Assembly (NCBI GenBank): GCA_951406725.2
Contig: OX597816.1
Coordinates: 82,832,001-82,896,000 of the forward strand
Length of the DNA: 64,000 bases
Reading direction: 5' to 3'
DNA from: Octopus vulgaris
Lineage: Eukaryota
Shown here: positions 1 to 64,000 of the stretch, piece after piece
How the letters are laid out: each line of letters opens with the position of its first letter
Position numbering within the stretch: the stretch's first letter is position 1
Program-made: the position numbers and the translations under genes
The notes under the pieces: generated by a model
Databases searched by the model: none
What the model was told of the DNA's origin: nothing
What the model saw: only the letters and a program-made list of their open reading frames with translations

Positions 1-784
1 CCTTCAAAAACTTGTTACAATTTTGTTATTGAGTTTGTCAAAAGTTTATAGGCTCAGAAGGCCGGAACCGATCCTAATCCCAGTTTCTATTGCTTATAAA
101 CGACCAAGAATACAGAACTCCCTCCTGAACCTGATATATGTCCGTCGCATAGTTAACCCTCAGCTGTAGAACATATTCAACTGACTGAACTGCAACAACG
201 GGAAATAAAGTGCTTTATCTCAACAACACAACAAGCAACTCAGGCCTGGAATTGAAACTTCATCTTTACGATCTCGAGCTCAACACCCTTAACCACTAGA
301 CCACGCGCCTCTATATTTTGTTATGCACAAGTATAGTTGATGGTTTCTGATTTAGTCATAAGGCCATCAATTTTGATAGTAGGGTAGGGGAATAGTCGAT
401 AATATTGACTCCTCTAATCTATTAGTACTTTGTTGAATCGATCTCAAAAGATTAAAGGCAACGGTGAAAGAGTCGGAACAAAAAAAACAAAACAAAAACA
501 AAAAGCATTAAGTATTTTGTCCAATGCTTTAATGATACTACCAGGTTGCGCAAAAATATGATAATTTACAAGTTAAGCACAAATCCAGCAATCTTGAGGT
601 AAGAGAGGTTGTTGATACTATAAAAACTAATACTTGACTACTACCCTCCGCAAAGATGAAAGACAAAAAAAAAAAAAAATCCGATTCCATGGGATTTTAA
701 CTCAGAACGTGAAAAACCGGACACACTAACGTTACTACATGCTTGCCACCTTATATACTAATATAATTAACTAAACAAGGTTAG

Positions 785-997
785 GGGGTGGACTGGCAGA
801 TTCGTTAGTATGCTAGGAAAAATGCTTAGCGGCATTTCGCCCATTTTTGCGTTCTGAGTTCAAATTCTGCTGAGGTCGACTTTGCCTTTCATTCTTTCGG
901 AAACCAATAAAATGGGTACCAATTTAGCACTGGGATCGATCTAATCGACTCTGCTCCTCCACCGAAATTGCTGGCCTTGTGCCAAAATTTTAAACCA
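785..997 (+). mobile_element. SINE family B
   Basis: ctggcagattcgttag...gttctgagttcaaattc...gaggtcgactttgcctttcat...ggccttgtgccaaaattt. Confidence 0.85.
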
Positions 998-1142
998 TTT
1001 AATAAATAAATCAATAGTTTTTCTTTACATATTTTTTCTAATTTTCTAAACTTCAAAAACTTAAAAAAACCAAACTTTCCTTACGAAGTGGACCAGTAGT
1101 TTTTTTGGCTTGATTTGCGATGAAGGTAAAAATACTGTTCAA

Positions 1143-1338
1143 ATTTTGGCACAAGGTCAGCAATTTCGGGGGTGGGGTAAGCCGATTACATCGACCTCAA
1201 TACTCAACTGGTACTTATTTTATCGACCCGAAAGGATGAAATGCTAAGTCAACCTCGGCGAAATTTGAACGCAGAACGTAAAGACGGACGAAATACTGCT
1301 AAACGTTTTGCCCGGCGTGCTTACAATTCTGCCAGCTT
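1143..1338 (-). mobile_element. SINE family B (inverted relative to 785-997)
   Basis: Reverse complement of the same consensus. Confidence 0.85.
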
Positions 1339-4300
1339 GAAAGTAAAAATATTGAAAACTACTAACAATCTAGGGGCTCATTGTCTCGAATAGAGAAATT
1401 TTCGTAGCTCCGACGTATCCCCATATGTCGTTCATTAATGAAGATGAAAAAGCAACATGACACCCTCTTTGTCAGGGTGGTGAAAATGTTTAATGTCCCG
1501 ACCGACTTACAAATACATTACAACATCTGGCGAAACATCTATACCGAGAACAGTAAATCTTTAAATTTGTACATTATTGCTGTTTCAGTTTTAAGGCTTA
1601 AAACATTTTTTGGGCATGGCATTCTAGAGACTGCGACAACAAGAAGTTTAATGTTTGCGTATGGGTGAAATTTCGCTTGTGAACGAGGAGTTTCTCCCTA
1701 CTACTTTACGTGGTTGCTCAACCTGCTAAAAATAACAGAGCCAAAATCTCACTCATTTCATGCTCTACCATTTTGAATAAGAAAAAGACATATGGCATAA
1801 GATAATCTGAAGTATGTTGTTGACATTAAAAGTAAAATGGTCTTACCTGCATAAATCGAAGTAAATACTGTGATTATATATATCACTCCCCAAATTTTCT
1901 GGATCATCCTTGGTCTTTTTTGAAAGAATTAATTCGTGTTATTTTTGTCTTCTTCGTATATGTATATATACTTTTCTTTTGCAAAGGAAATATTTAGTAT
2001 CCTCTGCTGATGTAAAATTTGGTTGATGGTCTTTCTAGACAGTGATTCAATAACGATGTTCTAGAAACTTTACTGACCTCTCTTCTGTAATTGTGGGTGG
2101 TTAATGGCCGTTATGTATAAATAGCTTCTAGTGGTCGGTCGGTTGGGTCAATTGGATGAGAGTTTGAGCAGGAAGCTGTTTTTCAAGTGGTCAGTGGACA
2201 GTTTTAGTAAAGTGCGGAAAGAAGCAACGTTGTTGACTTTTGTTTTCATATTTTATTTATTTTAAACTGTATGTATGTGTGTAAAAGGACACGGATGCCC
2301 AAGTCAACAGGAAAAGTAGCCAACAGGTCGACAGTTCGTATCTTATCAGAAACACTTCACTGACTCTGTGGCCAGGACACTCACTTTTAAATGGCTCAGA
2401 TCCCTCATCTGTGAATAGGTGTCTTGCATCGTGTAATACGCAACTGTAAGAAGCAACAGTATTGGGAAAGTGACGTGTGATTCGTTGGCTCGTAGTGCTA
2501 CAAGTAAAAATTACCTGCAGTTGACTGGCATTCTATCTAACGAGAGAATTTATTTTCATCTCGTAAAATAAAGTCCAGTGGTCTGCATCGAGCTGTGAGG
2601 TATATGTTATATGTTCATCTGTGTCAGTGAGAATATTAGTTTAATGTATCACTATGTGTATGTACTTACATAATTGTGTCTACGTATGTAGAAAGATATA
2701 GTCTGTGTGTGCCTAATAGTAATGCCCTAACTTCTTCAACTTTCCAAGACGTGATGGAGTGAAGGACAATGATAAGTATGTGAGCTTAAGAGTTGATGTT
2801 CAGCTCAAACTCTTGCAGTTGAAAGAAAACAAACACAGAAACAGGTGTTGAGTTCCCTAAGGTGAAACAGTGAAAAGAAAATATTAGTAATCATGTTATA
2901 TCAAGATTAGGCTTGTAACACAACAGCGAAAAGTGAACAAAGAGAGAATATTTGTATTAAGTGAGCTTAGCTGGTGGGAATATGAAACCCTAGCGAGTAT
3001 GGGGAGCAGGTATCATTGTAATATAGTGGTAGAAGTAACAGGAGTGAGACAGACCTTGAGTTTGTTGTCGATGACTAAAGACATTCCTGAAGACGTACTA
3101 TCTCCCAGGAGATAGTACCTAGAATATTCGTTGGGTGATGAGTGTATCGCTCTCGATGTGAGCGCAGTACACAAGCATATGGCATTGTTGTCTTGCAGAG
3201 TTAGTTGCGTGAGCGTCAAAGAATGATCGTTGAGTTTGGTACATGTTTGAGTACCAGTTGAGTCAGTTCCCTTATCCTTTATTAATCTGTAATTCGTAGA
3301 TTTAGACGAATTCCTGGAAACAACTGGGGATAGGCTTTACTGCGCAGACTTACTCTTGACACGCTAGATGAATGCGAAGTCTGAATTCGCTTGACCTTCA
3401 AACCTCACCTAAACACCTTAAAAATGAAAAATTCATTGGATAGTGCAGTCGTAGACAGATTATCTGAAAATATAAGAACTACATCCCACAAGACGGGTTT
3501 CTTTTTAGAAGAGCCATGTAATACTTCATCTCTCAACATCTATTGACTATGAAAACATATAATTGCATAATCTTTAATTGGTCAACAGGTCACTGGGTCA
3601 CCAACGAAGATTTCGTCATCGTTGATGCTTATTTCCAGATCAAACCTGAAATGATAAAAAGAGTTCCAGCCGTGGCCATCTGGTTATTTTGTATATGAAT
3701 GGCTACATTGTTAAGTACGTCTTTTAAGATGCTTGGGTCGAGTTTGGACTAGATCTTGAGACGGACAAGAATTGGAACAAGTTCATGAGAAGTTACATCT
3801 AGAAATGTGCTGAAAGGAATCTAACTCTGAAATGTCGGACAAAAGAGACAAACACATGCATCTCTTCCGTTATTTATTTCTGCCTGGCCATCGTTTCTTA
3901 AACCAATTTTCGTTTTGACCAGATTGGTGCATCTGCTTTTAAATTTCTTGTGGAGAGAGGTATTCCAACTATTTCACCGCTCAGAAGGTATCTCTTTTGC
4001 TGACAACATCTGCGCAGGGAACCCGGTATGTTGTGGTTCATGATGAGAAAGTATGTACTGATGATACAGAATATACAGAAATTCCTGGCCGGCGAGGAGG
4101 TGAAGTCACCGTTTGGGAGGCATATTTTCTTGCAGTGCTTCAGTTTGGTATTGTTATATTTGCGATACGTCGACTGTGCAATGTGAGTTGCGTTACTTAG
4201 TTGATTGGCGTTTGTGTGTTTTATGCGTGGCATAATTGGTGTTATGTATTTTAGAGTTAGTGTTATGTCAAGTATGTGATGTGTGGGTTATGTTACAACA

Positions 4301-4674
4301 AGTTTGTAGGATGTGATTTTAGGTGTTTTTAGTATCGAGTGTCGACTATGTTATAGTATGCAATATGCTATCTTATGAGGTGCTGATTGTGTCGAAAATG
4401 TGTTGTGTGAATTGTGTTTTTTTTTATTAAATAGTTTTTAAATAGGATAAGTGTTATGTGCAGAGACTGTATTCTTTGAGACGTGCTCTAGAATTGAAGG
4501 TGTCTTTAGTGCCGTCTAAAGGCATGGGCACATTGGGAGGTTGTCGAGGGAACTCATGGTCCTAGAGGCCCAATTCTGATCTTTGCATGTTGTGGATTGC
4601 TGTCAATAAATAAATACAATGGAGCTCAGTGCACAGATTAGCTCAGGGGCTAATCACTTTAGCCAAAGTCTAAT

Positions 4675-5270
4675 CAAATTAGTCTAAGGATCTTGAAACT
4701 GAAATAAGCAAGATGTTGGATATGAAAGTAAAAACTAATAAGTGAAGCGTTATATATAAAAAAAATATGAATAGGAACATGTAAAACGCAATAGGGTTCC
4801 CAATAGTATACTGCCCCCAAAATAGCTCTACTAGGCACAGCCCACATTGTAAGCAAGGTACCCAGGGTCATCTTAACAGTATATAATACTGTTGGGAGCC
4901 CTTGTATGTTTTGCATGTTTCTTTTCATATTTTTAATATATCTAATGCTCCACTTATTAGTTTTTACTTTCATACCCAACATCTTGCTTATTTCACTTTC
5001 AAGATCTTTGCAGTTGTTTAATCTCTCGACCTGGCAATGTTTTCTTCATAAGAGATCGAAATGTCTATCAGCGTATAAAACTTTTGTTCAGTCCTTGATA
5101 ATTATATCTGTTGTTTGCCTTGATCTCCTTGTCGTTCTTTCCAGGCATGTTCAAGATAACTTTATCAAAGTAGCTGGAATGTACCATTTTTGGACAATAT
5201 TTAAGCTGCTTCTCCATTTTAATGCCGAAGTGTCAGTATATTATCTAGTGGACATAGATGCTGACTAAAT
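4675..5270. mobile_element. Two tail-to-tail 3' fragments of another RLE-type LINE forming an inverted repeat
   Basis: The + copy encodes KDLETEISKML...KIALLGTAHIVSKV; the - copy (4870-5270) has the same region. Arms 4689-4812 and 4886-5007 are reverse complements. Confidence 0.7.
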
Positions 5271-5429
5271 CATATCTATGAATGTACTCAGATTTGATAG
5301 CTGGAATATGATCAATTTATTATCATTTATTCTTTTTATCGCAGGGTTTGTTGTAACTCCTTGAGTTTTGCATGCGTAGTGGGCTTGCTACCTGCCGCCT
5401 ACGGTATCATGCTATCCATTCTTTTCAGC

Positions 5430-8400
5430 TACCTAATACTTTCCTGATTATTCTGTCCGTGCCAAGGAGGAAACCTTTTGTAACAGTTCTATTGGGCACT
5501 CTATTCTGATTTCCTTTATATTCCTCTTGATGCCTTCTGATACTGTCCTCAAGGACCCAACAATAATTGACACTATCTTCACCTTCTTCGTTTTTCGCAG
5601 CCAGGCTATTTCGTACTTAACAGGATTTTATATCTATTTGTTTTGCCCTCCTTCTTCACTATTCGTGGCTCAAAGAGGCACGCAACATCAACTATATAGT
5701 ACATATGGTGCACATTGTCCACCACCACTAGGTCCGGTTTGTTATGCTCTGATCTGTATGGATTGGGAAATCTCAGAGGATTTTCCTAGTCTTCAACTCC
5801 ACCATTTCCTGCGGCTTGCCTCTTTCTAGACCCCACTTTTCGCATAGTTTCTAATGTAGTACTTTCGCTACCTTATCGTGTCGCCACAACTTGTAATGGT
5901 TTTGGGCAAGTCTAGTGCATTCGTTCACGTTATGGGTAATGATTTCATCCACTCTATTACAGATGTGGTACAGTAGAGACACTTGTTAATTCCCTAAGGT
6001 CAACCTTCCAGTTTGTGACCAAAGCTGGTCTTGCGCTGTCAGTATAGTGCTCTCAGACTCTTTTTTTCAGTGCTCCTATCTTCAGCCAGCCCCGCCTATG
6101 TTTTCCAGCAACTTCTGTTGTGGCTACATGGAATTGATTGAGTAATCCCTTGTTGCGTTATGCTTCTTCATCTCCTTTTTGTACTCGATTTGTTTTTCCC
6201 TTTTTCTCTGCTTTCAATATCCCTTCATTCCTAACTGACACTATCAACGTTTCCTTACTTTGGGATAGGTATTTCAGTAAGCTCCCGAGTTCGATACGTA
6301 CGCAGTCTTCCACACTTACCAGTCCGTTTCCTCCATTTGCTCTCTTCATGTATAGGCGATCACCATCTGTGTGTTAAGAACTCTTTTGTCTTCCTGTCCA
6401 ACTCCTTTAGCTTCTCCTCTGTCCACTTCAGAATTTCAGGACTATACCTACTGCGATCGAGTTTATTGCCGAACACAGGTTTCTGTCATTCAGCTTTGAA
6501 ACCAATATTTTCTTCATTCGCCGCAAGTACTCTTCCTTTAGCTTTTCTTTCATATCGTTGTGTTTAAATCCATCTGCCTCAAGTATTCCCCGGGATTTAT
6601 ATCCGGATTCCGGTTCAATTCCCGTCATAATTTCACCACTTGGCATACATATGCCTCCTGTCTTGACAAGCTTTCCTCGTCTCATCACCATCGTAGCACA
6701 TTTTGAGAAAATCCGATTTTCAAGAAAATCCGCACAGACTGGACTAGGCTATCCAGTTCTGCCTCACTTTTTGAGAACAACTTCATGTCATCCATGAATA
6801 GCTGGTGGTTCAGTTTTCTCTTACCGCTTCCTTGATTATATCCCTATTTGTCTTCTGTAGTATTTCACTCAAGGGGATCATTTCCAACACAAAGATCAGT
6901 GGGGATTCACTGTCCCTCTGGAAGATACCTCTCATGATCTTCAACTCTCCTAATACCTGATTCCCTGCTGTCAATTCAGTTCTCCAACATTTCATACTGT
7001 TCTATATAAGGTTTCTCATATTTTCTTCTACTTCATACATTTCAATTGTTCTTGTTATCCAAGAGTGTGTTATCATATCGTATGCTTTACGACAGCCAAT
7101 CTACGCCATGCCTAGATTTGTTTGTCTTCTCGTGTAGTTTCTGATAAATATCTTATCAATTAACAGCTGATCTTTCGTTATCCGGCTCCTCTTTTCGGCA
7201 CCCTTTCTGTTCAATTGGTAGCAGCCCACTTTTTTCTAAGTATCTATACAGTTCACCGGCCAAAGCACAAGACAATTGTTTCCACATTAGCGGAAGACAC
7301 GTCATTGGTCGAAAGTTGGATACCATATTACCCTTTTCAGGATCCTTGACACATAATAATGTCTTTACCATTGTGATCCAGCCGGGTGCTTCAAGCACTA
7401 ACTTAGCTGTTGAACTCTCCTTTCATGGAGCCCTCTCAGCTTTTTAATTCAATAACCTTGGACCCCATTCGGTCCTGAGCTCTTCCAATTCGGGATTTTC
7501 CTTAACTGCTTTTTAGAATCATTTCTGTAGTTATTTTTATATTGTCTTGGCCTTCAACATTTCTTAATCTATCTTGGATTTTATGCAGCCACACTGCTTC
7601 ATCATTATTCTTACAGGTTGGTCCCAGATTCCTCCCCAGAATGCCATACTTTCGTCTGTACCTGGTATCAATGTTATGATTGCCCATCTAGTTCTTGAAA
7701 CAGTTCCTTCTGATTGGCTTCAAACAATCTGTTCTACCTGAACTGTTTTGTTCTACTGTCAGGTCTTTGCAGTTTTGCCTTGATTGCTACTTCTCTTTGT
7801 TTCATTTCTTCCAATATCACATCATGCCTTTTAACTGTTATTATATATGTTCTTTCCAGCTTTATTTGTATGCTTTCGTTCTGTAATTCCCCTCTTTTCA
7901 ATTTATCAACTTGTTCTAAATGTCTTTTTAACTTTGTTTCTCACAAATTCGTCTACGCCAGTATGGTTCTTTGCATTCTGTTTGTTCTCTTCTATTTAAT
8001 CCAACACTAACAGTAGCAACCATAGTTGCAATCCAAATAATCTTGTTGGCTTCACTTATATTTCTCGTCTGGAATAGTCTAAGGATATAATCTATCCTTT
8101 CAATTTCAGCTCTTAGCTTGTGCCGATCAATATACCTCAGATCTGGAGATGTTTGATCTTGGTTGTCTCTGATATATCGGCACATCAACCTCGTTATGTC
8201 TTGTTGATCATTATCGTATTCTTGTGATACAACCTTTTTCATTACCTCTGCTTCATTTGCTGTCTGTGCATTTACATTTACACTTTGCCCTACGTCTTCA
8301 TTGCCACCATTCAATTCTTTGTCCTCACTAGGTTCGTTATCTGCTGGTGAAGTATTATCACTGTTCTCTATTTTCCTTTTTATTTCTTCAATTTCCATGT

Positions 8401-8700
8401 CATTTAACCACTCATTTGTCCTTATTGCTCTTGACAGGTCGGCTAACCGTTGCTCACTTATCTCGAAGAGTCCTATTCCCTCCCATTTTGCTTTCATGTG
8501 TTGTCGGAATCTCTTATACTGGCTTCGCTTCTGATCCAGTATTCAATTACAATTCGGTTAGCCTTCTTATCCCACCTTCTTTTCTGCCTCTAATTTTGTG
8601 TGTAAGCAGTCTCAGGTTGACGACTGGGCTGCGCTGCTTAACCACAGGACATCTGCTGGGCGAAAGGCATTGGTTCCAACCTCATTTACCCCATTATTCG
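5430..8700 (-). mobile_element. Degenerate RLE-type non-LTR retrotransposon (R4/Dong-like), near full length, many stops and frameshifts
   Basis: N-terminal ISEQRLADLSRAIRTNEWL; RT pieces NFRPMTCLPLMWK, EQKGCR, RGIFQRDSESPLIF, LFMDDMKLF (~6780-6805); GGNGLVSVED; WRHDKVA near 5880. Ends approximate. Confidence 0.8.
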
Positions 8701-9110
8701 ATACACTTGCATTAGACATTTTCACTCTATATTGAGGTTTGCGTTTTAAGGTTAGCCACCAACCGCTATTTTTATCGAGACACCATCTCTAGTAAGATTG
8801 TCAACCAAGACTGCAGAGCTGTTACTACCCATAAATTGGAACTCTTCCCATTTGCATTTCTTAGTGTTGGGGGACAAGGCACCTGATTCTCACTTGGAGA
8901 TAAGTCAGTTGGTCCCGTATCCTTACACGGACATTACTTGGGAGCTAGCTCTCGAGTCGTGGTTCATTATTATTAAGCACCTGCCCCAAAAGTCAGGGTA
9001 CCCATGGTATTTTTATGCTTTTTTTTCCATGAGCAGCCCTCGAACGTCTCCTCCCTATTGAGGATCACACATTGTTGATTTTTAAAAATTTTGTTGGTCC
9101 TGTTTACAAG

Positions 9111-9180
<70 letters not shown>

Positions 9181-9334
9181 GTGGCTGTGTGGTAAGTAGC
9201 TTGCTGACCAACCACATGGTTCCGGGTTCAGTCCCACTGCGTGGCATCTTGGGCAAGTGTCTTCTGCTATAGCCCCGGGCCGACCAATGCCTTGTGAGTG
9301 GATTTGGTAGACGGAAACTGAAAGAAGCCTGTCG

Positions 9335-9415
<81 letters not shown>

Positions 9416-9608
9416 CTGTGTTTGTTCCCTTAGCATCGTTTGACAACTGATGCTGGTGTGTTTACGTCCCCGTCACTTAGCGGTTTGGCAATAGAATAAG
9501 TACTGGGCTTACAAAGAATAAGTCCCGGGGTCGATTTGCTCGACTAAAAAGGCGGTGCTCCAGCATGGCCGCAGTCAAATGACTGAAACAAGTAAAAGAG
9601 TAAAAGAG

Positions 9609-9610
<2 letters not shown>
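9181..9610 (+). mobile_element. tRNA-derived SINE, family A
   Basis: A box tggctgtgtgg and B box ggttcagtccc; body tgagtggatttggtagacggaaactg; internal (TA)n; tail ggcggtgctccagcatggccgcagtcaaatgactgaaacaagtaaaagag; flanked by (TAA)n on both sides. Confidence 0.9.
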
Positions 9611-9646
<36 letters not shown>

Positions 9647-10016
9647 CAACAACAACAACAACAATAATAACAATTATTATTATTAGTGGTAGTAGTGGTA
9701 GTAGAAGTAGTTGTAGTTGTAGTAGAAAAGATAATTATCATTGTAATTATTTTTATTATTTATTCGCCAAGTTGTTTGGTCTCAATGAAATTCCTGTTGA
9801 AAAGTAAAACTACTTGCGGTTGACAATTAAATCTATAAATGACTTGACGAAGTACACTAGAGAAAGAAAAAGGTAGTATTCGAAAAAAAAAAAAAATCAA
9901 AAAATTAAAATTAGAACTGAAACATAAAAAAAACTCTTCCATTCAATTATGTCTTAAAAGGCTTCTCGTTACAGCATCCTTCCTTTCTGAAGTACTTGTT
10001 TATGATGTTCTGTATG

Positions 10017-10094
<78 letters not shown>

Positions 10095-10255
10095 GGGTGG
10101 AAACTTCTCTCAACCTTATTTTCTCCCAATATCATATATATAGACACAAAAACCACACTACTTATAACCGCGGCAGTACAAAGTGTGACATTGTCACCCT
10201 AATATTACATCGTAATACTACGTTATAAAACATTATAATGTATTACATTTATGTT

Positions 10256-11003
10256 ACATACATGCATACATACATACATACATACATACATACATACATA
10301 CATACATACATACATGCATACATACATACATACATGTATACATGCACATATTTATGCACACATATATACATGTATGCATAATGCACACATAAATACAAGT
10401 ATCCATCCATCCATAAATATTCACATACATGTAAGCCTACACGCATACTCACCAAATACATACATAGATGCATACATGCATGCATACATACATGCATACA
10501 TACACACATACATACACACACACATACATATATACACACATACATACATACATACATGCATGCATACATACATACATACATGCATGCATACATACATACA
10601 TACATACATACATACATGCATGCATGCATACACACTCACATACATACATACATGCATACATACATACATACATACATACATACATACATACATACATACA
10701 TACATACATACACACACATACATACATACGTACATACATACATACATACATACATACATACATACATGCATGCATACATACATACATACACACACATACA
10801 TACACACACATACATACATGCATACATACATACATACATACACACATACATACACACATACATACATACACACATACATACACACGTACATACATACATA
10901 CATACATACATACATACATACATACATACATACATACATACATACATACATGCATACATACATACATACATACATACATACATACATACATACATACATG
11001 CAT
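10256..11003. repeat. Compound (TACA)n/(CA)n microsatellite; one of many similar tracts (e.g. 10020, 12207, 18800, 23070, 47905, 55900, 56240, 58530, 61520, 62440)
   Basis: Directly visible simple repeats; these generate most of the spurious ORFs in the track. Confidence 0.95.
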
Positions 11004-12228
11004 AATCCCTGATTCATTGTTGACCCTTTACAGAGCTCAAGCAAGAAGAACTCCACGATGGAATCTAGTCCTTGTTGTCACACACGCAAAAGTTCAAGAC
11101 AGCATCCAAAAGAATTGATAGGCAAAACCTCAGCTACTAGCCAACGAACGTTCGGTCTCTTCTCTCCGACTCTTCATTGCTACTGCTCCAGATTATCTCT
11201 TGTTTCTTTTAACTTTACCGCATCTTTGTTAAGCTCCTTTCTCTCACTTTACATTTTCGTAGAGAATTAATCTGTATACACTTCAGTAGGAGCTTTTGTG
11301 ATTTTCATTTACTCTCCCTTGTCCTCCCGGTTGATTTCGACAGAATTTTCTATTAAATACCTTCTTTGGACTACTCTCTTCTGATGATATAATTTTTCAC
11401 TTCCCCTGTTCTTGTCTGCGACATGTAGTTAACAACATACTTTGGCTTTCTTTTATCTGTTTTACAAATTCATGAAAGTGTTTCTTTCTGGTAGCGAGGA
11501 TAGAGCTTTTTAACCTCCTTACTTATCTTCAAGATACGTTTTTCTTTGTCAAAGTGACGTTTCTCTAGTGTCTGTCTTTGGAAATATCTCCTCCCTATTT
11601 CGTTAATTTGTATGTTCAAATAATGCCCGTCTTCCAACAGTAGTTTTGGGAATGCATCAATCTAGAAACATATCATTAAGAATATCTTTTAGATTCTTCG
11701 TTCTCACGACACATATCTATCATCCATATTTATTACCGTTGTTGACTTTAGGATCGCACGTAGTATTACAACTACTATGACCATGTATGTGTGTTCTATT
11801 TACTGGAATGTGTTGTTCGTGTGTTATTTTTTCTTCTGTTTAAAATTTTGAGAATAACTTACTAATCAACACCTGTCTTGCGTTCTACAAATGTTGATTG
11901 TTAAGCAGTTGTTTCTCAGTTTAATCCAGATATAATCTACTTTAGGATGAAATAATTCACTTTAGGATGAAATCTGTTCCAGTATGTTTTAATGTTTTCT
12001 TTTCATATACTTAACAGATGTTTTCTTTTTATTGTTGTATAGCAATTATATAAGTCCCTACTGAGTTTATAACTCTGTAAGCGTGACGTAAATTGAAAAA
12101 CACACAACACTAAAATTCCAAAGAAAATGCTTTTTAATTTCGATTCCTTCATAACTAAATTGTCTTTCTTGGTTTCGTCCCCGATGTTATTGAGCTTATA
12201 GTATCCGTGTGTGTGTGTGTGTGTGTGT

Positions 12229-12328
<100 letters not shown>

Positions 12329-12399
12329 TGTGTAGATATATTTCGTGTCTGTAGTTACTTCCGTTTGATTATTTCACTACCTTCCAGGAATTTTAGTCA

Positions 12400-13330
12400 C
12401 AGTGATCTTAAGAAAACTATCGTTGATCTGTTGAAGTATAAATGAAGACAGCAGCTAGTCCCGTGATGTCGGTCGTCTGTAGCGGTTTGTCTCTTAACCC
12501 TGAAGAGAGATAGGGGTAATTTCATACCGTATCCACAAGTCGAGATAGTCTCTGTTTTTGTGTTCATTATTGGTGTCAGGTGGTTTCTCAATCAAATACA
12601 GTGGCACCCTCGTTTTGAACTATTTCTGAATGATAGTGTGACTCTATCCAAGATAGATAATATAATATCGATACCCACTTGATTTTCCTGTTGCTTTTGT
12701 GTTACGAAGGCCATGTCATATTTTTTGTGATGGTATTTGAAAGAGCTTCTGTTTTGGTATAATCAACTTTATAATGAGATTTTCTTTAAACCGATGTCAT
12801 ACTGTATAACCTTTTTCCTTCAGTGGAAATAGCCTGATGGACGACTCAGTCACGATTTCGTGTTTCAACAGTTATGGCTTCTTGAGTCTGTTCCCTTTGT
12901 GTTAGATATTGTGATTGAATATCGAAATCAACTTTTGTTGTAAAAATATTTGGCTTTATAATATTCCTTTTCAATAATTTATGAAGTATACTGCATTAAT
13001 AGACTTGCCTGTTGCGACACGCAACAGACAATTTATAACATTCTTGCGAATGGTGGATCGAACCAGATCGTAGTTCTCTTCCTTCGTTATTTGTAGTGAA
13101 AGAGTTATGTTCTTGAATTGATTATGTGCGTGTACCTAGTTGTACTTGTACCTAGTTGTCAGTCCCGTGAAAGTTGTTTCGTCGTAGAAGAGACTGCTTG
13201 TACGTTTTCTTATAGTAATGGTTATAATCTGAATGTATAATTAATGGTTGTTGTTTTTTTAGTTTTTATTTATGGTTAATAGGAACCAGAAATTAACTTC
13301 ATCGTTCTACTTTGAAAGTTAATTGATACA
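12400..13330 (-). mobile_element. Possible highly decayed Penelope-like element
   Basis: FYDETTFTGL (~13160-13192) resembles the PLE RT motif Y.KPTFTG; otherwise very degenerate. Confidence 0.25.
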
Positions 13331-13439
13331 AGAACAATTTCTATTGTTGTTTCCTGTGTAACTTTTTGAAGATAGTTAAGAGGTTTTTCATGGGCATGTT
13401 GGCTCTGCATTCGCTCCGGCTTCAGGAAATATTTAGCTT

Positions 13440-15017
13440 ATTGTCAATATACAGTTGCCATACCTTCAATGCTTCCCCAGTAGTGACCATGCCTAAAAGA
13501 ATGGTTGGCAGGGATGTGTTCTACTTTTGAAGAGTTGATATTACTCCTATTCAAAGTGGTATTCGGTTGGTCTTTAAGCCGCTTCTTTGGAGTTCCAGAC
13601 AAGCATTGACTAAGATGCAGCTGAGAAAAGAATATCCCATGGGAGAGACAAGAGTCAGATACACCCACTATATGAGTCATCTGTGTCTGAACTATCTTAG
13701 TTGATGCATGTATAGTATGAATCCAATGTTTATGGTGTTAGTTCGTAGGAAAATGTCTGTGTGGATAACCATATTTCGCTAGAGGAGTGGAAAGTTATTC
13801 TGGAGACACTGGATATTAAAGGCTTCCAATTTCTTAGTGTCGGGTTTATATTGCCCATGGAGGTTAATATTTAGACAGGGTCTCCTTATAAGCTTTCCAA
13901 AGGATGCAGAAGACTGTCAGAGGTTTATCTGAGGCTGTTTTGAATTTTCATGTCCAGCATACAGATGATGGAAATGATGGTGCAAAATGTAAATAATTGC
14001 TGCTGTTAGACTGCGAAAGTGGAGTGGGGGGTGGGGGTGGGGGTGGGGGTGGAAGAAACTGTGCAGTGAGCTATTAACATATGGCATCAGTGTTCTGGTT
14101 GTTAACTGTCAGAGCTATTCCCTTATAAGTTGAAATACCTATTAAAGTGATGGCCTGCAGGTTTTCGGACTGTGATCGGCTATACCACGGTCAGCAGCAT
14201 ACTATAACTCAACAATCTGTTCAAATATCAGTTTGATGGTAGCCTACAACCTTCTGATATTGAAACAGTTCCTGTTAGATTTGATTTTAAGAGTTACTCA
14301 TACTTTTTGTTTTCTATCCCTGCGTGATCATACAAATGAAACATGTGAGCCAGCATAGAATCTTGCCTGATTTTCGTTTTCACATTGAAAGTCTCAGATT
14401 TTGCCATCCATCAACAACTTGGGACATCATCCATTCAGAAGTTGGTTGAGGTGATTCACAATATGCCAGAAAACCAAATTACCTAAGCACAAATTCATAG
14501 TTCACTGTGTCAAAAGCCTTTGATAGATCCACAAGTGCTATGAACAAGACCTGATGTTGCACCTTATAAAGATTATGTCTTAATGGATGTAATGTTTTCT
14601 AATATTGATTAAATTTATCTTTTGAGCGTGATCTGATGGAAAAAACAGAACAATTTTGTCACCCTTGTTTTTGTAGATGTTGAGAATGTTGACTTCCTTC
14701 TAGCATGACTCTACATCACTGTGATGTAGAGATAAAGTTAATGTGCTGGGGTAATCAATTTCCTTCAAATTCTCGGCAGTAATATTATCTGGTACAGAAG
14801 ATATTCTTTTTCTTCTCAACATTTTGACAACAGCACTAACCTCGACAAAGTCCAGTGATTTATGAAGATAATGGATAATAAGAATTTCACAAATTCCCGT
14901 AGGGTTGCTAAATCCTCTGATTTTGGCTGTTTTAGGATTAAGTTCAAGCGTTCAACACAGGACACTACAGTTGGTGACTAATATTTCAGTAGAAATGTGG
15001 ACTCCGATATCTTGATT
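13440..15017 (-). mobile_element. Decayed RTE (BovB-like) LINE, 3' part
   Basis: MTHIVGVSDSCLSHGIFFSQL...GTPKKRLKDQ resembles the RTE C-terminal W.GHV.RM...LPK.I...G..KKR.KD; FIALVDLSKAFDTVN at ~14505-14550. Confidence 0.7.
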
Positions 15018-15025
15018 GTTTACAC

Positions 15026-17934
15026 CATAGCTTCCCAACGTGGGCGATTTCAACTTACAGGTGGGCGATGGGCGAATTTCTAGAAAATGTTGGGCGATTT
15101 GAGATTTTGGCGGGCGATATGAACATTTTGTGGGTGACAATGAATTTTTAAAAATTAAGTCTGCATTTACTGATATCTAGGCATGCCTACAATAAGGATG
15201 CACTCGCATGATACATCCCTTTGTATTAAAAACGCGAACTTGTTTATCGATCGAATATTTTTGTTGCAGTTATTGAGATGTAGCCAAATAGGCCTAGGCC
15301 TTAAATCACACTCCACTACAATTTTTTTTCTCAAGTCTCGCGTGTAGAATTCAAATTCGCAAAAAGTTCCTGAAAACTCCGAAAAATAAAAAAAGTTATG
15401 AGGGGTTATATGTCGTGCGTAATTCTGTGGCTTCATATCAAAACACAAGTGCTATTTTCAGGATGTTGACAAAATGTGCAGTCAGGCACAAAATGACAGC
15501 TTTGAAATCTTGTTTCTTGACTGGGTGAAAATGATCAAACTTTAAACTTCTATAACTTTTTTAAAACATTTTTTTCTGGGAAAAGTTGAATAGCTCCAGC
15601 AATTTAGCTTGGAAAGGTACATTAATGTGCCAAATTTTAAATTTTAGATAAACTTGAATTTTTGAAATGCTGGCAGCCAAACGAACTAGATCCCTATTTG
15701 CTCCAGTAAAGACGTGCCATCTGACTCTGCTCTATTGACTTCTTCTTCTCTTTGGGAATACCATACTGCTTTTCTGACGCCATCTGTAGAAATTCGTTTT
15801 CACATTTTCACGTTATTGATGCCTCCAGTTAAGTAAGTTTGTCGACAGTACAGTAGTCATTATTTATCGTTTGGATTTATTCCCTCTCCTCAGAACTGTT
15901 AGTTACCAATGTGCCTTCTTTGCCATCAGACATTGACCAACGAAGCAATGAAACCTTCACGCTTGAAGTATCACTTTGATGCAAAGCGTTCTGACAAGAA
16001 TGACAAGCCGTTATACTTTTTGCAACTGAGCTCCTCTTTCAAAAAGTAAATACAAAAATTCAGCACACTACTCCAGGAAACTAGTAAAAAGGAGAATGAC
16101 GGGTTGAATTGCCTTGTACAACATCGCATTGCTTGTTGCTTAGTCTGGGAAGTTTCACACAATTGGAGAAACATTAGTTCGCCCAGTTATCGAAGAAGTT
16201 TTGTCAACCGTTATGCACGAAAACCCGATGACATGAAGATTCCACTTAGTAATAACTCAATTTCTCGAAGCTTCGATGAAATGGTCAACAATGTCAAACA
16301 TCAGCTCAATATTCTCCAGCATTCTGAATTTTCTATACGAGTGAATAAGTCAACTGTTGTGGACAATCAATGTTTGATGATGGTATGTGTTCGGTATTTC
16401 AGCAAAATCTTGTGAGGAAATGCTGTTCACAGAGAAATTTCCACTTGATTCAAGAGGTGCAACTATTTTTCACACTCTCAAGTCTTTCCTTTTTGAACAT
16501 AATTTCACGTTTTAGAACATAATATCCTAAAACGTGAAATTACGCACCAGATACTAACTGTTCATTGCTTGGCACATCGGCAGCATTTAGTGGCAAAAAA
16601 TATGAACAGTTGGTTGAATAATGCGCTACTGTTAGTTATCAAGACTGGGAACAAATTGAAGTCCAGTCCCTTGTCTGATCGAATTTTCTTCCAACTCTGT
16701 CTGAGAAATGATGAGAATCATACCAAACTCTTATACCATACTGAAGTGCGGTGTCTGCCAAAAGAGAACTGTGTTTTACGCTTTGTTGAACTGTTTTATA
16801 TAATCATATCTTTCTTTGAAGATACTCCACTATCCGCTTCATTGATGGCTGCAAGGTACGATAGCTTTTTTCTTTGTAATATATTCACAAAATTATATAA
16901 GTTATTGCAAGGAAACAAAAAATTCCGCTGATTGTAAATCATTTATCACTACCTTCATTTTAAAATTGGTGTTGTATAAGACTAACATTTCAAAATGTCA
17001 ATTCCATCAATTTTCACAACTTGATTCTTTGAAAGATGAATTAGTTGATGAGGATTTAACTACATATCGCAACTATTTGCAATCATTGCATGATAACATG
17101 GTGGAGCGATTTCAAGATGTTATTGTGCTGAATATTCCAAATTGGTATAGCAATCCATGTGAGGTCGATGCAGTCGATTGCAAGGATGACATTCAGTAGG
17201 AATTGATAGAATTACAAAATGACAATGACGCCACAATGCGATATTGCCATAATGGCAAAGAAGGTTTGTAGTACCATCAGAGAATATTGAATTCTAACCC
17301 GAGTCTATGGAAACCTCTGAAATTACTTTTGCTTGCCTTCCCTACCTCATACCTGGTTCAGTCTGGTTTTTACCATGTTGGAACTTTGCTTTCCCATAAA
17401 AGAATTGGACTGGATGTGACACAACAATGTGACTTACGGCTAAAGTTGACAAGTTTGAAACTGAATGTATCTGCACTAGCTGCATTGCACCAGACACATG
17501 GTTTTCATTAAAAAGCTTTATTCTTTTCTGTTATAATACAATCATTAATTATTTTTGCATTGGTAGTTCTGATCAATGGTTCACTTAGGGAAAATGATAA
17601 TCAATGTAAAAGAAAGCGAAAGTTTTCAGAAGTTAATCTGTCTGAAAAATATAGATTTAAAGTTAGAATTTTCTTGACACTAATGGCAAAACTAAACCCA
17701 CAATAAGGTGTTTGTAAACAACTGCATATTTAGTACAAACGGCACTAACAGGGCAACGAGTCTACGATATAGTGTGTGTGTGTGTGTGTCAAATGATACG
17801 GAGGTGGGGTAGGGGATTTTGTGTTGGTGGGGGGAGGGGTCGAGGGTTTTTTTAAACACAGGTGGGCAATGGAGCATTTTTTGGCCGATAGGTGGGCGAT
17901 ATTGCAATTTGGCACGAAAAGTTCAGGAACACTG
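15026..17934 (+). mobile_element. hAT DNA transposon, Buster/Charlie type, full length, transposase pseudogenised
   Basis: Perfect 8-bp TSD gtttacac (15018-15025, 17935-17942) with central TA. Imperfect TIRs catagcttcccaac / gttcaggaacactg and subterminal gtgggcgat repeats. Transposase remnants: BED finger (MCLLCHQTLTNEAMKPSRLKYH), IPLSNNSISR, HCLAHRQHL, LLYHTEVRCL, FPTSYLVQSGF. Confidence 0.9.
15840..17511 (+). pseudogene. Buster-type hAT transposase (ZBED5/SCAND3-like family), frameshifted
   Basis: Motifs are spread over four broken ORFs (16104, 16569, 16966, 17287). Confidence 0.8.
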
Positions 17935-17942
17935 GTTTACAC

Positions 17943-18290
17943 GGAACATTTTCTGAGGCCATAGAGGCTATATATTGCATCACTGAAATTGTGCCTGTCA
18001 TGAATATTTGTATGCATCTGGATTTCTTGGAATTTTTCAATCCACCAAAGTCCAAGGGCAACTAAAGTCTCATTATGAGGGACTCGTCTCTGCTTTTTAA
18101 AATGTATGATTAGAGATTGTCTAAAGTTACTATGTGGCCCTTTTACATATCATTCAGGAGATTGGTGATTGTTCTAGAACTCACATCAAACTAGTCTTGA
18201 TGTGTTTTTTTTTAAATCTGATGATATCATCGGCAGCATCATCATGTGGAATTTAGAGTGGATCAGTCATCTGGGGTTGATATGTAATGT
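17943..18290 (-). mobile_element. Continuation of the decayed RTE on the other side of the hAT insertion
   Basis: HQD*FD motif (catcaagactagtttgat, ~18184-18201) typical of the RTE linker; contiguous with the left part once the hAT is removed. Confidence 0.55.
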
Positions 18291-18890
18291 CAAAATAAAT
18301 ACATGAAACATAATTTTACACTTTTTCGACAATAATTAACCATTGTGTGAAATAACGAAAAAACAGTAATGTAGTTTCTATTGTGTCATTCTATTTGCTA
18401 GAAATAGTAAGCAAAGCTTCTCAAATTACTAGTGTCTTAAAAGACGAACATATTGACTAATGTGGTTCTAGGCAGGGTTTAAATGAAAAAAAAAAAGGTC
18501 AGAATGGTTAAGACTGAGGTGCCTTTGATCAGCAATGACTACAGCAACAATAACAACTATAATAACTACAAAAACAGTATGTATAATGTGGTTGTGTCAA
18601 AAAAGAAGGAAGCTCCTGTTATATAGAGACTGCAAATTCATTTCCTCTAGCTGACAACTCAACACCCTTACAATAGGCATGAACATCACAATATCTCGAT
18701 TCCATTATATCCTTAAATCTTTGCACCTAATAAGCTAAAAACAATAATATTTTTCAACATGTAAATAGTAACATTTCTTCTTATTTTACCTTATTGTATA
18801 TATACGTATGTATGTATGTATGTATGTATGTATGTATGTATGTATGTATGTATGTATGTATGTATGTATGTATGTATGTATGTATGCATG

Positions 18891-18969
<79 letters not shown>

Positions 18970-19347
18970 TTATCATTTTTTTCTCTCATTAAATCTAATT
19001 AAATATTTGTCAATTGACTCTTATAACCAGGAACAAAATCTCACAAAAGCATTAAAACAAATTCAGAGATAAATCAAACTCAGATAAAAATAATAACCAG
19101 TTTCTAGTTTTACTTTATATATTTTTGATATGTTTTTTTTGTTTCTCATTTTGTTGTTGTCCTGGTTATTATTTCACTTTTCCTCAATTTCATATTAAAT
19201 TACAACATCCTTAGTGGTCTGTTTATATCACAGTTTCCTTAGTTGTGAGATCTTTTCCTTCCTTCACTTCACTCTTACTCCCTCTACACACATACATAGA
19301 CTTGCATGCATTCATTGTCACGTCTAAATGAGTATGCACACATTTAA

Positions 19348-19435
<88 letters not shown>

Positions 19436-19778
19436 TTACATATATATATTCATACACATGCACACATTTCTATACTCTTGAAAGTGTAAGTACACCCACA
19501 AAATATATAAAAAAATACTTGTTTACGTATTCACACACACACACACACACACAGAGATACACACACACACACAGATACACACACACAGAGATACACACAC
19601 ACAGAGATACACACACACACAGAGATATACACGCACACACAACACACTCACATTCCCCCCCACTAAACATATATAAAAACTTCCACACATGCACACATCT
19701 CCACGTCCACACACGTACATATACATCTATTTTGACATCTATACATACTTGTGTAGATAAAAGAGCACTCACTTTCTT

Positions 19779-19816
<38 letters not shown>

Positions 19817-20384
19817 TCTCTCTCATGCATGGTTACACACTTGCACATACACACTTGTACAGATAGGTATAAAAAAAAGGGCACATAACACATGTGAAGC
19901 CCTTCAAAATACAGAGACAAAGAAACTTCAGTTTCTTGTCACATTTAATTTGGAGGTCCCGGTACCAGAGAAATGCCATACCCAGTATAACCTGGAATGT
20001 TCTCATCAGAGCCACTCCTGGTTCACTTGCAGAGTGGGATTGTCGTCCTAATCTCTGCGAGGGACTGCACATATTGCAACAATTTACTGTATCTGTTTCA
20101 GGAATACTGAACTGTCATTATGCTACCACCAGCAGGGCTCTGTGTTAGCTAATTAATCCATTAACCAAAAATCGGTGACATATTCTTGGCTCCAAGTCAT
20201 ACAATCATCTACAGAGTCCTTTACAAGAAAACTGAACAAAATTTCATTGGAATTTATGACCATCACAAATCATCACAAAGCCATCACCATACTTCATAGT
20301 AGGAGCCAAACAATCAGGACTGAATACTTCTTTGAGTTGTCTCCAGGCACAAACTCACCCCGAAGTTGGAAAATGGGTGAATGG

Positions 20385-20605
20385 TATGAGGGAGTGCTGA
20401 AAAGCTACTGGCTTTAAGGGTTTTGCAAAAGGCCTGGCTGGAGGTCCAACCTTCCAAGTTCTTTTATAGGGCTTAGAAAAACTGAAGGACTGCTGCCATA
20501 AGTGTGTGAATCTGAGAGGAGAACATGTTGAATAAAATCACAATTAACTTATCCTCCTGTGTTTTCCTTTACACAAAGCCAAGAACTTTGCAACACCCCC
20601 TCGTA
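20385..20605 (+). mobile_element. Mariner-derived MITE
   Basis: TIRs tatgagggagtgctgaaaagctactggcttt / aaagccaagaactttgcaacaccccctcgta with TA ends; internal remnant of a mariner C-terminus. Confidence 0.75.
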
Positions 20606-21047
20606 ATTTATCAGAAAGAGATTACATTGTACCATTGAACCATAGTCGTTTAATAATTAGACGCCACTTTTTTCTGCCTGTCAATGTTGATCGGATGAGG
20701 AGAGATTTAGCAATTCTAACCCTCCCATGGTATCCAACTGTAGGGAGCTCATGATGAATAGTTTTGGTTGGCAAAGTGATGGTTTAACTTTACTGTAATA
20801 TTTTGATGGTCTTTAGACATAGTAAGTTTCACTATTCTGTAGTCACTCTCTATGAGCTTAGCCCCCTATACAAAAATATGCTTGTCTGAATGGATTCTAC
20901 CTTGGTATTAAAATGCCAACATGATTTTAGAGACTGAACCTCTTGAAACATTAAAAAAATTCAGTTGATTTAGTGACTGAAATTCCCTCCATCCGCGCTT
21001 CAACAATTGCCTTCTTGGGAAATTAGATAGGTCGAGCATATTAACTT

Positions 21048-21526
21048 ATCATCATCATCGTTTAATGTCCGCTTTCCATGCTAGCATGGGTTGAACGATT
21101 TGACTGAGGTCTAGCGAACCAGATGGCTGCACTAGACTCCAATCTGATTTGGCAGAGTTTCTACAGCTGGATGCACTTCCTAACGCCAACCACTCCGAGG
21201 GTGTAGTGGGTGATTTTACGTGCCACCGGCACGAGGGTCAGTCAGGCAGTACTGGCAACGGCCACGCTCAAATGGTGCTTTTTGTGTGCCACCTGCACAT
21301 GAGCCAGTCCAGTGGCACTGGCAACGACCTCGTACGAATGTTTTTTCCCCCCCATTCCACCAGCACAAGTGCTAGGAAGGCGACGCAGGTAACGATCACG
21401 CTCGAAAGGTGTTTTTAACGTGCCATCGGCACGGAGGCCAGCTTGTTGCTCTGGCAACGATCTCATTCGTATGGTATTCTTAGCGCTCCACTAGCACGGA
21501 GGCCAGTCATCGAATTTGATTTCGAT
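21048..21526 (-). mobile_element. RTE 3' UTR fragment
   Basis: catcatcatcgtttaatgtccgctttccatgctagcatgggttg...cttcctaacgccaaccactccgag matches the 3' end of the element at 37487. Confidence 0.85.
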
Positions 21527-22642
21527 CTAAATATAAATATCTGATAAAATGGAAAGAGAAAAACAGAGGGCTATATCATGAAGTACAAGATATATATAAT
21601 GCATATGAACACATACAAACTAGAACAATTCTGAATTCATCATATTAATAATAAAAGAATAGTTAAATAAAAAATGGTGTTTCCATTATTTTGTCCAACA
21701 CCTGTATTTTCTCAGTATTTTTCTTAGTGATAATTCTTTCCGGTCATATTGTTCGTGGACCTAAAAGGGAACTGTAATTCATGAATAATACTTTTTTCTA
21801 TAACTCAAGTACTACGCCATCGACTTTGCAAACATGAATATATGTACACACTATTTTCTACAACACAGAATCACTTCACTTCAGTTATGAATTTACATAA
21901 ATTATATTTTAATATGCTGTAATTTTAAATTTGTTACTTTTTCTATGCATGAACAAATATTCATTTTAAAAGTGTATTTTAGTACTCTTGTTAGAACCCA
22001 TACTATTTAACTACTTTGAATTCTAGTACCACTTGTACCAGAAGGAGTTTACACTTCTCGTGGCACGTGGAAAATAAAGGAAAATTTACCGCAGTTGATT
22101 GGGAAAAAATATAAGAATAAAGAGAGAGAAAGAGAGAGAGATAGAGAGAGAGGGAGGGAGAGATAGAGCTGGAGAGGAAGAGATGGGGTAGGAGATAAAG
22201 AAAAAAGGTATGCTCACTTGCTCAATTATTCATATTGCTAGGGCATCCCACTTTAAAATCTTTTGAGACATTCCAAAACATTCACGGTATTATTGCAGGT
22301 GACAGCAAGGCTGAGGAGCTAGATCAGCCAGGCACCTTCCCGAATATTATCTGCTATTTCAGAGAGGCAGGATGTTAACGAAGTCAGAAACCTCTTTGTC
22401 AATGATCTGGCACCTACCAACATCTCAAAAACCATTGGTTGAAAATATAATTTCCTTTATTTCATTCAGCTACGAATGAAGTAAATCTCATCACCATCGC
22501 AGCATGTGCGATGGATTAAATGAGCTGCTAACATAACATCCATAGACACCTGCCTGTAGCTCAAGTGTAAAGAATGAAAAACAGATACGTAAATTTATTG
22601 TTATCTCTACATAACTTTTTGTTTCAAAAGCTTTGATATCAT

Positions 22643-22676
<34 letters not shown>

Positions 22677-23065
22677 GTCCATCCGTCCATCCATCCATCT
22701 AGGCTGTGTAGACCTTGTTTTTTTGCCTGAAGGGTAACTGTTTGGAGGACTTGGGACATTGAATTTTTGCTGCATGTGGGATGTCAAAGGACGTGCCTAA
22801 AACGATAACTCAGTCACATGCCTATCTGTTTCATGTGCTGCCATAGATAACTGACGTAACACAGGCAGAGCTCTGACCTGTTGGAGGTAAACTCCGTTGC
22901 TGGAAATTGAATAATAAAAATGATATGTTAGATATTGAACTTTAGCAAAGTTTTGGATTTCTTTACTGTTCCGCTTACAAATTGGATTTGTAGAGTGCGT
23001 CTTGGCTACATACATTTCCTTTGCCTGAACATCTACGGTTTATGAGATTTTCATCTGCATCAATA

Positions 23066-23103
<38 letters not shown>

Positions 23104-23185
23104 TGTATGTATGTATGTATGTATGTATGTATGTATGTATGTATGTATGTATGTATGTATGTATGTATGTATGTATGTATGTATG

Positions 23186-23218
<33 letters not shown>

Positions 23219-23255
23219 ATATATATATGTATGTATATATATGTATATATATATG

Positions 23256-23356
<101 letters not shown>

Positions 23357-23771
23357 AGATAATGGTGTCATTGAGACCCAAAGGTGTCATGTAATGCTGA
23401 ATAAGTGCTATAGACAGACCATAGTTAAGTTCCAGATTCGGTAATATTGCGAATAAAGGGTTCAACCTTGGTTCTATGTCAGCGTGTGTATATATGAATT
23501 TTTTGTGTAATGAGATAAAAAAAACCCCAAAGGCTGTATAGATATTAGAGCATTTATAGATAAAAGGTCTTACAGGATATTATTACACATACACGCAGAG
23601 AGACACACATATTCACCTCATCCTAACCCCAAAATCATTGATGCTTGAAGGAAAGCCAAAAAAGAAAAAAACGGGTACATCTTTTTCAATTCTACATTTC
23701 TGCTAAAACGGACAGGTCAGTAAACAAGCTCGCCTTGAATTCATAATATTCTGTACTGACCCTGAGATGTA

Positions 23772-24059
23772 TAATATATTTGTTTTAATCTTTTCTGCCC
23801 ATTTTTTCAAATATTCTCATCATACTGTTGTACTTTCTTATGTCCTTAACATGTCCTTGTTACCAAAGACTGTATATATACATGTAATGTGGCAATTTGC
23901 AACAACCAATAATTAACGCAACCAAACTTCCAATAATATATTTGTTTTATTCTTTTCTGCCCATTTTTTCAAATATTCTCATCACACTGTTGTACTTCTT
24001 TATGTCCTTAACATGTCCCTGTTACCAAAGACTGTATATATACATGTAATGTGGCAATT
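23772..24059. repeat. ~126-bp direct duplication
   Basis: 23772-23897 and 23934-24059 are nearly identical. Confidence 0.9.
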
Positions 24060-24310
24060 ATGTAAAAAAAATTTTTGAATTCATAATATTCATAGTTACT
24101 TTTGACAATCTTTTTCCAAAGAGTGAAACCGGTTAAGCAAATAAACATCTTTTAAATTGCATTTTCAAACCTTCTTTCGTGTATAATTCCACTCGTGCGA
24201 TACCCCACAACTCAACTTTGTTATATATATATATATATATATTAGACAGAATGAGATAACAAATCCAAGGCTGTAAGTTCCAATAGCAGCTCATGTTTAG
24301 TCATCTATTT

Positions 24311-24380
24311 CCTGGACCATGGTTTCAGACTTTTTTTTAGCAAATAAAATAATTTACTAGGCAAAGTCTTCGTCAACAGG
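24311..24380 (-). ncRNA. Minimal hammerhead ribozyme motif
   Basis: Minus strand: cctg-UUGACGA-agacttt...aaagtct-GAAA-c(catg)g-UC-cagg; palindromic stem III accatggt. Confidence 0.7.
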
Positions 24381-25704
24381 TACACCAAGATTAAACATAT
24401 AAGTACGAGACTAATCCAGTATGTGCCTCTTGCTTATACATTTTAATTTTTTTCAAATCCACCGCGCAAGCGCAGTTTTTTGTTGGCGGCAAAAAAATAC
24501 TGGCAATTTCTTCGAACGATTTTCCAGAAATCATTATACATAATTAATAATATCAGGGTAATAAAGATTTTAGAAATTTTTACTACCAGTGGTCTAGCGT
24601 ATAGCTGCTGCATTCACTGCACATACCAGTAACGCCCCCTCCCCATACAGATATAATAAAGGAAGAAAGATCCTTCCCGGACCATAGTTCAGAAAGGCGG
24701 TTTCCCTCTGATTGGGACGTTGGTTCGATGTAGGATTACTAAATTTTGCCAACGGAGTGGACTTGGAGTAAGAACACCACGCATTGCCTGGTGCAGGAAT
24801 CAAAACCACAATCTTAAGATCATGAGTGCAACATTCTAACCACTAAGCTACACACTTCTACACACATATACATATAAAAAAAAAATACGAAAATTATGAG
24901 TTGAGGAGGTTTTGAAGGTACTGTAACAGCTATGGGTATTACTTCCCTTTCTCAAATTAACTAAAGAAAAGATAAGACCGCTAACGTGCCTTTCCTGTCA
25001 CTCGTTTCCTCTCTCTCAACATTGGTTGCTGTGTCAAGTGGGTGCCAACACCTAAATCTCTTGTCTTACTATTCTCTCTCTCTCTCACACACACACAAAC
25101 TTTCTCTCACTCTCACACACATTTTATCTCTCACATACATTCTCTCTCTCTCTTACACACACGCACACACACACACACTCTCTCTCTCTCTCTTACACAC
25201 ACATACAGGCATTTTCTCTCATACTTCCTCTTTCTCTCTCTCTCTCTCTCTCCACAGACAGACAGACACACAAACATTCTCTCTCTATTTCCCTTTCCTC
25301 CCAGCATATTTAAATCTAGACACCCTTTAACCATCATTCTCAACTAGACCCCGCCCGTCACCACATTATCATCCACAACACATCCACACCCAAATGTCCA
25401 GTCACACTACCCCTCCACACGTCAGCTCCACTTGCTGTAATAGCTTCCCACCCACCTACAGCATCAACTAGCAGACCATTAAAACATATAACTACCACCC
25501 ACATACCTCTGTCACTGCCCACACCACACCACACCACGCCCAAACGCATCGCACCGTCACTTCCATTCACCTCATCCCTGGCTGTAATCTCACCGACACC
25601 ATCTTCGCTCATATAGACTATTCAACACATCACCACCGTCTTATCACAGCCGATACCACCATCCCTATCTCCATCCATGTTAATACATACGCACACACAC
25701 ACAT

Positions 25705-25766
<62 letters not shown>

Positions 25767-25882
25767 GCACGCACGCACACACACACCAGCAAATTAAGGA
25801 CACAGTGGATATTGTAGTTCAAAAAACAGACAATGCTGAATATGGCTGGTAGGCCTTTGATCATAAGTTTGCTCCATTTGGG

Positions 25883-26049
25883 CACTAGCGCAGCTAGAGT
25901 GTGTGCCGCTCGGAGCGGCCCTTCCGTTTGCCGACCCCCCGGACCCCTCAACAAATTACATATTACCTACAGCAGATCCAAAAGTACCGCTCCTTTAAAA
26001 GTGCCGCCCAAGGCGGACCGCCCTTGCTCACCCCCTAGCTACTTTAGTG
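25883..26049. mobile_element. Small GC-rich MITE (hAT-like)
   Basis: Imperfect TIRs cactagcgcagctag / ctagctactttagtg. Confidence 0.4.
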
Positions 26050-26213
26050 CATCGAGGTTGACATGGGATCTTTATTTAGGTGTAACATTCATACGCACGC
26101 ACGCGCGTGCTCACACACATACATTACTTACACTGACATATCCATTAGTTTAAACGGAAGTGTGAGTGTAATTCAGAAGAAAGTACTCAATACTACAGTT
26201 AAGTGTAGTAATG

Positions 26214-26783
26214 TATTGGGTTGTCCGGAAAGTTCGTGCCGATTTATAGTAGCATACTTTTTGACTTATTTTAGAACATGGTTGAGTCCATAAAATAGGA
26301 TTTGACTACACCTCCATTTAGAGCACAGTTTAAGCTATCTTTTCGTGGAAGAAGGTTTATGTTCCTATAACCTGTGTTAATTCTGTAACCCTTTAAAACG
26401 GAAGATATGAAAGTTCATTTTCGGCACTTGATGCTTTGGGAACCAAGCAAAAATTGCTGCAGCTCGGCTGGGATGTGTTACCCCACCCTCTATATTCACC
26501 AGATATTGCTCCTTCGGATTTCCACTTATCCAGGTCTCTGCAGAATAGTCTTAATGGTAAAAATTTCAATTCCTTGGATGACGTAAAAAGATACCTTTAT
26601 GAATTCTTTGCCATGAAACCACCTCAATTCTAAGAAGAGAGTATTTTCAAGTTAAAGGAAAGATGCAGACGCATTGTGCAACAAAATGCTTGATATATAT
26701 TTGATTAAAAATGTAATGGCAAGTATTTATTGACCTTTTCCTTTCCTTTAAAAATCGGCACGAACTTTCTGGATAACCCAATA
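26214..26783 (+). mobile_element. Internally deleted mariner element
   Basis: TIRs tattgggttgtccggaaagttcgtgccgattt / aaatcggcacgaactttctggataacccaata; HPLYSPDIAPSDFHL motif. Confidence 0.9.
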
Positions 26784-26789
26784 TTTCGG

Positions 26790-27046
26790 CTGATCCAGAA
26801 ACCTGCCAGTCAGAAGCGTCGCGTCGCACGGGGAGGTAGGACCTCGATGAAATTTTGGGGCAGCTGCTGATCACGTATGTGATGTCTTCCATGGAAATTT
26901 ATTTTCAGTTACATCTTGGGTTCTCAAGGGTTCATTGTCTCTTGTTTGCAAGGTATTTCATAGTAATCTGCGATTGGATTGCAAATGTCCAGTCTTTGAA
27001 GTGTGATGTAGCGGTCGAGTGTGCAAGACAGGCTGTACTTCATGTT
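26790..27046 (-). mobile_element. RLE-type LINE fragment (CCHC region)
   Basis: EDITYVISSCPKISSRSYLPVRRD resembles E.I.HI.S.CP......Y..RHD. Confidence 0.55.
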
Positions 27047-27062
27047 GATATTACTGTCTCAT

Positions 27063-27660
27063 TAAGGCGGTGAGCTGGTAGAATCGTTAGCACGCCGGGC
27101 AAAATGCTTGGCGGTATTTCGTCTGTCGTTACGTTCTGAGTTCAAATTCCGCCGAGGTCGACTTTGCCTTTCATCCTTTCGGGGTCAATAAATTAAGTAC
27201 CAGTTACACACTGGGGTCGATGTAATCGACTTAATCCGTTTGTGTGTCCTTTCTGTGTTTAGCCCCTAGTGGGTAGTAAAAGAAATAGGTATTTCGCTCA
27301 TCGCTACATTTCGAGTTCAAATTCCACTGAGATCGACTTTGCCTTTCATCCTTTCGGAGGTCAATAAAAAAAAAAACTACGAGCTGCGTACTGGGCTCGA
27401 TCTAATCGACTGGTTCCCCTCCCCGCAAATTTCAGACCTTGTGCCTAAGGTAGAAAGGATATTACTGTCTCATCGAAGGCTCGAGTTGGCAGAATCTCAG
27501 TTCAAATTTCACCGAGGTCGACTTTGTCTTTCATCCTGTCGGGGATCATAAAAAAAAGAAAAAAACCAGTTAAGCACTGGGGTCGCTGATAATCTACTTA
27601 CCCTTTCCTCCGAAATTGCTGGCTTTGTGCCAAAATTTGAAATCGATATCATTGTCTCAT
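27063..27660 (+). mobile_element. Cluster of three family-B SINE units
   Basis: Repeated gagttcaaattcc.ccgaggtcgactttgcctttcatcctttcgggg core; a 16-bp flank occurs three times. Confidence 0.85.
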
Positions 27661-27790
27661 CTTGAAGTCTTCGGGAAACATACCCCTGCATAGTCTTCTT
27701 TTTGGTATGCTGTGCGTTTCATATTTATGTCTTCTTTAAGGTACGTTAGTTGGCAGTTTTGGGACTGTATGAGATGTATACATGCATGTA

Positions 27791-27853
<63 letters not shown>

Positions 27854-28360
27854 CAGAGATGATACATATAAATTCGACATGGGCGATTCTTTCTTGTCTT
27901 GGGATTCACGGTCAAACGGCTGGGTGGAATTGCGTGATAGATGAATAAGGAAGGAAGGGGTGATGTCATACTTTTGGTAGTGGGATGATGAAAATTGTAC
28001 GCTGAAAAAATAAATCAAACAGCGTTTCAACTCTGTGTGAATATATGTGTATGTAAAGGGTGGGGTATGTGAATGTGCATGTGTGCGTGTGTGTGCGTGC
28101 GTGCATGTGCGCGCGAAATGGAAGCGGGATGGTTCATCTTTGCTCGCTTAGTATTTGGGTTTATTTTTGGATTTGGTTGAATCTTGGTTGTTATTTTTGT
28201 TGGTCAGTTATTTTTAGCGTTTTGACAGAAAAAAGCCATCCTAAAATTGTTTTTTAACGTAAGTGGGCCCAAACAAGTCGAATGCTTACACAGAGTAGGT
28301 TTTACAGCCACATCATCCAAACCGATCAGGTGAAACCGGGCTTAACTGCTGGTACATATA

Positions 28361-28705
28361 TATAGGGTGTGGCAGAGAGGACGGACGTTTTTGAAAAATG
28401 CGCAAAATCATTGATTTTAGATGCAAACAAATTTCATTGATATCAATGTGTTTGTATTGAATTAGCATTTGTCAAAATCAAGTGTGGAAAAAAACATCCA
28501 TTATGTGGTATCCGTTTTCATTGATGCATTTCTGAAGGCGTTCTTGGAAGTTGGCCTCCGCTCTCTTCAGCATTGCTCTGTGCATAGTCCCATGGTTTAA
28601 ACTGTTGCCCAATGACCAATTTGTATGGGTGGAAATGCAGGTCTTCATACAAAATAAGCTTTACCGATCGATTACCGATGCCAAGTTCAGTGGAATGCCT
28701 CCGAG
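28361..28705 (-). mobile_element. Tc1/mariner-superfamily (maT/DD37D-like) fragment
   Basis: RHSTELGIGNRSVKLILYEDLHFHPYKL HTH-type motif; TIR-like tatagggtgt. Confidence 0.6.
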
Positions 28706-29047
28706 CAGTGGTTCTTAACCGGGATACGTATGGTCCCTGAGAGTCCATATAAAATTTCTGGGGGTCCACACAACAAAATAATAAATTCAGGATCAACAAT
28801 AGCATTTTAAGGAACCTCGAAAGAATTTTGCTGTAGATGTATGCATTGGTGATGTACTGCAAGAAAAGGGTTTCTTTCTCTAGCATTTTACATAGTTCAA
28901 CCCACACAAGTTAATGTGTGAAAAACAATGTAGGAATTTGAAAGAAGTTTCTATAAAACTGATTTTAAACATCGAATGGCTCATCAAAAATAAAATAGTA
29001 ACCAAATGGGTCCATAGATAAAAAAAAAAAATGGTTGAAAACCCCTG
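28706..29047. mobile_element. hAT/Charlie-like MITE
   Basis: Termini cagtggttcttaacc / ggttgaaaacccctg; no TSD recognisable. Confidence 0.6.
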
Positions 29048-29685
29048 GGTTAGGGTATTGGTCTCAAGATTGTGGTTTCGATTTCTGGACCGGGCCACGT
29101 ATCCAAAAATCAAGGGACTTAAAACACTTCATTTTACGTTGCTTCGATCCACTCCGCTGGAAAAAAGGAGTAATCCTGCGATAGACCGGTGTTCCTTCCA
29201 GAGGGGAATATATATACGCTACAGAAACCGGCTCTATGAGTATGTATAACCGAGAAGGAAGAAGGACCGTTATCCTTGATACGTTGTCTGAAAATACACT
29301 TATAAAGTCTAATTTGATGGGAATTTGGCTGCTATTTCGAGTGAGCATGTAGATACTCACTCGCTGGCTCATGTTATTTAACTGTAAGTGGGCTCTGGGC
29401 ATAGCATTCAAAACAATGACCATTTTAGTTTTCTAAAATAACGTGCAACGCATGTATTAACTATGGGACATAATTCACATATTATATGTAAGAGTCATTG
29501 TTCTTTATAGAAAAATAAGAATAATACAGACTAGGAGTAACTACGTATTACGTAAAATTTAGACATTACAAAAAAAAAAAAAAAAGTTAATGCATATATA
29601 TCTTAAATGGCTATAAGAACAAAAATATGATTTCATCTTTAAGATATTTTTATGAGAAACCAAAGAGTGCAGCATGGTTTCGGCA

Positions 29686-31514
29686 TAACTACAGATGTGT
29701 ACCCCACCGACTTTGTTGCTTATAACTTCCAGAAAAATGGATACATTTTAACGAAATTTTCAACAAATACCGCTTAGATGCTGTGGATTAAGAGTATATA
29801 GGAATTTATGGGAAAGAATTTTATTGATGGGGTGAGGAGGGGAGTTTCAGAACATTCACACGATCCGACTTTTTTCCCTCATAACTTTCAGGAAAATGGA
29901 TATATTTTAATGAAATTTTATACAAATACCTTTCAAACGGCATAGATTATATTATGATGAAAGTTGTGGGGAAATTTTGTTTCCGAGCGGGGGCGTGGAG
30001 AGGAGTTTCAGATCAGGAAGACCAAATAAGTTGGGACTACTTCGTTTTGATGGGGAGTCTTCCCATTTTTTAAAAATGTTAACAAAGCCTTCGAAATGAT
30101 GGGTGGGGGTGGGGGGGATATTTTTATGGAAAAGTTTTGAAAATTTTTACCCCTCCCTCCTTCCTCACCATTCCAATCAGGACCGATTTTGACCAATTTC
30201 ATTTAGCTTAAAAACCTCGGGAGGAACCTTTTCGGTAAAAAAAAAAAAAAGAAAATTGTAAATATTTTCAGGGGAAAAAGTGAGCGATTGAAGGGAGATT
30301 TGGCTGTTGTGTCCAGCACATCCCAAAACACCTTCCATTTTCACTCTCACATGTATTGATGTTTTCTCAATATTTTCCTCCCATTGTTCACATTTTATGG
30401 AACGATGATGCCGAACTAACACACACGTGGTCCATTGGTGGAATATAAACAAAAAACAAAAAAAAAACCCCCCAAAAAACATGTAATTTAAATTTTTATC
30501 CCCACATCAATCAAGCGAAGTCGTATGTGTGTGTGTAAGAAAAAGAAAAAAAAACATTTTCTAACAGTAAAGTATGCTATTAAAATGAATTATCTTTTGC
30601 ATACCTCTTTTTAAAAGTCACTGTGGATAAATGCCTGCGATGACCTCAGGCTCTCCAATATTTTAAATTATAGACAGAAACAATCGGTTGCAAAAAAAAA
30701 AAAAAAAAAAAAAATCATAATTTTCAAATTAGTTTTTATAGCATATAAATGTATTTATGGGAAGAAAAAGATTGGTAAATATCAATACATTCGAGAGTGA
30801 GAAAGAAACGAGGAGAGTTGTCTTAGGATGTGCTAGGAACAACATCCAAATTTCCCTTCAATCACTCACTTTTTCCACTGAAAATATAAACAATTTTAAA
30901 AATAGTTTTTTACCGAAAAGTTTCGTCCCATGGTTTTGAAATGATAAAAAAAAAATGGCCAAAATCGATCAGGAGTGGGATGATGAGTAGAGGTTGTATA
31001 AAAAAAAAATTTCAAAGTTTTTTGTCATATAAAGATGCCACCCACCACCATCATTTCCAAGGCTATGGTTAAAAAAATGTAAAAAAAATCCCCCGTCAAA
31101 ACGCAGTAGTTCCGAGCCTATACTGGCCGAACCCTATCAAAATTAAAGTTATTTGATCTTCCTGATCGAAAATTCTGTTTTTCCGAAACTCCTCTCCCCA
31201 CCCCCTCGGAAAAATTTCCCCACAAATTTCTTTATAATCGTAATCTATGCCGCTTGAAAGGTATTTGTATAAAATTTCATTAAAAGATATCCATTTTCCT
31301 GAAAGTTATGAGGGAAAAAAGTCGGATCGTGTGAATGTTCTGAAACTCCCCTCCTCACCCCCTGAAAAAAATTATTTCCCATAAATCCCTATATACTCTT
31401 AATCCACAGCATCTAAGCGGTATTCGTTGAAAATTTCGTTAAAATGTATCCATTTTTCTGGAAGTTTTGAGGCAACAAAGACGGGTGGGAAGTGGGGGTA
31501 CACATCTGTAGCTA
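29686..31514. mobile_element. Foldback-like element / long inverted repeat
   Basis: Arms ~29686-30384 and ~30757-31514 are reverse complements (e.g. cgcttagatgctgtggattaagagtatatagg / cctatatactcttaatccacagcatctaagcg); ~370-bp spacer. Confidence 0.85.
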
Positions 31515-32064
31515 AACCTCGGTTTCATTCTTGTTCGTTCCGAGTAGAAATCTTTAATAAACGTCGATCCTTCATAATTAGTGTTGGTAAAATAATTAAC
31601 AAACCGAAAAGATCCCAACAGGGGTTGATTTAAGACCCCTGCTAATGGAAAAAGGCGGTAGGTAAAAGGTGTAGGTGAAATGTTCGCTTCACAATAACGT
31701 GGTTTTTTTTTTAGATCCAGTCCCTTGCATGACACCTTGCACGGACGAAATTTGGTAGACGGAAATTGCATGCTAACGCGACCCTGTACTTTTGGTGTAA
31801 AACTTCATCCGTCGTCCAGTTTAACATCATCTGGATTTTGTGTGATAAAAGAAAAAGAAAAAGAAGTCATTTATTTTTAGAGTACTGTTAACTCTGTTGC
31901 AAATGTTCGATCTGGGAATGACTTTTCTTCTCACCAATCTCAGTTGCTTGGAAAAAAACACCGCAGGCACTGTCATTCCTCTCCTGACCATGTCATGTAA
32001 TAACAAATAACCAAAATAAAATATAGATATATAAATAAAATAAAATAAAATAAAGATATATAAA

Positions 32065-32101
<37 letters not shown>

Positions 32102-32842
32102 GTTATATTTCGGAATGGTCATATTGCCAGTTTAGCCAATAAATCTTGCACAAGAAATATTTAAACGTACTAATATATATATAATATTATATATATAATA
32201 AATAACTTTATGTATATATATATATATGAAATTTACAGAAAAACAACAAAAAATCATTAATTTAAATTTGTAGTTTGGTTTACGAACAGATATATTATTA
32301 AAAAAATAGGCGTTTAAATTCTACAATAAATTTTTCATGAAAATTTTATATGTTACGAAGAATTATAAACTGCTTCAGTTCTGTAAAAGTGATCTGTCCC
32401 TCTTCCCTACCCCTAGCCAAATCTAGGTGGCTTATACCACTGACTATTAACCTATGTTTCCGCAGGCATTATTTGAATTAGGTGAAGGACGAGACGAATC
32501 TACTTCAGGACAGGGTGGTATTGGAGTACACACAAAAATTTCTAAAGGTCATGGCACCTATTCCCTGACTGGTAAGCTAATATCGAGATGCGTAGAATAA
32601 TGTTTAGCAGCGAGGTTTATCTTTCCTAAGGTCGTAAGTCTATGAAGAAGGGGAGATAATCCTTACCACAAAAGAAGAGGTAAAATTTGTAAGGGATATA
32701 ACTAATATTGATACCGGTCAAGTTTCGTTGCATGTAAACCATAAATCAACTGAAATATTATTTTAACAAAGAAGAAAATTTACTTCGTAAAATCTCCTCA
32801 CGGGAAAGAGAAAGCGGAGTGTATGGAAAGTAACCCCAAAGA

Positions 32843-33325
32843 ATGGTTACCGTTAAAGAAAAACTATTTCAAAACAGTTGGAGGAAAATGGTTTCCTGGC
32901 TATGTAAAGTTCGCGTTTTAAAATTATTTCTATTTTTCGTTTTGGTCCTTGTGATTTTTATCAACTTAGGTCAGTTTCTGAGGCGTTATATGCCTAGATC
33001 GGTAAACAACGTGATAAATAGCCCCCTTCTCAGGGAAGGCACTACTTATATCAATGTTGGTCATATGAGTGTGGACCTCTTAACATCCACGCTTACCTTT
33101 ACTGATCCTCTTTGGGTTCCTGACCCGGCAGCCGCGGCGGCAGACGCAGCGGAGATGGCGGCCGAAGGAGAAGAAGACGAAATTGGCGATGGTAATTATT
33201 TAAAAGGAACATTTCCGACTTCTGTCAAAGACCACGCTCACCAAGTTAAGGAGTGCGATTCCTATGACCCCGGAGATAGCACAGCATCATTTTGTCGACA
33301 ATTTGGGACCCACGTTCAACTTCAA
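32843..33325 (+). CDS. MYORG: MYORG/KIAA1161-like GH31 glycosidase, coding exon 1 (short cytosolic tail, type II transmembrane helix, start of lumenal domain)
   Basis: ATG at 32843; hydrophobic segment VLKLFLFFVLVLVIFINLGQFL; phase-0 donor caa|gtaata after 33325 joins exon 2 in frame (HVQLQ|VTESKK). The start codon is inferred; a possible upstream acceptor (ttccgcag, ~32465) suggests a 5' UTR intron. Confidence 0.8.
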
Positions 33326-35212
33326 GTAATATATTCTTCTTCTTCTTCTTCTTCTTCTCATTGGGTCAATCACATCTCTGTTAAAACTTTAGTGAAAATT
33401 ACAGAAGACACCCTTTAAAATATATATTGTTGTGCTAAAGCTATGATCAAAGATATTTCAGCCATGACCATCTCGTTGTATATCTAGAACTTCGAAATAT
33501 ATGTTTGTTAAAAAAGCAAAACCAAAATAACCCTCCCTCAATTTATCGTTTAGTAAGAGGAGTTTAACTGTAGTCATAGCTTTTAGAGCCCCCATTATTG
33601 GTGGCAAGCAGTGAAGGCAGGAGACCCAGCTTGAATATTTACAACAGTGGACTCAGCTTACTGTATTCGTGTGTCCTGATGGTGTTAAACTGTACACTGA
33701 ATTAAGTCTACTTGGCAAAATTTGAGTGGGATCTTCCACCATAAAATGTTTAGCCACTAGATCATCTCCGAGCAAGTAGATTTATAATCCAAAGGGTTCC
33801 ATAGTGCATCTAAGACTACATTATCCAATGTATCTTTTCATCATTTAGCCAGAAGTATGTAATTTAAGGAGGATTTGGCTGCTATTTCTAGTAGGTCTTA
33901 CGACCATGTATATGCTCATATGCTGTTAAGTTGTTACTATTGAAAGCTATTATTAGCTTTTTCTTCTTCTTTTGAATTAAGTATGACTGTTATATTCTTG
34001 TAATTTAATTACTATATTCCTAAGTTATTAATATAAGTTAGGAAAAATATCCCAAAATATTGAGTGTTCTGCATCCTAAATATAAATATGAAGGTAGAAG
34101 GGTCTCATGTTTGTAATATAGTGAACTGAAAAACACTGTGACTAGATTATTTGAGTAAGATAATTGATCTTAAATTCTTGTTTAGTCCCTGAGACCAACC
34201 CTAATCAATCAAACTTGTAATCAGATGTGTTCCAGCTCTGACCATTCTTTTCTTTCAAGTATAATGTTTCTGTCACTACATCAGCCTATGAATGCCTTTT
34301 TTTTTCAGATAGTAAGATGTATGTGGGATTTGGTTGCTAGTTTTTGTAGGTTAAGCAATTGTATAGATGATTCTTTCAATAACTTAGATTCTTGTGTATA
34401 CCTGCTGTGAAAGATTTTAGCAGCTAGATAATAGAAAAGTGTAAGATTTATTGGATTTTGAATTGTTAACTTAGTTGATAGGCAGAGTGCAGCTGAGCCA
34501 AAGAAGTGGTTGGCTAACAAAACCATCAACTGATGTGGGTAACTGAGGCATCTGTACTAAAATGGACACAACACAAATGATCAACACAAGATGACATATG
34601 CTGACAGTGTAAAGTACCTGTGGTAGAAGATCAAAGGAAACCTAAATAGAGATGGTGAGGTAGGATTTTAGGATACAGGGCCTCATAGACCTGAAGGACC
34701 GACCGACATGAATGTGAAGAATAGTGATATGTTTTATTGCTGTTCTCTTCAGTTTATTCTTATATAAAAGATATGATGATGGTGGTGTCGGTTGTCACTG
34801 AAAGGCATCCTGTGTAGTAGGTGGTATGTGATGTTGAGGCCTACTGCATTTGAGAGACAGCTTCATAATTTCATTGGACCATCATATTGTCATGGGTTTT
34901 GTATGCCACTGGTAATTTTAATTCAGTATTTCTTACTGACAAATTACTAATTATCCAGTGCCCAAATTACAATGTAGATGAATAAGTCTGAGTAAGACTG
35001 TAATAAGTATTACAGCATAGCTCCAGTGTTGACATGTGGATTATTGACTCTTTTGCTTGTGGATTGATATTCTAATGACTCTCATTAGAGTAGCCCTATT
35101 TCTTCAACAGTATAAAGAACAGCAACTGAAATGATTCTAGCTGATAATATAGAAAGATGTTTTCAAAGTTTTTATTGCAAACTGTATAAATAAACATTTA
35201 ACAAGTAACAAG

Positions 35213-36590
35213 CATCATCATCATCATCATCATCGTTTAATATCTGCTTTCTATGCTAGCATGGGTTGGATGATTTGACTGAAGACTGGTGAACCAGATG
35301 GTTGCACCAGGTTCCAATCTGATCTGGCAGAGTTTCTACAGCTAGATGCCCTTCCTAACGTCAACCACTCCAAGAGTGTAGTGGGTGCTTTTACGTGCCA
35401 CCAGCACGAGGGCCAGTCAGGCGGTACTGGCAACAGCCATGCTCAAATGGTGTTTTTTACATGCCACTTGCATAGGAGCCAGTCCAGCAGCACTGGCATC
35501 GACCTCGCTTGAATATTTTTTCATGTGGCACTGGCACAAGTGCTAGTAAGGCAGCGCTGGTAATGATCATGCTTGAATAGTGCTTTTTGCGTGCCACCGG
35601 CACAGAAGCCAGTCAGCTGCTCTGGCAACAATCCTGCTAAGATGGTGCTCTTAGCACTCCAATAGTGCAGATGCCACTCAATGAATTTGATTTTGATTTC
35701 ACTTGCCTCAACAGGTCTTCGCAAGCAGAGTTTAGTGTCCAATGAAGGAAAGGTACACATAAGTGGGCTGGTTACATCCCTGCCATAGGCCACGGGTTAT
35801 GGTCTCACTTGGCTTGCCGGGCCTTCTCAAGTACAGCATATTTCCAAAGGTCTTGGTCACTAGTCATTGCCTCGGTAAGGCCTAATGTTCAAAGGTTGTG
35901 CTTCACCACCTCATCCCCAGGTCTTCCTGGGTCTATCACTTCCACAAGTTCCCTCAACCGCTAGGGTGTGGCACTTTTTTACACAGCTATTCTCATCCAT
36001 TCTTGCCACATGACCATACCAGCGCAGTCGTCTCTCTTGCACACAACATCTGATGCTTCTTAGGTCTAACTTTACTCTCAAGGTCGAGTATGCACACTGA
36101 CATTACACATCCATTGGAGCATACTGACTTCATTCCTTGCAAGCTTACACATGTCCTCAGCTTTCACGGCCCATGTTTCACTGCCATGTAGCATGGCTCT
36201 TCGTACACATGCGTCATACAGATTACCTTTTACTCTGAGCGAGAGGTACTTTGTCACCAGCAGAGGTAAGAGCTCTCTGAACTTTGCCCAGGTTATTCTT
36301 ATTCCAGCAGCTGCACTTTCAGTGCACCCACCCCTGCTACAGAGTTGGTCACCTAGGTAACGGAAGCAATCAACTACTTCTAGTTTTTCTCCCTGGAATG
36401 TGGAAGAAGTTGTTCTCTGCACATTTTCAGTGTTTATTGCTCCTGAGTATCTGCCACATACAAAAACTATCTTCCCAGTTAGCCTTCCTTTGATATTGCT
36501 GCACCTCTTATGTGTCCCTAGCTTACACTGGGTACAACTTACAGAATTTCACCAACAATGTAAACCTATCACATTTCTACTGCCTTAGCA
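35213..36590 (-). mobile_element. Older, 5'-truncated copy of the same RTE family
   Basis: ORF 36078-36422 closely matches the intact RTE (FQGEKLEVVDCFRYLG...MLHGSETWAV), with frameshifts; same 3' UTR and (CAT)n tail on the + strand. Confidence 0.9.
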
Positions 36591-37486
36591 CATCTCCATA
36601 AAATATTTCCACTGACTCATGGCTGTAAAATGCTTGTCATATGCAAGTTAACAAGAACCTTAAGATTATTAAAGGAGGGTACATGGAAGCTATTATGCTA
36701 TGAGAAATGAGGAGGATCAAGTCTCTTGGAGTTGTGTGACTTAAACGAGAGTAATATGGTAGTGGAATGGTTTGGTAATTAGATATGTGAAAAGCTAAGA
36801 GATAGGAAGAAATGAAGGAGCTGGGAACAGTTTCAAGTAACTAGAAGAGAATCTTGATGTCAGGTATATGTTGCATAGAAGGAAGCCGAAAGTAAGAGAT
36901 TTGTAAATGTTCTGTGACAAGGTGATCAAAGATGTGAGGTGTTATGGATTGCAAAGTAGAGTGTCAATGCAAATCAGGATGAAGTTAGAAAGATTGTGTT
37001 TGGAATGACAGTGGTACGCTTAGTGACACTGAGAAGAAAGGTACTTGGAAGTGTTAGTACAATAAGTTACTGAATAAAGAGAATGTGTGGGAGAAAGTGT
37101 TACTACCACAAGTAAACTCAACTGAGGGAGCAACTATCAAAATTGACAGCTATTTTTGTTGAAAGTGCAACTAGAGGTATAAAGACAGGTAATAGCTGGC
37201 CCTTTGGGAATAGTCACTGAAATGTTGAAAATATCTGGCATGAGTGCTTTTAAGTGGCACCAGCACAAGTGCTTTTTACCTGATACTGGCACATAAATAT
37301 ATAGGTGTGTGTGCATGCTGATCTTTTATGAAGATTTTGTGTACTAAGTCCATATACAAGGCTATGATAGAAGACAGTTGTCATGCAGTGACGCTTTGAG
37401 CAAATATCTACAAATATAGCCTGAAATGACATGCTTTTAAAGTAAACTCCTTATTTACGCTGTCATATCTTTTCCTAATGGCGATA

Positions 37487-40400
37487 TCATCATCATCATC
37501 ATCATCATCATCGTTTAGCGTCCGTTTTCCATGCTAGCATGGGTTGGACGGTTCTACTGGGGTCTGTGAAGCCAGAAGGCTTCATCAGGCCCAGTCAAAT
37601 CTGGCAGTGTTTCTACGGCTGGATGCCCTTCCTAACGCCAACCACTCCGTGAGTGTAGTGGGTGCTTTTTACGTGCCACCCGCACTGGTGCCAGACAGAG
37701 CTGGCAAACGGCCACGAACGGATGGTGCTTTTTATGTGCCACCGGCACGAGGGCCAGGCGAGGCTGGCAACGGACACGAAACGGGGCGGTGCTGGCAACG
37801 GTCGCGAAACGGAAAGTTCTCTTACATGCCACCGGCACTGGTAACACATCTGCAATTTCCATTGATCGATTTCCATTCTGATCGTCACTTGCCTCAATGG
37901 GTCTTCACAAGCAGAGTTTTGACATGCCACCGGCACTGGTAGCACATCCGCAATTTCCATTGATCGATTTCGATTCTGATCCTCACTTGCCTCATCACGT
38001 CTTCACAAGTAGAGTTTTGTGTCCCAAGAAGGGAAGGTATGCATACGTAGGCTGGCTCCATCCCATGTAGAAGGCCACGGGTTATGGACTCACTTGTCCT
38101 GCCGGGTCTTCTCGCGCACAGCACACTTCCAGAGGTCTCGGTCTCTAGTCATTTCCTCAGTGAGACCTAAAGTTCGAAGGTCGTGCTTCACCACCTCGTC
38201 CCAGGTTTTCCTGGGTCTGCCTCTTCCACAGGTTCCCTCAACCGCTAGGGTGTGGCACTTTTTCACACAACTATCTTCATCCATTCTCGCCACATGACCA
38301 TACCAGCGCAAACGTCTCTCTTGCACACCACAACTGATGCTTCTTAGGTCCAGCTTTTCTCTCAAGGTACTTACACTCTGCCGAGTGTGAGTACCGGCAT
38401 TACACATCCATTGGAGCATACTGGCTTCATTTCTAGTGAGCTTACGCATATCCTCAGCAGTCACGGCCCATGTTTCACTGCCATGTAGCATGGCTGTTCG
38501 TACACACGCATCATACAGTCTGCCTTTCACTCTGTGCGAGAGGCCTTTTGTCACCAGCAGAGGTAAGAGCTCTCTGAACTTTGCCCAAGCTATTCTTACT
38601 CTAGCAGTTACACTTTCAGCACACCCGCCCCCGCTGCTGACTTGGTCACCTAGGTAACGGAAACTATCAACTATTTCTAGTTTTTCTCCCTGGAAAGTGA
38701 CGGAAGTTGGTCTCAGAGCATTTTCAGTGTTTATTGTTCCTGAGCATCTGCCACATACAAAAACCATCTTCCTAGTTAGCCTTCCTTTGACATTGCTGCA
38801 TCTCTTATGTGTCCATAGCTTACACTTGGTGCATCTTATAGAGTTTCTACCTACACCTTTTCTACAGATCGAGCAGGGCCATCTACCTGAAGGTGTTTGT
38901 GATTTGTCTACCTTCCTACTGATTACGACTTTGGTTTTAGCTAGATTGACTCTGAGGCCCTTCGATTCTAATCCTTGTTTCCACACCTGAAACCTCTCCT
39001 CCAGTTCTGATAGCGACTCAGCAATTAGAGCAAGGTCATCAGCATAGAGGAGCTCCCAAGGGCATCCTGTCTTGAATTCCTCCGTTATTGCCTGGAGGAC
39101 TATGATAAATAGGAGGGGGCTGAGTACTGAGCCTTGGTGGACTCCTACCTCTACCCGGAATTCTTCACTGTACACATTTCCAACCCTCACCCTACTAGCG
39201 GCATCCCTGTACATGGCCCGCACAGCTCTCACTAACCATTCATCTATCCCTAGCTTCCTCATTGCCCACCAGATAAGGGATCGGGGGACCCTGTCGAAGG
39301 CTTTCTCCATGTCAACAAAAGCCAGGTACAGGGGCTTATCTTTGGCTAGGTATTTCTCCTGCAGCTGCCTTACCAGGAATATAGCATCAGTAGTACTTTT
39401 CCCTGGCACAAACCCAAACTGCATCTCATCTAAGCTAACTCTCTCTCTAATTAGTTGGGCTATGACCCTCTCCGTAACCTTCATCACCTGGTCCAACAGC
39501 TTGATACCTCTGTAGTTATTTGTATCTAGGGCATCACCTTTACCTTTGTAGCAGTTGACTATTATACTGCTACACCAGTCATTGGGTATGACCCCTTTGT
39601 GTATCACCTGATTAACTATACGGGTGACTAGGCTATAGCCGACACTACCAGACATTTTGAGCATCTCTGCAGTGATTCCTGATGGGCCTGGGGCTTTCCC
39701 TGTCTTCATGCTTCTAATTGCCTTAGTTACCACGGAACTATCAACTCGGATAGCTGGTCCCTCTGTTGGGTCAACATTCGGCAGACTCTCTTTATCCCAT
39801 TCATTTTCTTCATTCAGCAACCTTTCATAGTGGCATCTCCAAACCTCTCTCTTTGCATCCTCATTTAGCGCAAGTGAACCATCTTCCATGCGAACACACT
39901 TCTCTCCTACCACATCACGATTCTCTCTCACACACTGTCTTGCAACACGAAACACCTCCAGTCTTTGGTCCTCACGACGCAGAACATTGGCAAATTTTTT
40001 CTTATCTGCTTCCCCTCTGGCTAAATAAACCTGTCTCCTAGCTTCTCTTTTGGCAGTCTGATACAATCCCCTGCTACCCCCATTTTTCCAGACCTTCCAA
40101 GCCTGTCTCTTTTCTCTAATAGCCCTGTCTACAATATTGTTCCACCACCACGTTATTCTAGGTCGAGAGGGGACTTTGCACCAGCCACAGATCTGGTCAG
40201 TGGCTCTCAGCAGGTTGTCCCTTAGAAACGTCCAGCTGTCTTCTACCCCCTGTGATGCTCTATCCCCTTCTACTTCGTCAGAGGCTTCAAGTAATATGTC
40301 CCTAAATCTCTGTCCATTTGCAGGATCTTTAAGCTTCCAGATCCTTCTTCTCCATATTTGTCGTCTTCTGGTTGTCCTCCTAGTCCTGATCCTAAAGTCA

Positions 40401-40667
40401 CTAACTACCAGTCTATGTTGTGGGGTACATTCTTCACCTGGGAAGGTTTTGGCATTTATAAGCAGCCATCTCTCCCTTTGCCTTGTAAGGATGTAGTCAA
40501 TTTGGCTGGTATGTTGGCCCGATTGGTAAGTGACTAGGTGGCTGGTAGGTTTCCTGAAGTTAGTGTTGCAAATCATAAGATTATTTGCATCGCAGAACTC
40601 CAGCAGCCTGGTTCCCTCCTCGTTGCGGGAGCCATAGCCATAGCCTCCATGTACGCCATGGAAGCCC
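37487..40667 (-). mobile_element. RTE-clade non-LTR retrotransposon, 5'-truncated, young, in intron 1 antisense to the gene
   Basis: Stop-free frame 40667-38090 containing the C-terminal half of the AP endonuclease (SQIDYIL, QHRLVV), RT (NYRGIKLL, QFGF, VDMEKAFDRV, GVHQGSVLSP, YADD, FRYLG) and the RTE C-terminus (RLRWYGHVARM, GRPRKTW). Followed by a ~600-bp 3' UTR and a (GAT)n tail. Confidence 0.95.
38090..40667 (-). CDS. RTE ORF2 (partial APE endonuclease + reverse transcriptase with inserted C4HC3 finger); no native start
   Basis: ORF track 859 aa. The first codon is TTG at the truncation point; the frame begins just after where the endonuclease GDFN motif would be. Confidence 0.85.
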
Positions 40668-40709
40668 AATAATAAAAAATATGTTAATTTTTAAAGATAA
40701 GGTCTGTAT

Positions 40710-41900
40710 AATCTTAAAAGGCAAATTCCAGAAGTTTTGAGACTTTTTCAGGCGAGCCTTTAATTTCAAAGAAGCACATAACTCTGAGCTCCTTCAAAGT
40801 AGGATCCTCTGACTTCAATGTACTTGTAGCCCACTAGCCTCTTTGTGAAGGCCCCATGGAAGTCCTCCAAAGGGAAGATGTTCAAGACCGTTGTCACAGC
40901 CTCCTTCATCTTCTCAGTATCTTCAAAACAACTGCCCCTGAGGTTTTCCTTCAACTTGGGGAACTACCAAAAGTTACATGGAGCAAGGTCTGAACTGTAG
41001 GGAGGGTGAAAGATAGTTTTGATGCCCATCTCTGTCAAGTAGTTGGTTAGTAGGATGGAATTATGGACTGATAGAATGTCCTGGTGCAGGGGCCACTGAC
41101 CTGAGTGGAAGGACTCTGGTGACAAAATCTCTTCCTGAACTCCCTCAAAACTCCAGAAAGTACTTTGATGACCCTCTGACCAGAGGGAACCCAGTTGATG
41201 TAGATGATGCCCTTGTCAAAAATGGGAAACATCAGCTTCCCTGTGGACTGGCTTTCTTGGGTCTGGGGAAGCCAGAATGCTTCCTTTGGGTACTCTGTCT
41301 CTTGGTCTTTGGATCATAATGGTTGATCTAGCTTCCATCACAGGTCACCAAGAACTCCAGTACTCTTGGATTGGAGGTAGGGAGCGGGACCATCTCCCTG
41401 CTGTCACCAATGTGTCTTACCTTCTGTTTGTCACTGAGCACCCTGGGAACTAACTTTGCACAGATTTTGCATATGTTCAGATCTTCATGATTAATTCTGT
41501 GCACAAATGTCACACCAACACCAAACTCTGTGCTCATTGTCTTTATAGACACTCACTGGTCTTCATTCAGAAAGCTAAATTTTCTCAACCAGTTCTGACA
41601 TTCTGATGCCTCTTCCTCCCACACTATTCATCATCTCTCACCTCCTCTCTACTGACCTTGATCCTCTTGTACCAGTGAAAAACAAATGCTTGACTCATAC
41701 AAGTTAATCTATAAGCTGTTGAAGCATTTTATAAATTTCTGTAACAGTTTTTCCAAGTTTAACACAAAACTTTTTTGCGTAGCAAGCTTCCAAATTGTCT
41801 TCATGTCCTGGCTGCATTCTGCAAAACTAATCAGCTGCAAACAATAGTGTTTAGTAGAGTGTATTCAAAGTACTGTTATAACCATCTCCTTCAGTTTGGA
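40710..41900 (-). mobile_element. Degenerate mariner transposon (intron 1)
   Basis: VHRINHEDLNICKICAKLVPRVLS, LVTCDGS, FDKGIIYINWVP, PYSSDLAPCNFW. Ends approximate. Confidence 0.8.
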
Positions 41901-42172
41901 ATAAAAAAAAAATGGCAGGTCAGCTTATTAGATGTTTGGTAATGATATACTAAAATTAGAGTAACCTGTAACTAAAATTACAGTAACTGCTTCTCCTAAA
42001 AATAGTCTCAAAACTTTTGTAATAGACCTCAAATATATTATTTCTTTTTGGTAAATTATACTTCTGTCAGATAAAACAGTTATTGAACCTGAAGTGATAA
42101 TATTTCTGTCAACTCTTGAGTCTTTAGTTTCTTTAATTTCGTTTTCCTCTTTCTGTTTATTTTGTATTTTAG

Positions 42173-43580
42173 GTGACTGAATCAAAGAAGGAAAACCAAC
42201 TCATCTGTTATCACATTATTTGGAAGTCTTTAAACATGGAGTTCATTCCACAAAGTTGTTTCTACATGGATAATGCTTATTGGTATGGAGGCCCGGAACT
42301 AATGCAACCTATGTATCCTATTGAGAAAGGAACTTTCTCATGGACATCATTTGTACCAGGTTTCAACCCTAGTGACAGCCAAAGTAACCAGTCCATGGGA
42401 CCAGTTGTAGAACGCTACTGGATTAATTCTCAAGGAGCTGGTATTGCCGTCGATAACTCCATAGCCCTTCATACCAGTATGAATTACAAATTTGAGAATA
42501 AACTCTGTTTTAAGGCCGTCATTAGTGATCACAGTCTCCCTACTCTCAGCTATACAGTGTGCAAAGCCAGCAATGTACGAAATGTACACGACTACATGAG
42601 GAAAAGTATATTTGAAAATCCTACTGCATCTCCAGTTGATTTAATAGGCAAACCTCTTTGGACAACTGAAGAATATTTCGGGAGTTCAATAGACCAACAA
42701 AAATACTTATGGTATGCTGATAAAATTACTAAAACTGGTTTTTACAATTCACAAATCCAACTTGATACGTATTCTTCTGTGGTTGGTGATACTACAGTCT
42801 CTTCAATTAAGTTTCCAAACTCACATCAAATGTTTGGTCAAATGAAAGAGTTGAAACTTTATGTACGTCTCAAAGTGTGTATGTGTGCTAGTCCTGATGT
42901 ATCTTATTTTGCTGAGGGAAAAGAGAAAGGATTCTGGCTAGTAGACAAGAAAAGCAAGGCAATTGCAATGAGTTCATCAAAAGATGGAATGGTAGCATTG
43001 GTAGATTTCACAAATCCTGATGCTGTGAAGTGGTACCAAGACAAAATATCTCTCTTTGGAAAAGATTATGGTATACAGGCTTTTACATTTGATTTTAATG
43101 AGATTCACAATTTGCCACTTACGGTCTCATTCAAAAGTATTTTTAAAACTCCTGCTGATTACTTGACAAAAAGCTCTGAAGTTGTTTCTTTCATTGATCA
43201 AAATGCTATAATCAAATTTGGCTTCCAGTCTCAACATTTTCCAATATTCATTGAAGCAGTTCCAAAAAACATGACCTGGGATTATAACAGTGGCTTAAAA
43301 AATGTCATTCCAAACATGCTAACTTTAGGAATTCTTGGTTTTCCATTCATTGTACCAAGTGCTATTGGGGGTACAAACTATACTGGGACACTGCCTGCAA
43401 GCAAAGAACTGTTTATTCGTTGGGCACAGATGGTCAGTTATTTTCCTATTATGCACTTCTCTGTCCCGCCGTGGCACTATGATGAAGAAACTGTGCATAT
43501 TACACAAAACCTAGTCAAGCACCATCAACAGAACATTGCTCCTTTAATAAAGCATTTAATGAAAGAAGCAGAAGTTACAG
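42173..43580 (+). CDS. MYORG: MYORG-like GH31 glycosidase, coding exon 2 (N-terminal beta domain and catalytic barrel)
   Basis: Polypyrimidine acceptor ttttag| before 42173 and donor acag|gtaata after 43580 (phase 1). Motifs WYGGPE, VVERYWINSQG, VDFTNPDAVKWY, FTFDFNE, LTLGILGFPFIVP, ELFIRWAQ and FSVPPWHYD are typical of MYORG-type GH31. Confidence 0.93.
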
Positions 43581-43689
43581 GTAATATAGTTTTTTCAAAT
43601 GTTTTCTGAAATATATATATATGTGTGTGTGTGCATGTGTGTGTGTACATGTATGTATATGTATGTGTGTGTGTGTGTGTATATATATA

Positions 43690-44140
43690 TATTGGGTAAT
43701 CCCATAAATAATGTGGTTTTTTTTATACTTTTATCTTTCAAAATTAAGATAAAGTTCTTTTTTAATCTAAAATATACTCTCCTTCATTTCTACAATGCTC
43801 TTCCATCCATCTGGTAGACTTGCAAGGACCCTCTTCCAAAATTCACTTGTCCATAATGAAAAATACTCTTCCAGTACAGTTCTGACCTCATCTACAGAAT
43901 TCATATTTTTTCCGTCCAAATGATTTTGAAGACTGCAGAATAAATGATTATCAGATGGGGCAATGTCTGGTGAATATGGTGGATGGGGCATCGTTTCCCA
44001 TTCAAACTGCTCCTGTCTTTGGAATGTCATCTTCACTATGTGGCTGGGCATTATCTTGATGGAAGAACACCTTCTGTCTTGAAACAAAAGACGGTCGTTT
44101 TTCTTCTAGCACTGACTTAATCCACTCAAACTGCTGAAGG
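43690..44140 (-). mobile_element. Mariner 3' fragment (intron 2)
   Basis: FHQDNAQPH, HPPYSPDIAPSDNHLF; TIR-like tattgggtaatcccataaata inserted at (TA)n. Confidence 0.85.
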
Positions 44141-44599
44141 TAAAAACAATACCAGTAATAACTGGAGCATTGGGCTTGATAAAAAAACATGAGCAAAAAC
44201 ATACTACACTATCCAGAAAATAGCCCTGCTAGGAACAGCCTACATCCTATGCAAGATAATATCAATTCAATAATACAACCTAAACAAAGCAACCCACAAA
44301 CACAAGACACTCTATACAGCAATTACCCAGTGAAATAAACTTCCACCAGCAAGCTAGATAACCCCTGCATTACACACTCAACACACAATACAAGCAGTAA
44401 TACAACAAAAGACTGCACCACACCCCAAGACAAAAAGAAGACAGCAGAAAAACTAACAATAAATACCAGGAAGAGTTTTGTGCACGCTCAACAACAGCAA
44501 AGAACACACATTGCTGCACACATCCCAGAAATATGGAAGTGTAGCAGGTGGGGCAGTCGAAATTTGTCTTAAACAATCAAATGTTGAACAATTATATAA

Positions 44600-46175
44600 T
44601 AATAATAATGCTGAAATTTGAGCGATGGGGAAAGTTGATTACATCAACCTCAGTGCTCAGCTGGTACTTACTTCATCAACCTTGGAAGGATGAAAGACAA
44701 AGTCAACCATGGCCGAATTTGAACGTTATGGTGGATGAAATGCTATTGGAGGAATTATTAGCTCTTCAGATAAATGCCTTGGTATTGATAGATCCTATCT
44801 GATCAAGCTTACTAGCCTTGTGCCTAAATCAGAAGCCACTCTTCCTTGTATTAAGATGGTAAACTGGCAGAGTGCTTAGCACCCCAGACACCAAGACAAA
44901 ATGCTTTGCAGCAGTTTTTCTGGTTCTTTATATTCTGAGGTGAGATTCCACTGAGGTTGACTTTGCCTTTTATCCTTTCAGGATCAATAAAATGAGTACT
45001 TGTTGAACATTAGGGTTGATGTAATCAGCCTAACCCAGAGTCAATAAAATAAGTATCAGGGGAGCACTGGTGTCGATGTAATCAATTAATCAGCCTCTGC
45101 TCCCCAAATTTCAGGCCTTGTGCCTATGGTAGTAAAGATTATTATTATTATTATTGTCAAAGGTTGTAAGCTGGCAGAATCATTAGTGTGTCAGACAACA
45201 TGCTTAGTGGTATTTCTTTTGGGTCTTTTTGTTCTGAGATCAAATGCTGCTGAGGTTGATTCTACCAAATCGCCATGCTTGCATGGCGATTTGGCAGAAT
45301 TGTTGGTGCGCCAGACTAAATGCTTAGCAGTATTTTGCCCATCGCTATGTTCTGAGTTCAAATTCCACCATGGTCAACTCTCTGCCTTTTATCCTTTCAG
45401 GGTTGATAAAATAAATACTAGTCAACTAGTGGGGGTCAATCTAATCATCTTGCCCTTCCTCTCAAAACTACTGGCCTTGTGCTGAAATTAGAAACAATTA
45501 TTATTATTGTCAACTTTACCTTTCATTGTTTCAAAGTTGATGAAATAAAGTACCAGTCAAGTACTGGGGTCGATGGTATTAGCTAATTCCTTCTCAAAAT
45601 TGCTGGGTTTGTGTCTAAATAATAAAACCTGTACTACTATCATGATCATTAAGATGGCCAGCTGGCAGAATTGTTGAGGAGTCGGACAAAATGCTTTGTG
45701 ACATTTCTTCTGTTTCTCTCTACATTCTGAGTTCAGGTTCCACTGAAGTTGACTTAACATCCCTTCTGGGTTGGTAAAATAAACACCAGTTGAGTACTTG
45801 GGTTAATGTAATCAACTTCCCCACCCTTCAAAATTGTTGGCCTTGCATGGTGATTGGGCAGAATTGTCGGTGCGCCAGACAAAATGCTTAGCAGTATTTT
45901 GCCCATCGCTATGTTCTGAGTTCAAATTCTGCCATGGTCAACTTTGCCTTTCATCCTTTCGGGGTCAATAAAATAAGCACCAGTTGAACACTGGGGTCGA
46001 TGTAATTGACTAGTCCTCTTCCCCAAATTTTCAGTCCTTGTGGCAAAATTCGAAACCATTATTATTATTATTATTATTATTCCAGTGAGGTCAAACTTTC
46101 ATCCTTTTAGGGGTTGATAAATTAAGTACCAATGTAATTGACTAGTCCCCTTCCCACAAATTTCAGGCCTTGTGT
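44600..46175. mobile_element. Dense cluster of family-B SINE copies and fragments filling intron 2
   Basis: At least seven occurrences of the core, mostly + strand, separated by (ATT)n. Confidence 0.85.
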
Positions 46176-46204
46176 CGCCAGCAGAAAAAAATTATTATTA
46201 TTAC

Positions 46205-46265
<61 letters not shown>

Positions 46266-46293
46266 TGTGTTGTCTACTTGTTTCTTTTCTCAG

Positions 46294-46556
46294 GAGCTCC
46301 GATAATACGACCTGTTTGGTGGATAGCACCAGAAGATCCTGTTGCACTGAAAATCGACTGTGAATTTCTTGTAGGGAACAATCTGTTGGTGGCACCGGTA
46401 CTTGATTCTGGCAGTACATCCAGAGATATCTACCTCCCTCATGGCAGCTGGAAGGACAATCTCAATAACAGGGAAATTAAAGGGGCTAAACTGTATAAAG
46501 ATTTCAAAGTTGAACTTCACCAAATTGCTACATTTTCAAAAATGAAGTCTTTCTAG
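46294..46556 (+). CDS. MYORG: MYORG-like GH31 glycosidase, coding exon 3 (C-terminal beta domain)
   Basis: Acceptor tttcttttctcag|ga; phase 1 completes GGA (Gly). Sequence GAPIIRPVWW...EFLVGNNLLVAPVL...RDIYLPHGSWKD, ending at TAG. Spliced CDS 483+1408+263 = 2154 nt = 717 aa. Confidence 0.93.
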
Positions 46557-46766
46557 TTTTTTTTTTTTGCTTTGGTTTTTCTCTATTAGATCTTAGTCCT
46601 CTTTTCTCTTCGTTTTCTTCCACTTTTTTTCCGTCTGTTTTCTGATTCTTCCAATTTCTTCCTTCTATCATTTCTTTCTTTCCTTCTTTCTTCTGTCTTC
46701 CTTCTTCCACTCTCTTCATTATTTTTTGTTCATTTTGTTATATGTATTTTCTTCATGTGATATGTG

Positions 46767-46815
<49 letters not shown>

Positions 46816-49077
46816 CTACATATATATATATATACATACATACATACAAGCACACAAACATAACATTGGATTAAAAAGTTTTTTTTATCTTTTAATGTTT
46901 GGATGGTTCTGTGAGTGAGAGTAAGTTCTGAGGCAAATGCAGTCTGTGGGTAGTAGCTTGGTGGGTGTAATTTCAACTAATTCTACTAATGTGCCAATGA
47001 GATTATTAAAAGACTTGAGTGCTGTAACATTCCATATACTTCTCTGCTTGACGAATTCAGTACATTCCATAATCCTTACACACACATGTGCGTGCACGCA
47101 CTCATGCACACACACACACATGCACCTAATCAAAGCTTTTGCCTCATTGACATAATTCTCATTCATTTGGTGTACCATCATTATCATCATCATCACTGTC
47201 ATTGCTGTCATCAGTATCATCATCATTCGATGAGTAAAAAGCAGTAAAAGAATGAGGGCTTCCGCCTAATTATCCTGCTGTATTTTTTGGAATACAAAGT
47301 GAATTTTTTTAGATTAAAATTTACTATAAAAATAAAAAAGATAGTTTGACTTCTGTGCCAAGATGACTTTAGAGCACCAAAAATTCCAAGTGAAATGCAT
47401 CAAAATTTGGCAAGATAGTGGCGATGTTTGAATCTTTACACTACATGTTTATTCGGCATGTTGTGTTGACTTGTATGCTGGAAAATACAGTAGCCATTAT
47501 TAAACTTTTCTTTACCTGGAGTAAACTTCTGCTACTGTAACACATACATCATCATCATCATCATCATCATCATCACTGTTGTAATCATAACTGTTGTTGT
47601 TTACGTTGTCATCATTACTTCCTGAGTATAGGCTGGTGGAATTGGCTGAGATAGTTAAATTGCTTGGATAAATTTTGTCCTTCTCAGTCACGAGTTCTGA
47701 ATCTGGTGGGTTTGCTTTTGCCTGGGGTATGGGTGGCAGGTTATAAAAAATATATACAATGGGAGTCAATGGTGTCTGATAAATCTCAAATTCTCTGAAG
47801 AGAGAGAGAGAGAGAGAAAAAAAAACATTGAATAAAACCAAAAGAATGCAAAAAAGGAAAAAATGTCTTGCTGCTTGTTAAAAATGGGGACAAGCATAAA
47901 CACAAAGATACACACACATGTACACACATGCACACATATGTGCACATAATCAATCATGTACACTTGCACATGCACACATGTACATGCACACATGTACATG
48001 CACACATGCACATACACAAACATGCATGCACATACAGAAACGCATGCACACATGTGCACAAAAACAGACATTATGTACATGCACACATACATGCACATGC
48101 ACACATGCATGCACATAATCAAACATGCATACTTGCACATGCACATACACAAACACACACATGCACATACACAAACATACACACATGCACATACACATGG
48201 GCATGCACATACACAAATGCATGTGCACAAAAAACACACTTTCTCTCTCTCAAGACATACTGCTGCTTTTTCTCTCTTTCTCTCTCTATATATTTGTGTG
48301 TGTGTGTGTGTGTGCGCACCTTTGGTAAAGACATTTAACAAACTCTCTGATCTGTGTGTGTGTGTGTATCTTTGGTAAAGACATTTAACGAACTCTCTGA
48401 ATAGGTTATTGCTGTTGATTTTTTTTACCTCCAAGTCAGCCTTGGTTGAGTTGAACTTTCCTAATGAAAGACATTCCAGCTGTGGCGATTCTGTCTAAAA
48501 CAACATTGTCCAATGTGTACTTCCATTGTTTTTTACGACAGAATGATGCGAATAGGAGGAGGGGGAGATATATGAGATACGTTTGCTGGTCGAACCGTTC
48601 TGCATAGGTTCACTGATTGACTGCCAAGGGGATTCATGCAGAAATATTTCATTAACTTGTAACACTAAACACCATATTATTGTCTGTGGGTGTAGAAAAC
48701 ACCAGGGACATCATTCCGGTGTATGCTGTTCTTGGAATACTAATAATAAGACAGGGAAGTCACTAGTGCTGACTGATTCCCCTGTGGAGTTACAGGTCAT
48801 TTTGTTGATACAATGTAAATTTACATTGAATAAGCTTTAACAAGAAAAAAAAACAAACTTTTTGTGATTATTATTTATTATTCGTTTGTATTATTTTTGT
48901 ATTACTTTCAATAAAAAGATAATGATAAAAATTACATTCCAAAGAAGTTTTGTTATTATGATGTCAGAAAAATCTATAGTTGAGGTTCTGCTGCCTGAAA
49001 GCTTTGTGTATGTAATGGAAACCGTGTGTAGAGAACAGGTGCATAAATGCGGACATGATTGTGATGTTCACCTCATT

Positions 49078-49445
49078 CTTTTATTCTTTTACTTGTTTCA
49101 TCCATTTGACTGTGGCCATGCTGGAACACTGCCTTTAAGGGTATTTTAGTTGAAGAAATTGAACTACTTATTCCATCAGCCTTTTTTGCTGAATTGCTAA
49201 GGTATGGGGATGTAAACACACCAACATCAGATGTCAAGTGATGGTGGGGGACAAACAGACACAAAGACACACAAACATAAATGTATACATGCATGCATAC
49301 ACACACATATACGACGGGCTCCTTTTAATTTCTGTCTGCCAAATCCACTCAAAAAGCTTTGGTCGGCCCAAGGTGCCATGCAATGAGACTGAACCTGGAA
49401 TCATGTGGTTGGGAAGAAAGCTTCTTATCACACAGCTGTGCCTGT
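49078..49445 (-). mobile_element. SINE family A, diverged
   Basis: Reverse complement matches the 9181 copy. Confidence 0.8.
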
Positions 49446-49692
49446 GTATGATTTTGTTTTCAACCCTTCAACATTTAAACCAGCCACCTCTGCCTCAAAT
49501 ATTCTACCTGTTTTATGTTAATGTGTGATTAATGCAAAACAGTGTGAATAGATAAGCAGTACATTTGACAAAGAAATCTGAATGCTAAAGGTTAAGGAAC
49601 AGAGATCATGTCGATACTAACAATCCCAAAATGTGTGAAGAATTCTGAGTAGCCAAATGAAATGTCTCGGGCCATTAATATATACATTAGGT

Positions 49693-50121
49693 CATCATCA
49701 TCATCATCATCATCATTTAGCGTCCGTTTACCATGCTAGCATGGGTTGGACGGTTTAACTGGGGTCTGTGAAGCCGGAAGGCTTCATCAGGCCCAGTCAG
49801 ATTTGGCAGTGTTTCTACGGCTGGATGCCCTTCCTAACACCAACCACTCCGCGAGTGTAGTGGGTGTTTTTTACGTGCCACCTGCACAGGTGCCAGACAG
49901 AGCTGGCACAACGGCCACGAACGGATGGTGCTTTTACATGTCACTGGCACGGGGCCAGCCGAGGCTGGCAACGAACACGAGCGAATGGTGCTTTTACGTG
50001 CCACCGACACGGGGCCAGACAGAGCTGGCAAACGGCCACGAACGGACGGTGCTTTTACGTGTCACCGGCACGGGGGCCAGCCGAGGCTGGCAACGAACAC
50101 GAACGGATGGTGCTTTTACGT
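49693..50121 (-). mobile_element. RTE 3' UTR fragment with ~59-bp internal tandem units
   Basis: Very similar to 37487-37800; (CAT)n tail. Confidence 0.85.
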
Positions 50122-50290
50122 ATTTGATATTACAACATGTAACATCTTGTATTGCATGTGCTAAATCTCTTTCACATATCAGCCATTACAGCAGCCACTC
50201 ACTGTCAAAGGAAATAAAGAAACATGATAGTAGAGAATATGTGTGTGTGTGTGTGCATGTGTGTATATGTATATGAATATTTTTTTTATG

Positions 50291-50589
50291 CGCCCTTTTC
50301 AAGCCTAGCCAGGCTCATGGGCCCGGTTTCCCCGTTTCTTTGGCGTATGTGTTCCCCCCAGCTGGACGGGATGGCAGTCCATTGCAGCGTTACCTAAGAA
50401 ACAGGAAGAAAGAGTGAAAGAAATTTGGGGCGAAAGAGTACAACAGGGGTCGCCACCCCCCCTGCTGGAGCCTCGTGGAGCTTTAGGTGTTTTCGTTCAA
50501 TAAACATACAATGCTTGGTCTGGGAATCAAAACTGCGATCCTCCGACCGTGAGTCTGCTGCCCTAACCACTGGGCCATTGCGCCTCCAC
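50291..50589 (-). mobile_element. tRNA-derived SINE, family C
   Basis: Minus-strand head tggaggcgcaatggcccagtggttagggcagc...ttgattccc (A and B boxes). Related decayed copies near 90-312, 24690-24860 and 29048-29250. Confidence 0.75.
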
Positions 50590-50592
50590 TAT

Positions 50593-50715
50593 ATATAAAT
50601 ATAAATAATGGAAAACAAAACAATAAATTGAACAATTATAATTCAATTATATTTAAATTGAATTATAATTGTTCAATTTATTGTTTTGCTTTCCATTTCT
50701 TATTTATATTTATAT
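50593..50715. repeat. Near-perfect AT-rich hairpin (~56/60-bp arms, 7-nt loop)
   Basis: aaaacaataaattgaacaattataattcaatt-atattta-aattgaattataattgttcaatttattgtttt; one mismatch and one 4-nt indel. Confidence 0.9.
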
Positions 50716-50789
50716 TTTAATAAACTGTATGTTTATTTTTTATTTACCTATTGGAATAACATTGTTATTGATATAGGTACCCTTCAATC

Positions 50790-51282
50790 ATTGAGCAATA
50801 AACTGTGCTTGCGAAGACCTATATAGTCAAGTGAAGACATTTTTGTGGTCGATGCCAGTACCTCCTGACTGGTTCCATGCCAGTGGTATGTAAAAATCAC
50901 CATTAGAGCATGATTATTGCCAGTACCGCCTAACTGGCTGCTGTGCCAGTAGCACGTAAAAAGCAGTCAATGCCAGTGCCAGCGGAACGTAAAAAGCACC
51001 ATTCTAGCGTGGTCATTGCCAATGCCGCCTGAGTGGCTCTCGTGCCAGTGGCACATAAAAAGCACCATTCAAGTGTGGTCAATGCCAGTACTGCCTGACT
51101 GGCATGTAAAAAGAACCCACTACACTCTCGGAGTGGTTGGCGTTAGGAAGGGCATCCAGCTGTACAAACTTTGCCTGATCAAATTGGACCCTGGTGCAGC
51201 CTTCTGACTTGCCAGCCCTCAGTCAAACTGTTCAACCCGTGCCAACATGGGGAAGTGGATGTTAAACTACCGAGATGATGAT
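50790..51282 (+). mobile_element. RTE 3' UTR fragment
   Basis: cactacactctcggagtggttggcgttaggaagggcatccagc; possible TSD ataggta (50773-50779 / 51281-51287). Confidence 0.8.
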
Positions 51283-51432
51283 AGGTAATATAAACCAGTA
51301 AATTCTTCGGATATTTAATATCCCTTAGGTGAATTTTACACCTAGCTAAATTGTTATATAGGGATATCTATCTATCTATATAATATGAGTTCCCTCTTTG
51401 TTTTCCATATATATATATATATATATATATAT

Positions 51433-51805
51433 GGGCACGTAACAAATACCATCCGAGCGTGGCCGTCCGCCAGCCTCGTCTGGCACCTGTGTCGGTGACA
51501 CATAAGAAAACACCATCCGAGCGTGGCCGTCTGCCAGCCTCGTCTGGCACCTGTGTCGGTGGCACATAAAAAACACCATCCGAGCGTGGCCGTCTGCCAG
51601 CCTCGTCTGGCACCTGTGTCGGTGGCACATAAAATCACCCACTACACTCTCGGAGTGGTTGGCGTTAGGAAGGGCATCCAGCTGTAGAAACACTGCCACA
51701 TCTGACTGGCCTGGTGCAGCCTTCGGGCTTCCCAGACCCCAGTTGAACCGTCCAACCCATGCTAGCATGGAAAGCGGACGTTAAACGATGATGATGATGA
51801 TGATG
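51433..51805 (+). mobile_element. RTE 3' UTR fragment with three ~64-bp tandem units
   Basis: Three copies of accatccgagcgtggccgtctgccagcctcgtctggcacctgtgtcggt, then the conserved RTE 3' end and (GAT)n. Confidence 0.85.
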
Positions 51806-52430
51806 ATATATGTATAAAGAAAGCGAAGAAATAACTCTTAGAAATTCAAAATAAAAGAAACACAACTTCAATTAAAGGGAAATAACTTGTATTGGAGCAG
51901 GGAAGATTCATCATTCAAAGGGAGAGAACCTCTTACAACATCACCTAGACAAGCGAGAATTGGGAAGCTGACAGATCTGTACTGAAAGTAACTGACCCGC
52001 CCATTCAGTAAATCCTGTATCTTACTAATTTATCGAATGTTCTTACAGATTAATTTGTTATTTAGAGCTTGCATACATTTTTTTAATAGATTTCTAGCCC
52101 TGGTGTATCTAACTCAAGAACAAGGAACCTCATACACACACACGTAATAAAGTCACAAAGTATCGTCAGTTATTCAGAATCACGCGAATACTGCTAACTT
52201 CACTTTTACTGTTTGTAATAGATTACAAATAACAAATATTTAAATGAAATTAACAGCGTTTGTTTGTTATTGAATGACTAACTTGTGTCTACCACTCCGC
52301 AATCATTTTAGTTTGGTGAAGTAAACCGTAAAATGTAAGGGAAATAACTTAGAAAACTGTTTCGGGAGTTATCGTTCTTGAAACCTGTTCCATATCGGCA
52401 GTCGATTCTATGTATTCATTTCAAACATTA

Positions 52431-52933
52431 TACAGTAACCCCTCGATTATCGCGGGTGTTACGTTCCAAAATCTCCGGCGATAGGTGAAAATCCACGAAG
52501 TATAAACAGTACTATACTGTATATATTTTTCTATCATCTTCATAATTTGTATATATTTATTTTATTATAAGTGCAAAACAACACCACATACATACCTCCC
52601 AAGTTTCGTTTTCCATACAGCATGTGCGATTCTTTTTTTACGTGTCTACGGTACATTACGTATTTTCTCTTAATATATTTTAATTAATGTGTAATACAGC
52701 GCAGTACACAACTCTATTTTTATTTATCAATTTATTAATTTTTATGCGTGAGAACGTTTATTTTACCACAGAAATAATTAAAACGTAAAAAAAAATAAAT
52801 AAATAACTATCGGACGCAGAAACTCGCGATATAGTGAGGAGACCGCGATATAAGTTTACATATATTAGGCAGAAAAATCCGCGATGTACTGAGTGCGCGA
52901 AAGGTAAACCGGATATGGCGAGAGAGTGCTGTA
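52431..52933. mobile_element. Tigger/pogo-like MITE
   Basis: ta-cagtaacccctcg ... cgagagagtgctg-ta termini; internal aaaatccgcga-like subrepeats. Confidence 0.7.
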
Positions 52934-53004
52934 TTGATTTCAAATTTCGGTCCAAGAACAACAATTTCAGGGGAGGTGGGGGGTAAATATATTAACATTT
53001 ACAT

Positions 53005-53397
53005 AGGCGCTGGAGTGGCTGTGTGGTAAGTAGCTTGCTTACCAACCACATGGTTCTGGTTTCAGTCCCACTGCGTGGCACCTTGGGCAAAGTGTCTTCT
53101 ACTATAGCCTCGGGCCAACCAAAGCCTTGTCTGTGAATTTGGTAGACGGAAACTGAAAGAAGCCAGGCATATATATGTATATGTATGTTTGTGCGTCTGA
53201 GTTTGTTCCTCCCCACCAACATCGCTTGACAACCGATGGTGGTGTGTTTACGTCTCCGTAATCTAGTGGTTCGGCAAAAGAGACCGATAGAATAAGTACT
53301 AGGCTTACAAAGCATAAGCCCTGGGGTCGATTTGCTTCATTAAAGGCGGTGCTCCAGCATGGCCGCAGTCAAGTGACTGAAACAAGTAGAAGAGTAA
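53005..53397 (+). mobile_element. SINE family A
   Basis: Full head aggcgctggagtggctgtgtggtaag through the tail. Confidence 0.9.
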
Positions 53398-53853
53398 ATT
53401 TGGTTCATGAATACAATCGACTATTCACCCAATCATTTACCCGTTCGTCCGTCCTTCCGTCCCTGATTTATTGGCTAGTCTGCGCCCATGGCTCTTGATA
53501 TTTTTTACGGGACCTGCGTTACCGGTGAGAGGAATAATTCTCAAACCAGAGATGTAACTCGAATGCTTGGATTCAGCAAAGGCTCTCAAGAAATTATGTT
53601 AAACCGGGTAGTGGATCAAGTCTTCTACCCTGTTTATATCTCTTTGTCCGTCTGTCCTCATATCCCTTTGTCCGTCAGTTTGCCTTTTTTATCGTTTAAA
53701 ATGTCTGTTGTTTTCTATGTTAGTTTGTCTGTCTGTCTGTCTCTATGTTAGTTTGTCTGTCTGTCTGTCTATCTCTCTACCCTTACCCTTTCACTATATA
53801 TTTATACGTGAAGGCGTGTGGCTTATGTATATATATGTATGAATGTATGTAGA

Positions 53854-53934
<81 letters not shown>

Positions 53935-53987
53935 GGGGGGGGGGTGTATGTGTGTGTATGTGAAGGCGTATCAGCACAACAAAGAAC

Positions 53988-54830
53988 ACTTCGGCAACTA
54001 TGAACCACCACAGGCCCATTTCAGCCACGTCATCATCGACCTTATCGGCCCCTACCACCTTCACAGTGTTGCTCTTGCTCGTACCTACCGACCTTGGTAG
54101 ACCGCTACACTCGTTAGCCTGAGGCTATCCCTCTCTGCAGCACTGAAACACAAGAAGTCAGCCGACCCTTCATCGCAAACTGGGTCGCCCATTTCGGTGT
54201 CCCAGACAGCACCTCTTCCAACCGGGGTTCACAATTCATTTCAAAGCAGTGGAATGACATGTGTGACCTTTTTGGAACCGCACAACAGCCTACCATCCAC
54301 AAGCCAACGGGTTAGTGAAGAGATTTCACCGTCACCTGAAGGAATCCCTGACAACCAGATTTAACAGGCCCAACTGAATTGATCAACTCTAATGGGTGAT
54401 GCTGGAAATCCGCACCACCCCAAAAGAAAATCTCAACACTTCCTCCGCAGAAAGGTGTATGGTGCCCCTCTTATAGTGCCATGAAAGTTCCTTCCGAATA
54501 CGAAGTCAGATCCGGATGTCAAAAGGTACCTCGCTCAGCTGAGAAACAGCGTGGGTTAGTTGCGCCCAATTCCCATGTCATCAGACGGTACACCCTGATC
54601 ATTCGTACTAAACGACCTCTGCACGGCTAACTTTGCGTTCGTCCGACGCGACAAACGACGAAAACCCCTACGATGGTCGATATGAAGTCATACGTCCGGG
54701 AGACAAATCATTTGAACTTCTAATTGACGGACGACAAGACACAGTTTCCATCGATAGGTTGAAACTGGCCCATCTTGATATTGACAGCCCTGTTTAGGTA
54801 GCCCAACCACCAAACAGGGGCCGCTCCAGG
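53988..54830 (+). mobile_element. Gypsy LTR-retrotransposon integrase remnant
   Basis: FSHVIIDLIGP, RYTR*PEAIPL, WVAHFGVPDSTSSNRGSQF, QANGLVKRFHRHLK, PYDGRYEVI (GPY/F-like); many stops. Confidence 0.85.
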
Positions 54831-54908
54831 CAGATCACACCAACCCTTGGCAAGGAACAGTCACCAAAGAGCCAAAGTCCCGGTTCCAACGACAGTCAAC
54901 AGTTCTGG

Positions 54909-55140
54909 TGTGGAGTTATGAAAAGGACAAGATTTATGACAGACGAACTGCAGCGCGGTAGACTTCTGGTTGAGCGGGCTTCTGGTAGTCTGCAGCGCGG
55001 TAGACTTCTGGTTGAGCGGGCTTCGAGAGCAGAAGTAACTGGCGGTTGTCACCCTGATGTACTTAAAGGAATAAATCTTTCACTAACGAATTCTCGTCTG
55101 CATGAGTTTATTTGTGTATAGCTTAACAAAGCTATACGCG
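54909..55140 (+). repeat. Candidate 3' LTR of the Gypsy remnant
   Basis: Starts TGT just after the integrase; internal duplication ctgcagcgcggtagacttctggttgagcgggcttc x2; AATAAA at ~55070. No partner LTR seen. Confidence 0.4.
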
Positions 55141-55624
55141 CATGATTCCCCCTGTCTTGTATGGAACCGGTTCATGACGGTCGGGAACTGCTGACTTAGA
55201 GTGTCCTGAATGTTGAAGTACAATGCACAGATCTTTAGTATACCATGGTATCGCATGGTGGAACACCATACTATATGTACCAAGGCGTTTATTTATGATG
55301 TATATGTAACCTCAATTCCCAGGTCATCAATTATCGTGTAGATTTTCGAGCAAAGGCGGTCTGATTACGGCTATCTCATGTTATATGTTTAAACAGTGTA
55401 TCTGATATTACGGACTCGAATGTGTCTTGCCTTTAATTGCAGACAGTAAGATTTGAATTGAGAGAGATTTGGCTGAGGTTTCTAGCAGATTAAACGACCA
55501 CGTATCTGCTTCTAGCAGTGGTAATGACGGTGGGGATGATGGTAGTGGTTTTGGTGTTGGTGATGGTTGTGGTGCTAATATTGAAGGTGGTGATGATGAC
55601 GATGACGATGATGATGACGATGAC

Positions 55625-55665
<41 letters not shown>

Positions 55666-55974
55666 CAACGACGACATATACACTGACACAAGCGTAGAAC
55701 GTAGTTTTTGTCATGTGACAGGTGTCAACCAACTTGTTTCTTGTCATACAGACAACTTTTTGCGCACCTCTCTCGCTCTATCCTTCCCTAACCACACGAA
55801 ATGCCTGTCTATGTATATCCACACGCGCACACACATAGACAAACACCGATACATATACACACACACACACACACACAAATACAGTTACAAAGCTATTCAT
55901 GTATGTATGTATGTATGTATGTATGTATGTATGTATGTATGTATGTATGTATGTATGTATGTATGTGTGTGTGT

Positions 55975-56016
<42 letters not shown>

Positions 56017-56018
<2 letters not shown>

Positions 56019-56420
56019 TTTTACTTGTTTCAATCATTTGACTGCGGCCATGCTGGAGCACAGCCTTGAAGGTTTTTTTTTTCTTTTAGTCGAACAAATC
56101 AACCCAAGGCTTATTTCTTAAGCATAGTACTGATTCTATCGGACTTTTTTGCCGAACCGCTAAGTTACGGACGTAAATACACCGTCACCGGTTATCAAGC
56201 GGTAATGAGGGAACAAACACGGACAGAAAGACACACACATATATAAGTACATACATACATAAATACATACATACAAACATGCATACATACATACATACAT
56301 ACATACATACATACATACATACATACATACATACATACATACATACATACATACATACATACATACATACATACATACATACATACATACATGCATGCAT
56401 GCATGCATGCATACATACAT

Positions 56421-56488
<68 letters not shown>

Positions 56489-56611
56489 GTTTATATACAC
56501 GATCGGCCCGAGATGATAGTAGAAGATATTTGCCCAAGGTGTCACGCAGTGGGGCTGAACTCGGAATCATGTGGTTGGGAAGAAAGCTTTTTACCATACA
56601 GCCACGCCTGC

Positions 56612-56612
<1 letters not shown>
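56017..56612 (-). mobile_element. SINE family A with expanded internal (TACA)n
   Basis: Tail at 56017, head at 56612. Confidence 0.85.
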
Positions 56613-56645
<33 letters not shown>

Positions 56646-56744
56646 ATGTATATATATGCATGTATGTGTGTGTATGTATATATATGCATATATGTGTGTG
56701 TGTGTGTGTGTATATATGTGTATGTATGTATGTATGTATGTATG

Positions 56745-56797
<53 letters not shown>

Positions 56798-57566
56798 CTA
56801 TTAAATGTCAGGAGGTATGAAAGGTGAATATATTTATTTAACCACTAGTTATCTTTAGGTTTACGGCCGTTTCGCAGACTTCATCATGTAATAATAAACA
56901 TCGGGCTTCTTTCAGTTTCCATCTACCAGATCTACTCACAAGGCTTTGTTCGGCACGAGGCTATTGTAGAAGACACCTGCCCAAATGTTAACTGCATATT
57001 CTTTTGAAAATCCTGGGCCCACAGAGAAAATTTATTTAACAAAAAGAGTTTTTGACGGTGAGAAGTTTTGGAAATCATTGCTATAATCGAAGTGAGAATA
57101 ATGGATGAGTGAGTCTCTGTCTCCGCGGGTAAACAGATGATATGTTATTGGATATCTCTCACTTGTGCTGTTCATGGTTAGAATACACAGAATCTCGATA
57201 CCCCGAGTCTAGGCCATCTAACAGAAAACAAAATGTAAAATGAATTTGTTGATATAACAAGTAGAGTGTTGTAAAATTGGAGAGTATTTTGCAATCTTAC
57301 AGTACTGCACAGGCGGATCAACTTTGCGGTGGTCTACAACAAACTGACAGATAGACTAAACGGTAAGCTGTCTGATACACTAAACGAACACGAAATCTTC
57401 AGAGGTGCTCCACAGAGCCTATGGATTAAGGGACCGAATCAGTATAGCATCAAGAAACCAACCCAAGTATTCTCTATATCACATTTTCTTATGACATTTA
57501 AATTTCCTTATTCTTTCTGTATCGAACAATAGTTTACATAGAGCTGAAGGAAACTGGACAACATAC

Positions 57567-57664
<98 letters not shown>

Positions 57665-58526
57665 AAATCTGAGAACTACGAAGAAGCATAACGATGTTCC
57701 TACATATGCAATATGTTCTAATCCAGTAGTAGCTAATGTAGGATCTGCGGCAGCAAATTCTTTGGCAAAAGAACTGAAATTTACTGAAATTTTCATATAT
57801 TTTCTGATTGTCTCTCCCATCTCTTTACTCCACACCTTCATCTCACCCTCTCTCTTTCCCCCCCTTTCTCCTCTCTCCGTTTTTACTTCCACTTTATAAC
57901 TTCTGATTACCTACCTCTTCTCTCCATTTTCATCTCTTCCTACTCAACCTTCTTTTAAATTCACTCCTCACGCTTTCACACTACAGTTCTTTATTTTCTC
58001 TCATATTAACAGTTTTCAATATATCCATTTACTTCCTTCTTAATGAGCCGTTACCTTCCTCCCTGCCTACCTACCTACCTAATTTTTCAATGACTTATTA
58101 AGAATCGAAACCGCACTGCAGTCTTTGTTGTTCAATAAGAGCTTAAATCTCTTGCACCGAGTTGCTCACGGTTTCAACAGCTTAATAGCAGCATTGAAGT
58201 TTTTGATCCCTGCCTTAATCTCAACTTAAACTTCTCGCTCTGCCGACACCTTTGTTAAAAACAAACGAGATCTGTATTTTGACGCCATATTTCATATTTT
58301 AGGAAATGAGGGAAAAAAGAAAAAGAAAAGAAAATATGACAAATCCATTGATTTTATTTAGACAAACACTGCTTTCTTTAATCATTTCACCGCCGCCATT
58401 CTCACTGCTAATTCTCTGAAATTTATCTTTGACATGTGTGTTTGCGTACGTGAATATGTGTGTTTGTGTTTGTATCTGTATCTCTCTGTGATATTATATG
58501 TGACACCTATATCATAATAATATTTC

Positions 58527-58573
<47 letters not shown>

Positions 58574-58577
58574 TCCT

Positions 58578-58645
<68 letters not shown>

Positions 58646-58787
58646 TTATACAAAACAAATACAAGTTCATTCAAGGAACTGTTTGGGTTTGTATTTATTC
58701 AACTTGTGTCCATTTGTTGAGCAAACACACACACAAACATACACATGCACACGCACACGCACGCACACGCACATACACGCGGACGCA

Positions 58788-58825
<38 letters not shown>

Positions 58826-58997
58826 AACATGCATAACATGCATGTACATAGATGTTACACACACTAAAATTACACAAAATATATACTCGTGCCATAAGCA
58901 TATCAATACATACACTGCATACGCAACATATACAAGATAGATTTATCATTAGATGACATATAAGATATGGACATTATACGGGATTATACGGGATACA

Positions 58998-59213
58998 AAG
59001 GCGGCTAGCTGGCAGAATTGTTAGCATGCCGGGCAAAACGTTTAGCGGCATTACGTCCGTCTTAACGTTCTGAGTTCAAATTCCGCCGAGGTCGACTTTG
59101 TCCTTCATCCTTTCGGGGTCGATAAATTAAGTATCAGAATTTCACTGGAGTCAATGTAACCGACAATCTCCCTCTCCTCGAATTTCAGGCCTTGTGCCTA
59201 CAGTAGAAAGGAT
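58998..59213 (+). mobile_element. SINE family B, full length with TSD
   Basis: 13-bp duplication attatacgggata at 58983-58995 and 59214-59226. Confidence 0.9.
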
Positions 59214-59551
59214 ATTATACGGGATATACATTACCTGCATCTAATATCTTATGATATATACATAATTTATTCTATAGGCCATACACACACACACATATAT
59301 ATATTATTACAAATTTGGGATTTTACCAATAAGGCCACAACTTCAATTTCAGGACAACCTTATTTACTGGAGTACACATAGAAAGTTATATCCAAAATAC
59401 TAATCTAATAATATAAGCATTTTAAAGCCTACTATAACGTACAATAAAATAAAGTACATTAGAATTAATTAAAAATTATTTAAACATTTAAAAAAAAAAT
59501 ATATACACCTTACCTGTTATTAGTCTGTGGGGAAAGAAGATAACATTGATC

Positions 59552-59636
59552 AACGCTACACGTGTTTCCGTCCTGGTGGTTTGTTTTACCAGCCTATACC
59601 TAATACATAAACCCACCAGCGCGTCCTCAGGCTATT
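59552..59636 (-). ncRNA. Minimal hammerhead ribozyme motif with canonical core
   Basis: Minus strand: aatagc-CUGAGGA-long stem II (ctggtgg/ccaccag)-GAAA-c(acgt)g-UA-gcgtt; palindromic stem III acacgtgt; weak stem I. Confidence 0.65.
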
Positions 59637-59896
59637 TTTCTTTCTATTATTATTAACGGATCCAACTTAATCATACAAATTCTAATATATCTTCATTAAA
59701 AATAAGAATATATATATATATATAACTTCCTAATATATTTTTACAAAATTTAAAAGATTTTAAAAATTAAAAATTGTAAAATTTAAAAAGATTAATAAAA
59801 ATTTAATAAAATTAAACAGTTAAAAATATAATAGCGATATATATGTATATATATATAAAATGCTAAACATAAAGAGACCCTTTACGTTTATATATT

Positions 59897-60347
59897 TATA
59901 AGACTGCCATATTAATATGGCGATAACAGTTAATTTCCAGTAACGCTGCCGTAATCTCTTTTAGAGAGACTTAGTAATTTTAATATTTCTATTATTGAAA
60001 ACAAGTGGATGTATTCCACCGAAACTAGGTAAATAAAACCTTCGAACAGAGACGATCAGTGGCGACACCTGCTGGGTCTGACTACGCTACATTGACAAAG
60101 GGCAAATACCCTGAAACGCGTCTGTAGCTGTCTGACTGGCAGTGCGAAGCGGCTGACCTCCCTTGTTCGAAGGTTATAATGGATACAGTTTGTGTATCAA
60201 ATAGCTAGCTTAAGGCGATGGCCTCATGGAGCTAATCAGCGACAGCTTTAGTCTTATGTCTATAAGACTGCCATATTAATATGGCGATAACAATTAATTT
60301 CCAGTAACGCTGCCGTAATCTCTTTTAGTGAGACTTAGTAATTTTAA

Positions 60348-60356
<9 letters not shown>
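59897..60356 (+). mobile_element. Retrozyme-like / Penelope-pLTR-like element: 364-bp unit plus 96-bp terminal redundancy
   Basis: Direct repeats 59897-59992 and 60261-60356 (2 mismatches); internal hammerhead motif; flanked by TA-rich sequence and (TA)n. Confidence 0.7.
60086..60128 (+). ncRNA. Minimal type I hammerhead ribozyme motif (U3-A8 core variant)
   Basis: gctaca-UUGACAA-aggg(caaata)ccct-GAAA-c(gc)g-UC-tgtagc: 6-bp stem I, 4-bp stem II, palindromic stem III acgcgt, GUC cleavage triplet. Confidence 0.75.
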
Positions 60357-60407
<51 letters not shown>

Positions 60408-60589
60408 TGTATAATATATGTATATATCATAAGATCCTCGATAATATCAGGTGTTTATAAACCTTATATCATCAAAAGTATATATACATCCTATATATTA
60501 TCAGATGTATCGTCTCTAATTTTCACACACTGAATATATTAGATTGATTCTCAGTGAAAGTTTTTTTTATGGAAAATAGGAGTGACTTT

Positions 60590-61080
60590 CCGAACATGAC
60601 TCTTCGTCGGAGGGGGGAAAAAGTCCAGAAAGAAGGGAAAGTGTACGAGAAGAGCAAGTGTGTCGTTACAAGGCCGAAGAATAACTGACCGGAAGTTGGA
60701 GAAAAATAGATAATGTAGTTGGAGAAAAATAGATAATGTAGTTGGAGAAAAATAGATAATGTAGTTTTTGAAAGAAGGATTGTCTGTATCTGATATTATC
60801 CAGTTGGTCTTGTGCTGCCCAAGATTTTAGTATTCTTGAATCATTCGCCTCGACGCCGCCATCATCCATATGTATGTATTATTTTTACATTCCCCCAAGC
60901 TCAGTATTTGCCTCTTCGTCCAATCCTTTTTCTCCCCAGAACCTCGGTCCTCCAGAATTCCTTCTAAGCACTTGTTTTCTTTGCGGTTTTTGACTTTAAG
61001 AGGAACATTATTGGCATTGATCTTGGCAAACTTGAAGGACTTGCACCGGCCGCCATTGGTTCAAAACATTCCTCATACCA
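60590..61080 (-). mobile_element. Probable Penelope-like element 3' fragment
   Basis: EKDWTKRQIL resembles the C-terminus of PLE GIY-YIG endonucleases; contains a 23-bp tandem repeat x3 (60694-60762). Confidence 0.35.
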
Positions 61081-61094
61081 AACTAATTAAAGAT

Positions 61095-61485
61095 AGGCGC
61101 AACAGCGGATGTGTGGTAAGTAGCTTGCTTACGAACCACATGGTTCCGGGTTCAGTCCCACTGCGTGACACTTTAGGCAAATGACTTCTACTATAGCCTC
61201 GGGCCGACCAAAGCCTTGTGAGTGGATTTGGTAGACGGAAACTGAGAGAAGCCCGTCGTATATATGTATATATATGTATGTGTGTGTATATGTTTGTCCC
61301 CCAAACATCGCTTGAAAACATGCTGGTTTGTTTACGTCCCCGTAACTTAGCGGTTCGGCAAAAGAGACCGATAGAATAAGTACTAGGCTTACAAAGAATG
61401 AGTCCTGGGGCCAATATACTCGACTAAAGGCGGCGCTCCAGCATGGCCGCAGTCAAATGACTGAAACAAGTAAATGATTGAAAGA
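61095..61485 (+). mobile_element. SINE family A
   Basis: Matches the 9181 and 53005 copies. Confidence 0.9.
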
Positions 61486-61518
61486 GACAAGAAAACATAC
61501 ATTTCATATGCATACATA

Positions 61519-61584
<66 letters not shown>

Positions 61585-61725
61585 CATAAATGATTAGAAA
61601 TAGTTTGATAACATTTTATTTAACAATAAGAAATTACTAACATTACGACAAATTGAATCCATATATTGTGACACACACACACACACACACACACATAGAG
61701 AGAGAGATACTTACACACGCATACC

Positions 61726-61819
<94 letters not shown>

Positions 61820-61856
61820 CATACATGCATGCATATACACATATGTATGAATATAT

Positions 61857-62070
61857 TCTTCTATTCTTTTGCTTGTTTCAGTCATTAGAATGAGGCCATG
61901 CTGGGGTAGCGCCTTAAAGAATTGTAGTCGAACGAATCAACCCCAGCACTTATTTTGTTTAAAGCTTGGTATTTATTCTATCGGTCTGTTTTGCCGAACC
62001 ACTAAGCTGGGGTGACCTAATCAAACTAGCCCCAGTTGTCAAGCCGTGGTGTTGGAAAAATACAAACACA
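61857..62070 (-). mobile_element. SINE family A, 3' half
   Basis: ttgtttcagtcatt...ccatgctgg...ttttgccgaacc. Confidence 0.75.
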
Positions 62071-62516
62071 AAGGCACACACACACACACATACACACACA
62101 CACATACACACACACATACATACACACAAACACACAAACACATACACATACATACATACATACATACATACATACATACATACACATACATACATGCCAT
62201 ACATACATTATTAGGGCCCTGGTATATGTGACACACTGCCTAAATACCTATCTTGAGAAATTAAGCTTCTCAAAACCAGAAAGAAAAAAGCTGATTCGAA
62301 GACAACTGATCAAAGCCATCACTGGAACTGTAAAAATCTGTGCAACTTTCCAGAAGTTTATCATTTAAATATATTTGAGCATGTCTAAATATGCAAGCAT
62401 AAGAAGACTTACATAAAACAAAACATACAAATCTGCACTATACCTACCTACCTACCTACCTACCTACCTACCTACCTACCTACCTACCTACCTACCTACC
62501 TACCTACCTACATACA

Positions 62517-62552
<36 letters not shown>

Positions 62553-62623
62553 TATACTAGCTGAAGGTGACCCGCTCTACGCGCGGGTAAGAGTGTGGTT
62601 GTTACTTTCTGTTGCTTCCTTTC

Positions 62624-62943
62624 AGCACGTAAAAAGCACCATCCGAACGTGGCGGATTGCAGCGCCGCCTTGACTGGCTTCTGTGCTGGTGGCACGTAAA
62701 AAGCACCAACCGATCGTGGCCGCTGCCAGCCCCCTGGCACCTGTGCAGGCGGCACGAAAAAAGCACCCACTACGCTCACAGAGTGGTTGGCGTTAGGAAG
62801 GGCATCCACCTGTCGAAACACTGCCAGATCAGACTGGAGCCTGGTGCAGCCTCCTGGCTTCCCAGACCCCTGTCAAACTGTCCAACCCGTGCTAGCACGG
62901 AAAACGGACGTTAAACGATGATGATGATGATGATGATGATGAT
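62624..62943 (+). mobile_element. RTE 3' UTR fragment
   Basis: gagtggttggcgttaggaagggcatcc...ggacgttaaac(gat)n. Confidence 0.85.
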
Positions 62944-63631
62944 TCTCCCTCTTTGTTTCTTTCTCCTTTCTCTCTCACTTTCCCACTCTCTTACTCTTCC
63001 TTTCTCTCGGACTCTCCCTCGCTTTCTCTTACTCTCTATCTTTATGTATCTCTCTCCCATTTATAAACAACAAAAGATCTTGAGTAAGTTGACAAATAAA
63101 ATATTTAGAAAGATCAATCATAAATATCAGGCAGTTACAAAGGAAAGGTCTGCTTCAAGACAGACAGCAAAACACTAACATTTAAAAGGGACAGACGAAC
63201 TTGCGAGCTGAATAAAAATAATAAAATATTGGAAACCAAAGTTTGAAGGGATAGAATTTGAGGATAGTAGAGTCACCATGGCTGGCATTTCTTAACGACG
63301 GACAGCAACGTATTGACAGTTCAACGGCTGGCGTAAAAGTTTGAACTTGATGTAAAAGAAAATCCCTAAAAACCAAGTTTTGACTTGATTCTTTCTCACG
63401 ACAGTAGACTCACGATGGCAAGCATTCAAAACTTCTTCATCATGGACGGCAACACATTGACGATTAAAAGGCTGGAGCAAATTTTTTAGCTTGATGTAAC
63501 AGAGAATTGCTAAACACCCGCTCCTTTAAATTTTAATCCCCTTCCAGCCCCATTTATACCCCTTTTCACCTTTTGGTTAATATAACCCGATTTCATTTGG
63601 GTCTACTGGGGCCACATTTTATAAGATGAGG

Positions 63632-63829
63632 ACTCAACCAAGTTTCCCAAGTTCTGGTCATAGACCATAGAACACTCAACCAAGTTTCCCGATTTCTGGT
63701 CATAGACCATAGAACAGTCAAGCAAGTTTCCCGAGTTCTGGTCATAGACCATAGAACACTCAACCAAGTTTCCCGAGTTCTGGTCATAGACCATAGAACA
63801 CTAAACCAAGTTTCCCGAGTTCTGGTCAT
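63632..63829. repeat. 42-bp minisatellite, ~4.7 copies
   Basis: Unit actcaaccaagtttcccgagttctggtcatagaccatagaac. Confidence 0.9.
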
Positions 63830-64000
63830 TTGCAGAATAAATAGAGACGGCGGAGGTGGCAGACGTCGTTGCAATGTAAACATGATTTGTAATAAGAGAA
63901 AGATTGTCCAGATTGTGTGTTGGTGGTGTTGGTGGTGGCGATGATAATTATCATTAGGAAAAAGAGTGAGTGAGTGAGGAAGACATACATAAGTTGTGGC

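Follow-up and report, generated by a model that had tools for sequence, protein, structure and literature searches.

The window analysed here, a stretch of 64,000 nucleotides of octopus DNA, contains at 59891-60356 a short hammerhead-bearing repeat, and the questions that this locus raises are what kind of element the repeat belongs to and from what template it was copied. The octopus origin of the window is evident from an exon at 42221-43606 that shows 100% identity, across 98% of its length, with a glycosidase of Octopus sinensis; the exon belongs to a GH31 (Pfam), myogenesis-regulating glycosidase-like gene whose exons lie at 42173-46556 on the plus strand. The insertion lies amid microsatellites about 13 kb past the last exon-like frame of that gene. 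A blastn search found no further copy of the unit within the 64 kb, no open reading frame (ORF) of at least 110 aa for a reverse transcriptase (RT) or GIY-YIG protein was found beside the insertion, and the plus-strand frame at 60840-61181 in its downstream flank has no Pfam match.

Several other features of the window are recorded as observations in their own right. An 866-aa open frame on the minus strand at 38090-40690 has matches to an RT, a PHD-like finger and, weakly and below the Pfam cut-off, an APE-type endonuclease; it is the sole intact RT frame of the window, is LINE-like and not Penelope-like because of that sub-threshold endonuclease match, and we take it to be a nearly intact, RTE-like LINE. 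Insertions at about 58995-59225, with a near-perfect 16-bp direct repeat (58979-58994 / 59210-59225), and at about 61085-61460 are presumably SINE-like. An imperfect inverted repeat (59246-59304 versus 60381-60435, TA/CA runs together with about 35 bp that are not microsatellite) flanks both the present element and a second, unrelated hammerhead-like motif at 59545-59638 on the minus strand (core start 59630, CUGAGGA). The latter has a long helix II (9 pairs, 2 mismatches), a palindromic helix III and a helix I of only 2 bp, resembles the D. virilis Penelope type and is possibly the solo pseudo-LTR (pLTR) of another Penelope-like element (PLE) family. A descriptor tuned to this motif gives one match in the window and two in 600 shuffled windows, the 401 nt around it fold no better than shuffles (z 0.34), and a splice-donor-like CAG/GTAAG lies near 59514, about 40 nt after it. 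A candidate decayed minimal hammerhead at about 60580-60612 (minus strand) was seen by eye and failed the relaxed scan; what lies beyond it in the flank may be a degenerate piece of a PLE. A Sigma-70 promoter scan, irrelevant for an animal, gave a count at chance.

The repeat and its hammerhead

The repeat period is 364, and the terminal redundancy covers 102 bp with four differences, at 59894, 59896, 59929 and 59965 (Table 1). The sequence-only reading had put the locus at 1.26 copies with a redundancy of 96 bp; the repeat itself stands and its extent is corrected to 1.28 copies and 102 bp, the 96-bp core (59897-59992) lying inside with two of the differences. The left edge at 59891 is also given by contig joints that run end-to-start, from 60254 to 59891, in 4/4 of the public sequencing runs with which the unit was compared, representing three samples. 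Provided that the two repeats were identical at the start, their four differences point to a divergence of about 2% in each copy after insertion. We consider it extremely improbable that the redundancy is a local DNA duplication or an assembly artefact, a possibility to which the TA-rich flanks lend some weight, but against which stand the four differences between the repeats and the recurrence of the same joint, with several loop variants, in 4/4 independent assemblies of the three samples. The unit is non-coding, as had been claimed, with a longest stop-free run round the circle of 32 codons on the plus strand and 46 on the minus strand, and its 364 bp and 42% GC lie within the range used for retrozyme families (150-450 bp, GC below 50%).

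Table 1. Features of the hammerhead-bearing insertion, in window positions
Feature	Position	Strand	Remark
Whole insertion, 1.28 copies of the 364-bp non-coding unit	59891..60356	+	42% GC; left edge TA-rich, followed on the right by (TA)n
Redundancy, left copy	59891..59992	+	begins within the junction hairpin's TA-rich loop
Redundancy, right copy (4 differences)	60255..60356	+	ends in an AU-rich loop; other copies likewise end there before (AT)n
Imperfect rod with a perfect 12-bp closing helix and the ribozyme at its tip	60037..60175	+	predicted fold
UAC bulge beside helix I, opposite U60129	60083..60085	+	predicted fold
Canonical type I hammerhead	60086..60128	+	descriptor match; features compared with PMC4209133 and PMC2632901
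Helix I, 6 bp	60086-91/60123-28	+	
Hammerhead core, U3-A8 variant, N7 = 60096	60092-98	+	
Helix II, 4 bp, loop CAAAUA	60099-102/60109-12	+	
GAAA	60113-16	+	
Helix III, palindromic	60117-20	+	
8-bp hairpin over the unit end-to-start junction	60250..60269	+	predicted fold; loop letters vary across the family
(TA)n microsatellite	60357..60405	.	likely insertion target; hides any target-site duplication

The hammerhead that had been read from the sequence, with a predicted cut after C60122, is recovered at the same place by a strict type I descriptor, which was written after the motif was seen using published helix sizes and which gives one match in the window and none in 1500 locally shuffled windows. 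Its core, on which the sequence-only reading did not comment, has U3 and A8 in place of C3 and G8, a natural covariation that is active in vitro in other hammerheads (PMC3088659) and that occurs in about 1300 Schistosoma PLE-type motifs and in Cercyon PLE elements (PMC4209133). The first pair of helix II is A-U in this copy, where G-C is usual. Rfam at its gathering threshold gives no match over the window and, at E of 10 or less, ten matches near the locus, none to a ribozyme and mostly from the TA run; ribozyme classes other than the hammerhead were covered by Rfam only. A relaxed hammerhead scan of the minus strand of the insertion found none. The locus thus holds one hammerhead and, having a single ribozyme, cannot release a monomer or circle; by the definition of an active locus in Li et al. 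2026 (two units in succession, both having a complete hammerhead) this copy is classed as solo.

The anatomy of the motif follows the canonical type I plan of a 6-bp helix I, a 4-bp helix II and a short palindromic helix III (PMC4209133). Specifically, its loop 2 is identical to that of the Schistosoma mansoni Sm-alpha hammerhead, which has the same UAC and U in internal loop 1 (PMC2632901), and since this arrangement is that of the Schistosoma internal loop 1, the UAC bulge is predicted to dock on loop 2. The likeness noted here concerns these loops, and the Sm-alpha core is C3-G8 whereas that of the octopus is U3-A8. The minimal hammerheads of PLE pLTRs are also found in a terminally redundant unit, but have an extra base between positions 9 and 10.1, a long helix II and a short helix I (PMC4209133), in contrast to the octopus motif, which has no extra base, no long helix II and a full 6-bp helix I with tertiary loops. 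Judged by this predicted anatomy, the motif is a canonical retrozyme-type hammerhead and not one of the minimal Penelope-pLTR type.

Predicted fold, family and variation

The unit had been described as highly structured, and folding in circular mode bears this out, with a minimum free energy (MFE) of -114.0 kcal/mol compared to a shuffle mean of -83.1 (z -5.1; 0/150 shuffles as low). The minus strand folds equally well (-115.7, z -7.2), so that folding alone cannot pick the strand. The 12-bp helix (60037-48/60164-75) is perfect as reported, the rod that it closes counts about 42 pairs over 55-nt arms in the predicted structure, and five of the named hairpin and helix motifs (six strings) were found as text in their places, gatac/gtatc and aggc/gcct as helices in the circular fold. 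Outside the rod the predicted fold is branched. A fold that leaves the ribozyme open is predicted at -112.5, 1.5 kcal/mol above the MFE; the ribozyme is free to fold in most animal retrozyme circles (PMC7229834). The hairpin over the junction of unit end and start is likewise present, but it loses its proposed value as a sign of a circle because any tandem transcript would form it too.

The viroid size, the long rod and the strong folding of both strands, together with the diverged subfamilies described below and the suggestion of RNA-RNA replication for mussel retrozymes (PMC7229834), speak for a viroid-like RNA replicating RNA-to-RNA in octopus cells, with the genomic copies as occasional cDNA records. 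We regard such an origin as very unlikely: ribozymes in both polarities characterize hammerhead viroids and viroid-like satellite RNAs and the relaxed scan detected no minus-strand hammerhead in the unit, the fold branches outside the rod, IMG/VR viral contigs give 0 exact 20-mer matches, and the large genomic family suffices to explain the data. Hence the earlier term "replicon", in the sense of RNA-to-RNA copying, finds no support. Two exact 20-mer matches in metagenomes were rejected as chance, being confined to 20 bases in contigs of 67-68% GC.

Part of the queried sequence is present in 20 of the 24 listed sequencing runs, and at least half of its words in six of them, under three organism labels; none of the runs that contain it is listed as RNA. 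A single unit, extended by 39 bp of the left flank, was compared with four runs (X1, X10, X11 and X17; three samples), all of them consisting of contigs, and runs containing under half of the words were left out. The kinds of run are guessed ("DNA?" for X1, RNA for X11 and X17), X11 and X17 serve as sequence sources and not as expression evidence, and contigs as such cannot show copy number, arrays or a circle. X1 yields 2365 contigs (467 at 99% identity or more, 731 at 95-99, 743 at 90-95 and 424 under 90), X10 97, X11 148 and X17 21. Two junction forms in X1 reach depths of 2500 and 2254, compared to 49-68 for 6/8 of the longest listed pieces, which indicates that each form has itself been amplified by a factor of some tens. 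A multicopy family, as had been anticipated, is thus borne out by the variant contigs of X1 and by these amplified forms, and we infer a size of hundreds to thousands of copies. The commonest junction loop, ATTT, matches the left edge of the present copy.

The right end of the insertion also recurs. Among the 24 of 221 loose ends listed, ends that pass into (AT)n after 59995, three bases from the end of the present copy, occur in two contigs of X10, two of X11 and one of X17, and in none of X1; X17 has in addition single ends at 59927 and 59993. One X17 contig (record 25) reads 60062-60188, 77 other letters and then 59902-60077, spanning both the junction and 59995 at the 364 spacing in another phase; it is longer than one unit and ends 9 nt short of the point where a second ribozyme would start. 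The prediction that copies would start at permuted points is only partly borne out, in that one right end recurs and a few other phases occur. No copy with two hammerheads is seen among the contigs, and we count this against the retrozyme interpretation even though contigs cannot show arrays. In 4/4 runs no contig covers the left flank at 59858-59885, and along the rod's 5' arm the summed depth drops about tenfold; neither observation is given weight, because a hole in contigs proves nothing and contig depth does not measure copy number. No place with many contig starts or ends is listed, the predicted cut site included. Single low-depth contigs with joints 60036 to 60164, 60036 to 60151 and 59999 to 60160 skip the ribozyme rod and are possible ribozyme-less derivatives.

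An X17 contig of 2830 nt and depth 50.7 (record 28) matches the unit only over its first 272 nt (59966-60241) and then leaves it. The loose end at this departure shows the junction hairpin followed by an ATG, with about 2.5 kb left, and we infer that it belongs to this contig. Roughly 2.5 kb is the length of a PLE ORF. Record 28 could be a candidate coding Penelope partner of the family, or it may be a host sequence or transcript with an inserted copy.

A contig of this kind is what would be expected if the 364-bp unit were the terminal repeat of an autonomous coding PLE and the present copy its solo pLTR or truncated end, for a coding Penelope would leave the unit after the junction hairpin in the same way. 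The U3-A8 cores of Schistosoma PLE ribozymes point in the same direction, as do the second hammerhead-like motif about 460 bp away and the report that solo pLTR motifs are common, some of them paired on opposite strands 100-700 bp apart (PMC4209133). However, in 4/4 runs and in the amplified forms the end of the unit joins its start with no ORF between, the share of matching contigs that run on into unlike sequence is 0 in X1, 0.02 in X10 and 0.03 in X11 (0.67 in X17; the contigs are short), the minimal PLE features are absent from the ribozyme, no PLE ORF was found beside the present copy, in contrast to a coding PLE, and record 28 may simply be host sequence. On balance we hold a terminal-repeat origin to be unlikely.

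Among the 40 of 75 variant rows listed, the 12 conserved core positions are untouched, while 60% of the X1 depth carries variation at N7, which is free to change. Of these 40 rows, 29 fall inside the 139-nt rod, and by a hand estimate the chance of missing all 12 core positions is then about 0.05, so that the untouched core is no more than suggestive. A second subfamily, with G-C at the base of helix II and a 5-nt loop, appears from linked rows. Changes on both sides of a pair leave it intact at 60071/60140, 60081/60131 and 60089/60125, but all three are double transitions, and such changes never break a pair; a fourth two-sided change, at 60060/60152, breaks its pair. Over the same 40 of 75 rows, 18 pairs are broken versus 17.2 expected, which is not significant, and no excess of A-to-G is found among the types of change. 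The clearest individual indication that structure is under selection comes from one X17 contig, where a two-sided transversion leaves the stem of the junction hairpin paired.

Template and route of insertion

We propose, with a probability of about 0.6, that the locus is a solo copy of 1.28 units from an octopus non-LTR retrozyme family, reverse-transcribed from circular RNA by a Penelope-like enzyme into (TA)n. In this mechanism, tandem master copies elsewhere would be transcribed, and successive predicted hammerheads would cut after GUC to free a 364-nt monomer that a host ligase would close; RtcB circularises other retrozymes in vitro (PMC7229834). A Penelope-like RT/GIY-YIG protein would then nick (TA)n, prime on the AU-rich loop near 59990-59995, copy 1.28 turns through the re-ligated cut site and halt in the TA-rich junction loop at 59891. 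The present copy would be a dead-end product and no source of circles. That both ends lie in TA- or AU-rich loops suggests that the ends of the unit pair with the nicked (TA)n target at the start and at the finish. No PBS or PPT is expected of non-LTR retrozymes, and a target-site duplication, when present, is longer than 4 bp; at this insertion it is unreadable because both ends are TA-rich.

Such a route is in keeping with known systems. In coral, mussel and axolotl, tandem repeats with type I hammerheads are cleaved into monomers and accumulate as circles, and copying by PLE enzymes has been proposed for them (PMC7229834). O. vulgaris has 190 PLE families, making up 6.83% of the genome, and 30 recently active Penelope families (PMC13282606). 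Several PLE clades favour microsatellites, matching the insertion seen here, and such clades are present in Octopus (Craig et al.); the Naiad clade, which these authors name, lacks hammerheads. Retrozyme-like units have been tied to PLE pLTRs, and their dispersed monomers are viewed as non-transposing offspring (10.64898/2026.07.22.740005).

The circular template is the step at which the earlier interpretation, that the insertion is a cDNA of a circle, holds in part. A linear monomer that had been cut and was primed near 59995 would have its end at 60123, whereas the insertion carries an intact cut site in its middle; such a monomer would thus be ruled out, leaving as template either an uncut tandem transcript or a circle closed again by ligation. 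The specificity for a circle does not survive, as an uncut tandem transcript would give the same footprint. The family could accordingly be a non-autonomous Penelope derivative that moves via uncut linear tandem transcripts, its hammerhead inherited and weak and no circle accumulating. We consider this rather unlikely. In its favour, the footprint of more than one unit, an intact cut site and a fixed right end is the same, only 1/9 predicted Xenopus dimers was cleaved in vitro and 8/9 were not, retrozyme units are proposed to derive from pLTRs (10.64898/2026.07.22.740005), and there is no overall structure-keeping among the 40 of 75 variant rows listed. Set against this are the full tertiary-contact anatomy, the core that is unchanged across subfamilies among those rows, and the circles obtained from every northern-tested retrozyme in PMC7229834.

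Record 28 allows two extensions of the proposed retrozyme route. It is very improbable that an abundant viroid-like 364-nt circle is also copied RNA-to-RNA, with genomic cDNA written by a unit-sharing Penelope (record 28) that primes at one AU-rich loop. Less improbable, though still rather unlikely, is the same idea with the RNA replication left out, in which a retrozyme and its Penelope could be traced directly as a pair and priming takes place at one fixed site.

Relation to known retrozymes and significance

The octopus family probably works like, and is, a non-LTR retrozyme. In common with the metazoan non-LTR retrozymes (PMC7229834) it has a type I hammerhead, a non-coding unit of 150-450 bp with GC under 50%, many copies, a strongly self-paired predicted circle with a free ribozyme, and PLEs in the genus; the units of Mytilus galloprovincialis, of about 350-390 bp, are close to its 364. 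Differences are that the U3-A8 core is not mentioned in those parts of the results and discussion of PMC7229834 that were available, that the octopus ribozyme keeps Schistosoma-like tertiary loops whereas mussel ribozymes are mostly without them, and that the octopus locus is 1.28 units with one ribozyme, arrays, cleavage and circles being predictions for its family, whereas the tandem repeats in PMC7229834 are cut and accumulate as circles. The locus resembles the solo or monomer copies of Li, Clavereau and Pollet 2026 (10.64898/2026.07.22.740005), which are dispersed full-length monomers with one hammerhead, read as offspring of active elements for which a PLE origin is proposed. Detection in that study requires two consecutive hammerhead units, which the octopus locus does not have, and its sample comprises 31 vertebrates, 3 insects and 1 coral, with no mollusc.

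The locus is a solo copy of an apparently undescribed octopus family. In agreement with the sequence-only reading, which did not recognise the family as described in octopus, a literature search of partial coverage turned up no retrozyme or hammerhead family from octopus: neither "octopus" nor "cephalopod" appears in the main text of PMC7229834 or in one supplement file of PMC4209133, and no such family is named in the available parts of PMC7761336 and PMC6155905. Repeat databases may list the family, labelled as Penelope, SINE or unknown. Since the class, the core variant and the link to Penelope are already in print, what is added is a new family, and with it a case open to testing, and not a new kind of system.

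A large family whose core is U3-A8 would escape a descriptor limited to C3-G8, and Rfam misses the present copy. The defined ends, an AU-rich loop before (TA)n on the right and a TA-rich loop on the left, offer a handle on the identity of the retrozyme RT and on its priming. Such mobile elements are known in mussels, corals and amphibians (axolotl; PMC7229834), and if the retrozyme reading is true, non-LTR retrozymes would extend to the cephalopods.
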